This document shows positions 1 to 64,000 of a stretch of 64,000 bases of DNA, piece after piece. The notes beneath the pieces were generated by a model. That model was not told where the DNA came from and made no database searches. It saw only the letters and a list, made by a program, of their open reading frames with translations. This DNA is from Gemmatimonas sp. (GTDB taxonomy: Bacteria > Gemmatimonadota > Gemmatimonadetes > Gemmatimonadales > Gemmatimonadaceae): NCBI GenBank assembly GCA_965279375.1, contig OZ257156.1:4736001-4800000 (forward strand), written 5' to 3'. Each line of letters starts with the position of its first letter. The first letter of the stretch is position 1. A program made the translations under genes and the position numbers.

Positions 1-951
1 CGGCGGTTCATGCGACGGCGTACCGCCGGCGGCAGCAATCGTCGCGTCATACAACGTTCGCGCGGTGTCGTTCATGGCGAGATTCCACGCGTCGACGATG
101 CGATGCGCCGTGCGCGCGACGCGATTGTACCGCTCACGCGCCGCGCCCGTTTTCGCGGCCACGACGCCACTCACGCCAATCACGAACGTGTAGTCGGAAG
201 GCCACGGCACCGAGCGTTCATGGCGAACCGGCGCCCATCCGAACACGTCGAGCTGCTTGGGCGCGGAACAGAGAATTGCCGTCTGATCCTGCGCGCCGCC
301 CATCGTCCCTACGCCGCGTTCCCCGCGCAACACACCAAAATCGGCACCGTTCTCCAGCGCACCGACATATCCAGCCAGTTGCACGCGATCAGGAATCGCC
401 TGTGGCCACAGCTCGTGCGACGGCAAGTCGCTCAGCGCCGCGAACACCACGGCGAGTCCGACGGTCAGCGCGCTCGAACTCGAGACCCCAGCGGCGGAGG
501 GCAGATTGCTCGCCAGCGCGAGCTGACAGCCCTGCAACTGCTCACCAAAGTTGTGCACCAGTCGTCGCACGACGGTGCGCGGATAGACCGCCCACGGCAA
601 GCTGCCATGCTGCCCCGGCGCGAACGGTATCGACACCGCTTCGCGCCGCCTCGCATCACGCACGACGAGCGTACGCTCCTCGTGTGGTCGCGCCACGATC
701 GCGATCCCCCGCTCGACGGTGCACAACAGCGAGCGTCCGCCGGCGTAGTCCACGTGCTTACCCAGCACTTCGATGCGCCCGGGCACGATCCACTCCCGTC
801 GTCCATCGCGCGGCACATTGCCATCATCCAGCGCGCGGTGCGCTTCGCGCAGCAGCTTGCGATACTGCTCGGCGGCGCGTCCAGCAATGCCCGACGCCTC
901 GAACGGCACGCGAACCAGTGTGGTATCGAGCCCGGGCAGCAGCACGTTCAC
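1..951 (-). CDS. Galactokinase-like GHMP kinase (3' end runs off the window)
   Basis: Not in the ORF track. Manual translation from GTG at 951 gives VPGRIEVLGKHVDYAGG (galactokinase N-terminal motif) and SNLPSAAGVSSSSA (GHMP ATP-binding loop). Start approximate. Confidence 0.8.
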   Translation of the reverse strand, partial: MNVLLPGLDTTLVRVPFEASGIAGRAAEQYRKLLREAHRALDDGNVPRDGRREWIVPGRIEVLGKHVDYAGGRSLLCTVERGIAIVARPHEERTLVVRDARRREAVSIPFAPGQHGSLPWAVYPRTVVRRLVHNFGEQLQGCQLALASNLPSAAGVSSSSALTVGLAVVFAALSDLPSHELWPQAIPDRVQLAGYVGALENGADFGVLRGERGVGTMGGAQDQTAILCSAPKQLDVFGWAPVRHERSVPWPSDYTFVIGVSGVVAAKTGAARERYNRVARTAHRIVDAWNLAMNDTARTLYDATIAAAGGTPSHEPP

Positions 952-985
952 CGGCATGCGCTCACGTTCTCACACACGCTGTCGT

Positions 986-1798
986 TCACGGCCGCGGCTC
1001 CAGGTGCGCGAGCTGCGCAACGACCGACGGGATATCCGAGCGACGCGAGAGATCCAGCACCGCAGCCGACATGCGGATCGCCGACACGTGCACGCCCTCC
1101 TGAATCGCGAGACCGACAGCCTCGGGCAGCTCGAATTCGCCGCGCGCGGACTTGGGCACGCGACGACACGCATCCACCAGCGCCGGCGTGATCGCCCAGC
1201 AGTTCATCCCCACCCAACGAGCCGCCGGCGATGAAAGATCGAGCGACGCCCCCGGCTTCTCGATGATGCCGCGCAAGCGATCGGCGTCATCAACATCCAG
1301 CACGGCAAACGACCGCACGCGTTCCGCATCGATGTTTCCTTCGCGCACCAACGCGTCGCGATCGAAGGCGATCGTCGCGGCGCGCGACTCGGCGGCCAGC
1401 GCACGCAGTGCGTCCACCGGGTAGTAGTTGTCGGCGTTGAGCACGAGAAACGGCACGTCGCCCGCGACGCGTGCGGCCGCGACGACGGCGTCGGCCGTAC
1501 CCAACGCGTCGTTCTGCACAGCAAAGCGAACAGCAACGCGCTCCGGCGGCGCGTCCACCGTGAAGTACGTGCGAATGGCGTCGTGCTCCGGACCGATCAC
1601 CAGCACCACATCGCGAATGCCGGCATCAGCGAGGGCACTGAGCACGTAGTCGAGAAAGGGACGACGAATCGGAATCATCCCCTTCACGCCGCTGTCTGCC
1701 GCCGCCGATTGCGCACCGTCCAATTGCGCTGCCGCATCTTCCCGACGCATGCGCGAGCCGAGCCCTCGCGCCAGAATCGCTGCGGTGGTGATCCTCAC
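986..1798 (-). CDS. Sugar-phosphate nucleotidyltransferase (NTP_transferase family)
   Basis: AILARGLGSRMR..KGMIPI, LGTADA, NADNYY, EKP and GEFELPEA motifs. GTG start at 1798 overlaps the upstream stop (GTGA). Confidence 0.85.
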   Translation of the reverse strand: MRITTAAILARGLGSRMRREDAAAQLDGAQSAAADSGVKGMIPIRRPFLDYVLSALADAGIRDVVLVIGPEHDAIRTYFTVDAPPERVAVRFAVQNDALGTADAVVAAARVAGDVPFLVLNADNYYPVDALRALAAESRAATIAFDRDALVREGNIDAERVRSFAVLDVDDADRLRGIIEKPGASLDLSSPAARWVGMNCWAITPALVDACRRVPKSARGEFELPEAVGLAIQEGVHVSAIRMSAAVLDLSRRSDIPSVVAQLAHLEPRP

Positions 1799-3186
1799 GT
1801 GCTCGCTTTCACGCCCATGGCTGCAGGCGCCGATCGCCACGCGCCACGTGTGAAGTCCGGAAACTTCACCGGCGCGCTACCCTTGCGTGCAGACTCTTCG
1901 CTGAGCGGGAACGGCGCGCTCCACGCCGCCGCATCGTACACATCGAAGTCCGGCGCGAGCCCTTCACGCATGCACTGCACCAGACGATACGCCATCACGA
2001 AGTCCATACCGCCATGGCCGCCGTTCTTCCGCGCGAGATCGCCCACAGCGGTCCAGAGAGGATGCTCGTACTTCTTGCCCATATCGGCGAGCGGCGTCCA
2101 CTTCTCACCACCAGCTGCGCCATCGATGTAGAGCCGCGGCGGATAGTCGTTGAAGATCGCCTTGGAGCCCTGCAGGTTGTTGAGCCGCGAGTACGGACGC
2201 GGGTTCACGACATCGTGCTGCAGCAGAATCGTACGTCCCATCGCCGTCTTCACGAGCGACGAGTTCACATCCCCGGCCTTGTACTTCTCCGCCCACTTGG
2301 GATTGTCCTTGGGGACATGCTCTTCGCGCCACTCGGACAAACCCGACTCGGGGGACGCCATCGACACCATATAGTCGAAGCGATCGCCGCGGTGAATGCC
2401 AAGGTACTGCGCCACCGGACCGAGACCGTGCGTCGGATAGAAGTTTGCGTTGCGCTGCGTATGCGGCAGACGACGCCAGAGTCCTTCGTCCTTGTCCTCG
2501 AACAGGATCTCGCGCAGATCGTGCAGATACGCCGCCTCGGCGTGCAGCAGCGTGCCGAACACGCCCTGCCGCACCATCTGCAGCACCGTGAGTTCACTGT
2601 TGCCGTAGCAGCAGTTCTCCATCATCAGGCAGTGGCGGCGCGTCTTCTCCGACGTCTCCACGAGCGCCCAGCAATCCTCCAGCGTCATCGCGATCGTGAC
2701 TTCGCTCCCGACATGCTTGCCGGCACGCATTGCCGCCAGCGACACAGGCGTGTGAAAGAGCCACGGCGTTGCGGTGTACACGAAGTCGATGTCGTTGCGC
2801 TGCACCAGACGTTCGTAGTCGCGCTCACCATTGGTGTAGAGCGCCGGCGCCGGCTGCCCCGCTTTCACCACCATGTCCGATGCGCGCTTGGCCTTCGCTT
2901 CCACGACATCGCACAGCGCGGTGATCTGCACGCCTTCCACGGCGAGAAACTCGCTCAGCATGGAGCGGCCACGCAGCCCCGTGCCCACGATCGCGATGCG
3001 CACCGTCTGGTGCTTCTCGAACGGAACGCCGAGCATCCGTTGGCCATCGCCCACCGGTGGCGCTGTGAGGTCCACGCGCCAGTCGTCGGTGGCAGCGAGC
3101 AGTCGCGCCGGAGTTGCCGTGATTGCACCGGCCGCCAAGGCGGCCGCACCGGACAGCAGATCGCGACGACTCAGACGCTGGCTCAC
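1795..3186 (-). CDS. Tat-exported NAD-dependent glycoside hydrolase family 109 (alpha-N-acetylgalactosaminidase-like, Gfo/Idh/MocA fold)
   Basis: SRRDLL Tat motif, Rossmann IVGTGLRG, and GH109-type MENCCY, YPTHGLGP and GGHGGMD motifs. Confidence 0.85.
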   Translation of the reverse strand: MSQRLSRRDLLSGAAALAAGAITATPARLLAATDDWRVDLTAPPVGDGQRMLGVPFEKHQTVRIAIVGTGLRGRSMLSEFLAVEGVQITALCDVVEAKAKRASDMVVKAGQPAPALYTNGERDYERLVQRNDIDFVYTATPWLFHTPVSLAAMRAGKHVGSEVTIAMTLEDCWALVETSEKTRRHCLMMENCCYGNSELTVLQMVRQGVFGTLLHAEAAYLHDLREILFEDKDEGLWRRLPHTQRNANFYPTHGLGPVAQYLGIHRGDRFDYMVSMASPESGLSEWREEHVPKDNPKWAEKYKAGDVNSSLVKTAMGRTILLQHDVVNPRPYSRLNNLQGSKAIFNDYPPRLYIDGAAGGEKWTPLADMGKKYEHPLWTAVGDLARKNGGHGGMDFVMAYRLVQCMREGLAPDFDVYDAAAWSAPFPLSEESARKGSAPVKFPDFTRGAWRSAPAAMGVKAST

Positions 3187-4172
3187 TTGGCACCTCGAAT
3201 TTCGGAGTGATCACCGATCGTCAGGGATCCGGACATGCCCTCCACGATCACCGCATCGCCGAGGAACGCGTGATGCAGCGTGGAGTCCGTGATCTGGCTC
3301 TTGTCGCCGATGACCGCGTCGCTGATGGTGGAGTTGCGCACCACGCTGCCGGCGCCGAGCGACACGTTTGGCCCGACCGTCGACTGCTCGATCGTGCAGC
3401 CATCCTCGATGTACACCGGTTCGATGATCGTCGCGCCGGCTCCGAGCGATGCCGGCTTCCGCGCACGCCCCTTCTCCAGCATGGTGCGGTTCGTGTCGAG
3501 CAACGTCTCGAGCTGTCCGGCGTCGTACCACCCTTCGACGTCGACCACCTTGATGCGCGCGCCCTTGTCGATCATGTACTGGAACGCATCGGTGAGATAC
3601 CACTCGCCCTTGTGCGGCGTGGTGGTCAGCACGTGATCGATGCCCTCAAAGAGCAGCTTGAAGTTCTTGATGTAGTAGAGCCCGATGTTCGCGCGCTTGG
3701 AGATCGGCGTGCTCGGCTTCTCGACGATCTTCGTCATGAATCCGTCGGCATCGGTGACCACGACGCCAAAGCGCTGGTAGTCCTCGACCTCCTTGGTCCA
3801 GATGATGCCGTCGGCATCCGTGTCCTTCACGATGCTCAGATCCGCGTCGAAGATCGTATCCACGAAGATGATCAGCACCGGCTGGTCGGCGTAGTCACGC
3901 GCGAGCGAAATCGCCCCTGCGGTGCCGTCCTGCACCTTCTGCTCGATGAACACGCTCGGGATGTCGTACGCCTTTCGCACATACGACTCCACCTTTTCCT
4001 TCAGGTGGCCGGTGATGTACACGACCTGTTCGACGTTCCCCAGCTTGAGCACGTCGTCCATCACGTAGCTCATCACCGGACGGCCGGCCACCTTGAGCAT
4101 CGGCTTCGGAACCACGTGCGTGTGCGGGCGAAGGCGCGTCCCTTTCCCGGCGAGCGGAATAATGACTTTCAT
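3183..4172 (-). CDS. Sugar-1-phosphate nucleotidyltransferase with C-terminal hexapeptide repeats (RmlA/GlmU-like)
   Basis: Starts MKVIIPLAGKGTRLRPHT..PKPML. Has VEKP and WYDAG motifs and a left-handed beta-helix tail. Confidence 0.9.
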   Translation of the reverse strand: MKVIIPLAGKGTRLRPHTHVVPKPMLKVAGRPVMSYVMDDVLKLGNVEQVVYITGHLKEKVESYVRKAYDIPSVFIEQKVQDGTAGAISLARDYADQPVLIIFVDTIFDADLSIVKDTDADGIIWTKEVEDYQRFGVVVTDADGFMTKIVEKPSTPISKRANIGLYYIKNFKLLFEGIDHVLTTTPHKGEWYLTDAFQYMIDKGARIKVVDVEGWYDAGQLETLLDTNRTMLEKGRARKPASLGAGATIIEPVYIEDGCTIEQSTVGPNVSLGAGSVVRNSTISDAVIGDKSQITDSTLHHAFLGDAVIVEGMSGSLTIGDHSEIRGAK

Positions 4173-4356
4173 GGGCAGAATTGATTCGTGGCAACGATGT
4201 CGCGGATGGCACGAATGGCCGCGCGACGAGGCGGGGAAGCACACTCCAAAAATGCAGCGCGGCGACAGCCCCGGGGAGGGGATATCGCCGATCAATCATC
4301 CAAGCTGACGCATGCAGCCGAACGACGTCACGGGTGACGCCGTTGCACGTACCGCA

Positions 4357-4734
4357 TCAGGGCGCGCTGGTCCCTTCGCGACCGTACCGATCCTTGATCC
4401 GCACCACGTCGTCCAACTCCGGCGTACTGGCCTCGAGCACGTCGCAATCGGTCACGGCCTCCATGTAGTGGATCGTGCCCGGCGTGATACGAAACGACTG
4501 CCCGGCCACCAGACGCTGGTCCCGTAGCTGATCGTCGCCCGGGAGCTGCACCCAGTAGTTCATCTCGCCCGTGAGCAGGTACACGGTCTCGTCCTTGCGC
4601 TCGTGATACTGCACCGAGAGCGCATGGCCGGCCGTGATATGGAGAATCTTCCCGACGTAGCGATCCGTGTGCGCCCAGATCGTTTCGTGTCCCCACGGCT
4701 TCGGAACATGCGTCACATCAACCCGACCACTCAT
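4357..4734 (-). CDS. Cupin-domain protein (type II mannose-6-phosphate isomerase-like)
   Basis: KPWGHE, LSVQYHERKDET, PGTIH and EASTPELDDVVRIKDRYGR motifs. Confidence 0.85.
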   Translation of the reverse strand: MSGRVDVTHVPKPWGHETIWAHTDRYVGKILHITAGHALSVQYHERKDETVYLLTGEMNYWVQLPGDDQLRDQRLVAGQSFRITPGTIHYMEAVTDCDVLEASTPELDDVVRIKDRYGREGTSAP

Positions 4735-4839
4735 GCCAGCACCTCAAGATTGAAATAGGCCACGCCGTCAACACATTCCGACGGTCGCGCACCACCTGTC
4801 GTCACATCGAGTACTCCGAAACCCGGCCTTCCCGCTCCG

Positions 4840-6951
4840 TCAGCGCTTGCCAAGCGAGAGGCGATAGTACGACGCAAAGGGACTGTCGGTGTTGCCATAA
4901 GGATCGAGCCAGATCGCGTCGGGCTCGGCGGTGACCCGCACCGAAATCTGCTGGACATCCTGACGCGCGTCCCCGCGAACGATCGTCCATCCTTCCGCCG
5001 TTCGCACCCCCACCGGCATCGGATGCCGATACGCGCCCGGTACCCGCGAGAGCTGTGCCGTCACCACCCAGCCGTCGCCGTCCTTGCGGACCGTTGGCGT
5101 CCGAAGCCGATAGTCGATCACGCCGGTTGTGCTGACCCACTGATCGAAGAACCACCCCAGCGACCGCTTCGACACACGTTCGGCGGCACTTTGCATCGCC
5201 CACCGATCGACGTGGCGAAACTGCCAGCGCGCGTAGTAGTCGCGGAGAAAACTCTGGAAGTCCTCTTCGCCCAACAGGTCGTGCAGCGCCTGGTACATCG
5301 ACTGCGCCCGGTCATAGACCATGTCGTTGTATGTCGGGAACGATCGGAAGAGATCGGCGCGCGTGCCGATCGGCTCCGCACTCCCCTCGCGCACGAGCCG
5401 CCCCTGCACCGCCGTGATCGAATCGAGATGCTGCCGCAGCGCGGCCACGGCGGCACTGGCCGGGCGCGACGGATCACGGTCGTTGCTCATCGCCAGACGC
5501 GCCGCCAGCAGCACGCGCGACTGCCCCTGCTGGAGCGCCGTTTGATACGAGGTCAGCCCCTCGTCCATCCACGCCGACTGCCACTCGTTGTTGGCGAGAA
5601 TGCCGAAAGTGAAAATGTGCCCTACTTCGTGCAGCGTCAGGTCCAACGACGCCGAACCGTTGTCCACGAGCATCGGGAATTCCGTGCCGCCGCCGTCGAT
5701 GCGCTTGAGGATTGTCAACTGCGGATACGGATAGTCGCCATACAGCGCTTCGAGCCACCGCAGCGATTGCATCGCATAGCGCAGCGCCTTGCCACCTTCC
5801 CACTGCGTCTTGGACGAATCGATGCACGCATCCACGAGACGCGTATAGCGCACACTGTCGTTCCACAGCGCGTTGTAGGCGCGCGGGCAATCGTCCGTCG
5901 CGTCCACGCGATACAGCGTATGCACGGACACGGTATCCCAGATCGGGAAGCGCCACGCTTCCGCCGGTGGACGCACATACGACGCGCCCTCATAGCGAAA
6001 GCCCGGTGACACACTCCACGCGAAGTGGTGCACATCACGCGCATAGAAGCGCACCGCCCGATACCCATTGCCCGGCGCGACCTTGGGACCCTCCGGCAGG
6101 TTGCGATACGCGTTCGCAGCAAGACGCGGCCGCTCGCTCCCCGGCGTCATCACACGCGCCCACCCCGGATCACCGCTCACCGGCACGCCCGTGGCGCCCA
6201 CCACTTCGTCGTTGGGGAGCACCAACGTCACGTCGAACGAGCCGAACTCCCCATAGAACTCGCCGGCCGGCACCAGCGCGTTCGGATGCCATCCGGCGCG
6301 GTCATACACCGCCACCTTGGGAAACCACTGCGAGAAGTCGTAGCTGCGTCCACGCCGTCCCTGCCGACGCGCCACCGTGGACGGGCGCGCCTCCCACGCA
6401 AACGTCACCGTGATCGAGTCGCCGGGGGCCAACGGCGTAGGCAACGTCAGCCGCACTACGGAGCTGTCGGGTGCAATCGGATAGTCCGGCAGCACGGCCG
6501 TGTTGCCGATGCGCGGTGCCGCCGTGAAACGCTCGTACGCGAAATCCGGCTCGGCCAACTTCTGAAAGCGCTGCCGCCCTTCGCGTTCGTCCGTCGCCGA
6601 CCAGCGCGATTCCGGACGGAACGCATTGAGATGCTGATGCAACCACAGCTCACGCAGGACATCCGGGCTGTGATTCACGTAGCGCAGCGTCCCCGACGCG
6701 CGAATGCCACCCATGCGCTCGTCGAGCGTGGCGACGATCGTGTAGTCGGCACGCTGCTGCCAGTAGCCCGTGGTGTCGCCACCGCGCGGCGACGTGGACG
6801 GTGCCGTGGGAATGCGCGGCGCGGTCGGCCCTTGCCCCGGCAACGGCGCGCGCTGCGCCATCGCGTGCGGCGCCAGCGCGACGAGAGGCAGCAGCAACGC
6901 CATCGCCTGCAGCAGCGCTCGGTGCGGCGCGAATTCGAATCGGCGGGTCAT
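4840..6951 (-). CDS. Exported M1-family zinc aminopeptidase
   Basis: Signal peptide, YWQQRADY, GGTEFP (GxMEN-like), and HEVGH followed downstream by WMDEG (zinc motif). Confidence 0.9.
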   Translation of the reverse strand: MTRRFEFAPHRALLQAMALLLPLVALAPHAMAQRAPLPGQGPTAPRIPTAPSTSPRGGDTTGYWQQRADYTIVATLDERMGGIRASGTLRYVNHSPDVLRELWLHQHLNAFRPESRWSATDEREGRQRFQKLAEPDFAYERFTAAPRIGNTAVLPDYPIAPDSSVVRLTLPTPLAPGDSITVTFAWEARPSTVARRQGRRGRSYDFSQWFPKVAVYDRAGWHPNALVPAGEFYGEFGSFDVTLVLPNDEVVGATGVPVSGDPGWARVMTPGSERPRLAANAYRNLPEGPKVAPGNGYRAVRFYARDVHHFAWSVSPGFRYEGASYVRPPAEAWRFPIWDTVSVHTLYRVDATDDCPRAYNALWNDSVRYTRLVDACIDSSKTQWEGGKALRYAMQSLRWLEALYGDYPYPQLTILKRIDGGGTEFPMLVDNGSASLDLTLHEVGHIFTFGILANNEWQSAWMDEGLTSYQTALQQGQSRVLLAARLAMSNDRDPSRPASAAVAALRQHLDSITAVQGRLVREGSAEPIGTRADLFRSFPTYNDMVYDRAQSMYQALHDLLGEEDFQSFLRDYYARWQFRHVDRWAMQSAAERVSKRSLGWFFDQWVSTTGVIDYRLRTPTVRKDGDGWVVTAQLSRVPGAYRHPMPVGVRTAEGWTIVRGDARQDVQQISVRVTAEPDAIWLDPYGNTDSPFASYYRLSLGKR

Positions 6952-7030
6952 CGCAGGAACGTAAGGATCGGGAGGGAGGAGGCAACATGCGCGGCGCGAT
7001 CACGCTCGGACGCGCGCATACATGCACATA

Positions 7031-7066
7031 CACGAAGGGCGCGGCTGCCCGCTGGCAACCGCGCCC
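7031..7066 (-). terminator. Hairpin after atpH, probable terminator
   Basis: Minus strand GGGCGCGGTTGCC-AGCG-GGCAGCCGCGCCC followed by TTCGTG. The U-tract is weak. Confidence 0.5.
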
Positions 7067-7114
7067 CTGGCGCATGCGAGATCAACAAGTCTTCAGCAGA
7101 GACTCAGCTGACGA

Positions 7115-7672
7115 TCAACCAACCGGACGGGTGAGCATCTTGCGACGCAGCATGCCCAGCCGGCGACGGAGCGAGCCATCCATCACCGTGTCGCCCAGCC
7201 GCACCACGACGCCGCCGAGGATCGACGCGTCCACCGCAACGTGCGGCACGACCGTCTTGCCGACGACCTTGGAGAGCTGCGCAGCGATGCTGTCGCGCTC
7301 TTCGTCCGCGATCGCCTTGGCGACGGTGACCTTGGCGTGCACGATGCCGTTGGAGGCATCGAGCAGCGTGTCGTATTCGTCGGCGATGTCCGGAATCAGC
7401 ATCTGGCGACGGTTGTGCACGAGCGTCACCAGGAACTTCATGAACATGCGCGGCACGCGGTCGCCGAGTGCGCGCGTCAGCACCAGCGTCTTCTGCTCGG
7501 TGGCGATGCGCGGCGACTCGAGGAACTTGAAGAGCGTGACATCGGTCGACATCGCGCTCGCCACCTGGCGCAGCATGACACCCCAGCCCGCGGCATCGTC
7601 AGCGCGACGGCCGAGCGTCAGCAGCGTTTCCGCGTAGTTGCGGGCAACCGTTTCGCCCTGACCGGCGCTCAT
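7115..7672 (-). CDS. atpH: ATP synthase F1 subunit delta
   Basis: VARNYAETL, FLESPRI and VDASILGGVVVRLGDTVMDGS motifs; operon position. Confidence 0.95.
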   Translation of the reverse strand: MSAGQGETVARNYAETLLTLGRRADDAAGWGVMLRQVASAMSTDVTLFKFLESPRIATEQKTLVLTRALGDRVPRMFMKFLVTLVHNRRQMLIPDIADEYDTLLDASNGIVHAKVTVAKAIADEERDSIAAQLSKVVGKTVVPHVAVDASILGGVVVRLGDTVMDGSLRRRLGMLRRKMLTRPVG

Positions 7673-8319
7673 CCGCGGACGCCCTTCGCCCCGTCCAGCG
7701 AGGTCAGGAACGTCTCGACGATGCGGCGGTTGTTCGCCGAGTCGAGGTTCTGCTCGATGACACGCGACGCACCGGCGATCGCGAGATCAACCGCTTCGTT
7801 GCGCAGGCTGGCGATCGCGGCGGACTTCTCGCCTTCGATCACGCGACGCGCCTGCTCGATCATCTCTTCCTGCTGCGACTTCGTCTGCGCGAGCATGTCG
7901 GCGCGCATCTTCTCGGCGACCGCGCGACCATCGGCGATCAGCTTCTGCGCTTCGCCGCGCCCGGACTCGAGCTGCGTGCGATGCTGCGCGAGGAGTTCAG
8001 CGGCTTCGGCACGATCACGCTTGGCGCCGTCGATCGCATCTTCGAGCGCCTTTTCGCGCGCTTCGACCGCGGCGAACAGCGGCTTGAAGGCGAACTTGGA
8101 GAGGACGACGCAGAGCAGCACGAAGACGATCAGCGTCCAGAACATCAGCCCGGCCTTGGGCTCCAGCAAATTCACCGGACCGGTCGACGGCTCGTTGGCC
8201 AGCGCCGGGGCGGCAGACAGCGTGATCGTCGCGCCGAGGGCGGCGACACGGAACAGCGAGGCGCGGAACGCCGAGGCGCCGAAGCGCGAATCGCGAATGC
8301 GCGAGAGCAGGACGAGCAT
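7669..8319 (-). CDS. atpF: ATP synthase F0 subunit b, with N-terminal extension
   Basis: GLMFWTLIVFVLL..KFAFKP transmembrane segment followed by a coiled coil; lies between atpE and atpH. Confidence 0.93.
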   Translation of the reverse strand: MLVLLSRIRDSRFGASAFRASLFRVAALGATITLSAAPALANEPSTGPVNLLEPKAGLMFWTLIVFVLLCVVLSKFAFKPLFAAVEAREKALEDAIDGAKRDRAEAAELLAQHRTQLESGRGEAQKLIADGRAVAEKMRADMLAQTKSQQEEMIEQARRVIEGEKSAAIASLRNEAVDLAIAGASRVIEQNLDSANNRRIVETFLTSLDGAKGVRG

Positions 8320-8342
8320 GTGGGATACGCTGGATGTAGTAC

Positions 8343-8370
8343 AGCGGAGCGCCCGGACGGACGCTCCGCT
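8343..8370. other. Intercistronic stem-loop between atpE and atpF
   Basis: AGCGGAGCG (8343-8351) pairs perfectly with CGCTCCGCT (8362-8370); no U-tract. Confidence 0.45.
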
Positions 8371-8385
8371 CGCACAGTGGAACGC

Positions 8386-8664
8386 TTAGAACGTGACCTT
8401 GTTCTGGATCAAGAAGCCGATAACGACGCCGAACAGCGCGGCGCCTTCAACGAGCGCGGCCAGGATGAGCGCCGCGGTCTGAATGCGACCCGCCGCTTCC
8501 GGCTGACGCGCCATGCCTTCCACTGCCGAACCACCGATCTGGCCAATGCCGATACCGGCGCCAATCGCGCCACCCGCGGCGGCAATGCCGGCGCCGATCA
8601 GCGCCATGCCGCGCGCATCCGTGCCCGCAACGGCTGCCTGCAAAAGACCCATCACTTCGACCAT
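8386..8664 (-). CDS. atpE: ATP synthase F0 subunit c
   Basis: GAGIGIG, ARQPE and LVEGAALF motifs; GGAG precedes the ATG at 8664. Confidence 0.97.
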   Translation of the reverse strand: MVEVMGLLQAAVAGTDARGMALIGAGIAAAGGAIGAGIGIGQIGGSAVEGMARQPEAAGRIQTAALILAALVEGAALFGVVIGFLIQNKVTF

Positions 8665-8826
8665 GAGAAACTCCAAACGTATGCGTTGAGAACTTCGCTC
8701 CTCTGACACAGCGACGGGTCGCTGCATGGCTCGTCCCCGGGCGTGAGCCCAACGAGCCTCACCGGTCACTCAACCGGCTACGTCATCACGTCTGGGAGCA
8801 CCGGACGCGACGTCCTGCAACTGTGG

Positions 8827-9807
8827 TTAATGATGCGCTTCGCGAATCTGGCCGATGAACACGCACGCCAGCAGCGTGAAGATGAAGGCCTGCAAGAAGG
8901 ACACGAACAGTTCCAGCATGCTGATCGCCGTTGCCAACAGCACCGGCACACCGGCCAGCGCCCAGCTCTGGAACGTGAAGATCAGACCGATGATCGCCAG
9001 CAACACGATGTGTCCCGCCGTCATGTTGGCGAAGAGACGAATCGTCAGCGCGAACGGCTTGGAGATCTTGCCCACCATTTCGACAGGCGACATCACGAAG
9101 AACATGATGACGCGCATGACGATGGGGAGATCCTTGTTCCAGTAGAAGATCGTGCTCAGATAGCCCAACCCGTTGGCGCGAATGCCGGCGACTTCAACGA
9201 CAATGGCCGTGATGACCGCCAACGTCAGCGTCACCGAGATGTTGCCGGTCGCCGTGGAGCCGTACGGCAGCATGCCGAACAGATTGCACACGAGGATGAA
9301 GAAGAAGAGCGTCAGCGCGAACGGCACGAACGCTTCGCCATGATGGCCAACATTCGGCAGCACGACTTCGTTGCGCAGGTAGAGCGCCATCGCTTCCATC
9401 GTGCCGGCAAATCCGTGCGAGCGCCCCTTGGTCGCATGCTGCTTCTTGCTCGCGGAACCGGCCGAGATGAGCAGCAGCGCGACGATGATCGCCGCCGCCA
9501 CGATGAACACCACGTGCTTCGTGGGCGACAGATCGATTGCCATCCCGCCGATGTGCACCGGCTCCCATTCCGGGAGCTCGATCTCACCGTAGAATGGCGC
9601 CGTGAACGTCGGATACTCGAGATGACGCGAGTCCGTGATGTGCGGCGTGATGATATCCACTGGCCCTGCGGCGGCCGCGTGCGGCGCACTCTGCTCGGCG
9701 GCCTGTTCGACAGGCACGACGGCGGGAACCAGCGTGGAATCCGTCTGCGCCTGCATTGCGGCAGGGGCGACGGCGAGCATAGCGGCGAAACACAACGAAC
9801 GGAGCAT
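8827..9807 (-). CDS. atpB: ATP synthase F0 subunit a
   Basis: KPFALTIRLFANMTAGH and ELFVSFLQAFIF motifs. Confidence 0.97.
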   Translation of the reverse strand: MLRSLCFAAMLAVAPAAMQAQTDSTLVPAVVPVEQAAEQSAPHAAAAGPVDIITPHITDSRHLEYPTFTAPFYGEIELPEWEPVHIGGMAIDLSPTKHVVFIVAAAIIVALLLISAGSASKKQHATKGRSHGFAGTMEAMALYLRNEVVLPNVGHHGEAFVPFALTLFFFILVCNLFGMLPYGSTATGNISVTLTLAVITAIVVEVAGIRANGLGYLSTIFYWNKDLPIVMRVIMFFVMSPVEMVGKISKPFALTIRLFANMTAGHIVLLAIIGLIFTFQSWALAGVPVLLATAISMLELFVSFLQAFIFTLLACVFIGQIREAHH

Positions 9808-9821
9808 CCCGAGAGTCCGGG

Positions 9822-10199
9822 TCAGGCGTTCAAGAAGAGCGGCTCAACGAGAGTCGAGACGAAAAAGAACATCACCAGCGACAGCAGCGCAGGCGTCAGT
9901 GGCACACCCAACGCTTTCGCACCCAGCAGAGCCCAGAAGGCCACCGTGGCCAACCGCAGCACCACGCCCAATCCCCATCCCGCCATCACGTTCTCGCGCG
10001 CCACCAGCTTCGCGATCGCGAACGTGATCAGCTGCACACACACCGCCAGCCAGGCACTCGCCCGCACAGCACTGGCCGCGGCGGCGTCGGTGAAGACGAA
10101 GCGTTGCAGCAACAGCGACAACAGCACGACCAACACCACCTGGACCACGGTGAAGCGGACCAGCCCTCGCAACAGCCCTGCGGACGCGTTTGCCATCAT
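9822..10199 (-). CDS. ATP synthase subunit I-like membrane protein
   Basis: Four hydrophobic segments; immediately upstream of atpB. Confidence 0.7.
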   Translation of the reverse strand: MMANASAGLLRGLVRFTVVQVVLVVLLSLLLQRFVFTDAAAASAVRASAWLAVCVQLITFAIAKLVARENVMAGWGLGVVLRLATVAFWALLGAKALGVPLTPALLSLVMFFFVSTLVEPLFLNA

Positions 10200-10489
10200 C
10201 GGTGATCCTTATCCGTGCGGACCTTCGATGACGGCGTAGTCGCGGTCGACGCGGTCAGTCGCTTGACGCTGAGAAAAAAAGTCCCGCCTCCCCCAAGAAA
10301 CACGCCGAGCAACAGACAGAGCGGTGCGGTACCGAAGCGCCGATCCATCCAGTTCCCTGCGTAGACGAACACGAGCAACGCGACGAGGAACTGCGTGCCC
10401 AAGCCGGCCAGCGCCCACGGCGACACATCGGAAGCGGTGTGCTCGGGAATCGGCTCGGACGGGACATCTGGATGCGGATCTTCGTCCAT
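10196..10489 (-). CDS. AtpZ/AtpI-family two-TM protein (first gene of the atp operon)
   Basis: GNWMDRRFGTAP flanked by two TM helices. ATG at 10489 preferred over the longer track ORF. Confidence 0.8.
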   Translation of the reverse strand: MDEDPHPDVPSEPIPEHTASDVSPWALAGLGTQFLVALLVFVYAGNWMDRRFGTAPLCLLLGVFLGGGGTFFLSVKRLTASTATTPSSKVRTDKDHR

Positions 10490-10510
10490 GCGTGGCGGGA
10501 AGCTAGGCGC

Positions 10511-10528
10511 TTGTGAAACTTTTCGCAA
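10511..10528. promoter_or_regulatory. Rex-type operator upstream of the atp operon
   Basis: TTGTGAA-ACTT-TTCGCAA versus the Rex consensus TTGTGAA-N4-TTCACAA (one mismatch), 21 nt from the first atp start codon. Confidence 0.65.
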
Positions 10529-10610
10529 GCGAAGCGATCTCGTGTTTCCGAACAAAACCCGGCACCGGGTCGGTGACTGGAAAGCGCTCTCGTACAAACA
10601 CTTAGACCAG

Positions 10611-10619
10611 TTATCCACA
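10611..10619 (+). promoter_or_regulatory. Consensus DnaA box
   Basis: Exact TTATCCACA in the divergent intergenic region; single copy. Confidence 0.45.
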
Positions 10620-10620
10620 C

Positions 10621-10649
10621 TTGACAGCATCCACCGCGCCACGTACACT
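10621..10649 (+). promoter_or_regulatory. Sigma70-type promoter for the BsuPI-like/moxR genes
   Basis: TTGACA-17 nt-TACACT, about 93 nt upstream of the ATG at 10743. Confidence 0.65.
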
Positions 10650-10742
10650 GGCCTTGTGCAGGTTTGTGACGATCCGGGCCGGATCGGAATCTGCGCCGTC
10701 TGCGGCACGTCGTCGCCGCTACCCTGGTTGATTACGCCCCTG

Positions 10743-11195
10743 ATGCTTCCACGCATCGTCATCCCGACGCTGGCTACGGCCGTGCTCGTGTTCGCGTGTG
10801 GTCCACGCGCACCGCAGAGCACCGTCTCCGCAACGCGACCGAGCGCTGCGGCAGGGAAAGGCGTCACCTCGCACGTCATGGTCGATACCGCGCGCGGCAA
10901 TGTGCGCTTCGCTATCGAGGTCTCCAACGATTCGCGCAAGCGCGTGGAGCTCAATTTCCCCGACGGTCGTACGCACGACTTCGTGGTGCTCGATGATCGC
11001 GGTCGCGAGGTGTGGCGCTGGAGTCAGGGGCGCATGTTCACGCAGGCGATGCAGAATCGGCTCCTCGACGCGCACGATGCCGTCGTCTACGCCGAACGCT
11101 GGACGCCGCCCGCCCCCGGTCAGTACACGCTCGTCGCGCAACTGCACAGCGAGAACTACCCGGTGCAACAGCGCGTGGAGTTCGCGCTGCACTAG
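10743..11195 (+). CDS. Lipoprotein with BsuPI (intracellular proteinase inhibitor)-like domain
   Basis: Lipobox-like VFA-C, and the pattern LNFPDGRTHDFVV..GREVWRWSQGRMFTQAM typical of BsuPI domains. Confidence 0.75.
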   Translation: MLPRIVIPTLATAVLVFACGPRAPQSTVSATRPSAAAGKGVTSHVMVDTARGNVRFAIEVSNDSRKRVELNFPDGRTHDFVVLDDRGREVWRWSQGRMFTQAMQNRLLDAHDAVVYAERWTPPAPGQYTLVAQLHSENYPVQQRVEFALH

Positions 11196-11360
11196 GAGAG
11201 ACGTCGGGCCCTCGCTGCATGCTCGACATTCCAACGGACGCCCTCGGGCGTCCGTATGCGTTTCCGGCACCGAGGGCTGACACAGCATCAGGGAGTGGTC
11301 CCCGGATCGGTGTCCACGCCGTATGTTCTCCGAGTGGTTCTCAGGTGCTCTGGTGTCCCG

Positions 11361-12392
11361 ATGTCTCCTGCTCCGTCACGCACGTCTCTGACCATCTCGT
11401 CTGCCGTGAACGCTCCTGACGACTCGAACGACCTCGCTCTCCTCGACCGACTCGCGTCCGCCCGACGCGAGCTCGCGCACCAGATCTCGCAACGCATCGT
11501 CGGGCAGACGAAGGTCGTGGACGATCTCGTCACGGCGCTCCTCTCCGGTGGCCACGTCGTGCTCGTCGGCGTGCCGGGGCTCGCCAAGACGCTGCTCGTG
11601 CAGACCGTCTCGCGCGCGCTCGATCTCTCCTTCTCGCGCGTGCAGTTCACGCCGGACCTGATGCCCAGCGACATCACGGGCACCGAGCTGATGGAAGAAG
11701 AGCCGGGCACCGGCAAGCGTGCCTTTCGCTTTGCGCCCGGTCCGGTGTTCGGCAACATGGTCCTCGCCGACGAAATCAATCGCGCCCCGCCAAAGACGCA
11801 GGCCGCACTGCTGCAGGCGATGCAGGAGCGCACGGTGACCGTCGCCGGTCGTACGTACGATCTGCCACGACCGTTCTTCGTGCTCGCTACGCAGAATCCG
11901 ATCGAACAGGAAGGCACGTATCCGCTTCCTGAAGCGCAGCTCGACCGCTTCATGTTCGAGCTCAAGGTGGGCTATCCCACCAAGGCCGAAGAAGAGCAGA
12001 TCGTGATGTCCACGACGGGCGACAAGACGGGTGAGGTGAAGCCCGTGCTGGGTGGCGAAGAGCTGTTGGCCATGCAGCGGCTCGTGCGTCGGCTGCCGGC
12101 ACCGCCGAGTCTCGTGCAGTATGCCGTGAAGCTCGCGCGCAGCACGCGCCCCGATGACGCGGATGCGACGCCGATGGTGAAGAAGTATGTCAGCTGGGGC
12201 GCCGGTCCGCGCGCGTCGCAGTATCTGGTGCTGGGAGCGAAGGCGCGTGCGGCGATGGATGGTCGCGCGATGCCCGATCTCGATGACGTGCGCGCGGTTG
12301 CGCCGGCCGTCCTGCGGCACCGCATGGTGGCAAATTTCCAGGCAGAAGCCGACGGCATTCCCATTGAGTCGTTGATCGAACTGCCGCGGTAA
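11361..12392 (+). CDS. moxR: MoxR-family AAA+ ATPase
   Basis: GVPGLAKT, RVQFTPDLMPSDITG, DEINRAPPKTQAALL and EQEGTYPLPEAQLDRF motifs. Start approximate. Confidence 0.93.
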   Translation: MSPAPSRTSLTISSAVNAPDDSNDLALLDRLASARRELAHQISQRIVGQTKVVDDLVTALLSGGHVVLVGVPGLAKTLLVQTVSRALDLSFSRVQFTPDLMPSDITGTELMEEEPGTGKRAFRFAPGPVFGNMVLADEINRAPPKTQAALLQAMQERTVTVAGRTYDLPRPFFVLATQNPIEQEGTYPLPEAQLDRFMFELKVGYPTKAEEEQIVMSTTGDKTGEVKPVLGGEELLAMQRLVRRLPAPPSLVQYAVKLARSTRPDDADATPMVKKYVSWGAGPRASQYLVLGAKARAAMDGRAMPDLDDVRAVAPAVLRHRMVANFQAEADGIPIESLIELPR

Positions 12393-12510
12393 TTTCGTGG
12401 CAGTGTAGCAGGCGAGGCGAGCGCATCGGCGCGGCGGTGGTTTTCGCTGACGCGCCGATGACGCCCCCTCAAAGATTGTGGCGTGACTTCACCGCCCCGA
12501 GGGATTCTGT

Positions 12511-15500
12511 ATGGCTCGTCCTCGTGCTCGTCTTGCCGTTCCGGTTCCCTGGCTCGTCGACGGCGGCATTCCGCCCACGCGCGATGCCCAGTCGCGCCCT
12601 TTGCTGCGTTTGCAGACGCTCGGGGCTTCCGTGGTGCAGTGCGGCGAGCTGCGCATCGGGCCGTCGGCCGGAGTGCTCTTCGCCATTCTCGTGCGACTCA
12701 CGTATGCGCCGGGCATGCAGGTCGCGCGTGATGAGCTGGTGCATCTCGTCTGGGGCGGGCCCGACTCCGCGCGTCGCCGTGCCAGCTTGCGACAGGCGCT
12801 CTACAAACTGCGGAGCGTTGGCGTGCGCGTCGTGCTCGAGGGCGGGATGGTGCGCCTCGATGCCGCGCAGGTGGCGCGCACGTTTGCCAGTGACCGGAGC
12901 GCGACGCACTTCGAGCGTGATGTCACGCGAGGACACGAGCCGTTCGGTCCGTTCCTGCCGGGCTACGCTGCGCCAACTGCCGCGTTCGACGAGTGGATGG
13001 AGACTGAGCGTGAGAGTATTCACGCGGAGATCCGTCGCGTCCTCGTGGAGCAGTTGCGTGCGCGACGCGAGCGTGCCGATTGGACCGGGGCGGAGGCGTT
13101 GGCGCGATGGCTGTTGCAATTCGATCCACTGCACGAGGATGCGACGCTGACGCTGGCCGAGTGCACCATGCTCGCGGGGGCCAAGCTCGAGGCCATTGCG
13201 ATCCTCGATCGCTATCTCGCGGAGATCGGGCCCGGTGCGGGCGATGTGCGTCTTCCCGCCGCGCAGCTGCGGCGTCGCTTCGTGGAGGCGACACGCGGCA
13301 CGCTCTCCTTTGCGCCGACTGAACGGCACTTCGTGGGGCGCGAGCAGGAGCTGGCCGATCTGACGCTGGCGATGCGTCGCGCGCGATGGCGGGATGGGAG
13401 CGCCGTGCTGTTTCACGGTGCGTCGGGCATCGGCAAGTCCCGGTTCGCGCACGAGGTGACGAAGGTCGCGACGATCGAGGGCGTGCGCGCACTGCACGCG
13501 TGCTGTCGGGAGAGCGATGGCATGCGCACGCTGGCCCTGTTCCATGACATGCTGCCCGAGTTGCTGTCCATTCCGGGCGCATTGGGATGCACGCCGGAAA
13601 GCATGGCCACGCTACAGCGTTTAGTGGGACCGCCACCACGACGCAGCGTGGGTCAGTCGATCGCGCCGGCGAGCGGAGAGACCGCGCGAGGCGAGCCCGC
13701 GGAACCGGCGATTGGGGACGCCGTCGCTGTGGATGCGGACGAAGGGCGCAACGCCAGCGTCGGTGCTGCATCCGAAGCCGAGCTCCCGCCGGTCGCGGGT
13801 GAGCACGACGGGGGCGAGTCAGTCACACCGCGGGAGCCGCTGCCGATGGCCGGATCGATTCGACGGGCGTTCGTTGACCTGATGGCCGCGATCTCTGACG
13901 AACGGCCCGTGCTGCTGGTGATCGACGACGCGCATTGGATGGACCTGGCGTCCTGGGATGTGTTGGCGGACATCATCGATCGCATTTCGGCGCTGCGACT
14001 GGTGGTTCTGGTGATGTCGCGTGAGCCGCACGCGCGCCCCACGCGTCCGGAGCGTGTGCCGACGACGCTCCGGGTACGCCCGATGCCACCCTTGTCGGCC
14101 GAAAGCGGTGCGCAGCTGACGCGCTTGATCGGGAACGACCTCTCCGCGCCGGTAAGTGATTCGCTCTGCGCGTGGTTCGTGGAGGCGAGCGAGGGGAGTC
14201 CGCTCTTTCTTCGCTCGTTGGTGCAGCACTGGATCGAGACCGGCGAAGCGGGCGGCGTTCCGCCAACGCTGGTTGAGGTCATCGAGCAGCGGCTGACGAA
14301 GTTGTCGCCGGAAGCGCTACGGGTTCTGCAGACGGCGGCGTTGCTGGGGGAGGAGGCGAGTGTGGAGAGCACTCAGCATGCGCTCGATTTCTCAACTGCG
14401 AACATTCTGGACTCGTTAGATGAGCTTGCCCGCGCAGGGATGCTCAGAGCCTCTGAGCTCGACCGACTCGTCGCGCAAGAGCTGACCGGTAAGGCCGCAC
14501 TTCGCCGACTCACCGAGGCTTCTCGACGGCTACTCAGCCTGCGAGTCGCTGAATCGATTCAGACACGAGCGAATCTGTGTGCGCTTGGCGACGGCGGAAG
14601 ACTCGCTGCTGCAGTCGTACGAAACTTCTTGGGAGCGGGGTTACACGAGCGCGCGACTACGACCGCAGTCGATCTGGCGGAGACGTTTTTACGAAGCGGG
14701 CTTCCTGCTGAGGCACTACTCGTTTGCGAGTGCGGCGAAGGATTTGTACGCTCCGGTGTCTCGGGGGCGCGACTACGACGACTCGAGATGGAGGCGCTCT
14801 ATCAATGCGGCTGCCATTCTCGGCTGTTGACCGTCGCGAGCGCCAGCCAGACTGCATTCAGTGTGACGTCCAAGTGGGACTCGCACTATCCTTTGGATGT
14901 CCTGCGATATATCGAATCGAGTTCCACGAGCGGTCGAATCACTGACTACGGCGATCTGTGCGCGCGCGCCGTACTGATCGCAGAGAGCGAGATCATCCCT
15001 CCAGACATCAGACTGCGGGCGTCCATCACCGCAATTCGCGTTGCGAGCCACGGTATCGACTCCGCACTACCTGAGAGAGCGTATAGGGCGGCGACAAACG
15101 TGGCAGAGCGCACCGCAAACCAATTCGATGCTCAGGTCACGGCGGCACTTTACTACCACACGGCGTTTGGCAGGCCGGAGGCCGCGATCGATGCTGCAGA
15201 GTGCATAGTCGAACGCATTGCGCCGACCTTGCCAGGTCCCGAGAAGATCGCCTTGCTCGCAGATGTTGCCTACGCGTTTCGCGTCTTAGGCAGGACCGAT
15301 GACGCACTCCGCTTGTTCGAACACGTTCTTGCGGACGCGAAGTCCGACAGAATCTGGCGCACAGCTGGAGTGGCAGCTTGGTACTTGTCACTTATGGCTC
15401 TCGACAGCGATGCAGAAATCGCGCTTGCGAAGCAGTGGATCGAGCAGTGTGAGGAGCTAGCGGTATCAACTCAGGATGAGCTACTGCTCCATATCGCCGC

Positions 15501-15885
15501 TCAGCAGAGCGCGAGGATCGCGACGCTGGAAGGCGACATCAACAGGGCGCTCTCTCGCAACTCGGCATCGAAATGGCTGTTCGTTCAAGCCTCGCACCCG
15601 AAGCGTGTCGCGTCAGAACTCGCCTTGGACCTGTTCATCGCGATCACCACGCGAAATCAGCGCTCTATCGTGGAATTGCTCCCATCGGCCGCGAACAGCC
15701 TCGCGAACTTGAGTGGCGCGCTTGGTCAGGATTTCTTGGCAACACAGGTAATACGAGGGAGTCTCGCGGCCGGGAAGCCGGAGGAGGCGCGTCGCGTCTG
15801 CGGTAGCTATTTGGCTCGGCGAAGAGAACAAAGTCGACATCCCGGCTACTTGATGTCGGCGGTCTCCGCGGCCGCTGCGAGTTAG
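12511..15885 (+). CDS. Large transcriptional regulator: winged-HTH + BTAD + STAND (AAA_16-like) ATPase + C-terminal helical/TPR-like repeats
   Basis: RDELVHLVW..RASLRQALYKLR (wHTH), FDEWMETER..DPLHE (BTAD), FVGREQE, GASGIGKS (Walker A), LLVIDDAHWMD (Walker B) and GSPLF motifs. Confidence 0.85.
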   Translation: MARPRARLAVPVPWLVDGGIPPTRDAQSRPLLRLQTLGASVVQCGELRIGPSAGVLFAILVRLTYAPGMQVARDELVHLVWGGPDSARRRASLRQALYKLRSVGVRVVLEGGMVRLDAAQVARTFASDRSATHFERDVTRGHEPFGPFLPGYAAPTAAFDEWMETERESIHAEIRRVLVEQLRARRERADWTGAEALARWLLQFDPLHEDATLTLAECTMLAGAKLEAIAILDRYLAEIGPGAGDVRLPAAQLRRRFVEATRGTLSFAPTERHFVGREQELADLTLAMRRARWRDGSAVLFHGASGIGKSRFAHEVTKVATIEGVRALHACCRESDGMRTLALFHDMLPELLSIPGALGCTPESMATLQRLVGPPPRRSVGQSIAPASGETARGEPAEPAIGDAVAVDADEGRNASVGAASEAELPPVAGEHDGGESVTPREPLPMAGSIRRAFVDLMAAISDERPVLLVIDDAHWMDLASWDVLADIIDRISALRLVVLVMSREPHARPTRPERVPTTLRVRPMPPLSAESGAQLTRLIGNDLSAPVSDSLCAWFVEASEGSPLFLRSLVQHWIETGEAGGVPPTLVEVIEQRLTKLSPEALRVLQTAALLGEEASVESTQHALDFSTANILDSLDELARAGMLRASELDRLVAQELTGKAALRRLTEASRRLLSLRVAESIQTRANLCALGDGGRLAAAVVRNFLGAGLHERATTTAVDLAETFLRSGLPAEALLVCECGEGFVRSGVSGARLRRLEMEALYQCGCHSRLLTVASASQTAFSVTSKWDSHYPLDVLRYIESSSTSGRITDYGDLCARAVLIAESEIIPPDIRLRASITAIRVASHGIDSALPERAYRAATNVAERTANQFDAQVTAALYYHTAFGRPEAAIDAAECIVERIAPTLPGPEKIALLADVAYAFRVLGRTDDALRLFEHVLADAKSDRIWRTAGVAAWYLSLMALDSDAEIALAKQWIEQCEELAVSTQDELLLHIAAQQSARIATLEGDINRALSRNSASKWLFVQASHPKRVASELALDLFIAITTRNQRSIVELLPSAANSLANLSGALGQDFLATQVIRGSLAAGKPEEARRVCGSYLARRREQSRHPGYLMSAVSAAAAS

Positions 15886-17207
15886 GCCACTGCCTGCGTT
15901 TTCTGGCCCTTTGCTCTTTCGATGATCTGAGTGAAGGACAGAATGCTGCTCTGCGAGTCGGCTGGGGAGAACAGTTGCGGATACAGCGGACTGCTTAGAA
16001 GCGCGTCGCAAATCATAGGATCGAACTGCCTACCCCGAAACTTGACCAATTCAGCGCGAACCTCTGTCTCCGTCATTGCCTTTCGATACGCTCGATCGCT
16101 GGTCATCGCGTCGATCGTGTCTGCAAACATGATGATTCGAGAACCCAGTGGAATTGCATTTCCTGCAATCTTGTCAGGGTAGCCAGTACCGTCCCAATTC
16201 TCATGGTGGTGTCTCACCGCGGGCACGATATCGTGAAACTCCGACAACTTTGCAACGAGCTCAGCGCTCTTGATCGGGTGGAGCTCCATTATCGCGCGCT
16301 CTTCATTGGTTAGACGACCAGGCTTGCTAAGGATTGGGCGAAAAATCTCGTGAATCTTGCCCACGTCATGCAGTAGAGCGGCGATTGCGATTCGCTCGAC
16401 CTCCGGACCGGAGAGACCAATCGCACGCGCAATAATTCTCGAATATCGAGACACGCGCTGCGAATGACCGGAGGTGTACGGGTCGCCATACTCGACGGTG
16501 TGCACGAACAGCTCAAGCAATTCTCTGTTCGTCGTCGCCAGCTGGTGCCGCACTTGGTAGAGCACTCGAAAGCCAACAGAAAGCACGGTCATCGAGAGAA
16601 ATCCCCAAACTCCCCAGTCGACGAATGCTCTCGCAAACAAGTAGACGATCGGAATCGCGACAAGATCGAGCAAGAGCGACTGAGAGTTTCCAGTATACCA
16701 ACAGCGAACGATGCTCTTGCTTTCAGCGATGCCGACCGCGGTTGCGACGGAGAAAGTATTTACGAGAAGAAACGCGAGGACCGCAGCGGAATGCGGCACC
16801 AACTCAAAGCGCACGTCCAGCTGAAGCGACTTGCCGCCGAGCGACAGGTAGAGCAGGCTCGCAACTGCGGCGGCGAGGACGAACTGAGCGATGTTAAACA
16901 GCCGCTTGATCGTCGGCTTGGGCCGGCGTAGTTCGCCGAAGGCCGCCCCAAGCCCGACCATTGCAGCTGTAGCCCACGACGGGTAGAGGACGAGCGCCGT
17001 CAGATAGGGAATGAAGGAAATCTCTCCCAGCGTATTTCCTTGCACTCGGTACCGGAATTGCGAACCAAGTAGTCCGAGCAGCGCGTAACAGAAGGATCCC
17101 AATAGCAGCGCGACGTCAATCGAAGGCTGCTGGAGATACAGACAAGCCAGCGCGGCAGCCGCAGCTGCCACGATCGCATACACGTAGGCGATCACGCTTG
17201 TCTTCAT
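15882..17207 (-). CDS. Membrane-anchored HD-GYP cyclic-dinucleotide phosphodiesterase
   Basis: About 215 aa multi-TM N-terminus, then DPYTSGHSQRV, LLHDVGK, HHHENWDGTGYP and DTIDAMTSDRAYR. Confidence 0.92.
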   Translation of the reverse strand: MKTSVIAYVYAIVAAAAAALACLYLQQPSIDVALLLGSFCYALLGLLGSQFRYRVQGNTLGEISFIPYLTALVLYPSWATAAMVGLGAAFGELRRPKPTIKRLFNIAQFVLAAAVASLLYLSLGGKSLQLDVRFELVPHSAAVLAFLLVNTFSVATAVGIAESKSIVRCWYTGNSQSLLLDLVAIPIVYLFARAFVDWGVWGFLSMTVLSVGFRVLYQVRHQLATTNRELLELFVHTVEYGDPYTSGHSQRVSRYSRIIARAIGLSGPEVERIAIAALLHDVGKIHEIFRPILSKPGRLTNEERAIMELHPIKSAELVAKLSEFHDIVPAVRHHHENWDGTGYPDKIAGNAIPLGSRIIMFADTIDAMTSDRAYRKAMTETEVRAELVKFRGRQFDPMICDALLSSPLYPQLFSPADSQSSILSFTQIIERAKGQKTQAVA

Positions 17208-17246
17208 GAGTCTTGCAAAGTGGCGCCCCCGCCGTCCTAGCTCAAA

Positions 17247-17318
17247 TCAACCCCAGACTTTAGCATCCGCCAAAGCGAACGACATAATCGCGTTCACGAG
17301 CTGGGCCAGAATTCCCAT
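17247..17318 (-). CDS. 23-aa small peptide MGILAQLVNAIMSFALADAKVWG (putative signalling precursor)
   Basis: Below the track length cut-off. ATG at 17318 is preceded by GGAGGTGA (17325-17332) with a 6-nt spacer, and the stop lies 39 nt before the HD-GYP start. Confidence 0.75.
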   Translation of the reverse strand: MGILAQLVNAIMSFALADAKVWG

Positions 17319-17515
17319 GTTGCGTCACCTCCCATCGGGGTAAGTCACGCACGTCCCGCTCGGGGATCGCACGTGCTTTAACGAGGTTGGCTCCGCTCCT
17401 CAAACTTGGCCTGCCCGCTCAGCTCCGCTCTACCGGGAGACGGGGACGTTTTGTGAGTATCGTCTATGGCTGACGATGAAGGGTGAACGGCATGGGCGCG
17501 TGAACCACGCCCGGA

Positions 17516-18421
17516 TTATCGATCAAGTTGCATCCAGCGATTCGTTGCATTGAGCACTGCGAGCACACTGCTCGTCTCAGCGCTCTCCTCAACTTCACAG
17601 CTTCCGGTCAAGAGCACTGTGTCGCGACCGTCGCGCGCCGCAATGCTGACAAAGACGAACTCTCGATCAAACGCGTCCACCACTTGCGATCCTTCCAATG
17701 TCAACGCGCGCGCCCGAACCGACGTCGGCCCCAACGCTTCCACAATCGCCAATACCGTCGCACGTGCCGCGAGATCAATGCGAGAACGCTCGCTCGATTG
17801 ACCCTTCGCCTCTCCGGCAAATGCCCGCGCACCCTGCGACAGCGTCACTCGACACGTCAGCCCGCGCTCACGCGACCGACGCAACTCCACATCCTCGAAC
17901 ACCAACACTCGACGCGCCAGACCGCCCGCCTCACGGCTCCCGTCCGCACCCTCGCGCGCTAAGCTCGGCTCCGGCGCCCGCGATGAGGCCGCCGCCGGCA
18001 TGGAAGCAGACGCCGCGGACAGCGATGGCGCAACCGCTCCGGCGGCAAATGACTGGGACGAACTAGAGGGCGATGCCGACCCGGAAGGGGAGGCCGGCGG
18101 AATGAAGACCGTCGTCGGCGACTTGGCCGCTGACGGCACATCGTTCGCACGATTCGGGTCCAGCGTCGTCGCGATCGAGATCTTGCGGTGATTCACGCGC
18201 AACCCGAGCTGCGCAATCAAGGCACTCTCGATATTCCGCACCGTCTGCTTCGGAGCCACGGCGTCCGTCGTCAAGACGTGCACCTCGTCGATAGCCCCCG
18301 CGTCACTCGGCACAATCCGAACAGACAATACGCCCGGGAGCGTGGCGATCAGCTCCTCGGCGCGACGGATGGGAAGGACACTACCCGCGATCGCGCCTGA
18401 CGGCGCAAACGGCGGGTTCAT
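17516..18421 (-). CDS. Hypothetical two-domain protein with Pro/Ser/Ala linker
   Basis: N-domain IDEVHVLT..PKQTVRNIESAL..NHRKISIA, low-complexity linker, then an alpha/beta C-domain. Start at 18421 chosen to avoid overlap with the upstream gene. Confidence 0.75.
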   Translation of the reverse strand: MNPPFAPSGAIAGSVLPIRRAEELIATLPGVLSVRIVPSDAGAIDEVHVLTTDAVAPKQTVRNIESALIAQLGLRVNHRKISIATTLDPNRANDVPSAAKSPTTVFIPPASPSGSASPSSSSQSFAAGAVAPSLSAASASMPAAASSRAPEPSLAREGADGSREAGGLARRVLVFEDVELRRSRERGLTCRVTLSQGARAFAGEAKGQSSERSRIDLAARATVLAIVEALGPTSVRARALTLEGSQVVDAFDREFVFVSIAARDGRDTVLLTGSCEVEESAETSSVLAVLNATNRWMQLDR

Positions 18422-18529
18422 GCCGAAATTCACTGGAATCGACAGGAAGGACTCCGCAGGTGGATCGGACCAGCGTTGGTCGATCTGTTCTCGACTGTCA
18501 CAATATGTGGTCGAGTTCGCTGGTCGGCA

Positions 18530-18545
18530 AGCCAGAATAGTGCCC
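18530..18545 (-). promoter_or_regulatory. Candidate sigma54 (-24/-12) promoter
   Basis: Minus strand GGGCACTATTCTGGCT has GG-N10-GC spacing and GGCAC, directly after a sigma54 activator gene. Confidence 0.5.
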
Positions 18546-18581
18546 AAACCATTGTATGACATGCAGCTACCAGATTGCACC

Positions 18582-20255
18582 TCAACCTTCGTCGAGATCC
18601 AGCCCTGCCCCCCCCTCGTATTCTCGCAATTTGCGATACAAAGTCCGCTCGCCAATCCCCAATCGCTCGGCCGCTTTACGTCGATTCCCGCTCGCATCCC
18701 GGAGCGCCGCCTCGATGGCCGTGCGCTCGATCTCGGCCATGGTCATCCCAGGCCCCAAGGTGATCACGGTCGGCGGCGGCTCCTCATCACGCGGCGCGAT
18801 CCCGCGCAGCCCCCCCATCACAGAGCCGATCTCCACCAAGCCAGCTGCCGCGCCAGCCGTCCCGCTGCGAACGTCCCCCATCCACCCCGGCGCCATCATG
18901 CGAGGGTCCACGCGCGGATCCACCCGCGACTCCTGATCCATCCGGCGCCGCAACTCCTCCACCTGCAGCTTCAGCTCGACAAGCGAGCGTACGATAAACT
19001 CGAGCTCACGCCCCTGCGCACGCTCACCCTCGCGCACGATCGGACCGACATGGACGGGCAGTAGCCGACGTCCGCCCGCATCGCGGATCGCGCGAGGAAT
19101 GTCCTCCGCCACGATCTCGCGCCCGGGCGCCAGCACGACCATGCTCTCGACCAGATTGCGCAGCTCACGCACGTTGCCGGGCCACGGATACTCGACCAGC
19201 AACGCCAATGCGTCCGCCGACAGCCCATGAAACGGTCGATCATGCATCCGTGAGAATTCGGCGACGAATCGACGCACCAAGAGCGGAATATCGTCACGCC
19301 GCTCACGCAGAGGCGGCAGATAGATCCGCAGCACATTGAGCCGGTAGTACAGGTCGGCGCGGAAGCCACCCTCCTCCACATGCTCGCGCAACGGACGGTT
19401 AGTCGCCGCCACCACGCGCACGTCCACCGGAATCGCCTGCCCGCCGCCCACGCGCGTCACTTCACGCTCTTCGAGCACGCGCAACAGCTTCACCTGCGTG
19501 CTCGACGGCACCTCACCGATCTCGTCGAGAAAGAGCGTGCCCGTGTCGGCCAACTCGAACCGGCCAAGCCGACGCTCCGCCGCGCCCGTGAACGCGCCCT
19601 TCTCGTGCCCGAACAGCTCGCTCTCGAGCAACGTGTCCGGCAGCGCGCCCACGTTCACCGCGATGAACGGCTTGCCACGGCGCGGACTCAAGCGATGAAT
19701 CGCGCGCGCCACCAGCTCCTTGCCAGTGCCGCTCTCACCCTCGATCAGCACCGTGCTCGACACCGGCGCGATCTGCTCGATCTTCACCAGCACTTCGCGA
19801 ATGGCCTCCGACTCACCGACCAATCCGGTCAGCTGCGCGAGTCGCTGCCGCTCGAGCCGCCGACGGATCCCGTCCACGACCTCGTCGAGCGCGATCGGCT
19901 TGCTCCAGGTCTCCACGTAGCCCACGTCGCGCACACGCTCCTGCACCACAGGATCGCTCACGTCGGTGAAGCCCACCACCGGCACACCATCCCACAGCTG
20001 CTGCCGCACCAACGCCACGTTCGCGCTGTCGAGCAGCGCGCCCGTCAGCACGAGCACATCCGGACGCGCGCGACGCAGATCGCCGCGCACGTCGTCCATC
20101 GGCGAAATCGTGACGGTGGTGATCCCCAACCCTTCGAGCGCCGCATTGAGCCGCACAGCCGGCTCCACGTCGGTCATCAAAATCGCGACGACGCCCGACT
20201 CGTTGTCCTCCGTACTGCCGCGCCGCACGACCGCGGTGCGCGACCGTTCGCTCAC
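18582..20255 (-). CDS. Sigma54-dependent Fis-family activator with atypical receiver-like N-terminus
   Basis: [39 protein letters not shown] and a C-terminal HTH. GTG start overlaps the gcvT stop. Confidence 0.92.
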
Positions 20256-21364
20256 GCCTTCCCCGCCCGCTTGTAGAAGGGCAACGCGACGACACGCGCC
20301 GGGACCGTCTTGCCGCGAATGTCGAGGTCGAACGTCGTCCCGACCACCGCCGCGGCCGCTGGCAAATAGCACGTACCGATCGGGATGCCGAGCGTGGGAC
20401 TCATGGTGCCGCTGCGCACTTCGCCGAAACGCACGCCACCGTAGGTCACGCCGTGGCCGTGCCGCGGAATGGCTCGTTCGTCGATCGTGAAGCCAACCAG
20501 CTTGCGATCCGTGCCTTCGGTGTGCTGCCGCGCGAGCACATCACGACCGAGGAACGGCTCCGACTTGCCGAGCTTCACCAGCCACGAGAGACCGGCCTCG
20601 ATCGGCGTCACCGCATCATCCAGCTCGTTGCCGTACAGGCACAACCCGGCCTCGAGACGCAGCGTATCTCGGCAGCCCAGCCCCGCTGGTACCACCTTGC
20701 CGGTGGCCATCAGCGCCGACCAGATCGTGCCCACATGCTCCGAGGCGCAGTACAACTCCCACCCCAGCTCACCCGTGTAACCGGTGCGCGAAATGATGCA
20801 CGGCACGCCTGCGACGGTGCCTTCGGTGAACCAGTAGTATTTCACCCCGCCCAGCGGCACGCTCGACAGCGACTGCACGATTGCAGGAGCATCAGGCCCC
20901 TGCACGGCCACCAGCGCCGTCGCGTCGGACACATCGACCATCGAGCAATCGAATCCCTCGATGTTCGCCTTAAGATGCGCGATGTCCTTGTCCTTGTTGC
21001 TCGCGTTGATCACGAGCATGAGCTGGTCAGCCATGCGATAGACGAGCAGGTCATCGACGATGGTGCCATCCTCGCGCAGCAGCGTCGAGTACTGCACCTG
21101 CCCAACCGCAAGCGCCGCGACGTCGTTGCTCGTGACGGAATTGACGAACCGGATGGCGTCCGGCCCCTTCACCATCACCTCGCCCATGTGCGACACATCG
21201 AACAGGCCGCACGCCTCGCGCACGGCCTTGTGCTCCGTGGAAATGCCCTGCGGATAGTTGACCGGCATTTCGTAGCCGGCAAACGGGACGATCTTCGCGC
21301 CGAGCGCGACATGAACGTCGTGGAGCGGAGTGCGCTTCAGCGCACCGTCAGTCGTAGCAGTCAT
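20252..21364 (-). CDS. gcvT: Glycine cleavage system aminomethyltransferase T
   Basis: LKRTPL, GLFDVSHMGE, SRTGYTGE and GLGCRDTLRLEAG motifs. Confidence 0.97.
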   Translation of the reverse strand: MTATTDGALKRTPLHDVHVALGAKIVPFAGYEMPVNYPQGISTEHKAVREACGLFDVSHMGEVMVKGPDAIRFVNSVTSNDVAALAVGQVQYSTLLREDGTIVDDLLVYRMADQLMLVINASNKDKDIAHLKANIEGFDCSMVDVSDATALVAVQGPDAPAIVQSLSSVPLGGVKYYWFTEGTVAGVPCIISRTGYTGELGWELYCASEHVGTIWSALMATGKVVPAGLGCRDTLRLEAGLCLYGNELDDAVTPIEAGLSWLVKLGKSEPFLGRDVLARQHTEGTDRKLVGFTIDERAIPRHGHGVTYGGVRFGEVRSGTMSPTLGIPIGTCYLPAAAAVVGTTFDLDIRGKTVPARVVALPFYKRAGKA

Positions 21365-21469
21365 GGGCCTGGATCCGGGTCAACGCGGCGTCGAATGCGC
21401 CGCGTTGTAAGATGCCCGCAGATCGGACGACATGCCAGCGTGGCAGGCTACAATGCCACGATTACTTGC

Positions 21470-21937
21470 CTACAACTCCGCGATCGCCGCGATCACTTCG
21501 GCGGCATGCCCGGCCGGCTTCACCTTGGTGAAGACCTTCGCGACCTTCCCCTTCTTGTCGATCAGGAAGGTGGTCCGCTCCACCCCCATGTACTTCCTGC
21601 CGTACATGGACTTCTCCTTCCAGACGTCGTAGGCCTGCGCCACGACCTTCTCGGTGTCGGCCAGCAACGTGAACGGCAGCTCGTACTTGGTCTTGAACTT
21701 CACGTGCGACTTCACGGGATCAGGGCTCACCCCCAGCACAACGGCCTTGGAGCCATCGAATCGCGGGAAGAGGTCGCGAAACTCACACGCTTCGGTGGTG
21801 CACCCGGAGGTGTCGTCCTTCGGGTAGAAGTACAGGACCACGGGACGTCCGCGCAGCGACGAAAGCTTCATCGGCGTGCCCGCGTCGGTGTCCAGCGTGA
21901 AATCCGGGGCGAGCGAGCCAGCTTCGATGGCAGTCAT
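21470..21937 (-). CDS. bcp: Peroxiredoxin BCP/PrxQ
   Basis: YFYPKDDTSGCTTEACEFRD motif. Confidence 0.95.
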   Translation of the reverse strand: MTAIEAGSLAPDFTLDTDAGTPMKLSSLRGRPVVLYFYPKDDTSGCTTEACEFRDLFPRFDGSKAVVLGVSPDPVKSHVKFKTKYELPFTLLADTEKVVAQAYDVWKEKSMYGRKYMGVERTTFLIDKKGKVAKVFTKVKPAGHAAEVIAAIAEL

Positions 21938-21994
21938 GGCAACAGTTGGTGTCGGTCGGAAAGGTCGGCGAAACGCAGGAACGCGCGATCAGCG

Positions 21995-22915
21995 TCAGCC
22001 GAGGGATTCGTTGCCCATCAGCACGGCCATGATCGCCTTCTGGATGTGCAGGCGGTTCTCGGCTTCATCCCACACGACCGACTGCGGCCCGTCGATCACC
22101 TCCGCCGACACCTCCTCGCCGCGATGCGCCGGCAGGCAGTGCAGGAAGATCGCGTGCTTGGCCGCGCGGGCCATCAGCGCCGAGTTCACCTGATAGCCGC
22201 TGAACGCGCGCTCACGGTGCGCTTGCTCCTCCTCCTGCCCCATCGATGCCCACACGTCGGTGGTGACGACGTCAGCGCCGTCAACAGCCTCCGCGGGATC
22301 GCGCACGAGTTGCACATCAGCGCCAGACGCCGACGCGAGGAAACGCAGGTCGGGATCGAAGCCCTCCGGACACGCCAGCCGGAGTGAGAAGCCCAGGTGC
22401 GCCGCCGCTTCGATCCAGGAGTTGGCCATGTTGTTTCCATCGCCAATCCAGGCCACGCGCTTGCCACGATACTCGTGCAAGTGCTGCTGCACGGTGAGAA
22501 TGTCGGCCATCACCTGGCAGGGATGCGACAGATCGGTCAGCCCGTTGATGACGGGCACGCTGGCATACGCCGCCAATTGCTCCGCGTCCGCATGCGCGTA
22601 CGTGCGGATCATGATGCCGTGCGCGTAGCGCGACAGCACCCGCGCCGTATCGGCAATCGGTTCGCCACGCCCAATCTGCACATCGCGCGGCGACAGGAAG
22701 TGCGCCGTGCCACCCAGCTGCGACGCACCCACCTCGAACGACATGCGCGTTCGCGTGGATGACTTCATGAAGATCATCGCCAACGCCTTCCCGGCCAGCG
22801 GTTTGGCATCGTACGCGCCGCGCCGCATACGCTCGGCCAGCGCCAGCAGCGCGGCATTCTCGCGCTCGGAGAAGTCCACGATGTTCAGGAAGTCGCGATG
22901 CGAGGCTGCAGGCAT
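21995..22915 (-). CDS. argF: Ornithine carbamoyltransferase
   Basis: SSTRTR, HPCQ, GDGNN, WASMG and HCLP motifs. Confidence 0.95.
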   Translation of the reverse strand: MPAASHRDFLNIVDFSERENAALLALAERMRRGAYDAKPLAGKALAMIFMKSSTRTRMSFEVGASQLGGTAHFLSPRDVQIGRGEPIADTARVLSRYAHGIMIRTYAHADAEQLAAYASVPVINGLTDLSHPCQVMADILTVQQHLHEYRGKRVAWIGDGNNMANSWIEAAAHLGFSLRLACPEGFDPDLRFLASASGADVQLVRDPAEAVDGADVVTTDVWASMGQEEEQAHRERAFSGYQVNSALMARAAKHAIFLHCLPAHRGEEVSAEVIDGPQSVVWDEAENRLHIQKAIMAVLMGNESLG

Positions 22916-22955
22916 ATCGTTCGGGTGGAGTGGCGTCAGCAGGGGAAACGCGAGA

Positions 22956-24398
22956 TCAGAGAATATACTTCCGCAGGTCTTCGTCTTCGGAGATGGCCTT
23001 GAGCCGCTCACGTACCATCGCGGAATCGACGGAGACTGTTTCCTTGCCGCGATCCGGCAGTTCGTAGAGCACGTCCTCGAGCAGCGTCGTCATCACGGTG
23101 TGGAGCCGTCGAGCGCCAATGTTCTCCATGCGCTCGTTCACACGCGTGGCCACTCGCGCAATCTCCGCGATACCGTCTGGCTCGAAGGTGAGCGCGGCGC
23201 CTTCCGCTTCCACGAGGGCCGCGTACTGCTTGGTGAGCGCGTTCTCCGGCTCGGTCATGATGCGCACGAAATCCTGCTCCGTGAGCGGCTTGAGCTCGAC
23301 GCGAATCGGGAAGCGCCCCTGCAGCTCGGGAATGAGATCGCTGGGCTTGGAGACGTGAAACGCACCGGCAGCGATGAAGAGGATGTGATCGGTCTTCACC
23401 ATGCCGTAGCGCGTCTGCACGTTGGAGCCCTCAACGATCGGCAGCAGATCGCGTTGCACACCTTCGCGCGAGACATCGGGACCGCCACCTTGACCACGCT
23501 CTCCGGCGATCTTGTCGATCTCGTCGAGGAAGATGATGCCCATGGCTTCGACACGTTCGAGCGCATCGGTGGTGACGTCGTCGAGGTCGATCAGCTTGTC
23601 CAGCTCTTCGTCCAGCAGAATGCGACGCGCTTCGCTCACCTTGACGGTGCGCTTCTTCTTGCGCTTGGGCATCATGTCGCGAAACCACTCGGCGATGCTG
23701 TCCATCCCTTCCGGCGCACCGGGAGTCATCACGTTGCCCGAGGGTGCGGGGCTGGACTGCGTGACTTCGATTTCCACTTCGCGCGCGTCGAGCTGGCCAT
23801 CGAGCAGGAGCTGCCGCAGCTTGTCGCGCGTGCGCTTGTAGCGATCGCTGTTCGCGTCGGGCTCCGAGGTGGTCGAGGCCGGCGTGTCGGCTGTCGCACC
23901 CGCCGTCGCATCGGCCGGTGTCGCTGCCGCACCGGTGACGCCACTGGGGGGCGGCAGCAGCAAATCGAGCAGTCGCTCGTCGACCTTTTCGTTGGCCAGA
24001 TCCTCGACCTCGCTTTCGCGCTCGGTGCGCACCATGTCGATCGCGCCCTCCACGAGGTCGCGCACCATCGATTCGACGTCGCGCCCGACGTAGCCGACTT
24101 CGGTGAACTTGGACGCTTCCACCTTGGTGAACGGCGCGCCGGAAAGCTTGGCAAGACGGCGGGCGATCTCTGTCTTTCCCACGCCCGTGGGTCCGATGAG
24201 GATGATGTTGTTGGGCGAGATCTCCTGTCGGATCTTCTCGGGCGCGCGCTGCCGGCGCCAGCGATTGCGCAGCGCGATGGCGACGGACTTCTTGGCGTCG
24301 GCCTGGCCAACGATGTAGCGATCGAGTTCAGCGACGATCTGGCGCGGCGTCAGGTCGGCAAGACGCGCGATGGCCTGTTCGGTACGGGGAGAGGGCAT
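22956..24398 (-). CDS. hslU: HslU ATPase subunit
   Basis: GPTGVGKTEIARR, KFTEVGYVG, ELQGRFPIRVEL and NIGARRL motifs. Confidence 0.98.
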   Translation of the reverse strand: MPSPRTEQAIARLADLTPRQIVAELDRYIVGQADAKKSVAIALRNRWRRQRAPEKIRQEISPNNIILIGPTGVGKTEIARRLAKLSGAPFTKVEASKFTEVGYVGRDVESMVRDLVEGAIDMVRTERESEVEDLANEKVDERLLDLLLPPPSGVTGAAATPADATAGATADTPASTTSEPDANSDRYKRTRDKLRQLLLDGQLDAREVEIEVTQSSPAPSGNVMTPGAPEGMDSIAEWFRDMMPKRKKKRTVKVSEARRILLDEELDKLIDLDDVTTDALERVEAMGIIFLDEIDKIAGERGQGGGPDVSREGVQRDLLPIVEGSNVQTRYGMVKTDHILFIAAGAFHVSKPSDLIPELQGRFPIRVELKPLTEQDFVRIMTEPENALTKQYAALVEAEGAALTFEPDGIAEIARVATRVNERMENIGARRLHTVMTTLLEDVLYELPDRGKETVSVDSAMVRERLKAISEDEDLRKYIL

Positions 24399-24430
24399 GT
24401 CGAACGCTAATTTGTCGTCTAGCTTTGGGG

Positions 24431-26866
24431 ATGTCCCTTTTCACATCCGTCGTGATGGGGCTGCAGCTCGCCGTCGCAAGTCCCGCCGCTCCGAGCCCCG
24501 CCGTCACGACTCCTGCCGTACCTCATAGCGCGGACCTCCCGCCCGCCGCGCCTGCCTCTTTTTCACTTTCCTCGCAGAACGCGCTCGTCCATCACGCCCG
24601 ACAGGGCGACGTGGACGTGGCCATGCCCGGCCCGCAGTCCGCGCGCATCGTGGTGGATGGCCGCCTCGACGAGCCGGTCTGGGCGACCGCACAGCTGCTG
24701 ACCGGTTTCTCGCTCTACCAGCCAGCCGACCAGCGTCCGTCGCCCGACTCCACCGAAGTCCTTGTGTGGTACTCGCCCACCGCCATGCACTTCGGCATTC
24801 GTGCCTTCGAGCCGCATGGCAACGTCCGCGCCACCCTCGCCGATCGCGACCGCCTCTCCACCGACGACAATGTGGAGATCCATCTCGACACCTTCGAAGA
24901 GCGGCGACGAGCCTTCGTTTTCATCGTGAACGCGCTCGGCGTGCAGGCCGATGGGACGAAGAGCGAAGGCGGCGGCTTCACGCCGGGCTCGAACATCTCC
25001 CCGGGACAAAACGATCTCAGCGCCGACTTTCAGTGGCAGTCGCGCGGGCATGTGACCGACTGGGGCTACGAAGTCGAGTTGCGCATTCCCTTCAGCAGCC
25101 TGCGCTTCCCGAGCAAGTCCACGCAGCGCTGGGGAATTCAGTTCAGCCGCAACGTGCAGCACTCGGGATATCAGGAGACCTGGACGCCGGTCAAGCGCGG
25201 CGCGGCGTCGTTCATCGCGCAGGAAGGGTGGCTATCCGGACTGCGCGGCATGCAACACGGCCTCGACGTGACGCTCAATCCGGAGCTCACGAGCACCATC
25301 GCCGGCACGCCATCGCCGAGCAATAGCGCAGCGTGGCGCTACGACAGCAAGCCGCGTGTGGGTGGAAACATCCGCGCAGGACTGGGCAGCAACTTCGTGC
25401 TCAATGGCACGATCCGTCCGGACTTCTCCCAGGTTGAAGCCGACGCGACGCAGGTGGCAGCCGACACGCGATTCGCGCTGTTCTATCCGGAGCGTCGGCC
25501 GTTCTTCGTGGAAGGCGCTGATCAGTTCAACGTGCCCAACACGCTGGTGTACACGCGTCGCATCGTGCAGCCCGACGCGGCGCTCAAGCTCACCGGGCGT
25601 CTCGGCCGCGCCAATATCTCCCTGCTCTCCGCGCTCGATGCGTCGGCAAGCGGTGCGGCGCGCGATCGGCCGATGGTGGACATCCTGCGACTCACGCGCG
25701 ACTTCAGTCAGCAGTCGCAGGCCGGCTTCGTCTACAGCGAGCGCGTTGGCGGTGGCGCCAGCAATCGCATGGTGGGCGCCGATGTGCGCCACGTGTTCGG
25801 CCGGATGTACTACGCGCAGCTGCAGTTCGCCGGTAGCACCAGTGAGACCGCGGGCGTGCAGCGTACTGGCGCTCTCTGGGAAGCCGTGGTCGATCGTACC
25901 GGTCGCACGATGGGGTTCCACTACAACGTGCTTGGTATTCGCCCAGACTTTCGCGCGGACAACGGCTTCGTCGCACGCACGGGCTACGTGCAGCCCAGCA
26001 TGAGTCAGCGTATCTCGTTCTTCGGCAAGCCGGGTCGACTATTCGAGCGCTACACGGTGTTCGTCAGCACGTCCGGACTCTGGCGCTACCGCGACTTCTT
26101 CGAAGGCAACAGCATGCTCGAAAGTCGCGTGAGCCTGAACAACTCCGTCACCCTGCGACGCGGCTGGTCGATCAGCGCCAATCCCGCACTGGCGTCGTTC
26201 GCCTTCGATCCGGCGAGCTACAGTACGGTCGCATTCGACAACGGCGCGGGCGCCCCGCAACGGTTCGTGCCCGCTCCGCGCATCACGAGCGGAACCGGGA
26301 CGATCAGCGTATCCACGCCACAGTTTCGCCGCTTCGCCGCCACAGCTGGTGTCACGTGCGCCAACGACGTGGACTTCCTCGAAACGTCACGCGTCGAGCG
26401 GACAGCGTACAACGCCAGCCTCGACCTTCGTCCCAACAGTCGGGTCCGCGTGAATGCCACCTACGCCAGCAACGAGTTCATCCGCAGGCTCGATGGCACG
26501 TCGTCCTTCTCCACGCGTATTCCGCGATTGAAGATGGAGTATCAGGTTGCGCGGCCCGTCTTCGTACGGCTCATCGCCCAGTACGAAGCGAGTCGGCGCG
26601 AGGCGCTGCGCGACTACCGCACCGGCAAAGTGCTGCTGACGCGGCGAACCGACGGCACGTACGTCGCGTCCACGCGACGCGAGTCGAATCTGCTGCGCGC
26701 AGACTGGCTCTTCTCCTACCGACCACGGCCGGGCACGGTGTTCTTCGCCGGATACGGCAGCAGCATGGTCGAGCCGGATGCACTCGCACTGAACGGTCTC
26801 CGCCGTGTCAGCGATGGATTCTTCCTCAAGGCGAGTTGGCTCTTCTCGCGCGCAACGGTGCAGTAG
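24431..26866 (+). CDS. CBM9-like domain + outer-membrane beta-barrel protein (DUF5916-like)
   Basis: Signal-like N-terminus, VDGRLDEPVW, ELRIPFSSLRF, PDFSQVEAD..FYPERRPFF, and C-terminal FFLKASWLF. Confidence 0.8.
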   Translation: MSLFTSVVMGLQLAVASPAAPSPAVTTPAVPHSADLPPAAPASFSLSSQNALVHHARQGDVDVAMPGPQSARIVVDGRLDEPVWATAQLLTGFSLYQPADQRPSPDSTEVLVWYSPTAMHFGIRAFEPHGNVRATLADRDRLSTDDNVEIHLDTFEERRRAFVFIVNALGVQADGTKSEGGGFTPGSNISPGQNDLSADFQWQSRGHVTDWGYEVELRIPFSSLRFPSKSTQRWGIQFSRNVQHSGYQETWTPVKRGAASFIAQEGWLSGLRGMQHGLDVTLNPELTSTIAGTPSPSNSAAWRYDSKPRVGGNIRAGLGSNFVLNGTIRPDFSQVEADATQVAADTRFALFYPERRPFFVEGADQFNVPNTLVYTRRIVQPDAALKLTGRLGRANISLLSALDASASGAARDRPMVDILRLTRDFSQQSQAGFVYSERVGGGASNRMVGADVRHVFGRMYYAQLQFAGSTSETAGVQRTGALWEAVVDRTGRTMGFHYNVLGIRPDFRADNGFVARTGYVQPSMSQRISFFGKPGRLFERYTVFVSTSGLWRYRDFFEGNSMLESRVSLNNSVTLRRGWSISANPALASFAFDPASYSTVAFDNGAGAPQRFVPAPRITSGTGTISVSTPQFRRFAATAGVTCANDVDFLETSRVERTAYNASLDLRPNSRVRVNATYASNEFIRRLDGTSSFSTRIPRLKMEYQVARPVFVRLIAQYEASRREALRDYRTGKVLLTRRTDGTYVASTRRESNLLRADWLFSYRPRPGTVFFAGYGSSMVEPDALALNGLRRVSDGFFLKASWLFSRATVQ

Positions 26867-26958
26867 GGCTCGCTGCAGAGCGCGCTCGCATGACTTATGC
26901 ACTACGGTTGGGTGTGCCGAAGGCACGCGTCTCACTTCTCCCAACCGGGATTCAGCCC

Positions 26959-27297
26959 ATGAAGCGCTCACCGCTGTTTCGTAGTTCGATCATCGCAACA
27001 GCGATGCTCGTCGCCGCCTGCTCAGGCGAAAAGAAGGAAGCAGTCGATAGCACCGGCACCGCTGCGGGCGCAATGATGGACAGCGTCGGCAAGGCTGCGG
27101 TCGCCGCCGCTGACAGCGTCAAGGCAGCGGCTGGTGCCATGGTGGACAGCGCGCAGGGCGCCGCGATGTCTGCCGTCGACAGCGCGAAGAAGAAAGCCGA
27201 CGCGATGGTGGACAGCACCAAGGCCAAGTCGGCCGCCGCGATGGACAAGATCGGCGAGAAGGCCAAGGAAGCGAAGAAGGAAATCAAGAAGCCGTAA
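26959..27297 (+). CDS. Small lipoprotein made of 11-residue Ala/Lys-rich repeats
   Basis: Lipobox VAA-C followed by seven 11-mers (AVDSTGTAAGA, MMDSVGKAAVA, ...). Confidence 0.85.
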   Translation: MKRSPLFRSSIIATAMLVAACSGEKKEAVDSTGTAAGAMMDSVGKAAVAAADSVKAAAGAMVDSAQGAAMSAVDSAKKKADAMVDSTKAKSAAAMDKIGEKAKEAKKEIKKP

Positions 27298-27332
27298 CGC
27301 GCGCTCAACTGGCGGCGCGTGACGGCTTCCCG

Positions 27333-27878
27333 CTACGCGCTCGGCTCGATGACCGTGATATTCGTGTTCGTGTAGATGCAGATCTCACCAGCAATGGTGA
27401 GCGCCTTCTGCACGATGTCGCGCGGTGACAGCGCGGTCTCTCGCAAGAGCGCCCGCGCTGCCGCTTGCGCATATGCACCACCCGAGCCGATCGCCAGCAC
27501 GCCGTCGTCCGGCTCGATGATCTCGCCGTTGCCCGAGATCATCAGTCCGTTGTCCACGTCGGCCACGATCAGCAGCGCCTCCAGTCGTCGCAGCACGCGA
27601 TCGCTGCGCCACTCCTTCGCCAGCTCCACGGCCGCCTTGGGCAGATTGCCGGGATAGCGATCGAGCTTTTCCTCGAACTTCTCGAAGAGCGTGAGTGCAT
27701 CCGCCGCCGAGCCCGCGAAGCCTGCCAGCACGCGACCGCCCTTGAGGGTGCGCACCTTGACCGCATGCGACTTGGCCACGGTATCGCCGACGGACACCTG
27801 CCCGTCGCCACCGAGAGCGAGTTTGCCGTCGCGCCGAACGGCAAGAATGGTAGTGGCGCGCATCTGTGGGAGAGCCAT
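27333..27878 (-). CDS. hslV: HslV protease subunit
   Basis: [29 protein letters not shown] and ICIYTN motifs. Confidence 0.97.
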
Positions 27879-27948
27879 GTTTGAAAAGTAGCGCACGGCA
27901 CCAGTCGCCACGCCCCCACCTCTCCGCTCGTTCCACTCGCACCTACGC

Positions 27949-28920
27949 ATGTCCACGCCACCGATCAGCTACGCCGACGTCGTCGCCGCGCGCGCTCGTC
28001 TCGCCACCCATCTCGATCCGTCTCCCGTCCGGCACTATCCACTCCTCGACGATCTGGTGGGCCACGGCATTCGAGTGCTGGTCAAGCACGAGAACCACCT
28101 GCCGGTGAACACCTTCAAAGTGCGCAATGCAACATCCGCCCTCACCGCCCTGCCCACCGATGTTGCCGCGCGCGGCGTGGCCGCGGCAAGCACGGGCAAT
28201 CATGGGCAGGGGCTCGCGTGGGCCGGCGCCCGACTGGGCATTCCCGTCACCATCTGCGTGCCGCTGGGCAACAACCCGGACAAGAACGCGGTCATCCGCT
28301 CGTATGGCGCGCGCTTGATCGAAACCGGTCGCACCTACGACGAATCCGCCGCCGCGTGCGCCGAGCTGGCACGCAACGAAGGGCTCACGCTCGTGCACTC
28401 CACCAACAACCACGGCGTCATCGCGGGCGCCGCGACGATGTCGGCCGAGTTCCTCGAGCAGGCCCCCGATCTCTCGGCCGTCATCATCGCACTCGGCGGG
28501 GGCTCACAGGCGGTGGGCGCGATTGTGGTGCGTGACGCGGTGCGACCAGGCGTTGAAGTGTTCGCGGTACAGAGCGACGGCGCCACGGCGCAGCACGACG
28601 CATTTCACGACGGCGTCGCGCGCAGCGGGCAGCGCGCCGACACCTTCGCGGAAGGCATCGCGACGGGTTCCACCTACGAGCTGACGTTCGACACGCTGCG
28701 AGCGGGACTCGCCGACTTCGTGCTCGTCAGCGACGACGCGATCGCGCAGGGGGTACGCGACCTGCTGCGCATTACGCACAACCTCGCCGAAGGATCAGGA
28801 GCGACGGGACTCGCGGGGCTGCACGTGCTGGCGCCACGTCTCGCCGGTCGCACCGTGGGCATCGTGCTGTGTGGCGGCAATCTGGATTCGGCGCGCCTCG
28901 CGACGATTCTCGCTGGCTAG
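27949..28920 (+). CDS. PLP-dependent threonine/serine dehydratase-family enzyme
   Basis: [29 protein letters not shown] and LCGGN motifs; no ACT domain. Confidence 0.88.
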
Positions 28921-28943
28921 CACCTCACCACGCACCGGCGTTC

Positions 28944-29942
28944 CTATGCGCGCGGGTGCGCCTGCCGATAGACCTTTTTGAGACGCTCCACGCTGGTGTG
29001 CGTGTAGATCTGCGTGGTGCTGATGCTGGCATGACCGAGCAATTCCTGCACAGCCCGCAGATCGGCACCGGCATCGACCATGTGCGTGGCAAACGTGTGT
29101 CGAATCGAGTGCGTCGTGAGCCCCGCGCCTTCGTCCACCGCCGACAAGAGTCCAACCACCGCGTGCTGAATCGCGCGCGGACTCATCCGACCGCCGCGTT
29201 CGCTCAGAAACACCGCACCTCGGGCCACGCGCCCCGCCTTCACGCCACCGAGCTTGCTGATCAGCGCGTCACGCTTGACCAGGTAGTTGCGCAGCGCGCG
29301 CTGCGCATGGTCGCCCAAGGGCACGATGCGCTCCTTGCGACCCTTACCACGCACCTTCACCTGCTGCGAGACGAGATCGAGATCCGGCAGATCCACGCCA
29401 CGTAGCTCGGAAAGGCGCAGCCCGCACGAGTAGAACAGCTCGAGCATGGCGAGATTGCGCACATCGGTGAACTCGCCCGAGTGCGAACGCGTGACGGCCA
29501 GCGCCATCAACGTCTCGGCCTGATGCTGATCGAGATACGTGGGCAGCGTACGCGACAACCGCGGCGAGCCCACCGCGCGCGCCGGATTCACATCCACGCG
29601 TTCATCGCGATGCATCCAGCGGTAGAAGCTCCGCACGGCGGACAGCGCACGCGCAATCGAGCGCTTGGCCAGCCCACGTCGTGTCAGATGCGCCATGTAG
29701 CCGCGAATGTCGGTGCGACCGAGCGCGTTCCAATCCCAGCCGGCGATGCCGCGCGTGGAGGCCAACCACGTGCTGAACTCACGCAGATCCCGACTGTACG
29801 CCGACACCGTGTTGGGCGACAGATCGCGCTCCTTCTCGAGGTGCACGAGGAACTCGGCGATCTCGACCGGCAGCGGCGTTGCCTCGGAGCTGGCAGCGTC
29901 ATTGGCGATCGTCTCCTCGCTCTCGTCCGGCGCGTCGCTCAT
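28944..29942 (-). CDS. xerC: Tyrosine recombinase XerC
   Basis: GLRLSE, GKGRKER, HSIRH, LLGH and TTQIY motifs; topA-trmFO-xerC-hslV context. Confidence 0.9.
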   Translation of the reverse strand: MSDAPDESEETIANDAASSEATPLPVEIAEFLVHLEKERDLSPNTVSAYSRDLREFSTWLASTRGIAGWDWNALGRTDIRGYMAHLTRRGLAKRSIARALSAVRSFYRWMHRDERVDVNPARAVGSPRLSRTLPTYLDQHQAETLMALAVTRSHSGEFTDVRNLAMLELFYSCGLRLSELRGVDLPDLDLVSQQVKVRGKGRKERIVPLGDHAQRALRNYLVKRDALISKLGGVKAGRVARGAVFLSERGGRMSPRAIQHAVVGLLSAVDEGAGLTTHSIRHTFATHMVDAGADLRAVQELLGHASISTTQIYTHTSVERLKKVYRQAHPRA

Positions 29943-29952
29943 GTGATCGATC

Positions 29953-31317
29953 CTAACGCGCGACTGCAGCGGGGACGATCGATGCCGCGTCGCGCCACGC
30001 GGTGAAGTTGGCCAGCGACCGACTCGCGTAGTGCCGACGCTTGCCGACCTTGTCGCGCATGACTTCACGCGACAGACCTTCCAACTCGTCGAGCAACCCG
30101 AAGTTGGCGTTCATCGGCTGGAAGTGGCGCGGATCGGCCTCGCGAAGGTAGCGATAGAGCGCGCCCAACATCGTCGTGGTGGGCGGCACCACCGGCTCCT
30201 CGCCGGCCAGCATGCGCGAGAGATTGATCCCCGCCATCAAGCCCGTTGCCGTGCTCTCGGTGTAGCCTTCCACGCCCGTGATCTGTCCGGCAAAGAGCGT
30301 CGTTGGCTCGTCGCGCAGCGACAGATGCGGCGTCAGCGTCGCCGGCGCATTGACGTACGAGTTGCGATGGATGGAGCCGAAGCGCAGGAACTCGGCGTCG
30401 GCCAAGCCAGGAATCATGCGAAAGACGCGCTGCTGCTCGGGGATGCGCAGTCGCGTCTGAAAGCCGACGAGATTCCACATGCGCCCCGCACGATCTTCCA
30501 TGCGCAGCTGTGCCACGGCCCACGGCTTGTTGCCCGTGCGCGGATCGCGCAACCCGATCGGCTTCATCGGCCCGAAGCGCAACGACTCGCGTCCGCGTTT
30601 GGCCGCTTCCTCCACGGGCATGCACCCTTCGAAGTACGGCACGGCATCGAACTCGTGCGCGGTGAACTGATCGGCCGTGGTCAGCGCATCGAGAAATGCT
30701 TCGTACTCGTCGCGCGTGAACGGGCAGTTGAGATAGGCGCCCTCCTCACCCGCCGACTCCATCGTCTCCTTGCCCCAGCGTGATGCGCGAAACGCAATGT
30801 CCGCATTCACTGACTCGATGGAGACGACCGGCGCGATCGCGTCATAGAAGGCCAGCGACTCCACGCCCAACTTCGCGCGAACCGATTCGGCGAGCGCGTC
30901 GGAGGTGAGCGGGCCGGTTGCAATGATGCCGGGCGATGGCATCTCACGCACTTCCTCCCGCACGACACTGATGCGCGGATGCGCGTGCACGCGATCGTGC
31001 ACGGCCTGCGAGAACAGCTCGCGGTCTACGGAGAGTGCCGTGCCACCTGGCACACGCGCGCTGTCGGCGCACTCGAGCACGAGTGAGCCAAGCAGACGCA
31101 TCTCGGCTTTGAGCAGGCCGTGCGCGCTGGTGGTTTCCGTGCTCTTGAAGGTGTTGGAGCAAACGAGTTCACCGAGTTTCTCGGTGCGATGCGCTGCAGT
31201 ACCTCGCACGCCACGCATCTCGTGCAACACCACCTGATGCCCACGCTCGGCTAACTGCCAAGCGGCCTCACTGCCGGCGAGCCCACCGCCGATGACATGT
31301 ATTTCGCTGGACGACAT
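29953..31317 (-). CDS. trmFO: Folate/FAD-dependent tRNA m5U54 methyltransferase
   Basis: IGGGLAGSEAA, ELVCSN, YFEGCMP, LVGFQTRL and QPMNANFG motifs. Confidence 0.97.
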   Translation of the reverse strand: MSSSEIHVIGGGLAGSEAAWQLAERGHQVVLHEMRGVRGTAAHRTEKLGELVCSNTFKSTETTSAHGLLKAEMRLLGSLVLECADSARVPGGTALSVDRELFSQAVHDRVHAHPRISVVREEVREMPSPGIIATGPLTSDALAESVRAKLGVESLAFYDAIAPVVSIESVNADIAFRASRWGKETMESAGEEGAYLNCPFTRDEYEAFLDALTTADQFTAHEFDAVPYFEGCMPVEEAAKRGRESLRFGPMKPIGLRDPRTGNKPWAVAQLRMEDRAGRMWNLVGFQTRLRIPEQQRVFRMIPGLADAEFLRFGSIHRNSYVNAPATLTPHLSLRDEPTTLFAGQITGVEGYTESTATGLMAGINLSRMLAGEEPVVPPTTTMLGALYRYLREADPRHFQPMNANFGLLDELEGLSREVMRDKVGKRRHYASRSLANFTAWRDAASIVPAAVAR

Positions 31318-31328
31318 GCCGTGAAATT

Positions 31329-31363
31329 AGCGGAGGGTAGCCGACGTTCGGCTACCCTCCGCT
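31329..31363. terminator. Perfect 16-bp hairpin between topA and trmFO
   Basis: AGCGGAGGGTAGCCGA-CGT-TCGGCTACCCTCCGCT, followed by AATTTC on the minus strand. Confidence 0.6.
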
Positions 31364-31369
31364 GACAGT

Positions 31370-33964
31370 TCACGCAACTTCCGCGACCTCTTCCACCTCG
31401 TCCGGCGTGGCGACATCCCACTCGTTGCCGCACTTGAGGCACTTTCGGTACTGGCCGCGCGTCTTGTTGCTCTTCATCTCCGCGCCCACGTAACCACACT
31501 CGGGGCACGTTTCGGCGACAGGCTTGTCCCACACCACGAAATCGCAGTTGGGATAGTTCTCGCAGCCGTAGAACGCCTTGCCACGCTTCTTGCTGCGACG
31601 CTCGGCGATCTCGCCACCATCCTTAGGGCAGAAGACGCCCGTGGGCATGGAGCGGGTGCCGCGGCACTTGGGGAAGGTGCTGCAGCCGAGGAAGTCGCCC
31701 GAACGGCCATGACGAATGACCATCGGCTTGCCACACTCCTGACACATGTACTTGGTCAGTTCGGCAGGCTTCTTGTCACCCTTGATGGGGCGCGTGTACT
31801 TGCACGCCTTGGGGTGATTCTCGCAGGCGATGAACGGCCCGAAGAACCCACCCTTGGCCACGAGCTTCCCGCCGTCGAGCGGGCAACGCTCGTTCGGGAG
31901 CGCCGACAGATCGTACGCCTCGCCGATGAGGAGGTCGAGGTCATCGTCGTTGAGCGTGCGCTGGAACGGCGTCCAGAAGTCACCCAGCGCCGTCTGCCAG
32001 TCGAGATCGCCGTCGGCAATCTTGTCGAGCTCTTCTTCCATCTGCGCGGTGAAGCCGACGTTGAACACGTCAGGAAACTTCTTCACCATGACTTTTTCGA
32101 CCGTCTCACCGAGTGGCGACGGGAAGAAGCGACGCTGCACGAGTTCGACGTAGCGACGATCGGCAAGCACGGAGATGATCGACGCGTACGTGGACGGACG
32201 ACCGATGCCCAAACGCTCGAGCTCCTTGACCAACGAGGCCTCGGAGAAGCGCGGCGGCGGCTCTGTGAAATGCTGCGTGGGCGTGATCGCCTTGACCGGC
32301 ACCTTCTCGTCCACGTCGAGCATCGGCAGCGCCTGCTCGTCTTCGAGCGCCTTGCTGTCGCCCTCTTCGCGCGCCTCGCGGTAGAGCGCGAGGAAGCCCT
32401 GGAACTTCACGACGGAGCCCGTCGAGCGGAACAGATACTGCCGCTCGCCGGCCTTCTGATCGAAGTCGACCGTCGTGGTATCGAACACGGCCGGCGCCAT
32501 CTGCGACGCCATGAAGCGCTGCCAGATGAGCTGATAGAGCTTGAACTGGTCGGCGGTCAGCTTGCGTTCGATGTTGGCCGGCAGGCGCGCAGGATCGGTC
32601 GGACGCACGCCTTCGTGCGCGTCCTGTGCGTTGGCCTTGCCGCTGGGGTAGAGCTGCGGTGTGGGTGCCAGGAACTCTTCACCGAACTGCTTGCGCAGCG
32701 TATCACGCGCCGCGAGCGCCGACACTTCGGAGACGCGCGGCGAGTCGGTACGCATGTACGTGATGAGACCGACCGTGCCGTCTTCGCCACCGATGTCCAC
32801 ACCTTCGTAGAGATCCTGCGCGAGACGCATCGTGCGCTTGGAACCGAAGCCCAACTTCTTGGCGGCTTCCTGCTGCAGCGTGGACGTGGTGAACGGCGCC
32901 GACGGATTCTTGCGACGCTCGCGACGCTTGACCTCGGTGACGATGAATTCCTTTCGCCCCTTGAGATCGGCCAGCATGCGTTCGGCTTCGAGCGCCGTCG
33001 GGATCTCCGGCTTCTTGCCGTCGACCTGATGCAGCTTGGCAGTGAACGCCTGCGCGCCCTTCTGCAGATCGGCGGCAATCGTCCAGTACTCCACGGGCGT
33101 GAACGCGCGAATCTCGCGCTCACGCTCCACGATGATGCGCAACGCGACGGTCTGAACACGACCGGCGGAGAGCCCCTTCTTGACCGTCTTCCAGAGTACA
33201 GGGCTGGCCTTGTAGCCGACCAAACGATCGAGCACACGACGGGCCTGCTGGGCCTCGACCTTGTGCACGTCGATGTCGAGCGGATTCGCGATGGACGCCT
33301 TCACGGCGTCCTTGGTGATTTCGTGGAACATCACGCGACGGATCGGCGCCGTGACGGCGTTCCGCTTGGGTTGCGTGAAGAACTGTTCCACGTGCCACCC
33401 GATCGCTTCACCTTCGCGGTCCGGGTCGGTTGCGATGAACACTTCGTTCGCGCCGCGCGCCAGTTTCTTCAGATCGGCGAGGATGTCTTCCTTCCCCTCG
33501 ATCGTGACGTAGTCGGGCGCGAAGCCGTGCTCGATGTCGATGCCCAGCTTCTTGGCGGGCAGATCGCGCACGTGGCCAACCGTGGCCCGCACTGTGTAGC
33601 CGCTGCCCAAGTACTTGCCGATGGTCTTGGCCTTGGCGGGCGACTCGACGATCACCAAAGACGTGCCGCTGGCCGTTGGCGGAGTATCGTCGTCGCCGCT
33701 GTCGAAGCTGGCCGCTGCGGCGCGTGACTTGGCGCGCGTGCTGGTGGCCTTCTTGGCTGCGGTCTTCTTGGCGGCCGACTTTTTCGCGGCGGTCTTGGCG
33801 ACGGTCTTCGTCGCCGTTTTGGACGCGCTACGCGCCGGCGCTTTGGCAGCGCTCTTGATCGGAGCCACGTCAGCGGAAACCGCTGTCTTGGCCGCTTTTT
33901 TCGCGGTGGCGCTGGACGAACCGGCGCGCTTCGCGGGGACCTTCGTCGCCTTCTTGATTGGCAT
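31370..33964 (-). CDS. topA: DNA topoisomerase I with Lys/Ala-rich N-terminal extension and C-terminal zinc ribbons
   Basis: LVIVESPAKA, ATDPDREGE, SAGRVQ, ITYMRTDS, GIGRPSTY and multiple Cys ribbons. Confidence 0.97.
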   Translation of the reverse strand: MPIKKATKVPAKRAGSSSATAKKAAKTAVSADVAPIKSAAKAPARSASKTATKTVAKTAAKKSAAKKTAAKKATSTRAKSRAAAASFDSGDDDTPPTASGTSLVIVESPAKAKTIGKYLGSGYTVRATVGHVRDLPAKKLGIDIEHGFAPDYVTIEGKEDILADLKKLARGANEVFIATDPDREGEAIGWHVEQFFTQPKRNAVTAPIRRVMFHEITKDAVKASIANPLDIDVHKVEAQQARRVLDRLVGYKASPVLWKTVKKGLSAGRVQTVALRIIVEREREIRAFTPVEYWTIAADLQKGAQAFTAKLHQVDGKKPEIPTALEAERMLADLKGRKEFIVTEVKRRERRKNPSAPFTTSTLQQEAAKKLGFGSKRTMRLAQDLYEGVDIGGEDGTVGLITYMRTDSPRVSEVSALAARDTLRKQFGEEFLAPTPQLYPSGKANAQDAHEGVRPTDPARLPANIERKLTADQFKLYQLIWQRFMASQMAPAVFDTTTVDFDQKAGERQYLFRSTGSVVKFQGFLALYREAREEGDSKALEDEQALPMLDVDEKVPVKAITPTQHFTEPPPRFSEASLVKELERLGIGRPSTYASIISVLADRRYVELVQRRFFPSPLGETVEKVMVKKFPDVFNVGFTAQMEEELDKIADGDLDWQTALGDFWTPFQRTLNDDDLDLLIGEAYDLSALPNERCPLDGGKLVAKGGFFGPFIACENHPKACKYTRPIKGDKKPAELTKYMCQECGKPMVIRHGRSGDFLGCSTFPKCRGTRSMPTGVFCPKDGGEIAERRSKKRGKAFYGCENYPNCDFVVWDKPVAETCPECGYVGAEMKSNKTRGQYRKCLKCGNEWDVATPDEVEEVAEVA

Positions 33965-33968
33965 CAGC

Positions 33969-34397
33969 TCAGTGTACCTGGGAGCGATCGCTGGCACTGG
34001 TGGGGTCGTCGAATCCGCCGTCTTCCGCAATCGCGCGGATTTCGGCCAAACCGATCCGACCTTCCACATGCACCAGCGCCCGCTCGACCAACTGCTCGAA
34101 ATCGTTGAGGCTCACCGCGCCGGATCCCCCTAGCATGACCAGGTACCCCCAGGCCTCGGCAGTGAACCTGCCGCGCTCGTGCGGCCCCTGCACTCGCAGG
34201 GGTGCCTCGCGCGAAATCAGTGCACCGTCCCACATCGGAGCGGGTGCAGTATCGCTATAAAGAAGTGAAAGAATCTCACCAATCTGTCGCCGGTCGTACC
34301 CCTGCGACGACAGATAGGCTTCGACCTCCACGACATCGGTATCGGCAGCGAACCGTTCGCGCAGATCCTCAATCAGCGGTGTCCAGCGATCGTCCAT
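33969..34397 (-). CDS. smg: Smg/DUF494-family protein
   Basis: Directly upstream of topA; LRVQGPHERGRF..FEQLVERAL pattern and C-terminal VH. Confidence 0.7.
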   Translation of the reverse strand: MDDRWTPLIEDLRERFAADTDVVEVEAYLSSQGYDRRQIGEILSLLYSDTAPAPMWDGALISREAPLRVQGPHERGRFTAEAWGYLVMLGGSGAVSLNDFEQLVERALVHVEGRIGLAEIRAIAEDGGFDDPTSASDRSQVH

Positions 34398-34400
34398 TTC

Positions 34401-34952
34401 CTAACCTAGCCTCCGGGTCAAGTCGTGGGCAAGCGCAACGATGAGATCGATAACTCGTTGTGAATCATTAACTTCCGCATCTATCTCCAGATCAGCCTCC
34501 GCGTACAGGTGAGCGCGACGGGCCCAAAGTGCATCAAGCGCCGCGGCGGGATCGGGGCCGCTGAGGAGCGGTCGGGGCACTCGCGAACGGCTGAGTCGGC
34601 GCAGTGCTTCCGACGGCGAAATTCGCAGATGGACGAGACGTCCGGGCGGACGCAACAGCCCTACGACACCCTCGTTGGTGATCCATCCGCCCCCCGGTGC
34701 CATCACCATCGGTGAAGAGGACGCAAAGTCTTTTGTTACAGCGACTTCCATCTTCCTGAATGCCGCTTCGCCCAGCTCCGCGAAGAGCCGACTCACGGTC
34801 ATGCCGGTGCGACGCTCGATCTCCTCATCGAAGTCCAGTAGCGGACGCTTGAGCTGCTTGGCAAGCGCCCGCCCAACGGTGGACTTTCCCGAACCTGGAA
34901 GGCCAACCAAGATGATATGACCATGGATCTGGCCGCCCACCGACTGGGTCAC
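34401..34952 (-). CDS. aroK: Shikimate kinase
   Basis: GLPGSGKSTVG, DFDEEIE, GEAAFR and GGG motifs. Confidence 0.93.
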   Translation of the reverse strand: MTQSVGGQIHGHIILVGLPGSGKSTVGRALAKQLKRPLLDFDEEIERRTGMTVSRLFAELGEAAFRKMEVAVTKDFASSSPMVMAPGGGWITNEGVVGLLRPPGRLVHLRISPSEALRRLSRSRVPRPLLSGPDPAAALDALWARRAHLYAEADLEIDAEVNDSQRVIDLIVALAHDLTRRLG

Positions 34953-36139
34953 CCCAGCCGCTCGTCGAGGTGCGCGAGATAGCCGTCGAGGTTGCGGCGG
35001 ATCTCGCCCAACGAGTCCCCGCCAAACTTCTCGAGCAGCGCGTCCGCCAACACGAAGGCGGCCATGGCTTCCGCGATCACGCCCATCGCCGGTACCGCGG
35101 TGACGTCGGAACGTTCGGCGACGGCCGCCGCGGCCTGTCCCGTGGCCATGTCCACCGTACCGAGCGGCCGCATCAGCGTGGAAATCGGCTTCATCGCAAC
35201 TCGCACGACGAGCGGCTCACCGGTGGTCATTCCACCTTCGGTACCGCCGGCGCGATTGGTACGCCGTTTCACGTGCCCCGCGCGCGTGCGTCCCGGTGCG
35301 GCATCGATTTCATCGTGGACATCGGCGCCGGTCCTCCGCGCCGTCTCGAAACCCAGCCCGATTTCCACGCCCTTCACGGCTGGAATGGAGAGCATTGCCT
35401 GGCCCAGACGTCCATCGAGACGGCGATCCCAGGAGACGTGCGAGCCGAGTCCGACGGGGAGACCTGTCACCACGACTTCGCAGATGCCACCGAGGGTGTT
35501 GCCCGAACGCTTGGCGGCATCGATGGCTTCGATCATTCGCGCTTCGGCGGCGGGATCGAGGGTGCGGAGCTGCGACGCATCGGAGGCCGCGTTGAGATTT
35601 GCGGGCAGCTCGTCAGGGCGCGCCGCATCGATACCGCCCAGATGTACGAGGTGCGACCCCACTTCCACCCCCACCTCCTTCAGCAGCACTCGACAGACAG
35701 CACCCGCCGCGACGCGTGCGGTGGTCTCGCGAGCGGACGCGCGTTCCAGAATATCGCGTGCGTCGATGCGGTCGTACTTGAGGATGCCCGTGAGATCTGC
35801 GTGGCCGGGGCGAACGCGCGTGACGCTGCGCTTGCGCGGGCCATCCGCGTCTTCGGCGCGAGGCGCGGGGTCCATGATCTCGACCCAGTTTTTCCAGTCG
35901 CTGTTGCGAATGAGCATGGCCAGCGGAGAGCCAAGCGTCTCGCCGGCACGCACGCCGGAAAGGAATTCGATGCGGTCGGTCTCGATCTGCATGCGACGTC
36001 CGCGTCCATAGCCCTGCTGGCGCCGCGCGAGATCGGTGTCCACGTCGGCGGCGAGGAGCGGCACGCCCGCGGGCATTCCCTCGAGAATGGAGACGAGCGC
36101 GGGTCCGTGGGACTCACCGGCGGTGGTGAAGCGAAGCAT
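34949..36139 (-). CDS. aroC: Chorismate synthase
   Basis: TTAGESHG, RPGHAD, ERASARET, MKPISTL and ERSD motifs. Confidence 0.97.
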   Translation of the reverse strand: MLRFTTAGESHGPALVSILEGMPAGVPLLAADVDTDLARRQQGYGRGRRMQIETDRIEFLSGVRAGETLGSPLAMLIRNSDWKNWVEIMDPAPRAEDADGPRKRSVTRVRPGHADLTGILKYDRIDARDILERASARETTARVAAGAVCRVLLKEVGVEVGSHLVHLGGIDAARPDELPANLNAASDASQLRTLDPAAEARMIEAIDAAKRSGNTLGGICEVVVTGLPVGLGSHVSWDRRLDGRLGQAMLSIPAVKGVEIGLGFETARRTGADVHDEIDAAPGRTRAGHVKRRTNRAGGTEGGMTTGEPLVVRVAMKPISTLMRPLGTVDMATGQAAAAVAERSDVTAVPAMGVIAEAMAAFVLADALLEKFGGDSLGEIRRNLDGYLAHLDERLG

Positions 36140-36281
36140 GCGATGCCCGAAGTCGAGACGTGGAGCGCTCACCGGCGGCAAGTCGTGTGGCGAACGCGCT
36201 GTTCGCAACGTAGACAGCGATTGGCCGAAACGCACGGGTGGTGCGTCGCGGCGGTGGCCCGTCTTTGAAGGGAACGCAACG

Positions 36282-36319
36282 ACAAGGCGCCGCGTCCCGA
36301 GTGGGGCGCGGCGCCTTGT
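36282..36319. terminator. 17-bp hairpin downstream of the pil operon
   Basis: ACAAGGCGCCGCGTCCC-GAGT-GGGGCGCGGCGCCTTGT (one non-Watson-Crick pair). Confidence 0.55.
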
Positions 36320-36382
36320 GGATGCCGAGTGTCGTGCAGCGGGTTGTGAGAGCGCGCCTGCGATCGGCGCGCTCGTTGTGGA

Positions 36383-38797
36383 TCAGCCGCAGTTCGTGGT
36401 GAAGTTGTCTGGCAGCGCGACCATCGTGACGCCGCGCTTGGTGGCGCCGATGAGCACGATCTGTCCGTTCGGGCGGATCGAGGCGCGCACCGGTCCGACG
36501 ATTGGATCGCGGATCGGGACCGTGGCGATCTTGCGGTAGCAGTAGGTATCGAAGATGTCGATCACGGCTTCGCTGGAGGCGACGAACGCCAGACGCGTCT
36601 TGAGCGGGGTCGAATTCATGCCCGTGTTGAGCGGGTGGAAATCGAGACCGCCGCCGCTGGAGCGTGACTGCAGGATGCCTTGCAACCGGAGCGACTTGTC
36701 GAGGATGTACGTGCTGTCGCCCTTAATCGCGCCGAGCTCACCGTCGAAGTTGATACCGACGCCCTGGACGCGAGCGAAGGTGTTCGCGATGAAGTCGCTG
36801 ACGTCCATCGGACGCGAGATACCGAGGTCGATCACGGGCAGCGGCGGATACAGATCGAAGCCCGTGGTTGCGTCATAGCCCATCGCTCGACTGCCGAGCA
36901 CCGGTCCGCCTTCACCGAGGATCGCGCGTCGGAAGTTGCCCGAGTTGCGAACGTAGGTGGTGTCGCGGAAGGCGAGTTCCGGGAGTCGGACGACAACCGA
37001 GTAGTTGAACCTCGTGCCATCGAGCGCAGTGATCGTCTGCTTGGCCGGGAGGAGCACGGAGTCACTGCCGAAGCCCTGCGCGGCGAAGCGCACGATTTCG
37101 AGCGTGTCTGCGCGTCCAGCGGTCTGTCCGATTGCCTGTTCGAAGAAGAAGTGCGAGGTGCGCTTCGTCAGGTTCTCCCAGCGGATCGTGCCCTGGTTGG
37201 GGAACGGCACCGACTGTCCGGGCGTGGGCGTTGTCGAGTAGACGAGCACCACGTCTTCGCACGGCGCGTTCAATGCGAGTCCGCCGGTGCAGGTAGTCGC
37301 GATGTACTGCGGGCGATCGCTGAAGTCGTATACCGTGCGCTGCGTGATCGGAAGGTCGGTGGTGGCCGACTTCACGGTGGTCACGCTGTATGCGAGGATG
37401 TTGGGCAGTGCATAGCGGAAGACTTCGCGCCCGGTGGTACCGGACTTGAGGTCGACGTAGCTGATGTTCGTACCGCCCGAGTTGGCGATGAGCAGCGTGT
37501 CACCCATGACGCCATCGCGATTGCGCGGCCACGGGCTGATGCCCCATGGGCGCGACCCGACGATGATCGGCGACTTGAACGAGGAGTCGGCCAGGTTGAA
37601 GACCTCAACCTGATTGCGCTCGATGTTCGTGAGGTAGAGCCGATCGTTGCGCGGGAAGTACATCGCGTCGGCGATCGTACCGCCGGCGGGCAGCGGATTG
37701 GTGAAGCCTGCGACGACTGACGCGGAGTCGAGCTTGATGGCGCCCGAGGTGTAGCGAGCGACGTCGCGACGACCGTTGGCGTTTCGTGCAAATCCGGCGA
37801 CGGTGACTTGCGTCGGGAAGACCGTGACGGGTAGTCGTGTCTTGAAGGTGCGAACCAAGGTGGAGAAGCTACCGGCCGAGGTACTGGAGTCGGCGACAAG
37901 GAGCTGTCCGCTGAGGGAGCGCACTTCGTATCCCAGGACCGTGACGCCGACTGGATCGGTGGCTTCGACGAAGATGGTGTCGCTGATTTCAAGGCGATCC
38001 ATGACGCCCGTCTTGACCACCGGGACCGTGTTAGCCGTGGTGGGGCTGAGCACGGCGTAGCTCACCGGCGTACCGAGCACACGCTGATTGAGCGAGTCGA
38101 CGATGAACGGCGTGACCGTGATGGCCTGTCCCTTGACCGTGTCCGGCACGACGAGCGTGTCGAGCATGGCGACCGAGTCCTTGAGCGGCGCACCGAGGAG
38201 TGCAGAGTCCTTGGTGACGTAGGCGCCGGTGATGGAGTAGCCGAGCGTGCGCACCTTGTAGCGGGCTTTCGCGGAGAGCGAGAGCACCAAGGACTTGCCG
38301 CTGACGACTGGAGAGCCGGCGCTGGGGCTGGTGATGACCACCGCAGGCGGTTCGAGATTGCCGACCGTGAGAACCAGACGAGCGGTGTCGGAGACGTTGC
38401 CGGCGCCGTCGATGACGATGGAGCGGACGTTGACCGTGGATCCGAGCGGCGCGGACGTCGGGACGCGGAACTTGAGCGCGACGTCCAGCGACTGGATGGC
38501 CGTGGTAATGGTCGTGTCGTACTGCGAGGTGACGCTGCCGCTCAGGAAGACGCGGAGTGTCTTGAGTCCGACGTTGTCCGTGGCGTTGACACGCATGGCG
38601 AGCAGCGTGTCGCTGAGGTCGGAGCTTTTGGAGACGACGACGCGCGGTGCGATGCCGTCGCGGAACGGCGGATCGATGACTTCATCGCCCGAGCAGGCCG
38701 CGGCCGTGGCGAGCGCGCCGAGGGCGAGCAGCGTCCGCGTGCGGGCGAGGAGTGATCGCCGCCGCATCGCTGCGGGGAGGTGAGTTGTCGCGTGCAT
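36383..38797 (-). CDS. Large lipoprotein with Ig-like beta-sandwich repeats and a beta-propeller-like region
   Basis: Lipobox AAA-C, ATDNVG/ATDPVG Ig-like motifs, and YVTN-like VGSRPWGIS..LLIANSGGTNISYVDL; starts 20 nt after pilQ. Confidence 0.75.
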   Translation of the reverse strand: MHATTHLPAAMRRRSLLARTRTLLALGALATAAACSGDEVIDPPFRDGIAPRVVVSKSSDLSDTLLAMRVNATDNVGLKTLRVFLSGSVTSQYDTTITTAIQSLDVALKFRVPTSAPLGSTVNVRSIVIDGAGNVSDTARLVLTVGNLEPPAVVITSPSAGSPVVSGKSLVLSLSAKARYKVRTLGYSITGAYVTKDSALLGAPLKDSVAMLDTLVVPDTVKGQAITVTPFIVDSLNQRVLGTPVSYAVLSPTTANTVPVVKTGVMDRLEISDTIFVEATDPVGVTVLGYEVRSLSGQLLVADSSTSAGSFSTLVRTFKTRLPVTVFPTQVTVAGFARNANGRRDVARYTSGAIKLDSASVVAGFTNPLPAGGTIADAMYFPRNDRLYLTNIERNQVEVFNLADSSFKSPIIVGSRPWGISPWPRNRDGVMGDTLLIANSGGTNISYVDLKSGTTGREVFRYALPNILAYSVTTVKSATTDLPITQRTVYDFSDRPQYIATTCTGGLALNAPCEDVVLVYSTTPTPGQSVPFPNQGTIRWENLTKRTSHFFFEQAIGQTAGRADTLEIVRFAAQGFGSDSVLLPAKQTITALDGTRFNYSVVVRLPELAFRDTTYVRNSGNFRRAILGEGGPVLGSRAMGYDATTGFDLYPPLPVIDLGISRPMDVSDFIANTFARVQGVGINFDGELGAIKGDSTYILDKSLRLQGILQSRSSGGGLDFHPLNTGMNSTPLKTRLAFVASSEAVIDIFDTYCYRKIATVPIRDPIVGPVRASIRPNGQIVLIGATKRGVTMVALPDNFTTNCG

Positions 38798-38817
38798 GAG
38801 TCAGATTCCCCGTGGCG

Positions 38818-41100
38818 TTAGCGGCCCGGCGGCGGCGTGGCGCCGTCGTCGAGGATGTGCGGGGTGACCAAGATGAGCAGGTCGCGCTTCGTCTCGTTCT
38901 TCGTGTTCTGCGAGAAGATGCGGCCGACGAACGGCAAGTTCATGAGCACCGGGATGCCGCTGCGGAAGCGCGTCGTTTCGGTGACCGTGAGACCGCCGAT
39001 GACTGCGGCTTCTCCGTCGGCGACGAGCACCTGCGATTCAGCGCGCTGGCGATTGAAGATCACGCCGACGTCCGTCGAGGCGATTTCTGCGCTCGAGTTT
39101 TCGGCCTTGATGTTCATGAGCACCATGCGGTTGTTGGTGATCTGCGGGGTGACCGAGAGCTTGATGCCGGCTTCTTCCTTGGACACGGACGCGCGCGGGA
39201 AGAAGGCCTGGGCGTTGGGCGAGTTGCCCGCGCCACCGCCGCTGCCGCCACCACCACCGCCGCCCTGTCCACCCGAGCTCGCGTCGATGACGCGGATGGG
39301 GATTTCCTGACCGACGAAGATTTCCGCGGAGCGGTTGTTGAGGATCGTGATGCTGGGCTCGGACTGCACGTCGGCGAGCGACGAGGTCTGCAGTGCGTTG
39401 AGGAACGCGGTGAGCTGATAGCGACCGAGTGCGGTGCTGTAGATCAGGTTGAGCGCGTTCGGCTTGATCGCATTGTTGGCGTTGGCGATACCGGCGATCG
39501 CGTTGCCGCCGAGTGCGATGCGCGCGGGGCCTTCGTAGGGTGAGCCGCCGCCGATGGCGTCGGGAACGCCGTCGCCGTTGGTGTCGATCGGGCCCATCGT
39601 GTTCGGATCGGTGCGCGGCACGAGCTGCTGGAAGAACTGCTTGTTGCCGGTGCCCAGGTCGTAGGCGAGTCCGATGTCCTGGATGCCCGTGCGATTGACG
39701 AAGATGATCTTCGCCTTGATCGCGACCTGCTGGGTGCGGACGTCGAGTTCCTTGAGGCGCGAGATGATCTCGGGCAGGCGCGACGGGACGTCGGTGATGA
39801 TCAGCTTGTTCGTTGCGCTATCGGCGACCACCGAGCCGCGCACGACGCAGCCCTGACCAGCGCCCGGGTTGTTCTGCTGCGAGTTGCCGCTGGTCTGATT
39901 CTGCGGCACGCCTGACTGCTGCGAGGTGAGGCCCGTGCAATCGCGTCCAAGGAGCGCGAGGACCGTCTTGGCGAGTGCCGTCGCCTTCGCGTAGTTCACG
40001 TCGACGACCTGCGTGATCGTCGGCTCGAGCGCCTGATTGGAGGCGAGGTTCTTGTAGCTGTCGACCGTGATGATGCCGCTGGCGTCTTCGGTGGCGGCGA
40101 GGCCCTGCGACTGCAGGATCGCCTGGAGGGCGACGTCCCACGGCTTGTCGCTGATGTCGGCGGTGACGTCTCCCTTGACGTCCTTGCCGACGACGATCGT
40201 GCGACCGGAGAAGGTGGCGAAGGCGGCGATGACATCGCGGATGTCGGTGCCGTCATAGCTGACCGTGATGCGCGGCTTCTGCTGCTGGCGACGCGGCGCT
40301 GGTGCCGAGCTGGCGGCGGGCGTCTGCGGCGCGGGTGCTTCAGCGCGATCGGCGTCAACGCGAAGCTTCTGCGCTGGCGTTGTGTTGATCGGCGTGCGGT
40401 CTGCCTTGGCGTCGGCCTGATTGGAGGCGTAGCTGGCTTCGGCGCGTGCGGTTTCGGCCTTGGCTTCCGCCTTCGCCGTCGCCTTGGCCTCGACGGGCGA
40501 CGCGGGCTTCTCGTCGTTCATCTTGGGCTTGGGGCGCGTCGAATCCACCGCACTGAGTACGATGACCGAGGGCGTGGCATCGAGTCGGCCGGCCGCGGAG
40601 GCGACGACCGTGTTGGTCGTGTTGGTCGTGGCCCACGGTGCGAAGGCGACGCTGCCGCCGTTCACCATGAGATGCAGTTCGCCGCCGTTGCGCGTGACCG
40701 AGTACTGGCGCGAGCCATCGAGATCGATGACGAGGCGCACCGTGTCGGCGCGGTACTGCGAGAGGCGGACGTTCTTGATGGCGCCGCGGACGAGGCCATC
40801 GTAGTTGGTGTTGCGCATCGCGAGGCTGGCACCGCCCAGGTCGACGACGAGGCGCGTGGGCCCGTCGATGACGAAGTGGTGCACGCTGATGCCGGTGTCG
40901 ATGGCGATCGTGACTTCAGCGCCGGCCGTCGCGGGAGCGACGCTGATGCTGGAGACGCGACCGCGACCGGGGGCTTCATCGGTGGCGACGACGGGGTGTG
41001 CCTTGAACGACTTGGCAGATTCCGTGCGGACTGTGGCGCTTCCGTGCGCTGCGAATGCGAGTGCCGCGGTGATCACCGCAACGGTCGTCGGTCCCATCAT
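38818..41100 (-). CDS. pilQ: Type IV pilus secretin with AMIN domain
   Basis: PTRLVVDL (AMIN), PWDVALQAIL, GIKLSVTPQI, GIPVLMNLP and LLILVTPHI motifs. Confidence 0.93.
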   Translation of the reverse strand: MMGPTTVAVITAALAFAAHGSATVRTESAKSFKAHPVVATDEAPGRGRVSSISVAPATAGAEVTIAIDTGISVHHFVIDGPTRLVVDLGGASLAMRNTNYDGLVRGAIKNVRLSQYRADTVRLVIDLDGSRQYSVTRNGGELHLMVNGGSVAFAPWATTNTTNTVVASAAGRLDATPSVIVLSAVDSTRPKPKMNDEKPASPVEAKATAKAEAKAETARAEASYASNQADAKADRTPINTTPAQKLRVDADRAEAPAPQTPAASSAPAPRRQQQKPRITVSYDGTDIRDVIAAFATFSGRTIVVGKDVKGDVTADISDKPWDVALQAILQSQGLAATEDASGIITVDSYKNLASNQALEPTITQVVDVNYAKATALAKTVLALLGRDCTGLTSQQSGVPQNQTSGNSQQNNPGAGQGCVVRGSVVADSATNKLIITDVPSRLPEIISRLKELDVRTQQVAIKAKIIFVNRTGIQDIGLAYDLGTGNKQFFQQLVPRTDPNTMGPIDTNGDGVPDAIGGGSPYEGPARIALGGNAIAGIANANNAIKPNALNLIYSTALGRYQLTAFLNALQTSSLADVQSEPSITILNNRSAEIFVGQEIPIRVIDASSGGQGGGGGGGSGGGAGNSPNAQAFFPRASVSKEEAGIKLSVTPQITNNRMVLMNIKAENSSAEIASTDVGVIFNRQRAESQVLVADGEAAVIGGLTVTETTRFRSGIPVLMNLPFVGRIFSQNTKNETKRDLLILVTPHILDDGATPPPGR

Positions 41101-41621
41101 GGGTTCCTCAGTTTCGTCGTGTCGCTGCTCAGTTGCAGCGTTTCCTGCCGATTGAATCCGAACTCGTCCAGCGTGAACTGCACCGACTTCTGCTTGATGC
41201 CGGAGACGCGCAGGCGACCGAGCTGCTGGCCGACGCGAATCCGGTACTGCGCCTTGGAGAAGCTGTCGCGCAGGATGGCGACCGAGTTGTCACCATCGGG
41301 ATCGAAGGCGACGGCGGTGAGGCGAAGGTCCGAGAGGAGCGGTCGCACATCGCTCGTGCTCATGAGCGAGTGGTAGGGATCGCGACGGCCGGAGCTGTTG
41401 TAGTCGAAGACTTCACGCTGGATGGTGATTTCAGCGGGCATGCCGGCGGCGCGCTTGGGCGCGGCGTTCGGTCCGACCGTGCCAGCGGAGACCGCAGTCA
41501 CCGCGGGGGTGCGATCGGCGGCCGACTGTGCGGCGAGCGTGGTGCTGCCGATCGACGCGAGCAGGAGCGCGACAGCAGCGGGAGCGAGCTTCGCGCGATG
41601 ACGAATCATTTGTCGATTCAT
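41097..41621 (-). CDS. pilP: PilP-like protein
   Basis: GRRDPY motif and C-terminal beta domain; located between pilO and pilQ. Confidence 0.7.
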   Translation of the reverse strand: MNRQMIRHRAKLAPAAVALLLASIGSTTLAAQSAADRTPAVTAVSAGTVGPNAAPKRAAGMPAEITIQREVFDYNSSGRRDPYHSLMSTSDVRPLLSDLRLTAVAFDPDGDNSVAILRDSFSKAQYRIRVGQQLGRLRVSGIKQKSVQFTLDEFGFNRQETLQLSSDTTKLRNP

Positions 41622-42241
41622 GATGACTTCTCCCGGGGTGCGACGACTTTGTTCGGCGTCGTGCGTTCGACGTAGGTCTGCAGCATGATGGTGGACGCGA
41701 GCGCGCCCTTCTGTGCCGTCTTGATCGGCGACTGCCCGCGGATTGGCGATCCGCTGACGATCGAGAAGGAGACGGGTGCGACGATGCGCGGAAGCGAACC
41801 GACGTTGGCGAGGAAGGCGCCGAACTGGTGGTATCCGCCGATGATGGTGACGGTGTAGCGATACGTGTCGAAGCGATCGCCGGGGATGACCGCCTCGGGG
41901 GTGACGCCACCGACATCGAGACCGGCGCGACGTGCGGCGGTGGAGACTTCTTCGAGCAGCGCGGGGACTTCCTGATCGGTGGGAACGAGGCGGCGCATGA
42001 CGACGAGTGCGGAGCGGTTTTCGGCCGCCTGTCCGCGCAGCGTTTCGATGCTACCGGACTTGAATTCGCGGGCCGCTTTCTGATTGGCCGTTTCGAGTTC
42101 CGTCAGTCGCGCGGTGTCGAGCGCGATCTGTTCTGACTTGGCGGCGTGCGGATAGAGCACGTACGCGGCAGTGAGCGCGATCGCGGCGAAGGCGATTCCG
42201 AACTTGATCTGGTCGCGCTTGGTGGTCGGCAGGAGAGCCAT
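41618..42241 (-). CDS. pilO: Type IV pilus protein PilO
   Basis: TM plus coiled coil, LVPTDQEVPALL and GGYHQFGAFL..LPRIV motifs. Confidence 0.9.
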   Translation of the reverse strand: MALLPTTKRDQIKFGIAFAAIALTAAYVLYPHAAKSEQIALDTARLTELETANQKAAREFKSGSIETLRGQAAENRSALVVMRRLVPTDQEVPALLEEVSTAARRAGLDVGGVTPEAVIPGDRFDTYRYTVTIIGGYHQFGAFLANVGSLPRIVAPVSFSIVSGSPIRGQSPIKTAQKGALASTIMLQTYVERTTPNKVVAPREKSS

Positions 42242-42254
42242 GGGATTCTCGAGA

Positions 42255-43019
42255 TCAGCGAACCGGGACGACAAGCGGCGAGGTCCGAACGACCCCAACC
42301 GGCGGCACTTCGTAGGCGGCGGTCAACTCGAACTGTGTGACGTCCTTGTTGTCGACCACGACGATCTCCGACTTGGTCAGCGCGACGCGCTGGATGAACG
42401 GAGAGCTTTCGAGCTGGCGCATGAACATCGTGAGCGCCTGGATGTCCACTGTCTGCCCGACGATGCGGAAGGCGATGTCGGGGTGGACGTTCACCGTGTC
42501 GGGCTTGGTCTTCGCGCTGTCCTTGGCGGCGGTCTTGGCGGCCGGCGTCATGGGCGTGCTGCCTGCGCGCGTGGTGTCGGCGCCTGGGGGCAGCGGTGCC
42601 TTGCTGGTCTGTTCCAGGATGGTGAGCCACGTGAACGCCGGGAGCGCGCGACTGACTTCGTCGAGGATGTGCGCCCAGTTGTAGCGATTGTCGTCGATGG
42701 TGCGGATGATCTGCAGCTGGCGGTGCACGGAGTCGCGTTCGGCGGTGAGCTTGCGTCGCGCGTCGAGCACCTTGGCGTAGCGCGTCGAATCACGCACGGC
42801 GCTTTCGAGCTTTCCGCTCAACTCGCTGGCGGCGGCCTGCTGCGACGTGAAGAGCACGCCGACCGTTGCAACCGCAACGATGACAGACGCGGCCGCGCCG
42901 ATGAGCCACGGATCGCGTACGCGTTCGGACACGCCGCCGACGAAGCCGGCGACGCTGACGGAGTTGCCGCCACGCGCGCTCTTCTTGGCGCCGGGCAGGA
43001 GGTTGATTTCTAGCATCAT
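42255..43019 (-). CDS. pilN: Type IV pilus protein PilN
   Basis: N-terminal EINLLP, TM, LP..WL and FMRQLESSPF motifs. Confidence 0.9.
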   Translation of the reverse strand: MMLEINLLPGAKKSARGGNSVSVAGFVGGVSERVRDPWLIGAAASVIVAVATVGVLFTSQQAAASELSGKLESAVRDSTRYAKVLDARRKLTAERDSVHRQLQIIRTIDDNRYNWAHILDEVSRALPAFTWLTILEQTSKAPLPPGADTTRAGSTPMTPAAKTAAKDSAKTKPDTVNVHPDIAFRIVGQTVDIQALTMFMRQLESSPFIQRVALTKSEIVVVDNKDVTQFELTAAYEVPPVGVVRTSPLVVPVR

Positions 43020-43030
43020 CGTCTGGGTCC

Positions 43031-44074
43031 TCAGGCGGCGGCGCGCAGTGCGAGACCGACCGGCAGCATCAGCAACGGTGCGATTTCGTCAGCGGAGAGA
43101 AACTCCATGGCCCCGTCGCGCACGCTGAGTCGGGCGAGCGAGTTGGCGGGCTCTACGGGAATGCGCAGGCGTTCGGAGAGCCACGGGAGCAGTCCCGGCA
43201 CGCGTGATCCACCACCGCAGGCGAAGACGGCGCGGATCTGGCCGAAGTTGCGTGAGGAGGTGGCGAGGAACGTGGAGGCGCGTTCGACACCGATGGCGAT
43301 TTCTTCACCGCGGAGTGCGACGGCGCCGTCGAGTTCGAGGGTGCGATCGTAGCCGCGCAGCATCTGCTCGCCTTCGTCGCCGCCGATTCCGTGTTCGCGC
43401 TGCAGGTCTTCGCGGAAGCGGCGCGTGCCGACCGTGAGATCGCGCGTGAGGATCGGTACGCCGTCGTCGAGGATGTTGAGATTCGTGACTTCGTTTCCGA
43501 TGTTGAGCAGGGCGACCGTGCCTTCCATCGCGTCGGGGTGATTCATCCCGAAGGCGTTGTGCAAGGCGAATGCATCGACGTCGATGATGGCGGGCGGTGC
43601 GCCGGCTTCATCGAGGAGATGACGACGTGCCTGCACGAGCTCGCGCTTGGCCGCAACGAGCAGGACGCTCATTTCGAGACCGTCGGCGTCGGGATCGAGG
43701 ATCTGGAAGTCGAGTTCGACGGATTCCATGTCGAACGGCACATGCTGTTCCGCTTCCCAGCGCATCAGTTCACGTGCCTGCGCTTCCTTGACTCGCTCGA
43801 TCGCGATCTTCTTGACGATGACATCGCGTCCACCGACGGCGGCGACGATGTGCTTCTTCTTGATGCCGGTTCCCTGGAGCGTCTGCCGAATGGCGTCGGC
43901 GACGAGCCCCGGGTCCATGACTTCGCCATCGACGATCGCCGTTTCGGCGAGCGGAGTGACGATGACCTTGGTGAGCTCGGGCGTGCCCGAGCTATGGTCA
44001 ATAACGGCAGCCTTAACGAGACCGGAACCGATATCGAGTCCGATGGTGATCTTCTTGCGGCCGAAGAGCTGCAT
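43031..44074 (-). CDS. pilM: Type IV pilus protein PilM
   Basis: IGLDIGSG, WEAEQHVPF, VLLVAAK, GGGS and VGLALR motifs. Confidence 0.95.
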   Translation of the reverse strand: MQLFGRKKITIGLDIGSGLVKAAVIDHSSGTPELTKVIVTPLAETAIVDGEVMDPGLVADAIRQTLQGTGIKKKHIVAAVGGRDVIVKKIAIERVKEAQARELMRWEAEQHVPFDMESVELDFQILDPDADGLEMSVLLVAAKRELVQARRHLLDEAGAPPAIIDVDAFALHNAFGMNHPDAMEGTVALLNIGNEVTNLNILDDGVPILTRDLTVGTRRFREDLQREHGIGGDEGEQMLRGYDRTLELDGAVALRGEEIAIGVERASTFLATSSRNFGQIRAVFACGGGSRVPGLLPWLSERLRIPVEPANSLARLSVRDGAMEFLSADEIAPLLMLPVGLALRAAA

Positions 44075-44309
44075 GGATCCCGGGGGTTGTGCGTGGTGGT
44101 CGTTGCGTCGCAAGGCAGCCGTGCGAGACACAGTTCGTGGGACACTTTGACCTGCCCCAATCGGACTATTCTCCCTCAAAACGACCGGCCCCTCACGAGG
44201 TAACGCCTCGTAGAGGACGAGCGCGGGCACGGCTGCCGACAGCGTGATAGTGTCGGCTCATGGGCTCCGGAACTGTTGCGCCGTTTCAGAGCGGGAGCAT
44301 TTCGTCGCG

Positions 44310-45350
44310 TCAGCGCTCGCTCCACTGGCGAAACGGACCGGTTTCCGGGGTTGCGATTGCCGCGATCGCGCGGCGCAGGGCGCATTGGTCGTAGCGAATG
44401 GTGGAGCCGCTACCGATGCGGGTGGCGCGTGTCGTCTGTCCGCGCACGAGCACGGCGCCGTCCACTTCGAGCCGCCCGCTCGAGGCGTCGAGCGCGCCGC
44501 GCACGAGCAGCATGCCTCGCAGGCGCAGCGTATCGTGCACGATGAGATCGTGATCGACGGCGAGCACGCCCTGATGCTGCCACAGGCCCGAGACGTGGAC
44601 GGCGGACGTATCGCGGAACAGCAGCGGCCGCCAAGGCGGCTCGACTGGGAGTGCCGCCGACGGTGGCGGACGAGACACGGCACGCGCCCTCACGAGTGGC
44701 CAGGCGCGATCGAAGTCGATGGCGTCTTGTGCGAGCGTACGCGGTGTGCTGGGCGCGCCGAGTCCGGAGATCGTCGCGGTGCTGTCGATGGTGGCCGGGT
44801 AGGCGCGCAGTCCATTGATCGACGCGGTGTCACGCCACGGGCCACATTCGTCATGTGGCGCCGAGTCGATGCCCGAGATGGTCGCGGTGCCCAGTACTCG
44901 CGCGGCGTCGATGATGAGTAGCGCCGAGTGGAGCGGTAGCGGCGGTGGTGCAAGGAAGAGGGCGCGAGCGGTGGTGCGTTGAGCGCGCGTTGGGGCGCCA
45001 TCGGTCTGGCTTTGGGCGTCGGCGGAGATGAGGGCAGCGAGGGGCTGTGTGCGCGTGACCGTGATGTCGACGTCGATCCCGGCGGCGGTGCGCTGGCGTG
45101 TGGTGCGAGTTGCGCCGATGCCGACTCGCGCGAACTGTTCGGCGGTCCACGCGGCGAAGGTGGTGGCGATGGCTTCGTCGGTGGCGAGCAGTGCGCGCTC
45201 GCCGTTCCACGCTTGACGTGCGGCGCGGGAGGCGCGCCATGCGGCGAATTGCGCGCTGGCGGCGAGGAGTGCGACGAGTATCGTGGCCACGATGACCAGC
45301 GGGAGCACGAACCCATTGCGGGCGCGATGCGCTCGAGGGTTAGGGTGCAC
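44310..45350 (-). CDS. PilX-like minor pilin
   Basis: RARNG|FVLPLVIV prepilin-like leader without E5; last minor pilin before pilM. Confidence 0.7.
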   Translation of the reverse strand: MHPNPRAHRARNGFVLPLVIVATILVALLAASAQFAAWRASRAARQAWNGERALLATDEAIATTFAAWTAEQFARVGIGATRTTRQRTAAGIDVDITVTRTQPLAALISADAQSQTDGAPTRAQRTTARALFLAPPPLPLHSALLIIDAARVLGTATISGIDSAPHDECGPWRDTASINGLRAYPATIDSTATISGLGAPSTPRTLAQDAIDFDRAWPLVRARAVSRPPPSAALPVEPPWRPLLFRDTSAVHVSGLWQHQGVLAVDHDLIVHDTLRLRGMLLVRGALDASSGRLEVDGAVLVRGQTTRATRIGSGSTIRYDQCALRRAIAAIATPETGPFRQWSER

Positions 45351-46236
45351 GACCGATTCCTCCGCGCAATGCGACGACGAGCAGCACCGAGTCAGCGATT
45401 GCAGGGGGTCCGGCGCCGGCGCGCGGTGTCAGTGCTATTGGCGCGCGCAGTTCGATGCGGACCAACGCGGCCGTGGTGTCGCCGGGCGCGAGGAGGTTGT
45501 CTCTGGTGTCTCGCACGCTGATGAAGAGCCCGCGCGCGGTGGTGGAGCGGAGGGGGCCCGCGACCGGCTGCACGACGTCCCAGCCGGCGGGGCCGAGTTC
45601 TCGTCGGCCGAGGTACCATTGGGAGGCGCTGCGGTAGAGCAGGTATCGGGTGCGGCGGTGGAGGCGGACGGGGGTACCGACGGCGGCGTCGGCGGGGAGC
45701 GTATCGACGAGGCGGAGAAGAGTCGCGGGCGCGAGAGGCGTCGCGGAGCTGTCGAGGATCGGTGAGGAGAGGCACCCTGCCGTCGTTGAGAGCGAGCGGA
45801 GGTTGGAGCGGTATTCGTGGGGCGTGAGTGTGGAGTCGGTTGGCGCGAGGAAGAGGGAGACGTCGTCGTCTGGTTGCGCGGGTGTGCGCCAGCTCGTGTG
45901 TGCGCGAATGCTCGCGTTGGCGGGTGTGAGGATGATGCGATCGCGTGGTCCGCGTGCGGCGCAGACGATGCCCGTGCCGACCGTGGCGGAAAATTCGATG
46001 CTACTGTCGGTCCACGCGTGCAGGTCGGACGCTTGGAGGGAGCGCAACTCCGACGCGAGGACCGCGGCGGCGTGTCGGAGTTCGTGCGACGCGGCGAGAG
46101 TGCGGTCGGTGCGTTGCGCGACGCGCTGTGTACTGAGGAGGAGCAGGATGGCGAGTGCGGCGAGCAGCGCGAGGAGCGGAATCGCGATGACCAACTCGAT
46201 CACTGTCGAACCGCGGGCGCGTGTGGTCAGGGGCAT
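45340..46236 (-). CDS. PilW-like minor pilin
   Basis: RARG|STVIELVIA class III signal-like sequence followed by a hydrophobic helix. Confidence 0.7.
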   Translation of the reverse strand: MPLTTRARGSTVIELVIAIPLLALLAALAILLLLSTQRVAQRTDRTLAASHELRHAAAVLASELRSLQASDLHAWTDSSIEFSATVGTGIVCAARGPRDRIILTPANASIRAHTSWRTPAQPDDDVSLFLAPTDSTLTPHEYRSNLRSLSTTAGCLSSPILDSSATPLAPATLLRLVDTLPADAAVGTPVRLHRRTRYLLYRSASQWYLGRRELGPAGWDVVQPVAGPLRSTTARGLFISVRDTRDNLLAPGDTTAALVRIELRAPIALTPRAGAGPPAIADSVLLVVALRGGIGRAP

Positions 46237-46775
46237 TGGCGCGCGGTGCTGAGGGAGAGTTGTACGGAGTCGCGGATGGAGAGCGGCGACGGTGTGGCGC
46301 GCGCAGTGATGATCTGCGTCGGTGGAGTGTTGCGCGGCGTACTGCTGGTGACCGTGAGTCTTGCGCCGTAGAGGGGCGGCTGCGTGCGGAGCGTATCGCA
46401 GAGCTGTGCGATCGCGTGTTCGGCGACCGATGTCGCGGCGGCCTGTGCGTGTGCGACGAGAAGGGCGTCGTCGGCGAGGGTGGCCAGCGCTCGGGTGCTG
46501 GCGGTGACTGCGAGCCCCGCGACGCTCAGGAGTGCGATCGCGATCAGCGCGTCGAGAAAGAACCGGCCGTGGCGCGGCTTCCTGGTGCGGTTGTGAGGTG
46601 CGCCTACTCGCGCGCTGAGCGTTGCACTGCAATTTCGCGCCGGCGCGCTACGATTGAACGAACGGCGTACGCGCGATCGTGGCGTGGGCGCGCAACGTGG
46701 CCGTCCTGCAGTGGGCGCGAGGCGCGGCGTCGAAGATGTACGGTTGTCCAGCCAGCGGCGAGATGGGAAGCGCAT
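46227..46775 (-). CDS. PilV-like minor pilin (start uncertain)
   Basis: RKPRHG|RFFLDALIAIALL degenerate prepilin motif and two Cys in the C-terminal region; stop overlaps the next gene. Confidence 0.5.
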   Translation of the reverse strand: MRFPSRRWLDNRTSSTPRLAPTAGRPRCAPTPRSRVRRSFNRSAPARNCSATLSARVGAPHNRTRKPRHGRFFLDALIAIALLSVAGLAVTASTRALATLADDALLVAHAQAAATSVAEHAIAQLCDTLRTQPPLYGARLTVTSSTPRNTPPTQIITARATPSPLSIRDSVQLSLSTARQCP

Positions 46776-46832
46776 GGGCGCACGATGGTGTCGTCCGTGC
46801 GCCCGACCGTCACCCAAACGTTTCGCGCTGTG

Positions 46833-48005
46833 CTATTCGGATGCGACGCCGAGTAGGCCGCTGGAGGAGTGGAGCGGAAGGAGGATGACGAAGGCGGCGC
46901 CGCCTTCGCGGGCTCGCTGCACCCAGATCGTGCCGCCCAAATTTTCGATCGTGCTGGCGACGATCGCGAGGCCGAGTCCCGTGCCCTTCCCCGGTTGTTT
47001 GGTGGAAAAGAACGGTTCGAAGATGCGCTCTTCATCTTCGGGTGCGACGCCCGTACCCGAGTCGGCAATCACGATCTGCAGAAAGCGATCAGGCGATTCC
47101 GGCCGGGCGAGCCAGGCCAACGCTCTGCGACTTGGTCGATGCGTCCAGCGTTCGCCGGGGCTATCGGTACGACGCTTTTCGGAGACTTCGCCGAAGTCGG
47201 AGACGTCGTTGATGCGCGTGCGGATGACGACCAGTCCGTCGCGATCCATCGCGTCGGCCGCGTTCAGCAGCAGGTTGACGAATACCTGTTCGAGGTCGTG
47301 TCGCTCGGCGTATACGACGCCTTCCGGCGCTTCGAGCTGCGGCGCCATGCGGAAGCGACGCGTGATTCCCTGGTCAGCGAGGAGTCGGAGTACGTCCTTG
47401 ATGACGTCGTCGACGACGACCGGCTTGGGCGTGAGGCGGCGCGGACGCGAGTAGTCGAGCAAGCCGCGCATGATGCGATCGATGCGACCGATTTCTCGTT
47501 CGAGCGCGTCGAGCGCTTCCGTCGTGCCGGAGACGCCCTCGGTGCGCATTCTGAGAACGTGCGCGTAGTTGGCGATGGCGGAGAGTGGGTTGCCAATCTC
47601 GTGTGATACACCCGCCGCGATCCGCCCCATCGTGGCCAACTTTTCGACGCGCATGCGTAGCTGGTTGGCGGCGAGGAGCTGCTCGGTCATGCGATTGATG
47701 CTCGTGGCCAGCTGATCGAATTCCAACGTGGTGCCTGGCGGGACGCGCTTACCTGTTTCGCCGAGCGCGATCGCTTCAGCGGCCGCCACACACGCCGCCA
47801 AGGGATCCTCCACCACTCGCTCCACCTCTCGACGCATCACCATGGCCCAGACGATGGAGACGAGGGTGAGGAGGAGGAGGACAACCGGCCAGCGTGCGCT
47901 GCTGGGGAGGAACTCGGTAAGCCACATCGACGCGATGACGCCGACGAGGGCACTGAGGCTGGTCGTCGCCAGCACGTAGCTCAATCGCGCATGAATGCGC
48001 GGCAC
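46833..48005 (-). CDS. Membrane histidine kinase with HAMP domain (NtrB-like)
   Basis: Two TMs, HAMP, SHEIGNPL, QVFVNLLLNA, DSGTG, FEPFFSTK and GTGLGL motifs; GTG start at 48005. Confidence 0.9.
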   Translation of the reverse strand: MPRIHARLSYVLATTSLSALVGVIASMWLTEFLPSSARWPVVLLLLTLVSIVWAMVMRREVERVVEDPLAACVAAAEAIALGETGKRVPPGTTLEFDQLATSINRMTEQLLAANQLRMRVEKLATMGRIAAGVSHEIGNPLSAIANYAHVLRMRTEGVSGTTEALDALEREIGRIDRIMRGLLDYSRPRRLTPKPVVVDDVIKDVLRLLADQGITRRFRMAPQLEAPEGVVYAERHDLEQVFVNLLLNAADAMDRDGLVVIRTRINDVSDFGEVSEKRRTDSPGERWTHRPSRRALAWLARPESPDRFLQIVIADSGTGVAPEDEERIFEPFFSTKQPGKGTGLGLAIVASTIENLGGTIWVQRAREGGAAFVILLPLHSSSGLLGVASE

Positions 48006-48094
48006 GGAAGAATTGGACACGGCCCACGATGCGCATTCGTCACGATGTCGGCAACCACCTGCTACTCGGCGATGCGCACTCGATGAGGCAAATG

Positions 48095-48123
48095 AAAAAG
48101 GGGCCGAGCTTTCGCTCGGCCCC
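48095..48123 (-). terminator. Intrinsic terminator after pilA copy 1
   Basis: Minus strand GGGGCCGAGC-GAAA-GCTCGGCCCC-TTTTT. Confidence 0.85.
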
Positions 48124-48165
48124 CCAGGCCCCGGCTCTGGAGAGCCGGGTGTGTTGCGATGGACC

Positions 48166-48543
48166 TTACTTGCAGGTCGCGCCGCCCGGCTCACCTTCGG
48201 CCTGACCAGCCGGCGTGGCGCTGCCGACACCGATGGCGCAGGTGGAACCCGTCGCGTTGGCGTGCGTGGCCTGACCCGACCAGCCCGTCGCCGTGGCGGC
48301 GGTCACGCTGAGGGCAACGCCCGACGAACCAGCCGGCGCCGTGAAGCCAGCGTACGTGTTGTTGTCCGAGAACCACGCTTCAGCGGCCGGGACGAGGTTC
48401 TTGAGGTCCGACTTCATTGCCGTGATGTAGGCCTTCTTCTTCGTGTCGGCGAACTTCGGAATCGCGATCGCGGCCAGGATGCCGATGATGACGACGACGA
48501 TGAGGAGTTCGATGAGGGTGAAACCCTTGCGAGTGCGCTTCAT
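48166..48543 (-). CDS. pilA: Type IVa major pilin, copy 1
   Basis: RKG|FTLIELLIVVVIIGILAAIAIPKF and a C-terminal Cys pair. Confidence 0.93.
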   Translation of the reverse strand: MKRTRKGFTLIELLIVVVIIGILAAIAIPKFADTKKKAYITAMKSDLKNLVPAAEAWFSDNNTYAGFTAPAGSSGVALSVTAATATGWSGQATHANATGSTCAIGVGSATPAGQAEGEPGGATCK

Positions 48544-48613
48544 GAGAGAAACTCCGAGACGGGGTGTTGATACGTCGCCGAAGCCCGTGTGGCTCAGCGC
48601 ATGCCTGATGCTA

Positions 48614-48630
48614 TGGCAAACGCCTTGCCA
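48614..48630 (-). promoter_or_regulatory. Sigma54 promoter of pilA copy 1
   Basis: Minus strand TGGCAAGGCGTTTGC (GG-N10-GC). Confidence 0.75.
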
Positions 48631-48717
48631 GACTCATCCATTGAGTACAACGCGTTAATTTACATACACTTACGATCGACAACGGCGAAAATATCCGGGA
48701 CGAACGGCATGTCGCTT

Positions 48718-48733
48718 TGCAATTCCTCTTGCA
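48718..48733. promoter_or_regulatory. Candidate PilR upstream activator site (copy 1)
   Basis: TGCA-N8-TGCA dyad beginning 88 nt from the -24 element. Confidence 0.5.
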
Positions 48734-48850
48734 GGATGCAATCCGCACCCACAGGGCTGGATCGGCACGCCACAAACGCAACGAGGGGCCGAGCTTTCGC
48801 TCGACCCCCCAAGCCCCGGCTCTGGAGAGCCGGGTGTGTTGCGATGGACC

Positions 48851-49228
48851 TTACTTGCAGGTCGCGCCGCCCGGCTCGCCTTCGGCCTGACCGGCCGGCG
48901 TGGCGCTGCCGACACCGATGGCGCAGGTGGAACCCGTCGCGTTGGCGTGCGTGGCCTGACCCGACCAGCCCGTCGCCGTGGCGGCGGTCACGCTGAGCGC
49001 AACGCCCGAGGAACCCGGCGGAGCCGTGAAGCCAGCGTACGTGTTGTTGTCCGAGAACCACGCTTCAGCGGCCGGAACGAGGTTCTTGAGGTCCGACTTC
49101 ATGGCCGTCACGTACGCCTTCTTCTTCGTGTCGGCGAACTTCGGAATCGCGATCGCGGCCAAGATGCCGATGATGACGACGACGATCAGGAGTTCGATGA
49201 GGGTAAAACCTTTGCGCGACTTCGACAT
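48851..49228 (-). CDS. pilA: Type IVa major pilin, copy 2
   Basis: MSKSRKG|FTLIELL with GGAG upstream; mature protein differs from copy 1 at two residues. Confidence 0.93.
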   Translation of the reverse strand: MSKSRKGFTLIELLIVVVIIGILAAIAIPKFADTKKKAYVTAMKSDLKNLVPAAEAWFSDNNTYAGFTAPPGSSGVALSVTAATATGWSGQATHANATGSTCAIGVGSATPAGQAEGEPGGATCK

Positions 49229-49297
49229 TGTATCTCTCCGAGAGGGGGGCTGACGTTCAGTCGGGTGAGTGCCGACTGACTCGACGCCACCGTGATT

Positions 49298-49313
49298 GGC
49301 AGATTGCACGCCA
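49298..49313 (-). promoter_or_regulatory. Sigma54 promoter of pilA copy 2
   Basis: Minus strand TGGCGTGCAATCTGC (GG-N10-GC). Confidence 0.6.
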
Positions 49314-49399
49314 CGCGGGCGGATTCAATCAAAGTCGTTGCAGCGTCATCACTTCCATCAAATCCTTGCGCCGCAACTCGGCGCATCGCTCACCGTGTA

Positions 49400-49417
49400 T
49401 TGCACGATGTCGTGCAA
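49400..49417. promoter_or_regulatory. Candidate PilR upstream activator site (copy 2)
   Basis: Perfect dyad TTGCACGA-TG-TCGTGCAA (TGCA-N8-TGCA core), core beginning 88 nt from the -24 element. Confidence 0.55.
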
Positions 49418-49448
49418 CATGCGCGGGTTCATCGGGAGCGTTGTTCGA

Positions 49449-49847
49449 CTACTGGCACACCGGTTCGCTCGTCGCGCTGCCACCGTAGCTCAATGTGCAG
49501 GTGATGCCGGGAACGTTTGCATGCGTTGCCGTAGCAGCCCAAGTCGTCACACCAACGGTGATGTTGAGCGTGACACCCGCTGATCCCTGCGGAGCAACCA
49601 CGTTCGCATAGCTGCCATCCATCGCATACTTCGACTCGGCGGTCGACGCGAGGTTGCGAAGATCCGCCTTCATGGCCGTGATGTACGCGCGCTCCTTGGA
49701 GGCGGTGTACTTGGTGATGGCGATCGTGGAGAGAATGCCAATGACGACGACGACCGCGAGGATCTCGATCAACGTGAACGCTGCGCGTCGTCGTTTGGCG
49801 CGGTTTCGTGCCGTCCGCGAGGGATGCTGCGACTCGACCTGCGTCAT
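49449..49847 (-). CDS. Divergent third pilin-like protein
   Basis: RRRAA|FTLIEILAVVVVIGIL and AYITAMKADLRNL similar to the pilA copies; ATG abuts the pilR stop. Confidence 0.85.
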   Translation of the reverse strand: MTQVESQHPSRTARNRAKRRRAAFTLIEILAVVVVIGILSTIAITKYTASKERAYITAMKADLRNLASTAESKYAMDGSYANVVAPQGSAGVTLNITVGVTTWAATATHANVPGITCTLSYGGSATSEPVCQ

Positions 49848-51233
49848 TCACGCCTCTCCGTATCGTACAAGTTTGCGATAGAGCGTCGAAGGATCGATGC
49901 CCAGCATTTCGGCGGCGCGGCTTTTGTTGCCACCTTCGTTTTGCAGCACCCACTGGATGTACGCGCGTTCGATCGCTTCGAGCGTTGGGCTCGTCGGTAC
50001 GCGCTCGGTCACCAGCGGCTCCGCGCGACGCTCCGTGATGCGTTCAGGCAGCGCGTCCTGGTGGATGACGGAACCTGCCGAGAGGATGACGGCGCGTTCG
50101 AGTGCGTTCTCGAGTTCGCGCACGTTGCCCGGCCACTGGTAGGCCATGAGGACATCGAGCGCGCCTTCGGAAAGTTGCTTGGGAGCGCCGCCGCGCAACG
50201 TGGCGGAGCGCTCGAGGAATGTTTCCGCGAGCAGCGGGATGTCTTCGCGGCGCTGTCGCAGCGGCGGCAGGTGCACCGCGATCACATTGAGGCGATAGAA
50301 GAGGTCTGCGCGGAAGCTGCCGCGCTTGATCTCCTCCTCAAGGTTTCGATTGGTCGCCGCAATCACGCGAGCGTCCACCGGCTGCGATTCCGTCGCACCG
50401 ACGGGAATGATTTCACGCTGTTGCAAGACGCGCAGCAGTTTCACTTGCGTGGACGCCGTCGTCTCGCCGATTTCGTCGAGAAAGAACGTGCCGCTCTGCG
50501 CGGCGGCAAAGAGACCCTGCTTGTCCTTGACCGCGCCCGTGAAGCTGCCCTTCACGTGACCGAACAGTTCGCTCTCGAGCAGCGACTCGGGCAGCGCACC
50601 GCAGTTGATCGACAGAAAGCTGTGATCTGCGCGTGACGACAGATCGTGCACGTATCTCGCGATGACTTCCTTACCCGTGCCCGATTCGCCAGTGATCAGG
50701 ACGGTGGAGTCCGTCGGCGCCACCGTTTCCGCGAGGCGCAGCACATCCAACCAGCTGCGACTGTTGCCAACCGGTCTCCCCGTTGTATTCCTCTCGCGTC
50801 GCTTGATCTCCTGCTTGAGCACCTGATTCTCTGCACGCAGCTTCCGATGCTCCGCGGCGCGGCGAAGAATTGCCAGCAGCTCGTCGTTGCGAAACGGTTT
50901 CTGGATGTAGTAGAACGCGCCTTCGTTGACCGCCTGAATGGCCGATTGCAACGTTGCTTGCGCGGTCATCAGAATGACGGGGATCTCCGGGTCCACCGAT
51001 CGCGCTGTGCTGAGCACCTGCACGCCACCGATGTCAGGCATGCGCACATCGGTGATGACGATGTCGGGACGCAGCTCGTTGATGCGCTCGACGCCCTGCT
51101 TTCCGCCGTGCGCGGTAAACGGGATGAATCCTTCGCCCTTGAGCAGGATGCGCAGCGAGTCAAGAATTCCGACTTCGTCGTCCACGATCAGGACGCGCGG
51201 CGCGGTCTCGCTCGGTGAGGCAGTGGCAATCAT
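49848..51233 (-). CDS. pilR: Sigma54-dependent response regulator, PilR-like
   Basis: Intact receiver (IVDDE, TDVRMP, QKPF), [14 protein letters not shown] and HTH; next to the pilins. Confidence 0.85.
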   Translation of the reverse strand: MIATASPSETAPRVLIVDDEVGILDSLRILLKGEGFIPFTAHGGKQGVERINELRPDIVITDVRMPDIGGVQVLSTARSVDPEIPVILMTAQATLQSAIQAVNEGAFYYIQKPFRNDELLAILRRAAEHRKLRAENQVLKQEIKRRERNTTGRPVGNSRSWLDVLRLAETVAPTDSTVLITGESGTGKEVIARYVHDLSSRADHSFLSINCGALPESLLESELFGHVKGSFTGAVKDKQGLFAAAQSGTFFLDEIGETTASTQVKLLRVLQQREIIPVGATESQPVDARVIAATNRNLEEEIKRGSFRADLFYRLNVIAVHLPPLRQRREDIPLLAETFLERSATLRGGAPKQLSEGALDVLMAYQWPGNVRELENALERAVILSAGSVIHQDALPERITERRAEPLVTERVPTSPTLEAIERAYIQWVLQNEGGNKSRAAEMLGIDPSTLYRKLVRYGEA

Positions 51234-53056
51234 GGCGCAGCTCCAATGGTTCGCGGTGCGACCGCCGGCAACGGCGGTGCATGTTTCGAGAAGATCGACG
51301 GTACGTCCGCGTCGGATTCGAGATGATCGTCCTGTGCATCGACGTGCTCGTGCGGCGCGCGCGAGACTTCCACCCGCGCGGAGACCGGCAGCACGATCGT
51401 GAATCGCGATCCACTCGGCAGGACATCCACGAGGATCGTGCCCTGATGCGCTTCGATCGCGCGATGCACTACGGGAAGTCCGAGTCCAGTGCCCCCGACT
51501 CGCCCACTCACGAACGGTTCGAAGAGGCGTTCACGGAGATCGGCCGGAATTCCGGGCCCATCGTCCTCCACCGAGATCGACACGTGCTCGCCGACGATGT
51601 TGCTCACGCTGCTGTTGGCGAGCGAGTTGGATAGCGAAGTTCCAGCACCGGCGCTCTTGGCTGCGCCGGCGAGGTACCGTTGCACCCGAACATCCACGCG
51701 CCCCGCCGAGCCGACCGCCTGCACAGCGTTGAGCACGAGATTGAAGACAGCGCGGTGCAGCAGGTCTTCGTCGCCATCTACCATCGGCAGATCCGGCTCA
51801 ACGGTGACCTGTACGTGCACAGCGTCCGCGCGATCAGGGTGCGTACTGGCCACCAGCACTGCCGCGCGCGCGAGCTCACCCAGATCCAGCGTCTCGACAC
51901 GCGTAACGCGAGCGCGCGCGAAATCGAGAAAGTCCGCCAGCAGCCGGCTGAGTCGATCAGTCTCGCGCATGACCAGGCCAAACAACACGCGCTCGTCGTC
52001 GTCGGGCTCGCTGTGCAACGCCTCGAGACCGCGCCGACGCGCCAGCTGCTCCGTCGCGCTGCGAATGGACGCCAACGGATTGCGAATCTCGTGCGCGAGC
52101 GACGCGCTCAGCTCCGCGACGGCCTGCAATCGCTCAGCACGCACGTGCAACGACTGCACACGCTTGCTGTCGGAGATATCCTGAAAGATCGCGGTCGCGG
52201 AGGTACCACCATCCGGACGCGTGCCTTCGGCGACGGTCGTGGTGACGCCAATTTCGATGTCCACGCCATCGCGTCGAATCACTCCCTCGGCGCGCGTCGT
52301 GCGCACTCCGTCGCGCGATGACTGCTCCAGCAATCGGGCGAGCTGCGGTGCCACGCCCGCAAGCGTTTGCGCCAGCGGACGTCCGACGAACTGCCGCAGG
52401 TTGATGCCCAACAGATCGGTTGCGGCGGGATTGGCGTAGACCAGAAGTCCGGCGCTGTCCACCGTGATGATGCCCGAGCGGATCGTGCGCAGAATGTCCG
52501 CGGCTTCGAGCTGCACCTTGACAAGCTGCGCGGCAAGCGCATCCTGCCCCATGCCAGCCTGGCGCAATCGCAGCGCCACAAGCCCGGATCCCACCGCCAC
52601 CACGATGAACACACCGATCTGCACGACCATGCCGATGGGCGACTCCGCTGGACGCAGCAACCCCACGTCCACGGCGTAAAGCAGACACGCGCCGCCCGCC
52701 ACGGCGAGACCGCCGCGGAACGGCAGCAGCAGCGCGCCGCTGGCGATCACGAGAATGTAGAGCGCGGCGAACTGCGAGCTCCAGCCGCCGGTGATGTGCA
52801 CGACCGCTGTGACCAGTGCGAGGTCCACCGCGCACTGCAGTCCATAGAAGGCATACCCCCGCGGGGAGCGACGGACTTCTCCGAACATCGCGGAGGCAAC
52901 CGTCGTCAGGACGGCGACGGCGAAGGCCAGCGTGGCGACCAGTGTGTCAGTCGGGTCCGCCCGGTTCCAGACGAAGACTGCCGCCAGCAGGATGGCACAG
53001 GCCAGCACGACACGGCCAAGCCAGACCCAGCGCAGCACCCGGCGCGGGTCCAGCAT
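51230..53056 (-). CDS. pilS: Sensor histidine kinase, PilS-like (multi-TM + PAS)
   Basis: About six TMs with ITGGWSSQF, a PAS domain, AHEIRNPL, DDGPG and GTGLGL. Confidence 0.85.
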   Translation of the reverse strand: MLDPRRVLRWVWLGRVVLACAILLAAVFVWNRADPTDTLVATLAFAVAVLTTVASAMFGEVRRSPRGYAFYGLQCAVDLALVTAVVHITGGWSSQFAALYILVIASGALLLPFRGGLAVAGGACLLYAVDVGLLRPAESPIGMVVQIGVFIVVAVGSGLVALRLRQAGMGQDALAAQLVKVQLEAADILRTIRSGIITVDSAGLLVYANPAATDLLGINLRQFVGRPLAQTLAGVAPQLARLLEQSSRDGVRTTRAEGVIRRDGVDIEIGVTTTVAEGTRPDGGTSATAIFQDISDSKRVQSLHVRAERLQAVAELSASLAHEIRNPLASIRSATEQLARRRGLEALHSEPDDDERVLFGLVMRETDRLSRLLADFLDFARARVTRVETLDLGELARAAVLVASTHPDRADAVHVQVTVEPDLPMVDGDEDLLHRAVFNLVLNAVQAVGSAGRVDVRVQRYLAGAAKSAGAGTSLSNSLANSSVSNIVGEHVSISVEDDGPGIPADLRERLFEPFVSGRVGGTGLGLPVVHRAIEAHQGTILVDVLPSGSRFTIVLPVSARVEVSRAPHEHVDAQDDHLESDADVPSIFSKHAPPLPAVAPRTIGAAP

Positions 53057-53235
53057 GGCATGCACGGCGACTTGCGGGTACGCTGGTGTGTAACGCACGG
53101 CAATGGCTGGGGGACACGACACGACCCGCCGGCCAGACCGGAGGGGCTCGCAGAATGCAAGAGGCGCGGATCGCCCGCCGGTCTTGCAGATTGCAGTACC
53201 ATGACGACCGACCTGCCCGTCCGTTTCCCTTTGTG

Positions 53236-54588
53236 ATGATTGTCGACCCTGCTGTGATAGCCGCGCCCGAGCTCACGTTCAGTAGCGCGACCCTGCGCCT
53301 CCTGGCGGTTCTCCTGCTCGTGCTGCTGAATGCGTTCTTCGTGGCGGCGGAATTCGCGCTCGTGGCCGTGCGGCGGAGCCGCATCGACCAGATGGCGGCC
53401 GAGGGAGACCGCAGCGCGCTCGTGGTCCAGCGCGCGCTCAAGCAGCTCGACCGCTACATCTCCGGCACGCAGCTTGGCATCACCCTCGCCTCGCTGGCGC
53501 TCGGTTGGATCGGCGAACCGGCGGTGGCGGCGCTGGTGGATCGGGTGCTTCATGTGGCCGGCATCGAGCCGTCTCCTGGCGCGCTGCACACCGGGGCCGG
53601 CATCGCCGTGGCGTTTGCGGTCATCACCTTTCTGCACATCGTACTCGGCGAACTGGCCCCCAAGTCCATCGCGCTGGCCAAGCCGGAGGACGTCAGCCGA
53701 CTCGTGGTGCGGCCGCTGATACTCTTCTCGCGGGTGATGTCACCGTTCATCAACATGCTCAACGGCACCGCGAATGCCCTGCTCCGGCTGCTGGGGATTC
53801 AGCCCACGTCGGAAAGCGGCCATGTGCATTCGCCGGAGGAGCTTCGCCTGCTCGTGATGCAGGCGCGCGCGCACGGCACGCTCGACGAGTCCGACTCGGC
53901 GATGTTGGCCGGTGTGTTCGACTTTCACAACAAGAAGGCGCTCGACGTGATGCGCCCGCGCACCGACATGGTCGCGATTCCGGAAGACGTGGAGCTCGAG
54001 GAGCTGGTGCAGACGCTTCGTCGCGAGCGCTACTCCCGGTATCCGGTGTACCGCGAGACGCCGGACGACATCGTCGGCGTGTTCCTGGCCAAGGACTATT
54101 GGCTGCTGGAGGATCCGGCGTCGTTCGTTCTGGCGGAGCATCTGCGAGAACCGCTGTTCGTGCCGGCAACGCGGGCCGCCGAACGCGTGCTCGATGACTT
54201 GCGTCGCACGCGAGCGCACCTGGCGGTGGTGCTCGACGAGTACGGCGGGACAGCGGGCATCGTGACGATGGAGGATCTCGTCGAGGAAGTGGTGGGCGAC
54301 ATCGCTGACGAGTACGACCCGCTCTCGCGCGACGCGCTGCTTTTTGATGGCGTGCTGGAGCTGGCCGGTTCGATGTCATTGGTAGACGTGCGCTCCGATC
54401 ACAAGCTGCCCATTCCAGAAGGCGACTGGTCTACGCTTGGCGGATATGCGTTCGCGATGTTGGGGCGCTTGCCGCGCGTCGGGGATCGCGTGAGCTACAG
54501 CGAAGGCGAGCTGGAAGTGGTGGCGATGGATGGTCGCCGTGTGGCGGCGCTGCGCGTGCACCGCCGTCCGGAACCCAGCACGACGTGA
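53236..54588 (+). CDS. CNNM/hemolysin-C family protein (DUF21 + CBS pair + CorC domain)
   Basis: NAFFVAAEFAL, QLGITLASL, GELAPK, YSRYPVY and DEYGGTAG motifs. Confidence 0.92.
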   Translation: MIVDPAVIAAPELTFSSATLRLLAVLLLVLLNAFFVAAEFALVAVRRSRIDQMAAEGDRSALVVQRALKQLDRYISGTQLGITLASLALGWIGEPAVAALVDRVLHVAGIEPSPGALHTGAGIAVAFAVITFLHIVLGELAPKSIALAKPEDVSRLVVRPLILFSRVMSPFINMLNGTANALLRLLGIQPTSESGHVHSPEELRLLVMQARAHGTLDESDSAMLAGVFDFHNKKALDVMRPRTDMVAIPEDVELEELVQTLRRERYSRYPVYRETPDDIVGVFLAKDYWLLEDPASFVLAEHLREPLFVPATRAAERVLDDLRRTRAHLAVVLDEYGGTAGIVTMEDLVEEVVGDIADEYDPLSRDALLFDGVLELAGSMSLVDVRSDHKLPIPEGDWSTLGGYAFAMLGRLPRVGDRVSYSEGELEVVAMDGRRVAALRVHRRPEPSTT

Positions 54589-55460
54589 CGTCGTTTCCCG
54601 ACATGCCTACACCTCCCGTCGTTCGTTCCTTCGGCCGTTGCGCGTCGCTGCGCCCCATCGTGCGTCGCGCTTCCGTCTGGGGGACGCTCCTCCTTGCCCT
54701 TGCCTCGCCTGCGCTGGCTTGCACCGTCAGCGGCGACGCTTCGCGCGATGCGCAGACAGGTGGCGTGGCCGGCGCACAGGACTCCATTCGCCCCGCTGCG
54801 CCGCCGGGGGAAGCCGCGACATCGTTTCCCGCACCGTCGCGACGCATTGCGGATATCGTCGCGCCGCGTTGGACCAACGAGGACGCGCGCGACAGCGATG
54901 GCGAGTTCGAGCGCGTTGCCAAGCTCTCCAAGGTTCGCGCCGGACAGCGCGTTGCGGACATCGGCGCGGGCGACGGCTACTACGTCACGCGCCTCGCACC
55001 CATCGTTGGCGCGACTGGGCGCGTGTTCGGCAACGACATCATCGACGACTATCTCGTGCTGCTCAGCAACCGCGTGCAACGTGAGAAGCTGGCCAATGTG
55101 CAGGTCGTGCGCGGCGACCCGCATGATCCTCGGCTTCCGGCTGCCGACGTGGACATCGCCTACATGATTCACATGTACCACGAGATCGAGCAGCCCTTTG
55201 GCCTGTTGTGGAATCTCGCGACGTCCATGAAGCCCGGCGGGCGACTCGTCATTCTCGATCTCGAGCGGCCGACCTTTGCCCATGGTACGCCCCCGGCGCT
55301 GTTGCGCTGTGAGCTGCGCGCCGTGGGCTATCGCGAAGTGACGTTCACCCGGACGGGAGACGAGGAGTACGTCGCGATTTTCGAGGCCCCGTCAGCGAGT
55401 GCCCGACCGACTCCGGCCGCAATTCGCACCGCGCTGCAGTCCAAACCCTGCCGCGCCTGA
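54585..55460 (+). CDS. Class I SAM-dependent methyltransferase-fold protein with lipoprotein-like signal
   Basis: VADIGAGDGYY and MKPGGRLVILD motifs; hydrophobic LLLALASPALA-C near the N-terminus. Confidence 0.8.
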   Translation: MTSFPDMPTPPVVRSFGRCASLRPIVRRASVWGTLLLALASPALACTVSGDASRDAQTGGVAGAQDSIRPAAPPGEAATSFPAPSRRIADIVAPRWTNEDARDSDGEFERVAKLSKVRAGQRVADIGAGDGYYVTRLAPIVGATGRVFGNDIIDDYLVLLSNRVQREKLANVQVVRGDPHDPRLPAADVDIAYMIHMYHEIEQPFGLLWNLATSMKPGGRLVILDLERPTFAHGTPPALLRCELRAVGYREVTFTRTGDEEYVAIFEAPSASARPTPAAIRTALQSKPCRA

Positions 55461-55490
55461 TCGACTCATGAACCTCGAGGGAGCGCGCCA

Positions 55491-55958
55491 GTGAGCGACG
55501 AACCACACGACGAGTCGCTGTTGCCTCCAGAGCCCGAGTCGCTGGAAGTCACGCGTACGGTGCGCATTCCCGTGGCAGAGCTCGAGCTGCGTGCGATCAC
55601 CGGAAGCGGTCCTGGCGGACAGCACGTCAATCGCAGCGCCACTCGTGTTGCGCTTCGCTGGAATGTGCGCGCGAGTCGCGCGCTCTCAGATGAACAGCGG
55701 GCGCGCGTGCTGGGCAAGCTGGCATCGCGTCTGGACGGCGACGGTGCGTTGCGCATCGTGGCGGGGGAGTACCGTAGCCAGCAGCAGAACCGGCGCGCGG
55801 CCCTCGAGCGGCTGGTCGGCATCGTGGAGCGGGCGCTCGTCGTGCAGAAGTCGCGCAAAGCAACGAAGCCGACGCGCGGGTCTATCGAGCGCCGGCTCAC
55901 CGACAAACGTCAACGTGCGGATACCAAGCGTGGGCGCCGCAAGGACGCCCACGACTAG
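55491..55958 (+). CDS. arfB: Alternative ribosome-rescue peptidyl-tRNA hydrolase
   Basis: GSGPGGQHVN, RSQQQNR and basic tail RKATKPTRGSIERRL. Confidence 0.93.
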   Translation: MSDEPHDESLLPPEPESLEVTRTVRIPVAELELRAITGSGPGGQHVNRSATRVALRWNVRASRALSDEQRARVLGKLASRLDGDGALRIVAGEYRSQQQNRRAALERLVGIVERALVVQKSRKATKPTRGSIERRLTDKRQRADTKRGRRKDAHD

Positions 55959-55978
55959 ATCAGCTCCCGGTCACGGCG

Positions 55979-56713
55979 TCAGTACACGACGACGTTCGCG
56001 CCCAGAAAGTACGTCACGAAATCAGCGCGACCGCGCAGTGGCACCGGATCTCGATTGTTCTGGAACGCATCCCGCACTCGCTGATCGTTCAGGTAGCGCA
56101 CATCATCGTGGCGCAAAAAGCGAGCGCCAAGATCGATACGTACCGGTCTGCTGCCGTTGTAGACGCGAAGCGTGCTGCCCACCGCGCCGCCGTAGGCAAG
56201 CACGGCGTCGCTGCTGTTGGTAGTGCGGGCAAAGGGCGTATTGTCGCTCTGCGTCCCTTCGACGGAACTCTCCGTCCAGAACACCGACATGCCGCCCAGC
56301 GCCGCGACGTAGGGAGCAACGGGTCCATTGCCGAACTGAAGCTGCGGTCCGGTGACCAGCGAGAAAATGTTGTTCGAGGTGCGGAGGTCGAGCTTGACGA
56401 GCCCACCGGTGCCGGCGAGCGGAATTCGGCGCGTCTCGTTGCCGTAGTTCAGAACGCCGAGATCGACGCGCCAGTTGGCAATGGACTGTGGATCGAGGCG
56501 CCAGATCATCGAGGCACCGACGCCGAAGCCGTTGCCGGTGTTCTGCCCGAAATCACCGCGTGGTTCAGTGACGAGGAAGTGCGCCGCTCCGGAGAATCGG
56601 CCAGTGAGTGCACGCGGCGTCGAGGCCTGTGCGGAGAGCGAGTGCGTGGCCACGAGGCACGCGAGAGTCGGCACGCTTAGTCGAGCGGCCCGTGACAGGA
56701 ATGCGGCGAGCAT
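55979..56713 (-). CDS. Outer-membrane beta-barrel protein
   Basis: Signal peptide (SLSA-Q), alternating beta strands and a terminal aromatic residue. Confidence 0.7.
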   Translation of the reverse strand: MLAAFLSRAARLSVPTLACLVATHSLSAQASTPRALTGRFSGAAHFLVTEPRGDFGQNTGNGFGVGASMIWRLDPQSIANWRVDLGVLNYGNETRRIPLAGTGGLVKLDLRTSNNIFSLVTGPQLQFGNGPVAPYVAALGGMSVFWTESSVEGTQSDNTPFARTTNSSDAVLAYGGAVGSTLRVYNGSRPVRIDLGARFLRHDDVRYLNDQRVRDAFQNNRDPVPLRGRADFVTYFLGANVVVY

Positions 56714-56919
56714 GGGAATGGGGCTGATTGTGCAATCGGCGACGCAGCTCGCGTGGACTTCCGTCGCGAGTGGTCGATACTGGCTTTCGTACGCCAGTTC
56801 GTGCCAAAAGTGTCACGGCGTCGAGTCCTGCTATTCGCACGGATCGGTGGCGCTTTATGCTAAGATTGCGGCCCGGACTTGAATCCCGAGTGATACGGTC
56901 GCAATCATTCGCCTCGCTC

Positions 56920-57336
56920 ATGCTCACGCTGCCCGTCTCCCGACTTGCCCGCACGATTTCGCTCGCGCTCAGCGCGGGGTTTTTGTGGTGCGCGCTCGTT
57001 GGGTTGTCCGAACCGAGGTTGTCGGCGGCGGTCGGCACCGCGGGCGTAGCGCAGCTGGCGGGTCACGGCCCTGATGTGGTGCTGCAGCACGTGCTGCGCG
57101 CGGATGACGGTGAAGACGCGTCCGGCACACAGCGGAGTTGGCGCCGCTCGTCGACACGGCGCACGTTACGATCGATTGCGGCACGCGTTCTGGTGTCCGC
57201 GTTGCCCGGGAACCCGCTGCCGTCGGTGTCGTATCCCGGCGGGGGCGTGTGCGTACGAAATAGGCTCGCGCGTCGTGGCGCGGTCGCGCTGCGCCTGCTG
57301 AGCGCGCCGACTCGCGCACCGCCCAGCCTCGCATAG
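56920..57336 (+). CDS. Putative regulatory uORF with hydrophobic N-terminus and C-terminal RAPP arrest-type motif
   Basis: MLTLPVSRLARTISLALSAGFLWCALVGL ... LLSAPTRAPPSLA*; directly upstream of the exporter operon. Start uncertain (alternative ATG at 56857). Confidence 0.6.
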   Translation: MLTLPVSRLARTISLALSAGFLWCALVGLSEPRLSAAVGTAGVAQLAGHGPDVVLQHVLRADDGEDASGTQRSWRRSSTRRTLRSIAARVLVSALPGNPLPSVSYPGGGVCVRNRLARRGAVALRLLSAPTRAPPSLA

Positions 57337-57411
57337 CATTTCGACGTCCGTCTCGTGTCGCGTGCACCCCCGGGTGCGCTGCGCGCGGTGCCACGTCGAG
57401 TAGCGTCGTTG

Positions 57412-57440
57412 GACATGTGACGCCGTCGCATGTCGTTTAT
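57412..57440 (+). terminator. Hairpin with short T-rich tail between the uORF and the ABC gene
   Basis: GACATGTGAC-GCC-GTCGCATGTC (one G-U pair) followed by GTTTAT. Confidence 0.4.
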
Positions 57441-57508
57441 CCTCGTGCTTCAGCTGTGCGGTCTCGACGCGCCGATGCGCGTCGCCGTTCACCCTACTTG
57501 CATACGCT

Positions 57509-59734
57509 ATGTCGGCTCAGGCCACGCGCGTCAATCAGATCGTCAGCTCTGCTCTTCATTTGGACGTTGACCAGGGTCGCTGGCGCGCACTCACGCGACA
57601 GCTCGATCCTACCGCTCCCATTGCCGCGCGAATCCGCTCCATCGGTGGCGCCGTTGATATCGGATATCTCGATCGGGAATTGCCGCTGGAGACGCTGCGG
57701 GAAGCGATCCGGGAGCGCACGACGCCGCTCGTTCTGCTGAACGATACGTCGGACGAGGCGGTCATCCTCTGCCGAGACGAGCGCGATGAGGTGCAGGCAC
57801 TGGTCGTCCGGCGCAACGGCAGCGATGAGACACTGCGCGAGAATGGGCAGAAGCTGGCCGATCAGATCTGGCAGCGGCTTGGGTCGCCCACCGTGGCGAC
57901 TGCGCTCGCGCCGTTGGCACTGCGCTCCGCGATCAGCGCCATGCCATCGTCTCGGCCGCACAGCCCCGCCAGCACCGGCACACACGACGACGAGCCCGAT
58001 CATCATCCATCGCCTGTCGAGCGCACGCTCACGCTCTTTGCGCGCGAGAAGCGCGAGATCCTGTCGATCTTCTTTTACGCCACGCTCGCGGGCGGGCTCA
58101 GTCTCGTGCTACCGCTGGCCGTCGGCGGCATTGTGCAACTGGTGCAGGGGCGACTGTTCCTGCAGCCGGTAGTTCTGCTCATCTCCTTCGTGGTGCTGGG
58201 CACCATCGTGGCCGGGGTGATTCAGGTCGGTTTGCTGCGCGTGGTGGAGCGCATCCAGCAGCGTGTCTTCGCGCGCATGGCACTCGAGTTCGCGTTCCGC
58301 GTGCCGCGCATGCGTTACAGCGCGTCGCTCGAGACCAACCTCCCGGAGCAGATGAATCGGCTCTTCGAGGCGATCGCCATCCAGAAGGGTGTGCAGAAGA
58401 TCCTGCTCGAGGTCCCGACGGCGCTTTTGACCATCCTGTTCAGTCTCGTCCTGCTGACGCTGTACAGCCCGTGGTTTTCAGTGTTTGCGATCGTGGTGAC
58501 GGCGCTGTTGTACGTCGTGATCCGCTGGACCGGGCCCGAGGGGCTCGAGACGTCCATCGTGGAGTCGAAGTACAAGTACAAGGCCGTGCACTGGCTCGAG
58601 GAGCTCGCGCGCGCCTTCCACGCGTTCAAGTACGCCGGCGACTCGATGCTGCCGGTGGAGCGCATGGATGACGTAGTCACCGGCTACCTCAAGTATCGTC
58701 GCAAGCACTTCGCGGTCATCGTCAAGCAGACCGTGGCACTGATCGGCTTCAAGACGTTCATCACTGCGGCGGTGCTCATCATCGGCGCCACGCTCGTGCA
58801 GACGAATCGACTCTTGCTCGGCCAGTTCGTTGCGGCCGAAATCGTGATCGTCACCGTGCTCGCAGGCGTCGAGAAGTTGATTTCGAGTCTCTCCACCGTC
58901 TACGACATCCTGACATCGGTGGACAAGTCGGGACACGTCGCCGACATCCCGCTGGAGCCGCGTGGGGGCCTCGCGCCGATCAACACACCGGGGGTGGGCA
59001 TCGCCATCGAAACCAAGGACGTGCGCTTCCGGTACGCCGGCGCGTCGAATCCGTCGGTTGACGGTATCTCGATCTCCGTTCGTCCGGGTGAGCGCGTGGC
59101 CATCATGGGTTTCGACGGATCCGGCCGCTCCACGCTCCTCAAGCTGCTGGGCGGGCTCATCGACGAGTACGACGGCACGATTCGCTTTGATGGCATCACG
59201 CTGCGCGACCTGGACCGCCCGGCACTGCGCGCGCGCATCGGGCAGATGCTGTCGTGGACGGACCTGTTCGAAGGCACCGTCGAGGAGAACGTCAGCGTCG
59301 GTCGTGCGCACATCACGCCCTTGCAGGTGCGTCGCGCGCTCGACGATCTGGCCCTCACCGACGAAGTGCAGCAGCTGCCGAACGGCATGCAAACCGAAAT
59401 CACCAACAGCGGTCGCACGCTGCCGGCACATCTCGCGAACAAGCTGCTCGTGGCACAAGGGATCGCGGGCGATCCGCGGCTGGTCGTGCTCGACGACTTC
59501 TTCCAGAATCTCGACGCCGGCTCACGAGCCCTGATCATTCAATTGCTCACGGATCGTGCGCGACCTTGGACGGTCGTCGCGGTGTCAAACGATCCCAATC
59601 TGCTCGCTGCGTTCGATCGCGTGATCGTGGTGCATGAGGGACGCGTGGTGAAGGAAGGACCCTTCGAAGAGTTGCAGCACGATCCGATCTGCCGCTTGTT
59701 GCTGCATGATCCCTCCAGCTCGGTGGAGGCGTAA
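57509..59734 (+). CDS. Type I secretion-like ABC transporter (TMD + degenerate NBD)
   Basis: Six-TM ABC membrane domain with LGQFVAAEI. NBD motifs read GFDGSGRST, LPAHL and LVVLDD. Confidence 0.88.
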   Translation: MSAQATRVNQIVSSALHLDVDQGRWRALTRQLDPTAPIAARIRSIGGAVDIGYLDRELPLETLREAIRERTTPLVLLNDTSDEAVILCRDERDEVQALVVRRNGSDETLRENGQKLADQIWQRLGSPTVATALAPLALRSAISAMPSSRPHSPASTGTHDDEPDHHPSPVERTLTLFAREKREILSIFFYATLAGGLSLVLPLAVGGIVQLVQGRLFLQPVVLLISFVVLGTIVAGVIQVGLLRVVERIQQRVFARMALEFAFRVPRMRYSASLETNLPEQMNRLFEAIAIQKGVQKILLEVPTALLTILFSLVLLTLYSPWFSVFAIVVTALLYVVIRWTGPEGLETSIVESKYKYKAVHWLEELARAFHAFKYAGDSMLPVERMDDVVTGYLKYRRKHFAVIVKQTVALIGFKTFITAAVLIIGATLVQTNRLLLGQFVAAEIVIVTVLAGVEKLISSLSTVYDILTSVDKSGHVADIPLEPRGGLAPINTPGVGIAIETKDVRFRYAGASNPSVDGISISVRPGERVAIMGFDGSGRSTLLKLLGGLIDEYDGTIRFDGITLRDLDRPALRARIGQMLSWTDLFEGTVEENVSVGRAHITPLQVRRALDDLALTDEVQQLPNGMQTEITNSGRTLPAHLANKLLVAQGIAGDPRLVVLDDFFQNLDAGSRALIIQLLTDRARPWTVVAVSNDPNLLAAFDRVIVVHEGRVVKEGPFEELQHDPICRLLLHDPSSSVEA

Positions 59735-59736
59735 CC

Positions 59737-61107
59737 ATGGCCAACAATCAAAGGCAATCCGATCTCGACCTCGAGCGCGAACTCAAGCGCCTGCCGCTCG
59801 AAACCACCGCACTGCTGGGCGAGGCCGACACCGGTCGTGTCGTCTCGCGCTGGTTGATCGGCATTCTGGTGACCCTCATCGTCATCCTGTTTCTCCCCTG
59901 GCAGCAGAACGTGCAGGGCGAAGGGAATGTGACGGCGCTGAGTCCTTCCGATCGTCCGCAGTCGCTCACGACGCGCATCGACGGTCGCATCGAGCAGTGG
60001 TTCGTGAGCGAGGGGCAGTACGTCAAGAAGGGCGACTCCATCGCGCGCATCTCGGAAATCAAGGATGACTATCTCAATCCGAACGTGCTGCCGCTCACGA
60101 CGCAGCAGCAGCAGGCCAAGGAATCGGCGATTGCGGAGAAGTTGAACAAGGCCGCCGCGCTCGAGACACAGATTGTGCAGCAGGAGGCGCAGCGCGACTT
60201 CAAGCTGCAGCAGACGCGCAACAAGGTGGAGCAGTATCGCGCCGAGATCCGACAGGCGTCGCTCGAGGATTCCGTCGCACGCGATCAGCTGCGTCGTCGC
60301 GAGCGGCTGTATCGCGACACGCTGGGACTCGTGTCGGTGAACGAGTTGCAGACGTTCCAGATCCGTGTGCAGTCTGCTGCGGCCAAGCTCATCGAAAAGC
60401 AGCAGATGCTGGCGATCACCGAAACCGACCTGCAGAGCATTCCTGCGGAGTACGGCGAGAAGATCGCCAAGGCTCGCTCTGATCGGGCGGCCACGCTGGC
60501 GGAGGTGAGCGAATCGCGCTCCGAAGTGGCCAAGCTCAAGGACAAGGTGGGCTCCCTCACCATTCGCAACGGCTTCTACCTCATCGAGGCGCCGCAGGAT
60601 GGCTATGTGGTGCGCGCGTCCAAGGCCGGCCAGGGTGAGATCGTGAAAGCGGGCGACGCGATCGTCACGTTGCAGCCGGCGCGTCCGCGCAAGGCTGTGG
60701 AGCTGTTCGTCAAGCCGATGGACGTCGCCCTGCTCAAGCCCGGGCGCCATGTGCGTGTGTTCTTCGATGGCTGGCCGGCACTGCAGATCAGCGGCTGGCC
60801 GCAAGTCGCCGTCGGCACCTTTGGCGCGCAGGTGGTGGTGATCGACCAGTTCCCGTCAAAGGGCGGCAAGTTCCGCGTGCTGTTGATCGAAGACATCACG
60901 CGCGATGCGCCTTGGCCGGCTCAGTTGCGACTTGGCACGGGCGCACAGGGATGGGCCATGCTCGACAACGTGACCGTCGGCTGGGAAATCTGGCGCACAC
61001 TCAACGGCTTCCCGCTCTCCATCAATCCGGATGAAGCGTTGCCGGGCACTGAAGTGGCGGGCGACAAGGGAAGCAAGGACGGCGCGAAGGGCGGAGGCAA
61101 GCCGTGA
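59737..61107 (+). CDS. HlyD-family membrane fusion protein
   Basis: TM with LPWQQNVQGEG, lipoyl half-motifs, long coiled coil, and FDGWPALQISGWP. Confidence 0.9.
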   Translation: MANNQRQSDLDLERELKRLPLETTALLGEADTGRVVSRWLIGILVTLIVILFLPWQQNVQGEGNVTALSPSDRPQSLTTRIDGRIEQWFVSEGQYVKKGDSIARISEIKDDYLNPNVLPLTTQQQQAKESAIAEKLNKAAALETQIVQQEAQRDFKLQQTRNKVEQYRAEIRQASLEDSVARDQLRRRERLYRDTLGLVSVNELQTFQIRVQSAAAKLIEKQQMLAITETDLQSIPAEYGEKIAKARSDRAATLAEVSESRSEVAKLKDKVGSLTIRNGFYLIEAPQDGYVVRASKAGQGEIVKAGDAIVTLQPARPRKAVELFVKPMDVALLKPGRHVRVFFDGWPALQISGWPQVAVGTFGAQVVVIDQFPSKGGKFRVLLIEDITRDAPWPAQLRLGTGAQGWAMLDNVTVGWEIWRTLNGFPLSINPDEALPGTEVAGDKGSKDGAKGGGKP

Positions 61108-62624
61108 TGCGCCGAGCCGTCATGTGCATCGCCAGTGGACGCCGCACGACGTCGATGCTCCTCTCGTCGCTGCTCGTACCATCGCTGCTCGTCGCACAGC
61201 CGCGTCGCTCGTCCGACAGCACGGTCACCCGAACCGCGGAACTGGTGGGCGCACGCATCGATACCTCGGGCGTGCCGTTCACCTTCCCCGCGTTCGTCGA
61301 CCTCATCCTGCGGGAGCATCCGGTCGCGCAGCAAGCCAAGCTCGTCGCGGCTGCGGCGCGCAATGACCTGCGCACAGCGTGGGGCGCGTTCGATCCAACC
61401 ATCTCCGCGAGCTGGGATCAGAAGCGGTTCGGCGGCACGACGTACTACAACTACTTCGACGCCGAAATGAAGATTCCGCTCCCCGTTGGCGCGGATGTCA
61501 CCATCGCCTTCGACCGGACCGCGGGTCGCTACATCAATCCCGATCGCCGCACGAACGGCGGTGGCACCTTCGAGGCCGGGATCAGCATTCCCCTTGGCCA
61601 GCGCATCGTGACCGATGAGCGTCGCAACGCGCTGGTGCAGGCGCGTGCGGCTCGTGATGCCGGTGCAGCTGACCAGACTGCGATGATCAACAAGCTCCTG
61701 TACAGTGCCGCCAAGGACTACGGCGGCTGGTACGAGTCCTGGCGACGTCGCGCGGTGGCGCAAGAGGGCGAAGCGCTGGCCGACTTCCGCCTCACCGCGG
61801 TTCGCCGACGCGTGATCAACGGAGAGAGCGCGCCCATCGACACGATCGAAGCGATGCTGGAACTGCAGCGGCGACAGGTCACACGCTTCGAAGCGGAAGC
61901 AGCCTTCTATCTCGCGACGCTCGACGTCACGGCCTATCTCTGGGATGATGCCGGACGTCCAGCTCCGTTGCCGCGCGACGCCAAGCCGGTGCTCGATGGC
62001 ATCGAACGCAGCCAGGTGGACTCCACCCAGCTCGACTCGTTGCTCTCGCTTGCCACACGCCGCAATCCGGATCTGCTCAAGGTGCAGGCCCGCGTGAAGC
62101 AGGCGCAGGCGACCCGCCTCTTCACAACGCAGGGGCTGCTGCCGCTCGCCGAGGGCAAGCTGGCTGGACTGAGTGAGCAAGGCTCCGACGATGCGTTTCT
62201 CGATGGCGCGCGCCTCGATGACAACTACAAGGCCGGGCTGTCCATCAAGTCGCCGCTGCTGTTCCTCAAGGAGACCGGCCGTTTCGGTGCGGCGGGCCAA
62301 CGACTCGAATTCCAGCGCCTCGAGCTCGACCGGCTGCGGCGCAACACAGAGTTCGACGCGCGTGCGGCGATCTTCGATCTCGCCAACCTCGAGCGCATGC
62401 TCGGCCTGCAGCGCAACAACGTCCGGAACGCACGGCTACTGCGCGACGCCGAGCAGATCCGCTACGAGAACGGAGAAAGCACCCTGTTGATCGTGAATAT
62501 TCGCGAACGGCTGGTTCTCGACGAATCGGTCAAGCTCGCCGCCCTTGAAGCAAAGGTCGCCAGTGCGCGCGGAGCGCTGGTGGTCGCCACCGGCGAGCGT
62601 GCGCTGCTCACGCCCAAGCAGTAA
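61107..62624 (+). CDS. TolC-family outer-membrane channel
   Basis: AWGAFDP, GISIPL and YENGESTLL motifs; third gene of the ABC-MFP-OMF operon. Confidence 0.9.
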   Translation: MRRAVMCIASGRRTTSMLLSSLLVPSLLVAQPRRSSDSTVTRTAELVGARIDTSGVPFTFPAFVDLILREHPVAQQAKLVAAAARNDLRTAWGAFDPTISASWDQKRFGGTTYYNYFDAEMKIPLPVGADVTIAFDRTAGRYINPDRRTNGGGTFEAGISIPLGQRIVTDERRNALVQARAARDAGAADQTAMINKLLYSAAKDYGGWYESWRRRAVAQEGEALADFRLTAVRRRVINGESAPIDTIEAMLELQRRQVTRFEAEAAFYLATLDVTAYLWDDAGRPAPLPRDAKPVLDGIERSQVDSTQLDSLLSLATRRNPDLLKVQARVKQAQATRLFTTQGLLPLAEGKLAGLSEQGSDDAFLDGARLDDNYKAGLSIKSPLLFLKETGRFGAAGQRLEFQRLELDRLRRNTEFDARAAIFDLANLERMLGLQRNNVRNARLLRDAEQIRYENGESTLLIVNIRERLVLDESVKLAALEAKVASARGALVVATGERALLTPKQ

Positions 62625-62657
62625 CCTTGAGGAGACATTTCTCCAGACGGTACGAGT

Positions 62658-62936
62658 ATGCGTGAGCAGGACGAGTGGGAACTCCCGGAAGACCCCGATG
62701 ACGACGCGGAACTCGACGAGGAGTTTCCGCTCGGCGATGGTGTCGCCGATCGATCGAGCGAAGTGCATTGCCCGTATTGCGGCGAGGCCGTCGAGATCAC
62801 GCTCGATCCCGGATCGGGGTCCACGCAGGAGTACATCGAAGACTGCGAGGTGTGTTGTCGCCCGTGGCATGTGTCGGTGACATATCACGAAGACGGCAGT
62901 GCGGAGGTCTTCGTGGACGCGAGCGACGATACGTGA
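62658..62936 (+). CDS. CPXCG-motif cysteine-rich protein
   Basis: CPYCGE..QEYIEDCEVCCRPW motif. Confidence 0.88.
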   Translation: MREQDEWELPEDPDDDAELDEEFPLGDGVADRSSEVHCPYCGEAVEITLDPGSGSTQEYIEDCEVCCRPWHVSVTYHEDGSAEVFVDASDDT

Positions 62937-64000
62937 TGTCTGAGCTGCCGCCGACTGCAGAGGAGATTCGCCAGCTGTTGCCCGGTGCCCTGCACCGACC
63001 GGCCGCGGAAGGCGCTCGCATCGTGTCGCTCCACTGGCTGCACCAGCTGCATCAGGCACGACTCGCCTGGTCATTGGCATCGCTGCCGGGCGAGGGTGGT
63101 CTCAACGAGTCGGACCCGCCTCGCTCACCGCCGCGGCAGGCGATGCAGGCACTGCATCGTGCACGGGTCTCGCTCCGGCGCCTGCGTGCGTCATGCAAGG
63201 AGCATCGCGATCTGCTCGAAGGCAGCCGGCTCGGTCGTTTGCGGGCGGCACTCACGCGACTGCAGCGCGCGACGAATTCGGCGCGCGATGCCGACGTGCA
63301 ACTCGACTGGCTGAACGCGGAAGCCGATGGACTGCCTGAGCTCGCGCGCGAGCAGGCCGAATCGCTGCGCGAACAGATCGCGGCAAGCCGTACCAAGCAA
63401 CAGGAACGAGTGGCCAACGCGCTGCGTCGTCATCTCGATTCGACGTTCGAGCGCGCGTGCGAGCGGCTGTCGTTGATGCAGCAGACCATCCGCATTGGCG
63501 ACGATCGCGCACCGATGACGTTTGCCTCGCACCTCGCTTCGCGCATCGAACGTTCGGCAGTGTCGCTGCAGCGTGAGCTCGACACGCTGCCGACGCTTGA
63601 TGCCGACACGTTGCCGGCGGCGCTCCACCACATCCGCATTCACCTCAAGCGGCAGCGTGCGCTGTTGGCACCGCACACCACCGAGCATGCCGCGCTCGCC
63701 ACATGGTACGGCATGGCCACCCGCGGCCAGGATCTGCTGGGCGCAATGCGTGACGCGGCAGTGCTGGCCGCGCAGGCGCGATACGACGGCGCGGAGGAGC
63801 TTGCGCAGGTACTCGATGGGGTGGCGCTGGCGCACGAAGACGCATTTCGGCTGGGCTGGAGCGCCGACCGTGATGCCATTGCGCGTGCGCAGCTCGGCGC
63901 CGCGCAAGCGTTGCGGTCGATGAGCGTGGCTCCCACGCGCGACGGACTGCCGATGGAGTACGAGCGGAAGTATCTGCTGCGCGGCTGTCCGCCCGAGGGA
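62936..64000 (+). CDS. CHAD-domain protein fused to a CYTH domain (3' end runs off the window)
   Basis: Not in the track (no stop in window). The frame from ATG 62936 gives LHRARVSLRRLRA, RDADVQ, LHHIRIHLKRQR and QDLLG, then MEYERKYLL (CYTH ExExK) at 63953. Confidence 0.85.
   Translation, partial: MSELPPTAEEIRQLLPGALHRPAAEGARIVSLHWLHQLHQARLAWSLASLPGEGGLNESDPPRSPPRQAMQALHRARVSLRRLRASCKEHRDLLEGSRLGRLRAALTRLQRATNSARDADVQLDWLNAEADGLPELAREQAESLREQIAASRTKQQERVANALRRHLDSTFERACERLSLMQQTIRIGDDRAPMTFASHLASRIERSAVSLQRELDTLPTLDADTLPAALHHIRIHLKRQRALLAPHTTEHAALATWYGMATRGQDLLGAMRDAAVLAAQARYDGAEELAQVLDGVALAHEDAFRLGWSADRDAIARAQLGAAQALRSMSVAPTRDGLPMEYERKYLLRGCPPEG

Follow-up and report, generated by a model that had tools for sequence, protein, structure and literature searches.

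The 23-codon reading frame at positions 17247..17318 on the minus strand of the window (the whole 64,000-nt stretch of Gemmatimonas sp. DNA that was analysed) is a real, conserved micro-gene and belongs to a module of four parts: a two-domain upstream protein, a structured RNA leader, the peptide itself and a MASE9-HD-GYP phosphodiesterase. Judged from sequence comparisons, the module occurs in at least three phyla, the same gene order recurring in Bacillota and Armatimonadota. We propose, with middling confidence, that the product of the frame is a precursor, processed to a short peptide for export (DAKVWG in this case), and that MASE9 would sense this peptide to set the hydrolysis of c-di-GMP. 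The gene, its synteny and conservation, the RNA pairing and the folds we regard as established, and from them we infer the steps of a mechanism that we consider plausible. The range of the module across phyla, its occurrence as a propeptide, the two folds and a matching RNA contig are new here; in the literature searched, which covered few subscription papers, we found no account of it.

The frame is read from 17318 to 17247 and encodes MGILAQLVNAIMSFALADAKVWG followed by a stop codon. Residues 1-17 are amphipathic or hydrophobic, a cut is predicted after Ala17, and the remaining tail, DAKVWG, carries the conserved Trp22. Six nucleotides upstream of the ATG lies GGAGGTGA (17332..17325, minus strand), which is complementary to the 3′ end of the 16S rRNA of the same genome and belongs to an extended Shine-Dalgarno (SD) sequence with a conserved CGC (17322..17333, minus strand), where GACGC is kept beyond what complementarity to the anti-SD needs. 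Strong SDs are rare in this genome; by crude start calls, GGAGGT precedes the first ATG in 11 of 2755 long ORFs and GGAG or GAGG in 377 of them. ORF and leader are present as a single copy in the complete genome of 5.31 Mb. No match above cut-off was obtained for the peptides or the upstream protein in Pfam and NCBIfam, and ESM Atlas matches were unnamed clusters only.

With the HD-GYP protein as query, 110 loci were gathered, some of them duplicates: 61 related genomes supplied 30, and genome contigs the best 80 of 541. Of these MASE9-HD-GYP loci, 104 had at least 140 nt upstream and could be assessed for SD and ORF. The SD was present in 103/104, followed in 102/104 by an ATG or GTG ORF of 16-28 codons that was called without any bonus for Trp or hydrophobicity. 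The exceptions were L051, with a TTG start and 35 aa, and L099, from which the element is absent. In L099:1-260, devoid of SD and ORF, we noticed an apparent transposase end, presumably IS3-type, just upstream of the HD-GYP gene, where an insertion may have disrupted the leader. Trp stands within the last two residues (a Trp or Trp-x end) in 84 of 93 distinct ORFs, the other nine having no terminal Trp. The initial annotation had pointed to frame, SD and Trp as the things to follow in relatives; since all three are conserved, the loss of frame or SD that would have spoken against it is not seen. A pN/pS of 0.55 over 27 ungapped 23-codon ORFs, with third codon positions the most variable, indicates purifying selection on the amino acids of the peptide and conservation beyond chance.

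Beyond what that annotation described, the locus also holds the RNA leader, its enclosing helix and the partner genes. Downstream lies the gene for the 441-aa MASE9-HD-GYP membrane phosphodiesterase (15882..17207, minus strand), the proposed receptor, and upstream a gene for a protein of about 301 aa (17516..18421, minus strand), preceded by that for a sigma-54 activator whose start is uncertain (18582..20372, minus strand). The order upstream gene, leader, peptide, HD-GYP is retained in that the upstream gene is present in 54/54 Gemmatimonadota-type loci with at least 1.5 kb upstream, with the sigma-54 activator in 50/54, and upstream gene, box and SD occur together in 9/10 further Gemmatimonadales regions. 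One of those nine (L220:2814-3100) has a small ORF that lacks the usual stop and Trp and reads through, perhaps because the copy is broken or wrongly assembled. Two modules (L212 and L017) occur in genome G019; their peptides differ, and each module has an upstream protein and a MASE9-HD-GYP gene of its own. Gemmatimonadota-like modules were also seen on contigs labelled Acidobacteriota, Chthoniobacterales or Propylenella (L048, L057, L073, L076, L078, L090, L102), by mis-binning or transfer. The GC content drops to 54-59% over positions 14800-17800, compared with 65% genome-wide; this part covers the C-terminal half of the convergent regulator discussed below, the HD-GYP gene and the leader, and homologues of these genes diverge fast too.

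The 130 nt upstream of the ATG are highly conserved and form an ordered series of elements, all on the minus strand. A small hairpin (17459..17477), seen mainly in the genus-level alignment, is followed by the 5′ arm of a helix that encloses leader and ORF and that we call P1 (17439..17448), a first box of AGCG pentamer repeats in which the count of 5-nt units differs between species (17415..17430), a second, near-invariant AGCGGAGC box (17385..17398), and a hairpin with an AGCG-type loop and a conserved AGC...GACT base (17343..17377). Between the last box and the start codon the median distance is 73 nt. The 3′ arm of P1 (17224..17233) follows the stop codon, with 18 nt between the end of its G-run and the HD-GYP ATG. 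AGCG(G/A) occurs about 3.6 times per 140 nt, compared with 0.6 in shuffled sequences. P1 arms of the Gemmatimonadota type pair better with their own partner than when swapped (score 30.1 over 79 loci vs 23.1 over 918 swapped pairs, kin not being independent), and at most P1 positions several pair types alternate among the 76 anchored loci, which is covariation. In the same 76 loci G-U exceeds A-C (71 vs 28), and an RNA on this strand is therefore indicated. For the inner hairpin, the anchored pair count exceeded that of shuffled sequences only modestly, as bulges move the register, and the single-sequence fold z-score was only −1.65. A scan of 17000-17700 against Rfam gave none at the gathering threshold and one chance match (E 3.2) on the opposite strand.

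This arrangement resembles the leaders read by TRAP, HutP and CsrA, which are repeat-binding leader regulators: here too, short purine-rich repeats precede the gene, one of them in a hairpin loop. The repeat differs, being AGCG(G/A), and TRAP is absent, PF02081 giving no match in the 99.95% complete genome while the B. subtilis positive control matched. CsrA is encoded in the genome, but the motif is a poor fit, GGA being broken in some first boxes and the loop copy often not being GGA. DNA-level repeats serving the neighbouring regulator were rejected as well, because L018, L039 and L095 carry inserted 5-nt units and the boxes are not evenly spaced between loci; the extra units in some species suggest recognition of RNA rather than DNA. 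From co-occurrence, the upstream protein may bind the leader. Its C-terminal domain, joined by a linker to an N-terminal alpha/beta domain, resembles the Leu/Ile-binding regulatory domain of LeuA/CMS (Foldseek E 1.5e-4), and the N-terminal domain has a common alpha/beta fold (CDF-CTD, the C-terminal domain of CzcD, Z 9.2; BolA, Z 7.5). The family comprises 1815 clusters at 50% identity, and we treat this protein as the candidate leader-binding regulator.

A phylum-wide motif search was set aside as evidence, being too loose, with the reversed control also matching often. Among viral contigs, the 18 motif matches were all low-complexity pentamer repeats and three protein scans found no relative; phage records likewise gave none. 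Such xAGCG pentamer repeats, without the rest of the element, were seen in non-coding parts of many viral contigs (L112-L129). Several near-identical intergenic repeats with a GAGCGGAGCG motif, which we take to resemble integron attC-type repeats, were noted in G000:C1 at about 1254419-1353581 (minus strand) and 905598 (plus strand).

A covarying helix around a micro-gene directly ahead of an enzyme gene could be a cis-acting switch. P1 would open or close when the ORF is translated or the upstream protein binds, and this would gate the HD-GYP gene at the level of transcription or translation, with little importance for the peptide as such. The covariation and the G-U excess agree with this, as do the position of the 3′ arm, which ends at a median of 14 nt before the HD-GYP start, the lack of an evident SD between arm and start in most loci displayed, and the at least five T within 10 nt after the arm in 26/76 loci. 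Other details fit poorly. The G-run sits at SD distance (5-12 nt) in only 29/92 loci and is 18 nt away here, no terminator was called at this locus, and the HD-GYP gene of L130 is preceded by a separate SD, about 140 nt past the helix. A lone Trp codon at the end of the ORF does not amount to a tandem attenuator tract and is not kept in other phyla, and both the signal-peptide anatomy and the purifying selection on amino acids would be left unexplained. As the main function we therefore consider such a gate quite improbable; it could operate alongside the propeptide reading.

In the predicted fold the SD lies in paired RNA. Together with the small hydrophobic peptide, the strong SD and the 5′-3′ helix, this recalls type I toxin-antitoxin loci such as hok or aapA, in which the mRNA of a hydrophobic toxin peptide is locked by 5′-3′ pairing. 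We found one antisense sigma-70-like match at 17260-17288, probably a chance site; it is not conserved, its −10 hexamer lies on codons that differ in relatives, and 0.6 such matches are expected by chance. With a single copy, fixed synteny with signalling genes across phyla and no Rfam match, a locus of this kind is extremely unlikely.

Transcript data came from a freshwater metatranscriptome (run X1), in which the sole contig identical to the 15000-20500 region was one of 198 nt at 17230-17427, which extends from inside the 3′ arm of P1 to a point 12 nt away from the 5′ arm. By our own arithmetic, chance would put a random 198-nt piece of the 2.9-kb query within the P1 span in about 1 case in 100. 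No identical contig covered the remainder of the 5.5-kb region in this run, an absence from which nothing follows. The contig is a weak hint of a discrete small RNA, because it is a single contig from one run, at a depth of 2.7, and contigs carry neither strand nor end information.

The distribution of the module outside Gemmatimonadota was traced through the upstream protein, which matched a Subdoligranulum record with the same gene order plus a DUF5317 gene, and likewise a Natranaerobius record. A metagenome scan with distant homologues of this protein added the best 80 of 575 loci, giving 82 in all; 14 were too short, leaving 68 assessable. Among these, a box was found in 61, a peptide call in 62 and both in 60, and in six the upstream protein stands without AGCG leader or peptide (L173, L175, L197, L202, L210, L155). 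In the 43 loci with at least 1.8 kb downstream, 38 had box and peptide, and all 38 continue into an HD-GYP gene; 14 of them also carry DUF5317, for which we found no paper in the literature searched. The downstream proteins tested matched HD_5 in 20/20 cases and MASE9 in 11/20, ten of the latter above the cut-off. Source labels include Armatimonadota and Syntrophomonadaceae, examples being Subdoligranulum, Natranaerobius, a Syntrophomonadaceae and an Armatimonadota protein. In the Natranaerobius record (L211:4968-6766), the annotation splits both the membrane HD-GYP gene and the DUF5317 gene in two and omits the peptide.

A P1-type enclosing helix is kept in these loci with unrelated sequence (score 34.1 over 59 loci vs 22.7 over 391 swaps). 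Gemmatimonadota peptides and leaders gave no sequence alignment with those of other phyla, with no nhmmer match for the leader profile and no Rfam match among 14 of the foreign loci; the equivalence therefore rests on position and gene order, motif, architecture and partner genes. All 57 distinct peptides from other phyla have a basic n-region, a feature that was not selected for, and all 57 show a small-residue site of the G-G-A/S-G-A/A-S-A type near residue 20; because peptides were called through a hydrophobicity filter and the cut was located by a motif search, the cut-site and peptide counts are partly circular. Their tails are usually aromatic and 4-10 aa long, and polar and of 18-27 aa in two groups; polar tails of this length cannot belong to a membrane anchor. 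We also noted that these two groups have propeptides of 38-47 aa with long polar or proline-rich tails (L152-L154, L158-L160, L162, L164, L166, L168, L172; and L137, L139, L142). By their sequence features, the Bacillota and Armatimonadota peptides look like classical Sec propeptides.

The Gemmatimonadota peptides share part of this anatomy. In the 23-aa peptide, A15-L16-A17 follows the h-region and places small residues at −1 and −3 of the predicted cut. Five places before the Trp, at −1, a small residue stands in 67/85 peptides, compared with a 29% background in the h-region, and D or E follows four places before the Trp in 63/85; small −1 and −3 residues are present in 60/85 by a relaxed rule and strict A-x-A in 4/85. 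Around the fixed Trp the tails are hypervariable, with 77 different ones among the 85 peptides. The initial annotation had suggested A-x-A cleavage releasing DAKVWG. Release of this tail gains indirect support from the conserved small residue followed by D/E and from the classical signal peptides of the other phyla, and its strict A-x-A form does not. A second cut after A-D-A, which would leave KVWG, is not conserved, the position three before the Trp being variable. The doubt raised there about Sec export for want of a basic n-region is upheld in Gemmatimonadota because residues 2-5 are neutral or acidic in 88/93 peptides and basic in only 5/93; in the present peptide the n-region has a net charge of 0.

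This want of a basic n-region and the rarity of strict A-x-A argue against the propeptide reading in Gemmatimonadota, as does a weaker h-region, with a lower mean hydrophobicity (0.59, against 0.75 in other phyla) and a more amphipathic character (moment 0.34 against 0.22). The missing basic n-region and the amphipathic helix would suit a peptide that stays uncut as a single-helix membrane partner, binding and modulating MASE9-HD-GYP in the producing cell, for which small membrane regulators of sensor kinases of the MgrB-PhoQ type offer a parallel. The terminal Trp would suit the membrane interface. A helix of this kind gives no account of a small residue and then D/E conserved at a fixed distance from the Trp, and in other phyla the corresponding peptides carry cleavable signal peptides of the classical kind, followed in some cases by a long polar tail. 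We consider the uncut partner unlikely, and propeptide processing remains our preferred reading.

Under the propeptide reading the candidate receptor is the downstream protein, which on its sequence is a MASE9-HD-GYP phosphodiesterase: Pfam gave MASE9 with 33 bits (cut-off 24.3) and HD_5 with 121 bits, and the translation contains HDVGK and HHENWDGTGYP, which we take to be intact HD and GYP motifs. The MASE9 model (pLDDT 92) was compared by VIA with Foldseek-ranked chains only, and the top 21 matches were all ECF S-components (Z 12.6-9.8, rmsd 3.2-4.4 Å, 153-190 aligned residues). The best reached Z 12.6 at 3.3 Å over 153 residues and the next unrelated fold Z 7.3, a Z of about 12 being near what helical bundles can reach by chance; by Foldseek, the similarity to S-components was weak (best E 0.006). 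Residues ~28-203 thus model onto the ECF S-component fold over the whole domain, the fold of FolT, BioY, RibU, ThiT, PanT and NikM/CbiM. MASE9 differs from these in being only 8-18% identical and fused to a signalling enzyme, and no transport role is implied. The pocket in which S-components bind their small ligands opens outwards.

MASE9 has been described as a widespread sensor whose ligand is unknown, and the part of that account available to us suggests ligand binding within the membrane (10.1101/2021.11.05.467447), which would also suit an uncut helix. TM1467 and HdgA share the MASE9-HD-GYP architecture of the downstream protein (10.1101/2021.11.05.467447; PMC6205966). HdgA is reported as membrane-bound, poorly expressed and without a mutant phenotype, the authors suspecting a missing activating signal (PMC6205966). 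In contrast to the module, the available parts of both accounts mention no upstream peptide, RNA leader or S-component fold, and the word "peptide" occurs 0 times in the bioRxiv main text.

Pairing of peptide and MASE9 was approached in two ways. A co-fold of the full-length 35-aa L051 peptide with its own MASE9 scored 0.47, compared with 0.00 for the best control, a mark reached by 116/157 solved and 2/215 mismatched pairs, with only 18 solved pairs and both mismatches at or below 0.60. Runs agreed in at least 96% of contacts and the partner pLDDT was at least 68, with no interface given. The model lends weak support to the pairing; it cannot separate a tail in the pocket from helix packing, because it was run on a homologue, gave no interface and used controls that were not matched hydrophobic helices, and its use of the uncut peptide is in keeping with the membrane-partner alternative. 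Tail similarity tracks MASE9 (r 0.41) more closely than the TPR region of the convergent regulator (0.22), the HD domain (0.15) or the C-domain of the upstream protein (0.07), the pairs not being independent. The h-region also tracks MASE9 (r 0.48), as expected if the uncut helix were the partner. Matched rates might suffice to explain this co-variation, which is weak evidence for pairing.

A cytoplasmic receptor, as in RRNPP/ComRS systems, would be either the convergent wHTH/BTAD-like-AAA-TPR regulator (12511..15885, plus strand) or the LeuA-type domain of the upstream protein, whose Leu/Ile-binding regulatory fold invites the idea. Pfam gave AAA_16 and TPR for the regulator, the wHTH/BTAD label being our own reading, and its gene is present in 61/66 Gemmatimonadota-type loci with at least 1.5 kb downstream. 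Two accounts that also treat the export of ComS, SHP and Phr peptides describe D or E as the first residue of mature SHPs too, and report that ComS can be active in unexported form (PMC6211226, PMC7564271). The TPR regulator, conserved as a neighbour in Gemmatimonadota only, has a homologue in 0/43 long loci from other phyla (tblastn E 1e-4), against 38/38 for the membrane HD-GYP, and with MASE9 held constant the tail tracks neither the TPR region (partial r −0.04) nor the C-domain of the upstream protein (−0.09). We regard a cytoplasmic receptor as distinctly improbable.

The organization nevertheless invites comparison with known peptide signalling. As in the parts consulted of accounts of Agr and ComC-ComD quorum sensing, a propeptide micro-gene stands beside a multi-pass membrane sensor and the mature part is variable (PMC7564271, PMC6211226). 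The module differs in that its sensor is a MASE9 HD-GYP phosphodiesterase with an S-component fold and not a histidine kinase, and in having a structured RNA leader and a dedicated upstream protein; among the four flanking genes (sigma-54 activator (EBP), upstream protein, MASE9-HD-GYP and AAA-TPR regulator) there was no AgrB or ComAB-type gene and no AgrC. Like the precursors of Phr/PapR/NprX, SHP and ComS (RRNPP), those of the module have 16-47 aa, a signal-like N-terminal part and a short C-terminal mature peptide; their tails start with D/E, a trait shared with SHPs, and the Bacillota forms have leaders of the Sec type. The L130 peptide gave E 0.19 against Phr_nterm, below the cut-off. In contrast to RRNPP systems, no RRNPP receptor is conserved across phyla and the constant partner is a membrane enzyme; the adjoining AAA-TPR gene is much larger and gave no RRNPP family match. 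In its way of working the module resembles Agr/ComC-type or Phr/SHP signalling, yet it does not belong to those systems, because kinase and AgrB are missing and an RRNPP receptor is not shared across phyla.

In the mechanism that we propose for the propeptide, the operon transcript would be cut or terminated so that a P1-closed unit of ~225 nt accumulates as a stable small mRNA, yielding peptide in excess of receptor. The N-terminal 17 residues would bring the precursor to the membrane, where a cut after Ala17 would free DAKVWG on the outer side, by Sec and signal peptidase I in Bacillota and Armatimonadota, the route in Gemmatimonadota being left unspecified. The Trp-bearing tail would then bind the S-component-like pocket of the co-encoded MASE9 and change c-di-GMP hydrolysis by HD-GYP, its variable residues conferring kin specificity. 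In the weakest step, the upstream protein would bind the AGCG(G/A) repeats and tune the output. More tentatively still, and leaning against it ourselves, we raise the fuller idea of a cross-phylum peptide communication of a new type: a secreted peptide of 4-27 aa would be read by an S-component-derived receptor wired to c-di-GMP breakdown, and its micro-mRNA would be excised as a stable end-paired RNA under the control of a dedicated RNA-binding protein whose amino-acid-sensing, LeuA-type domain accompanies recognition of AGCG(G/A) repeats.

We know of no peptide pheromone in these phyla. If the proposal is true, MASE9 gains its ligand and peptide pheromone signalling enters the diderm Gemmatimonadota. 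The module would add an RNA motif absent from Rfam and a large orphan protein family, and, if the co-encoded peptide is the MASE9 ligand, peptide signalling would be linked straight to c-di-GMP turnover without a kinase or an RRNPP protein.
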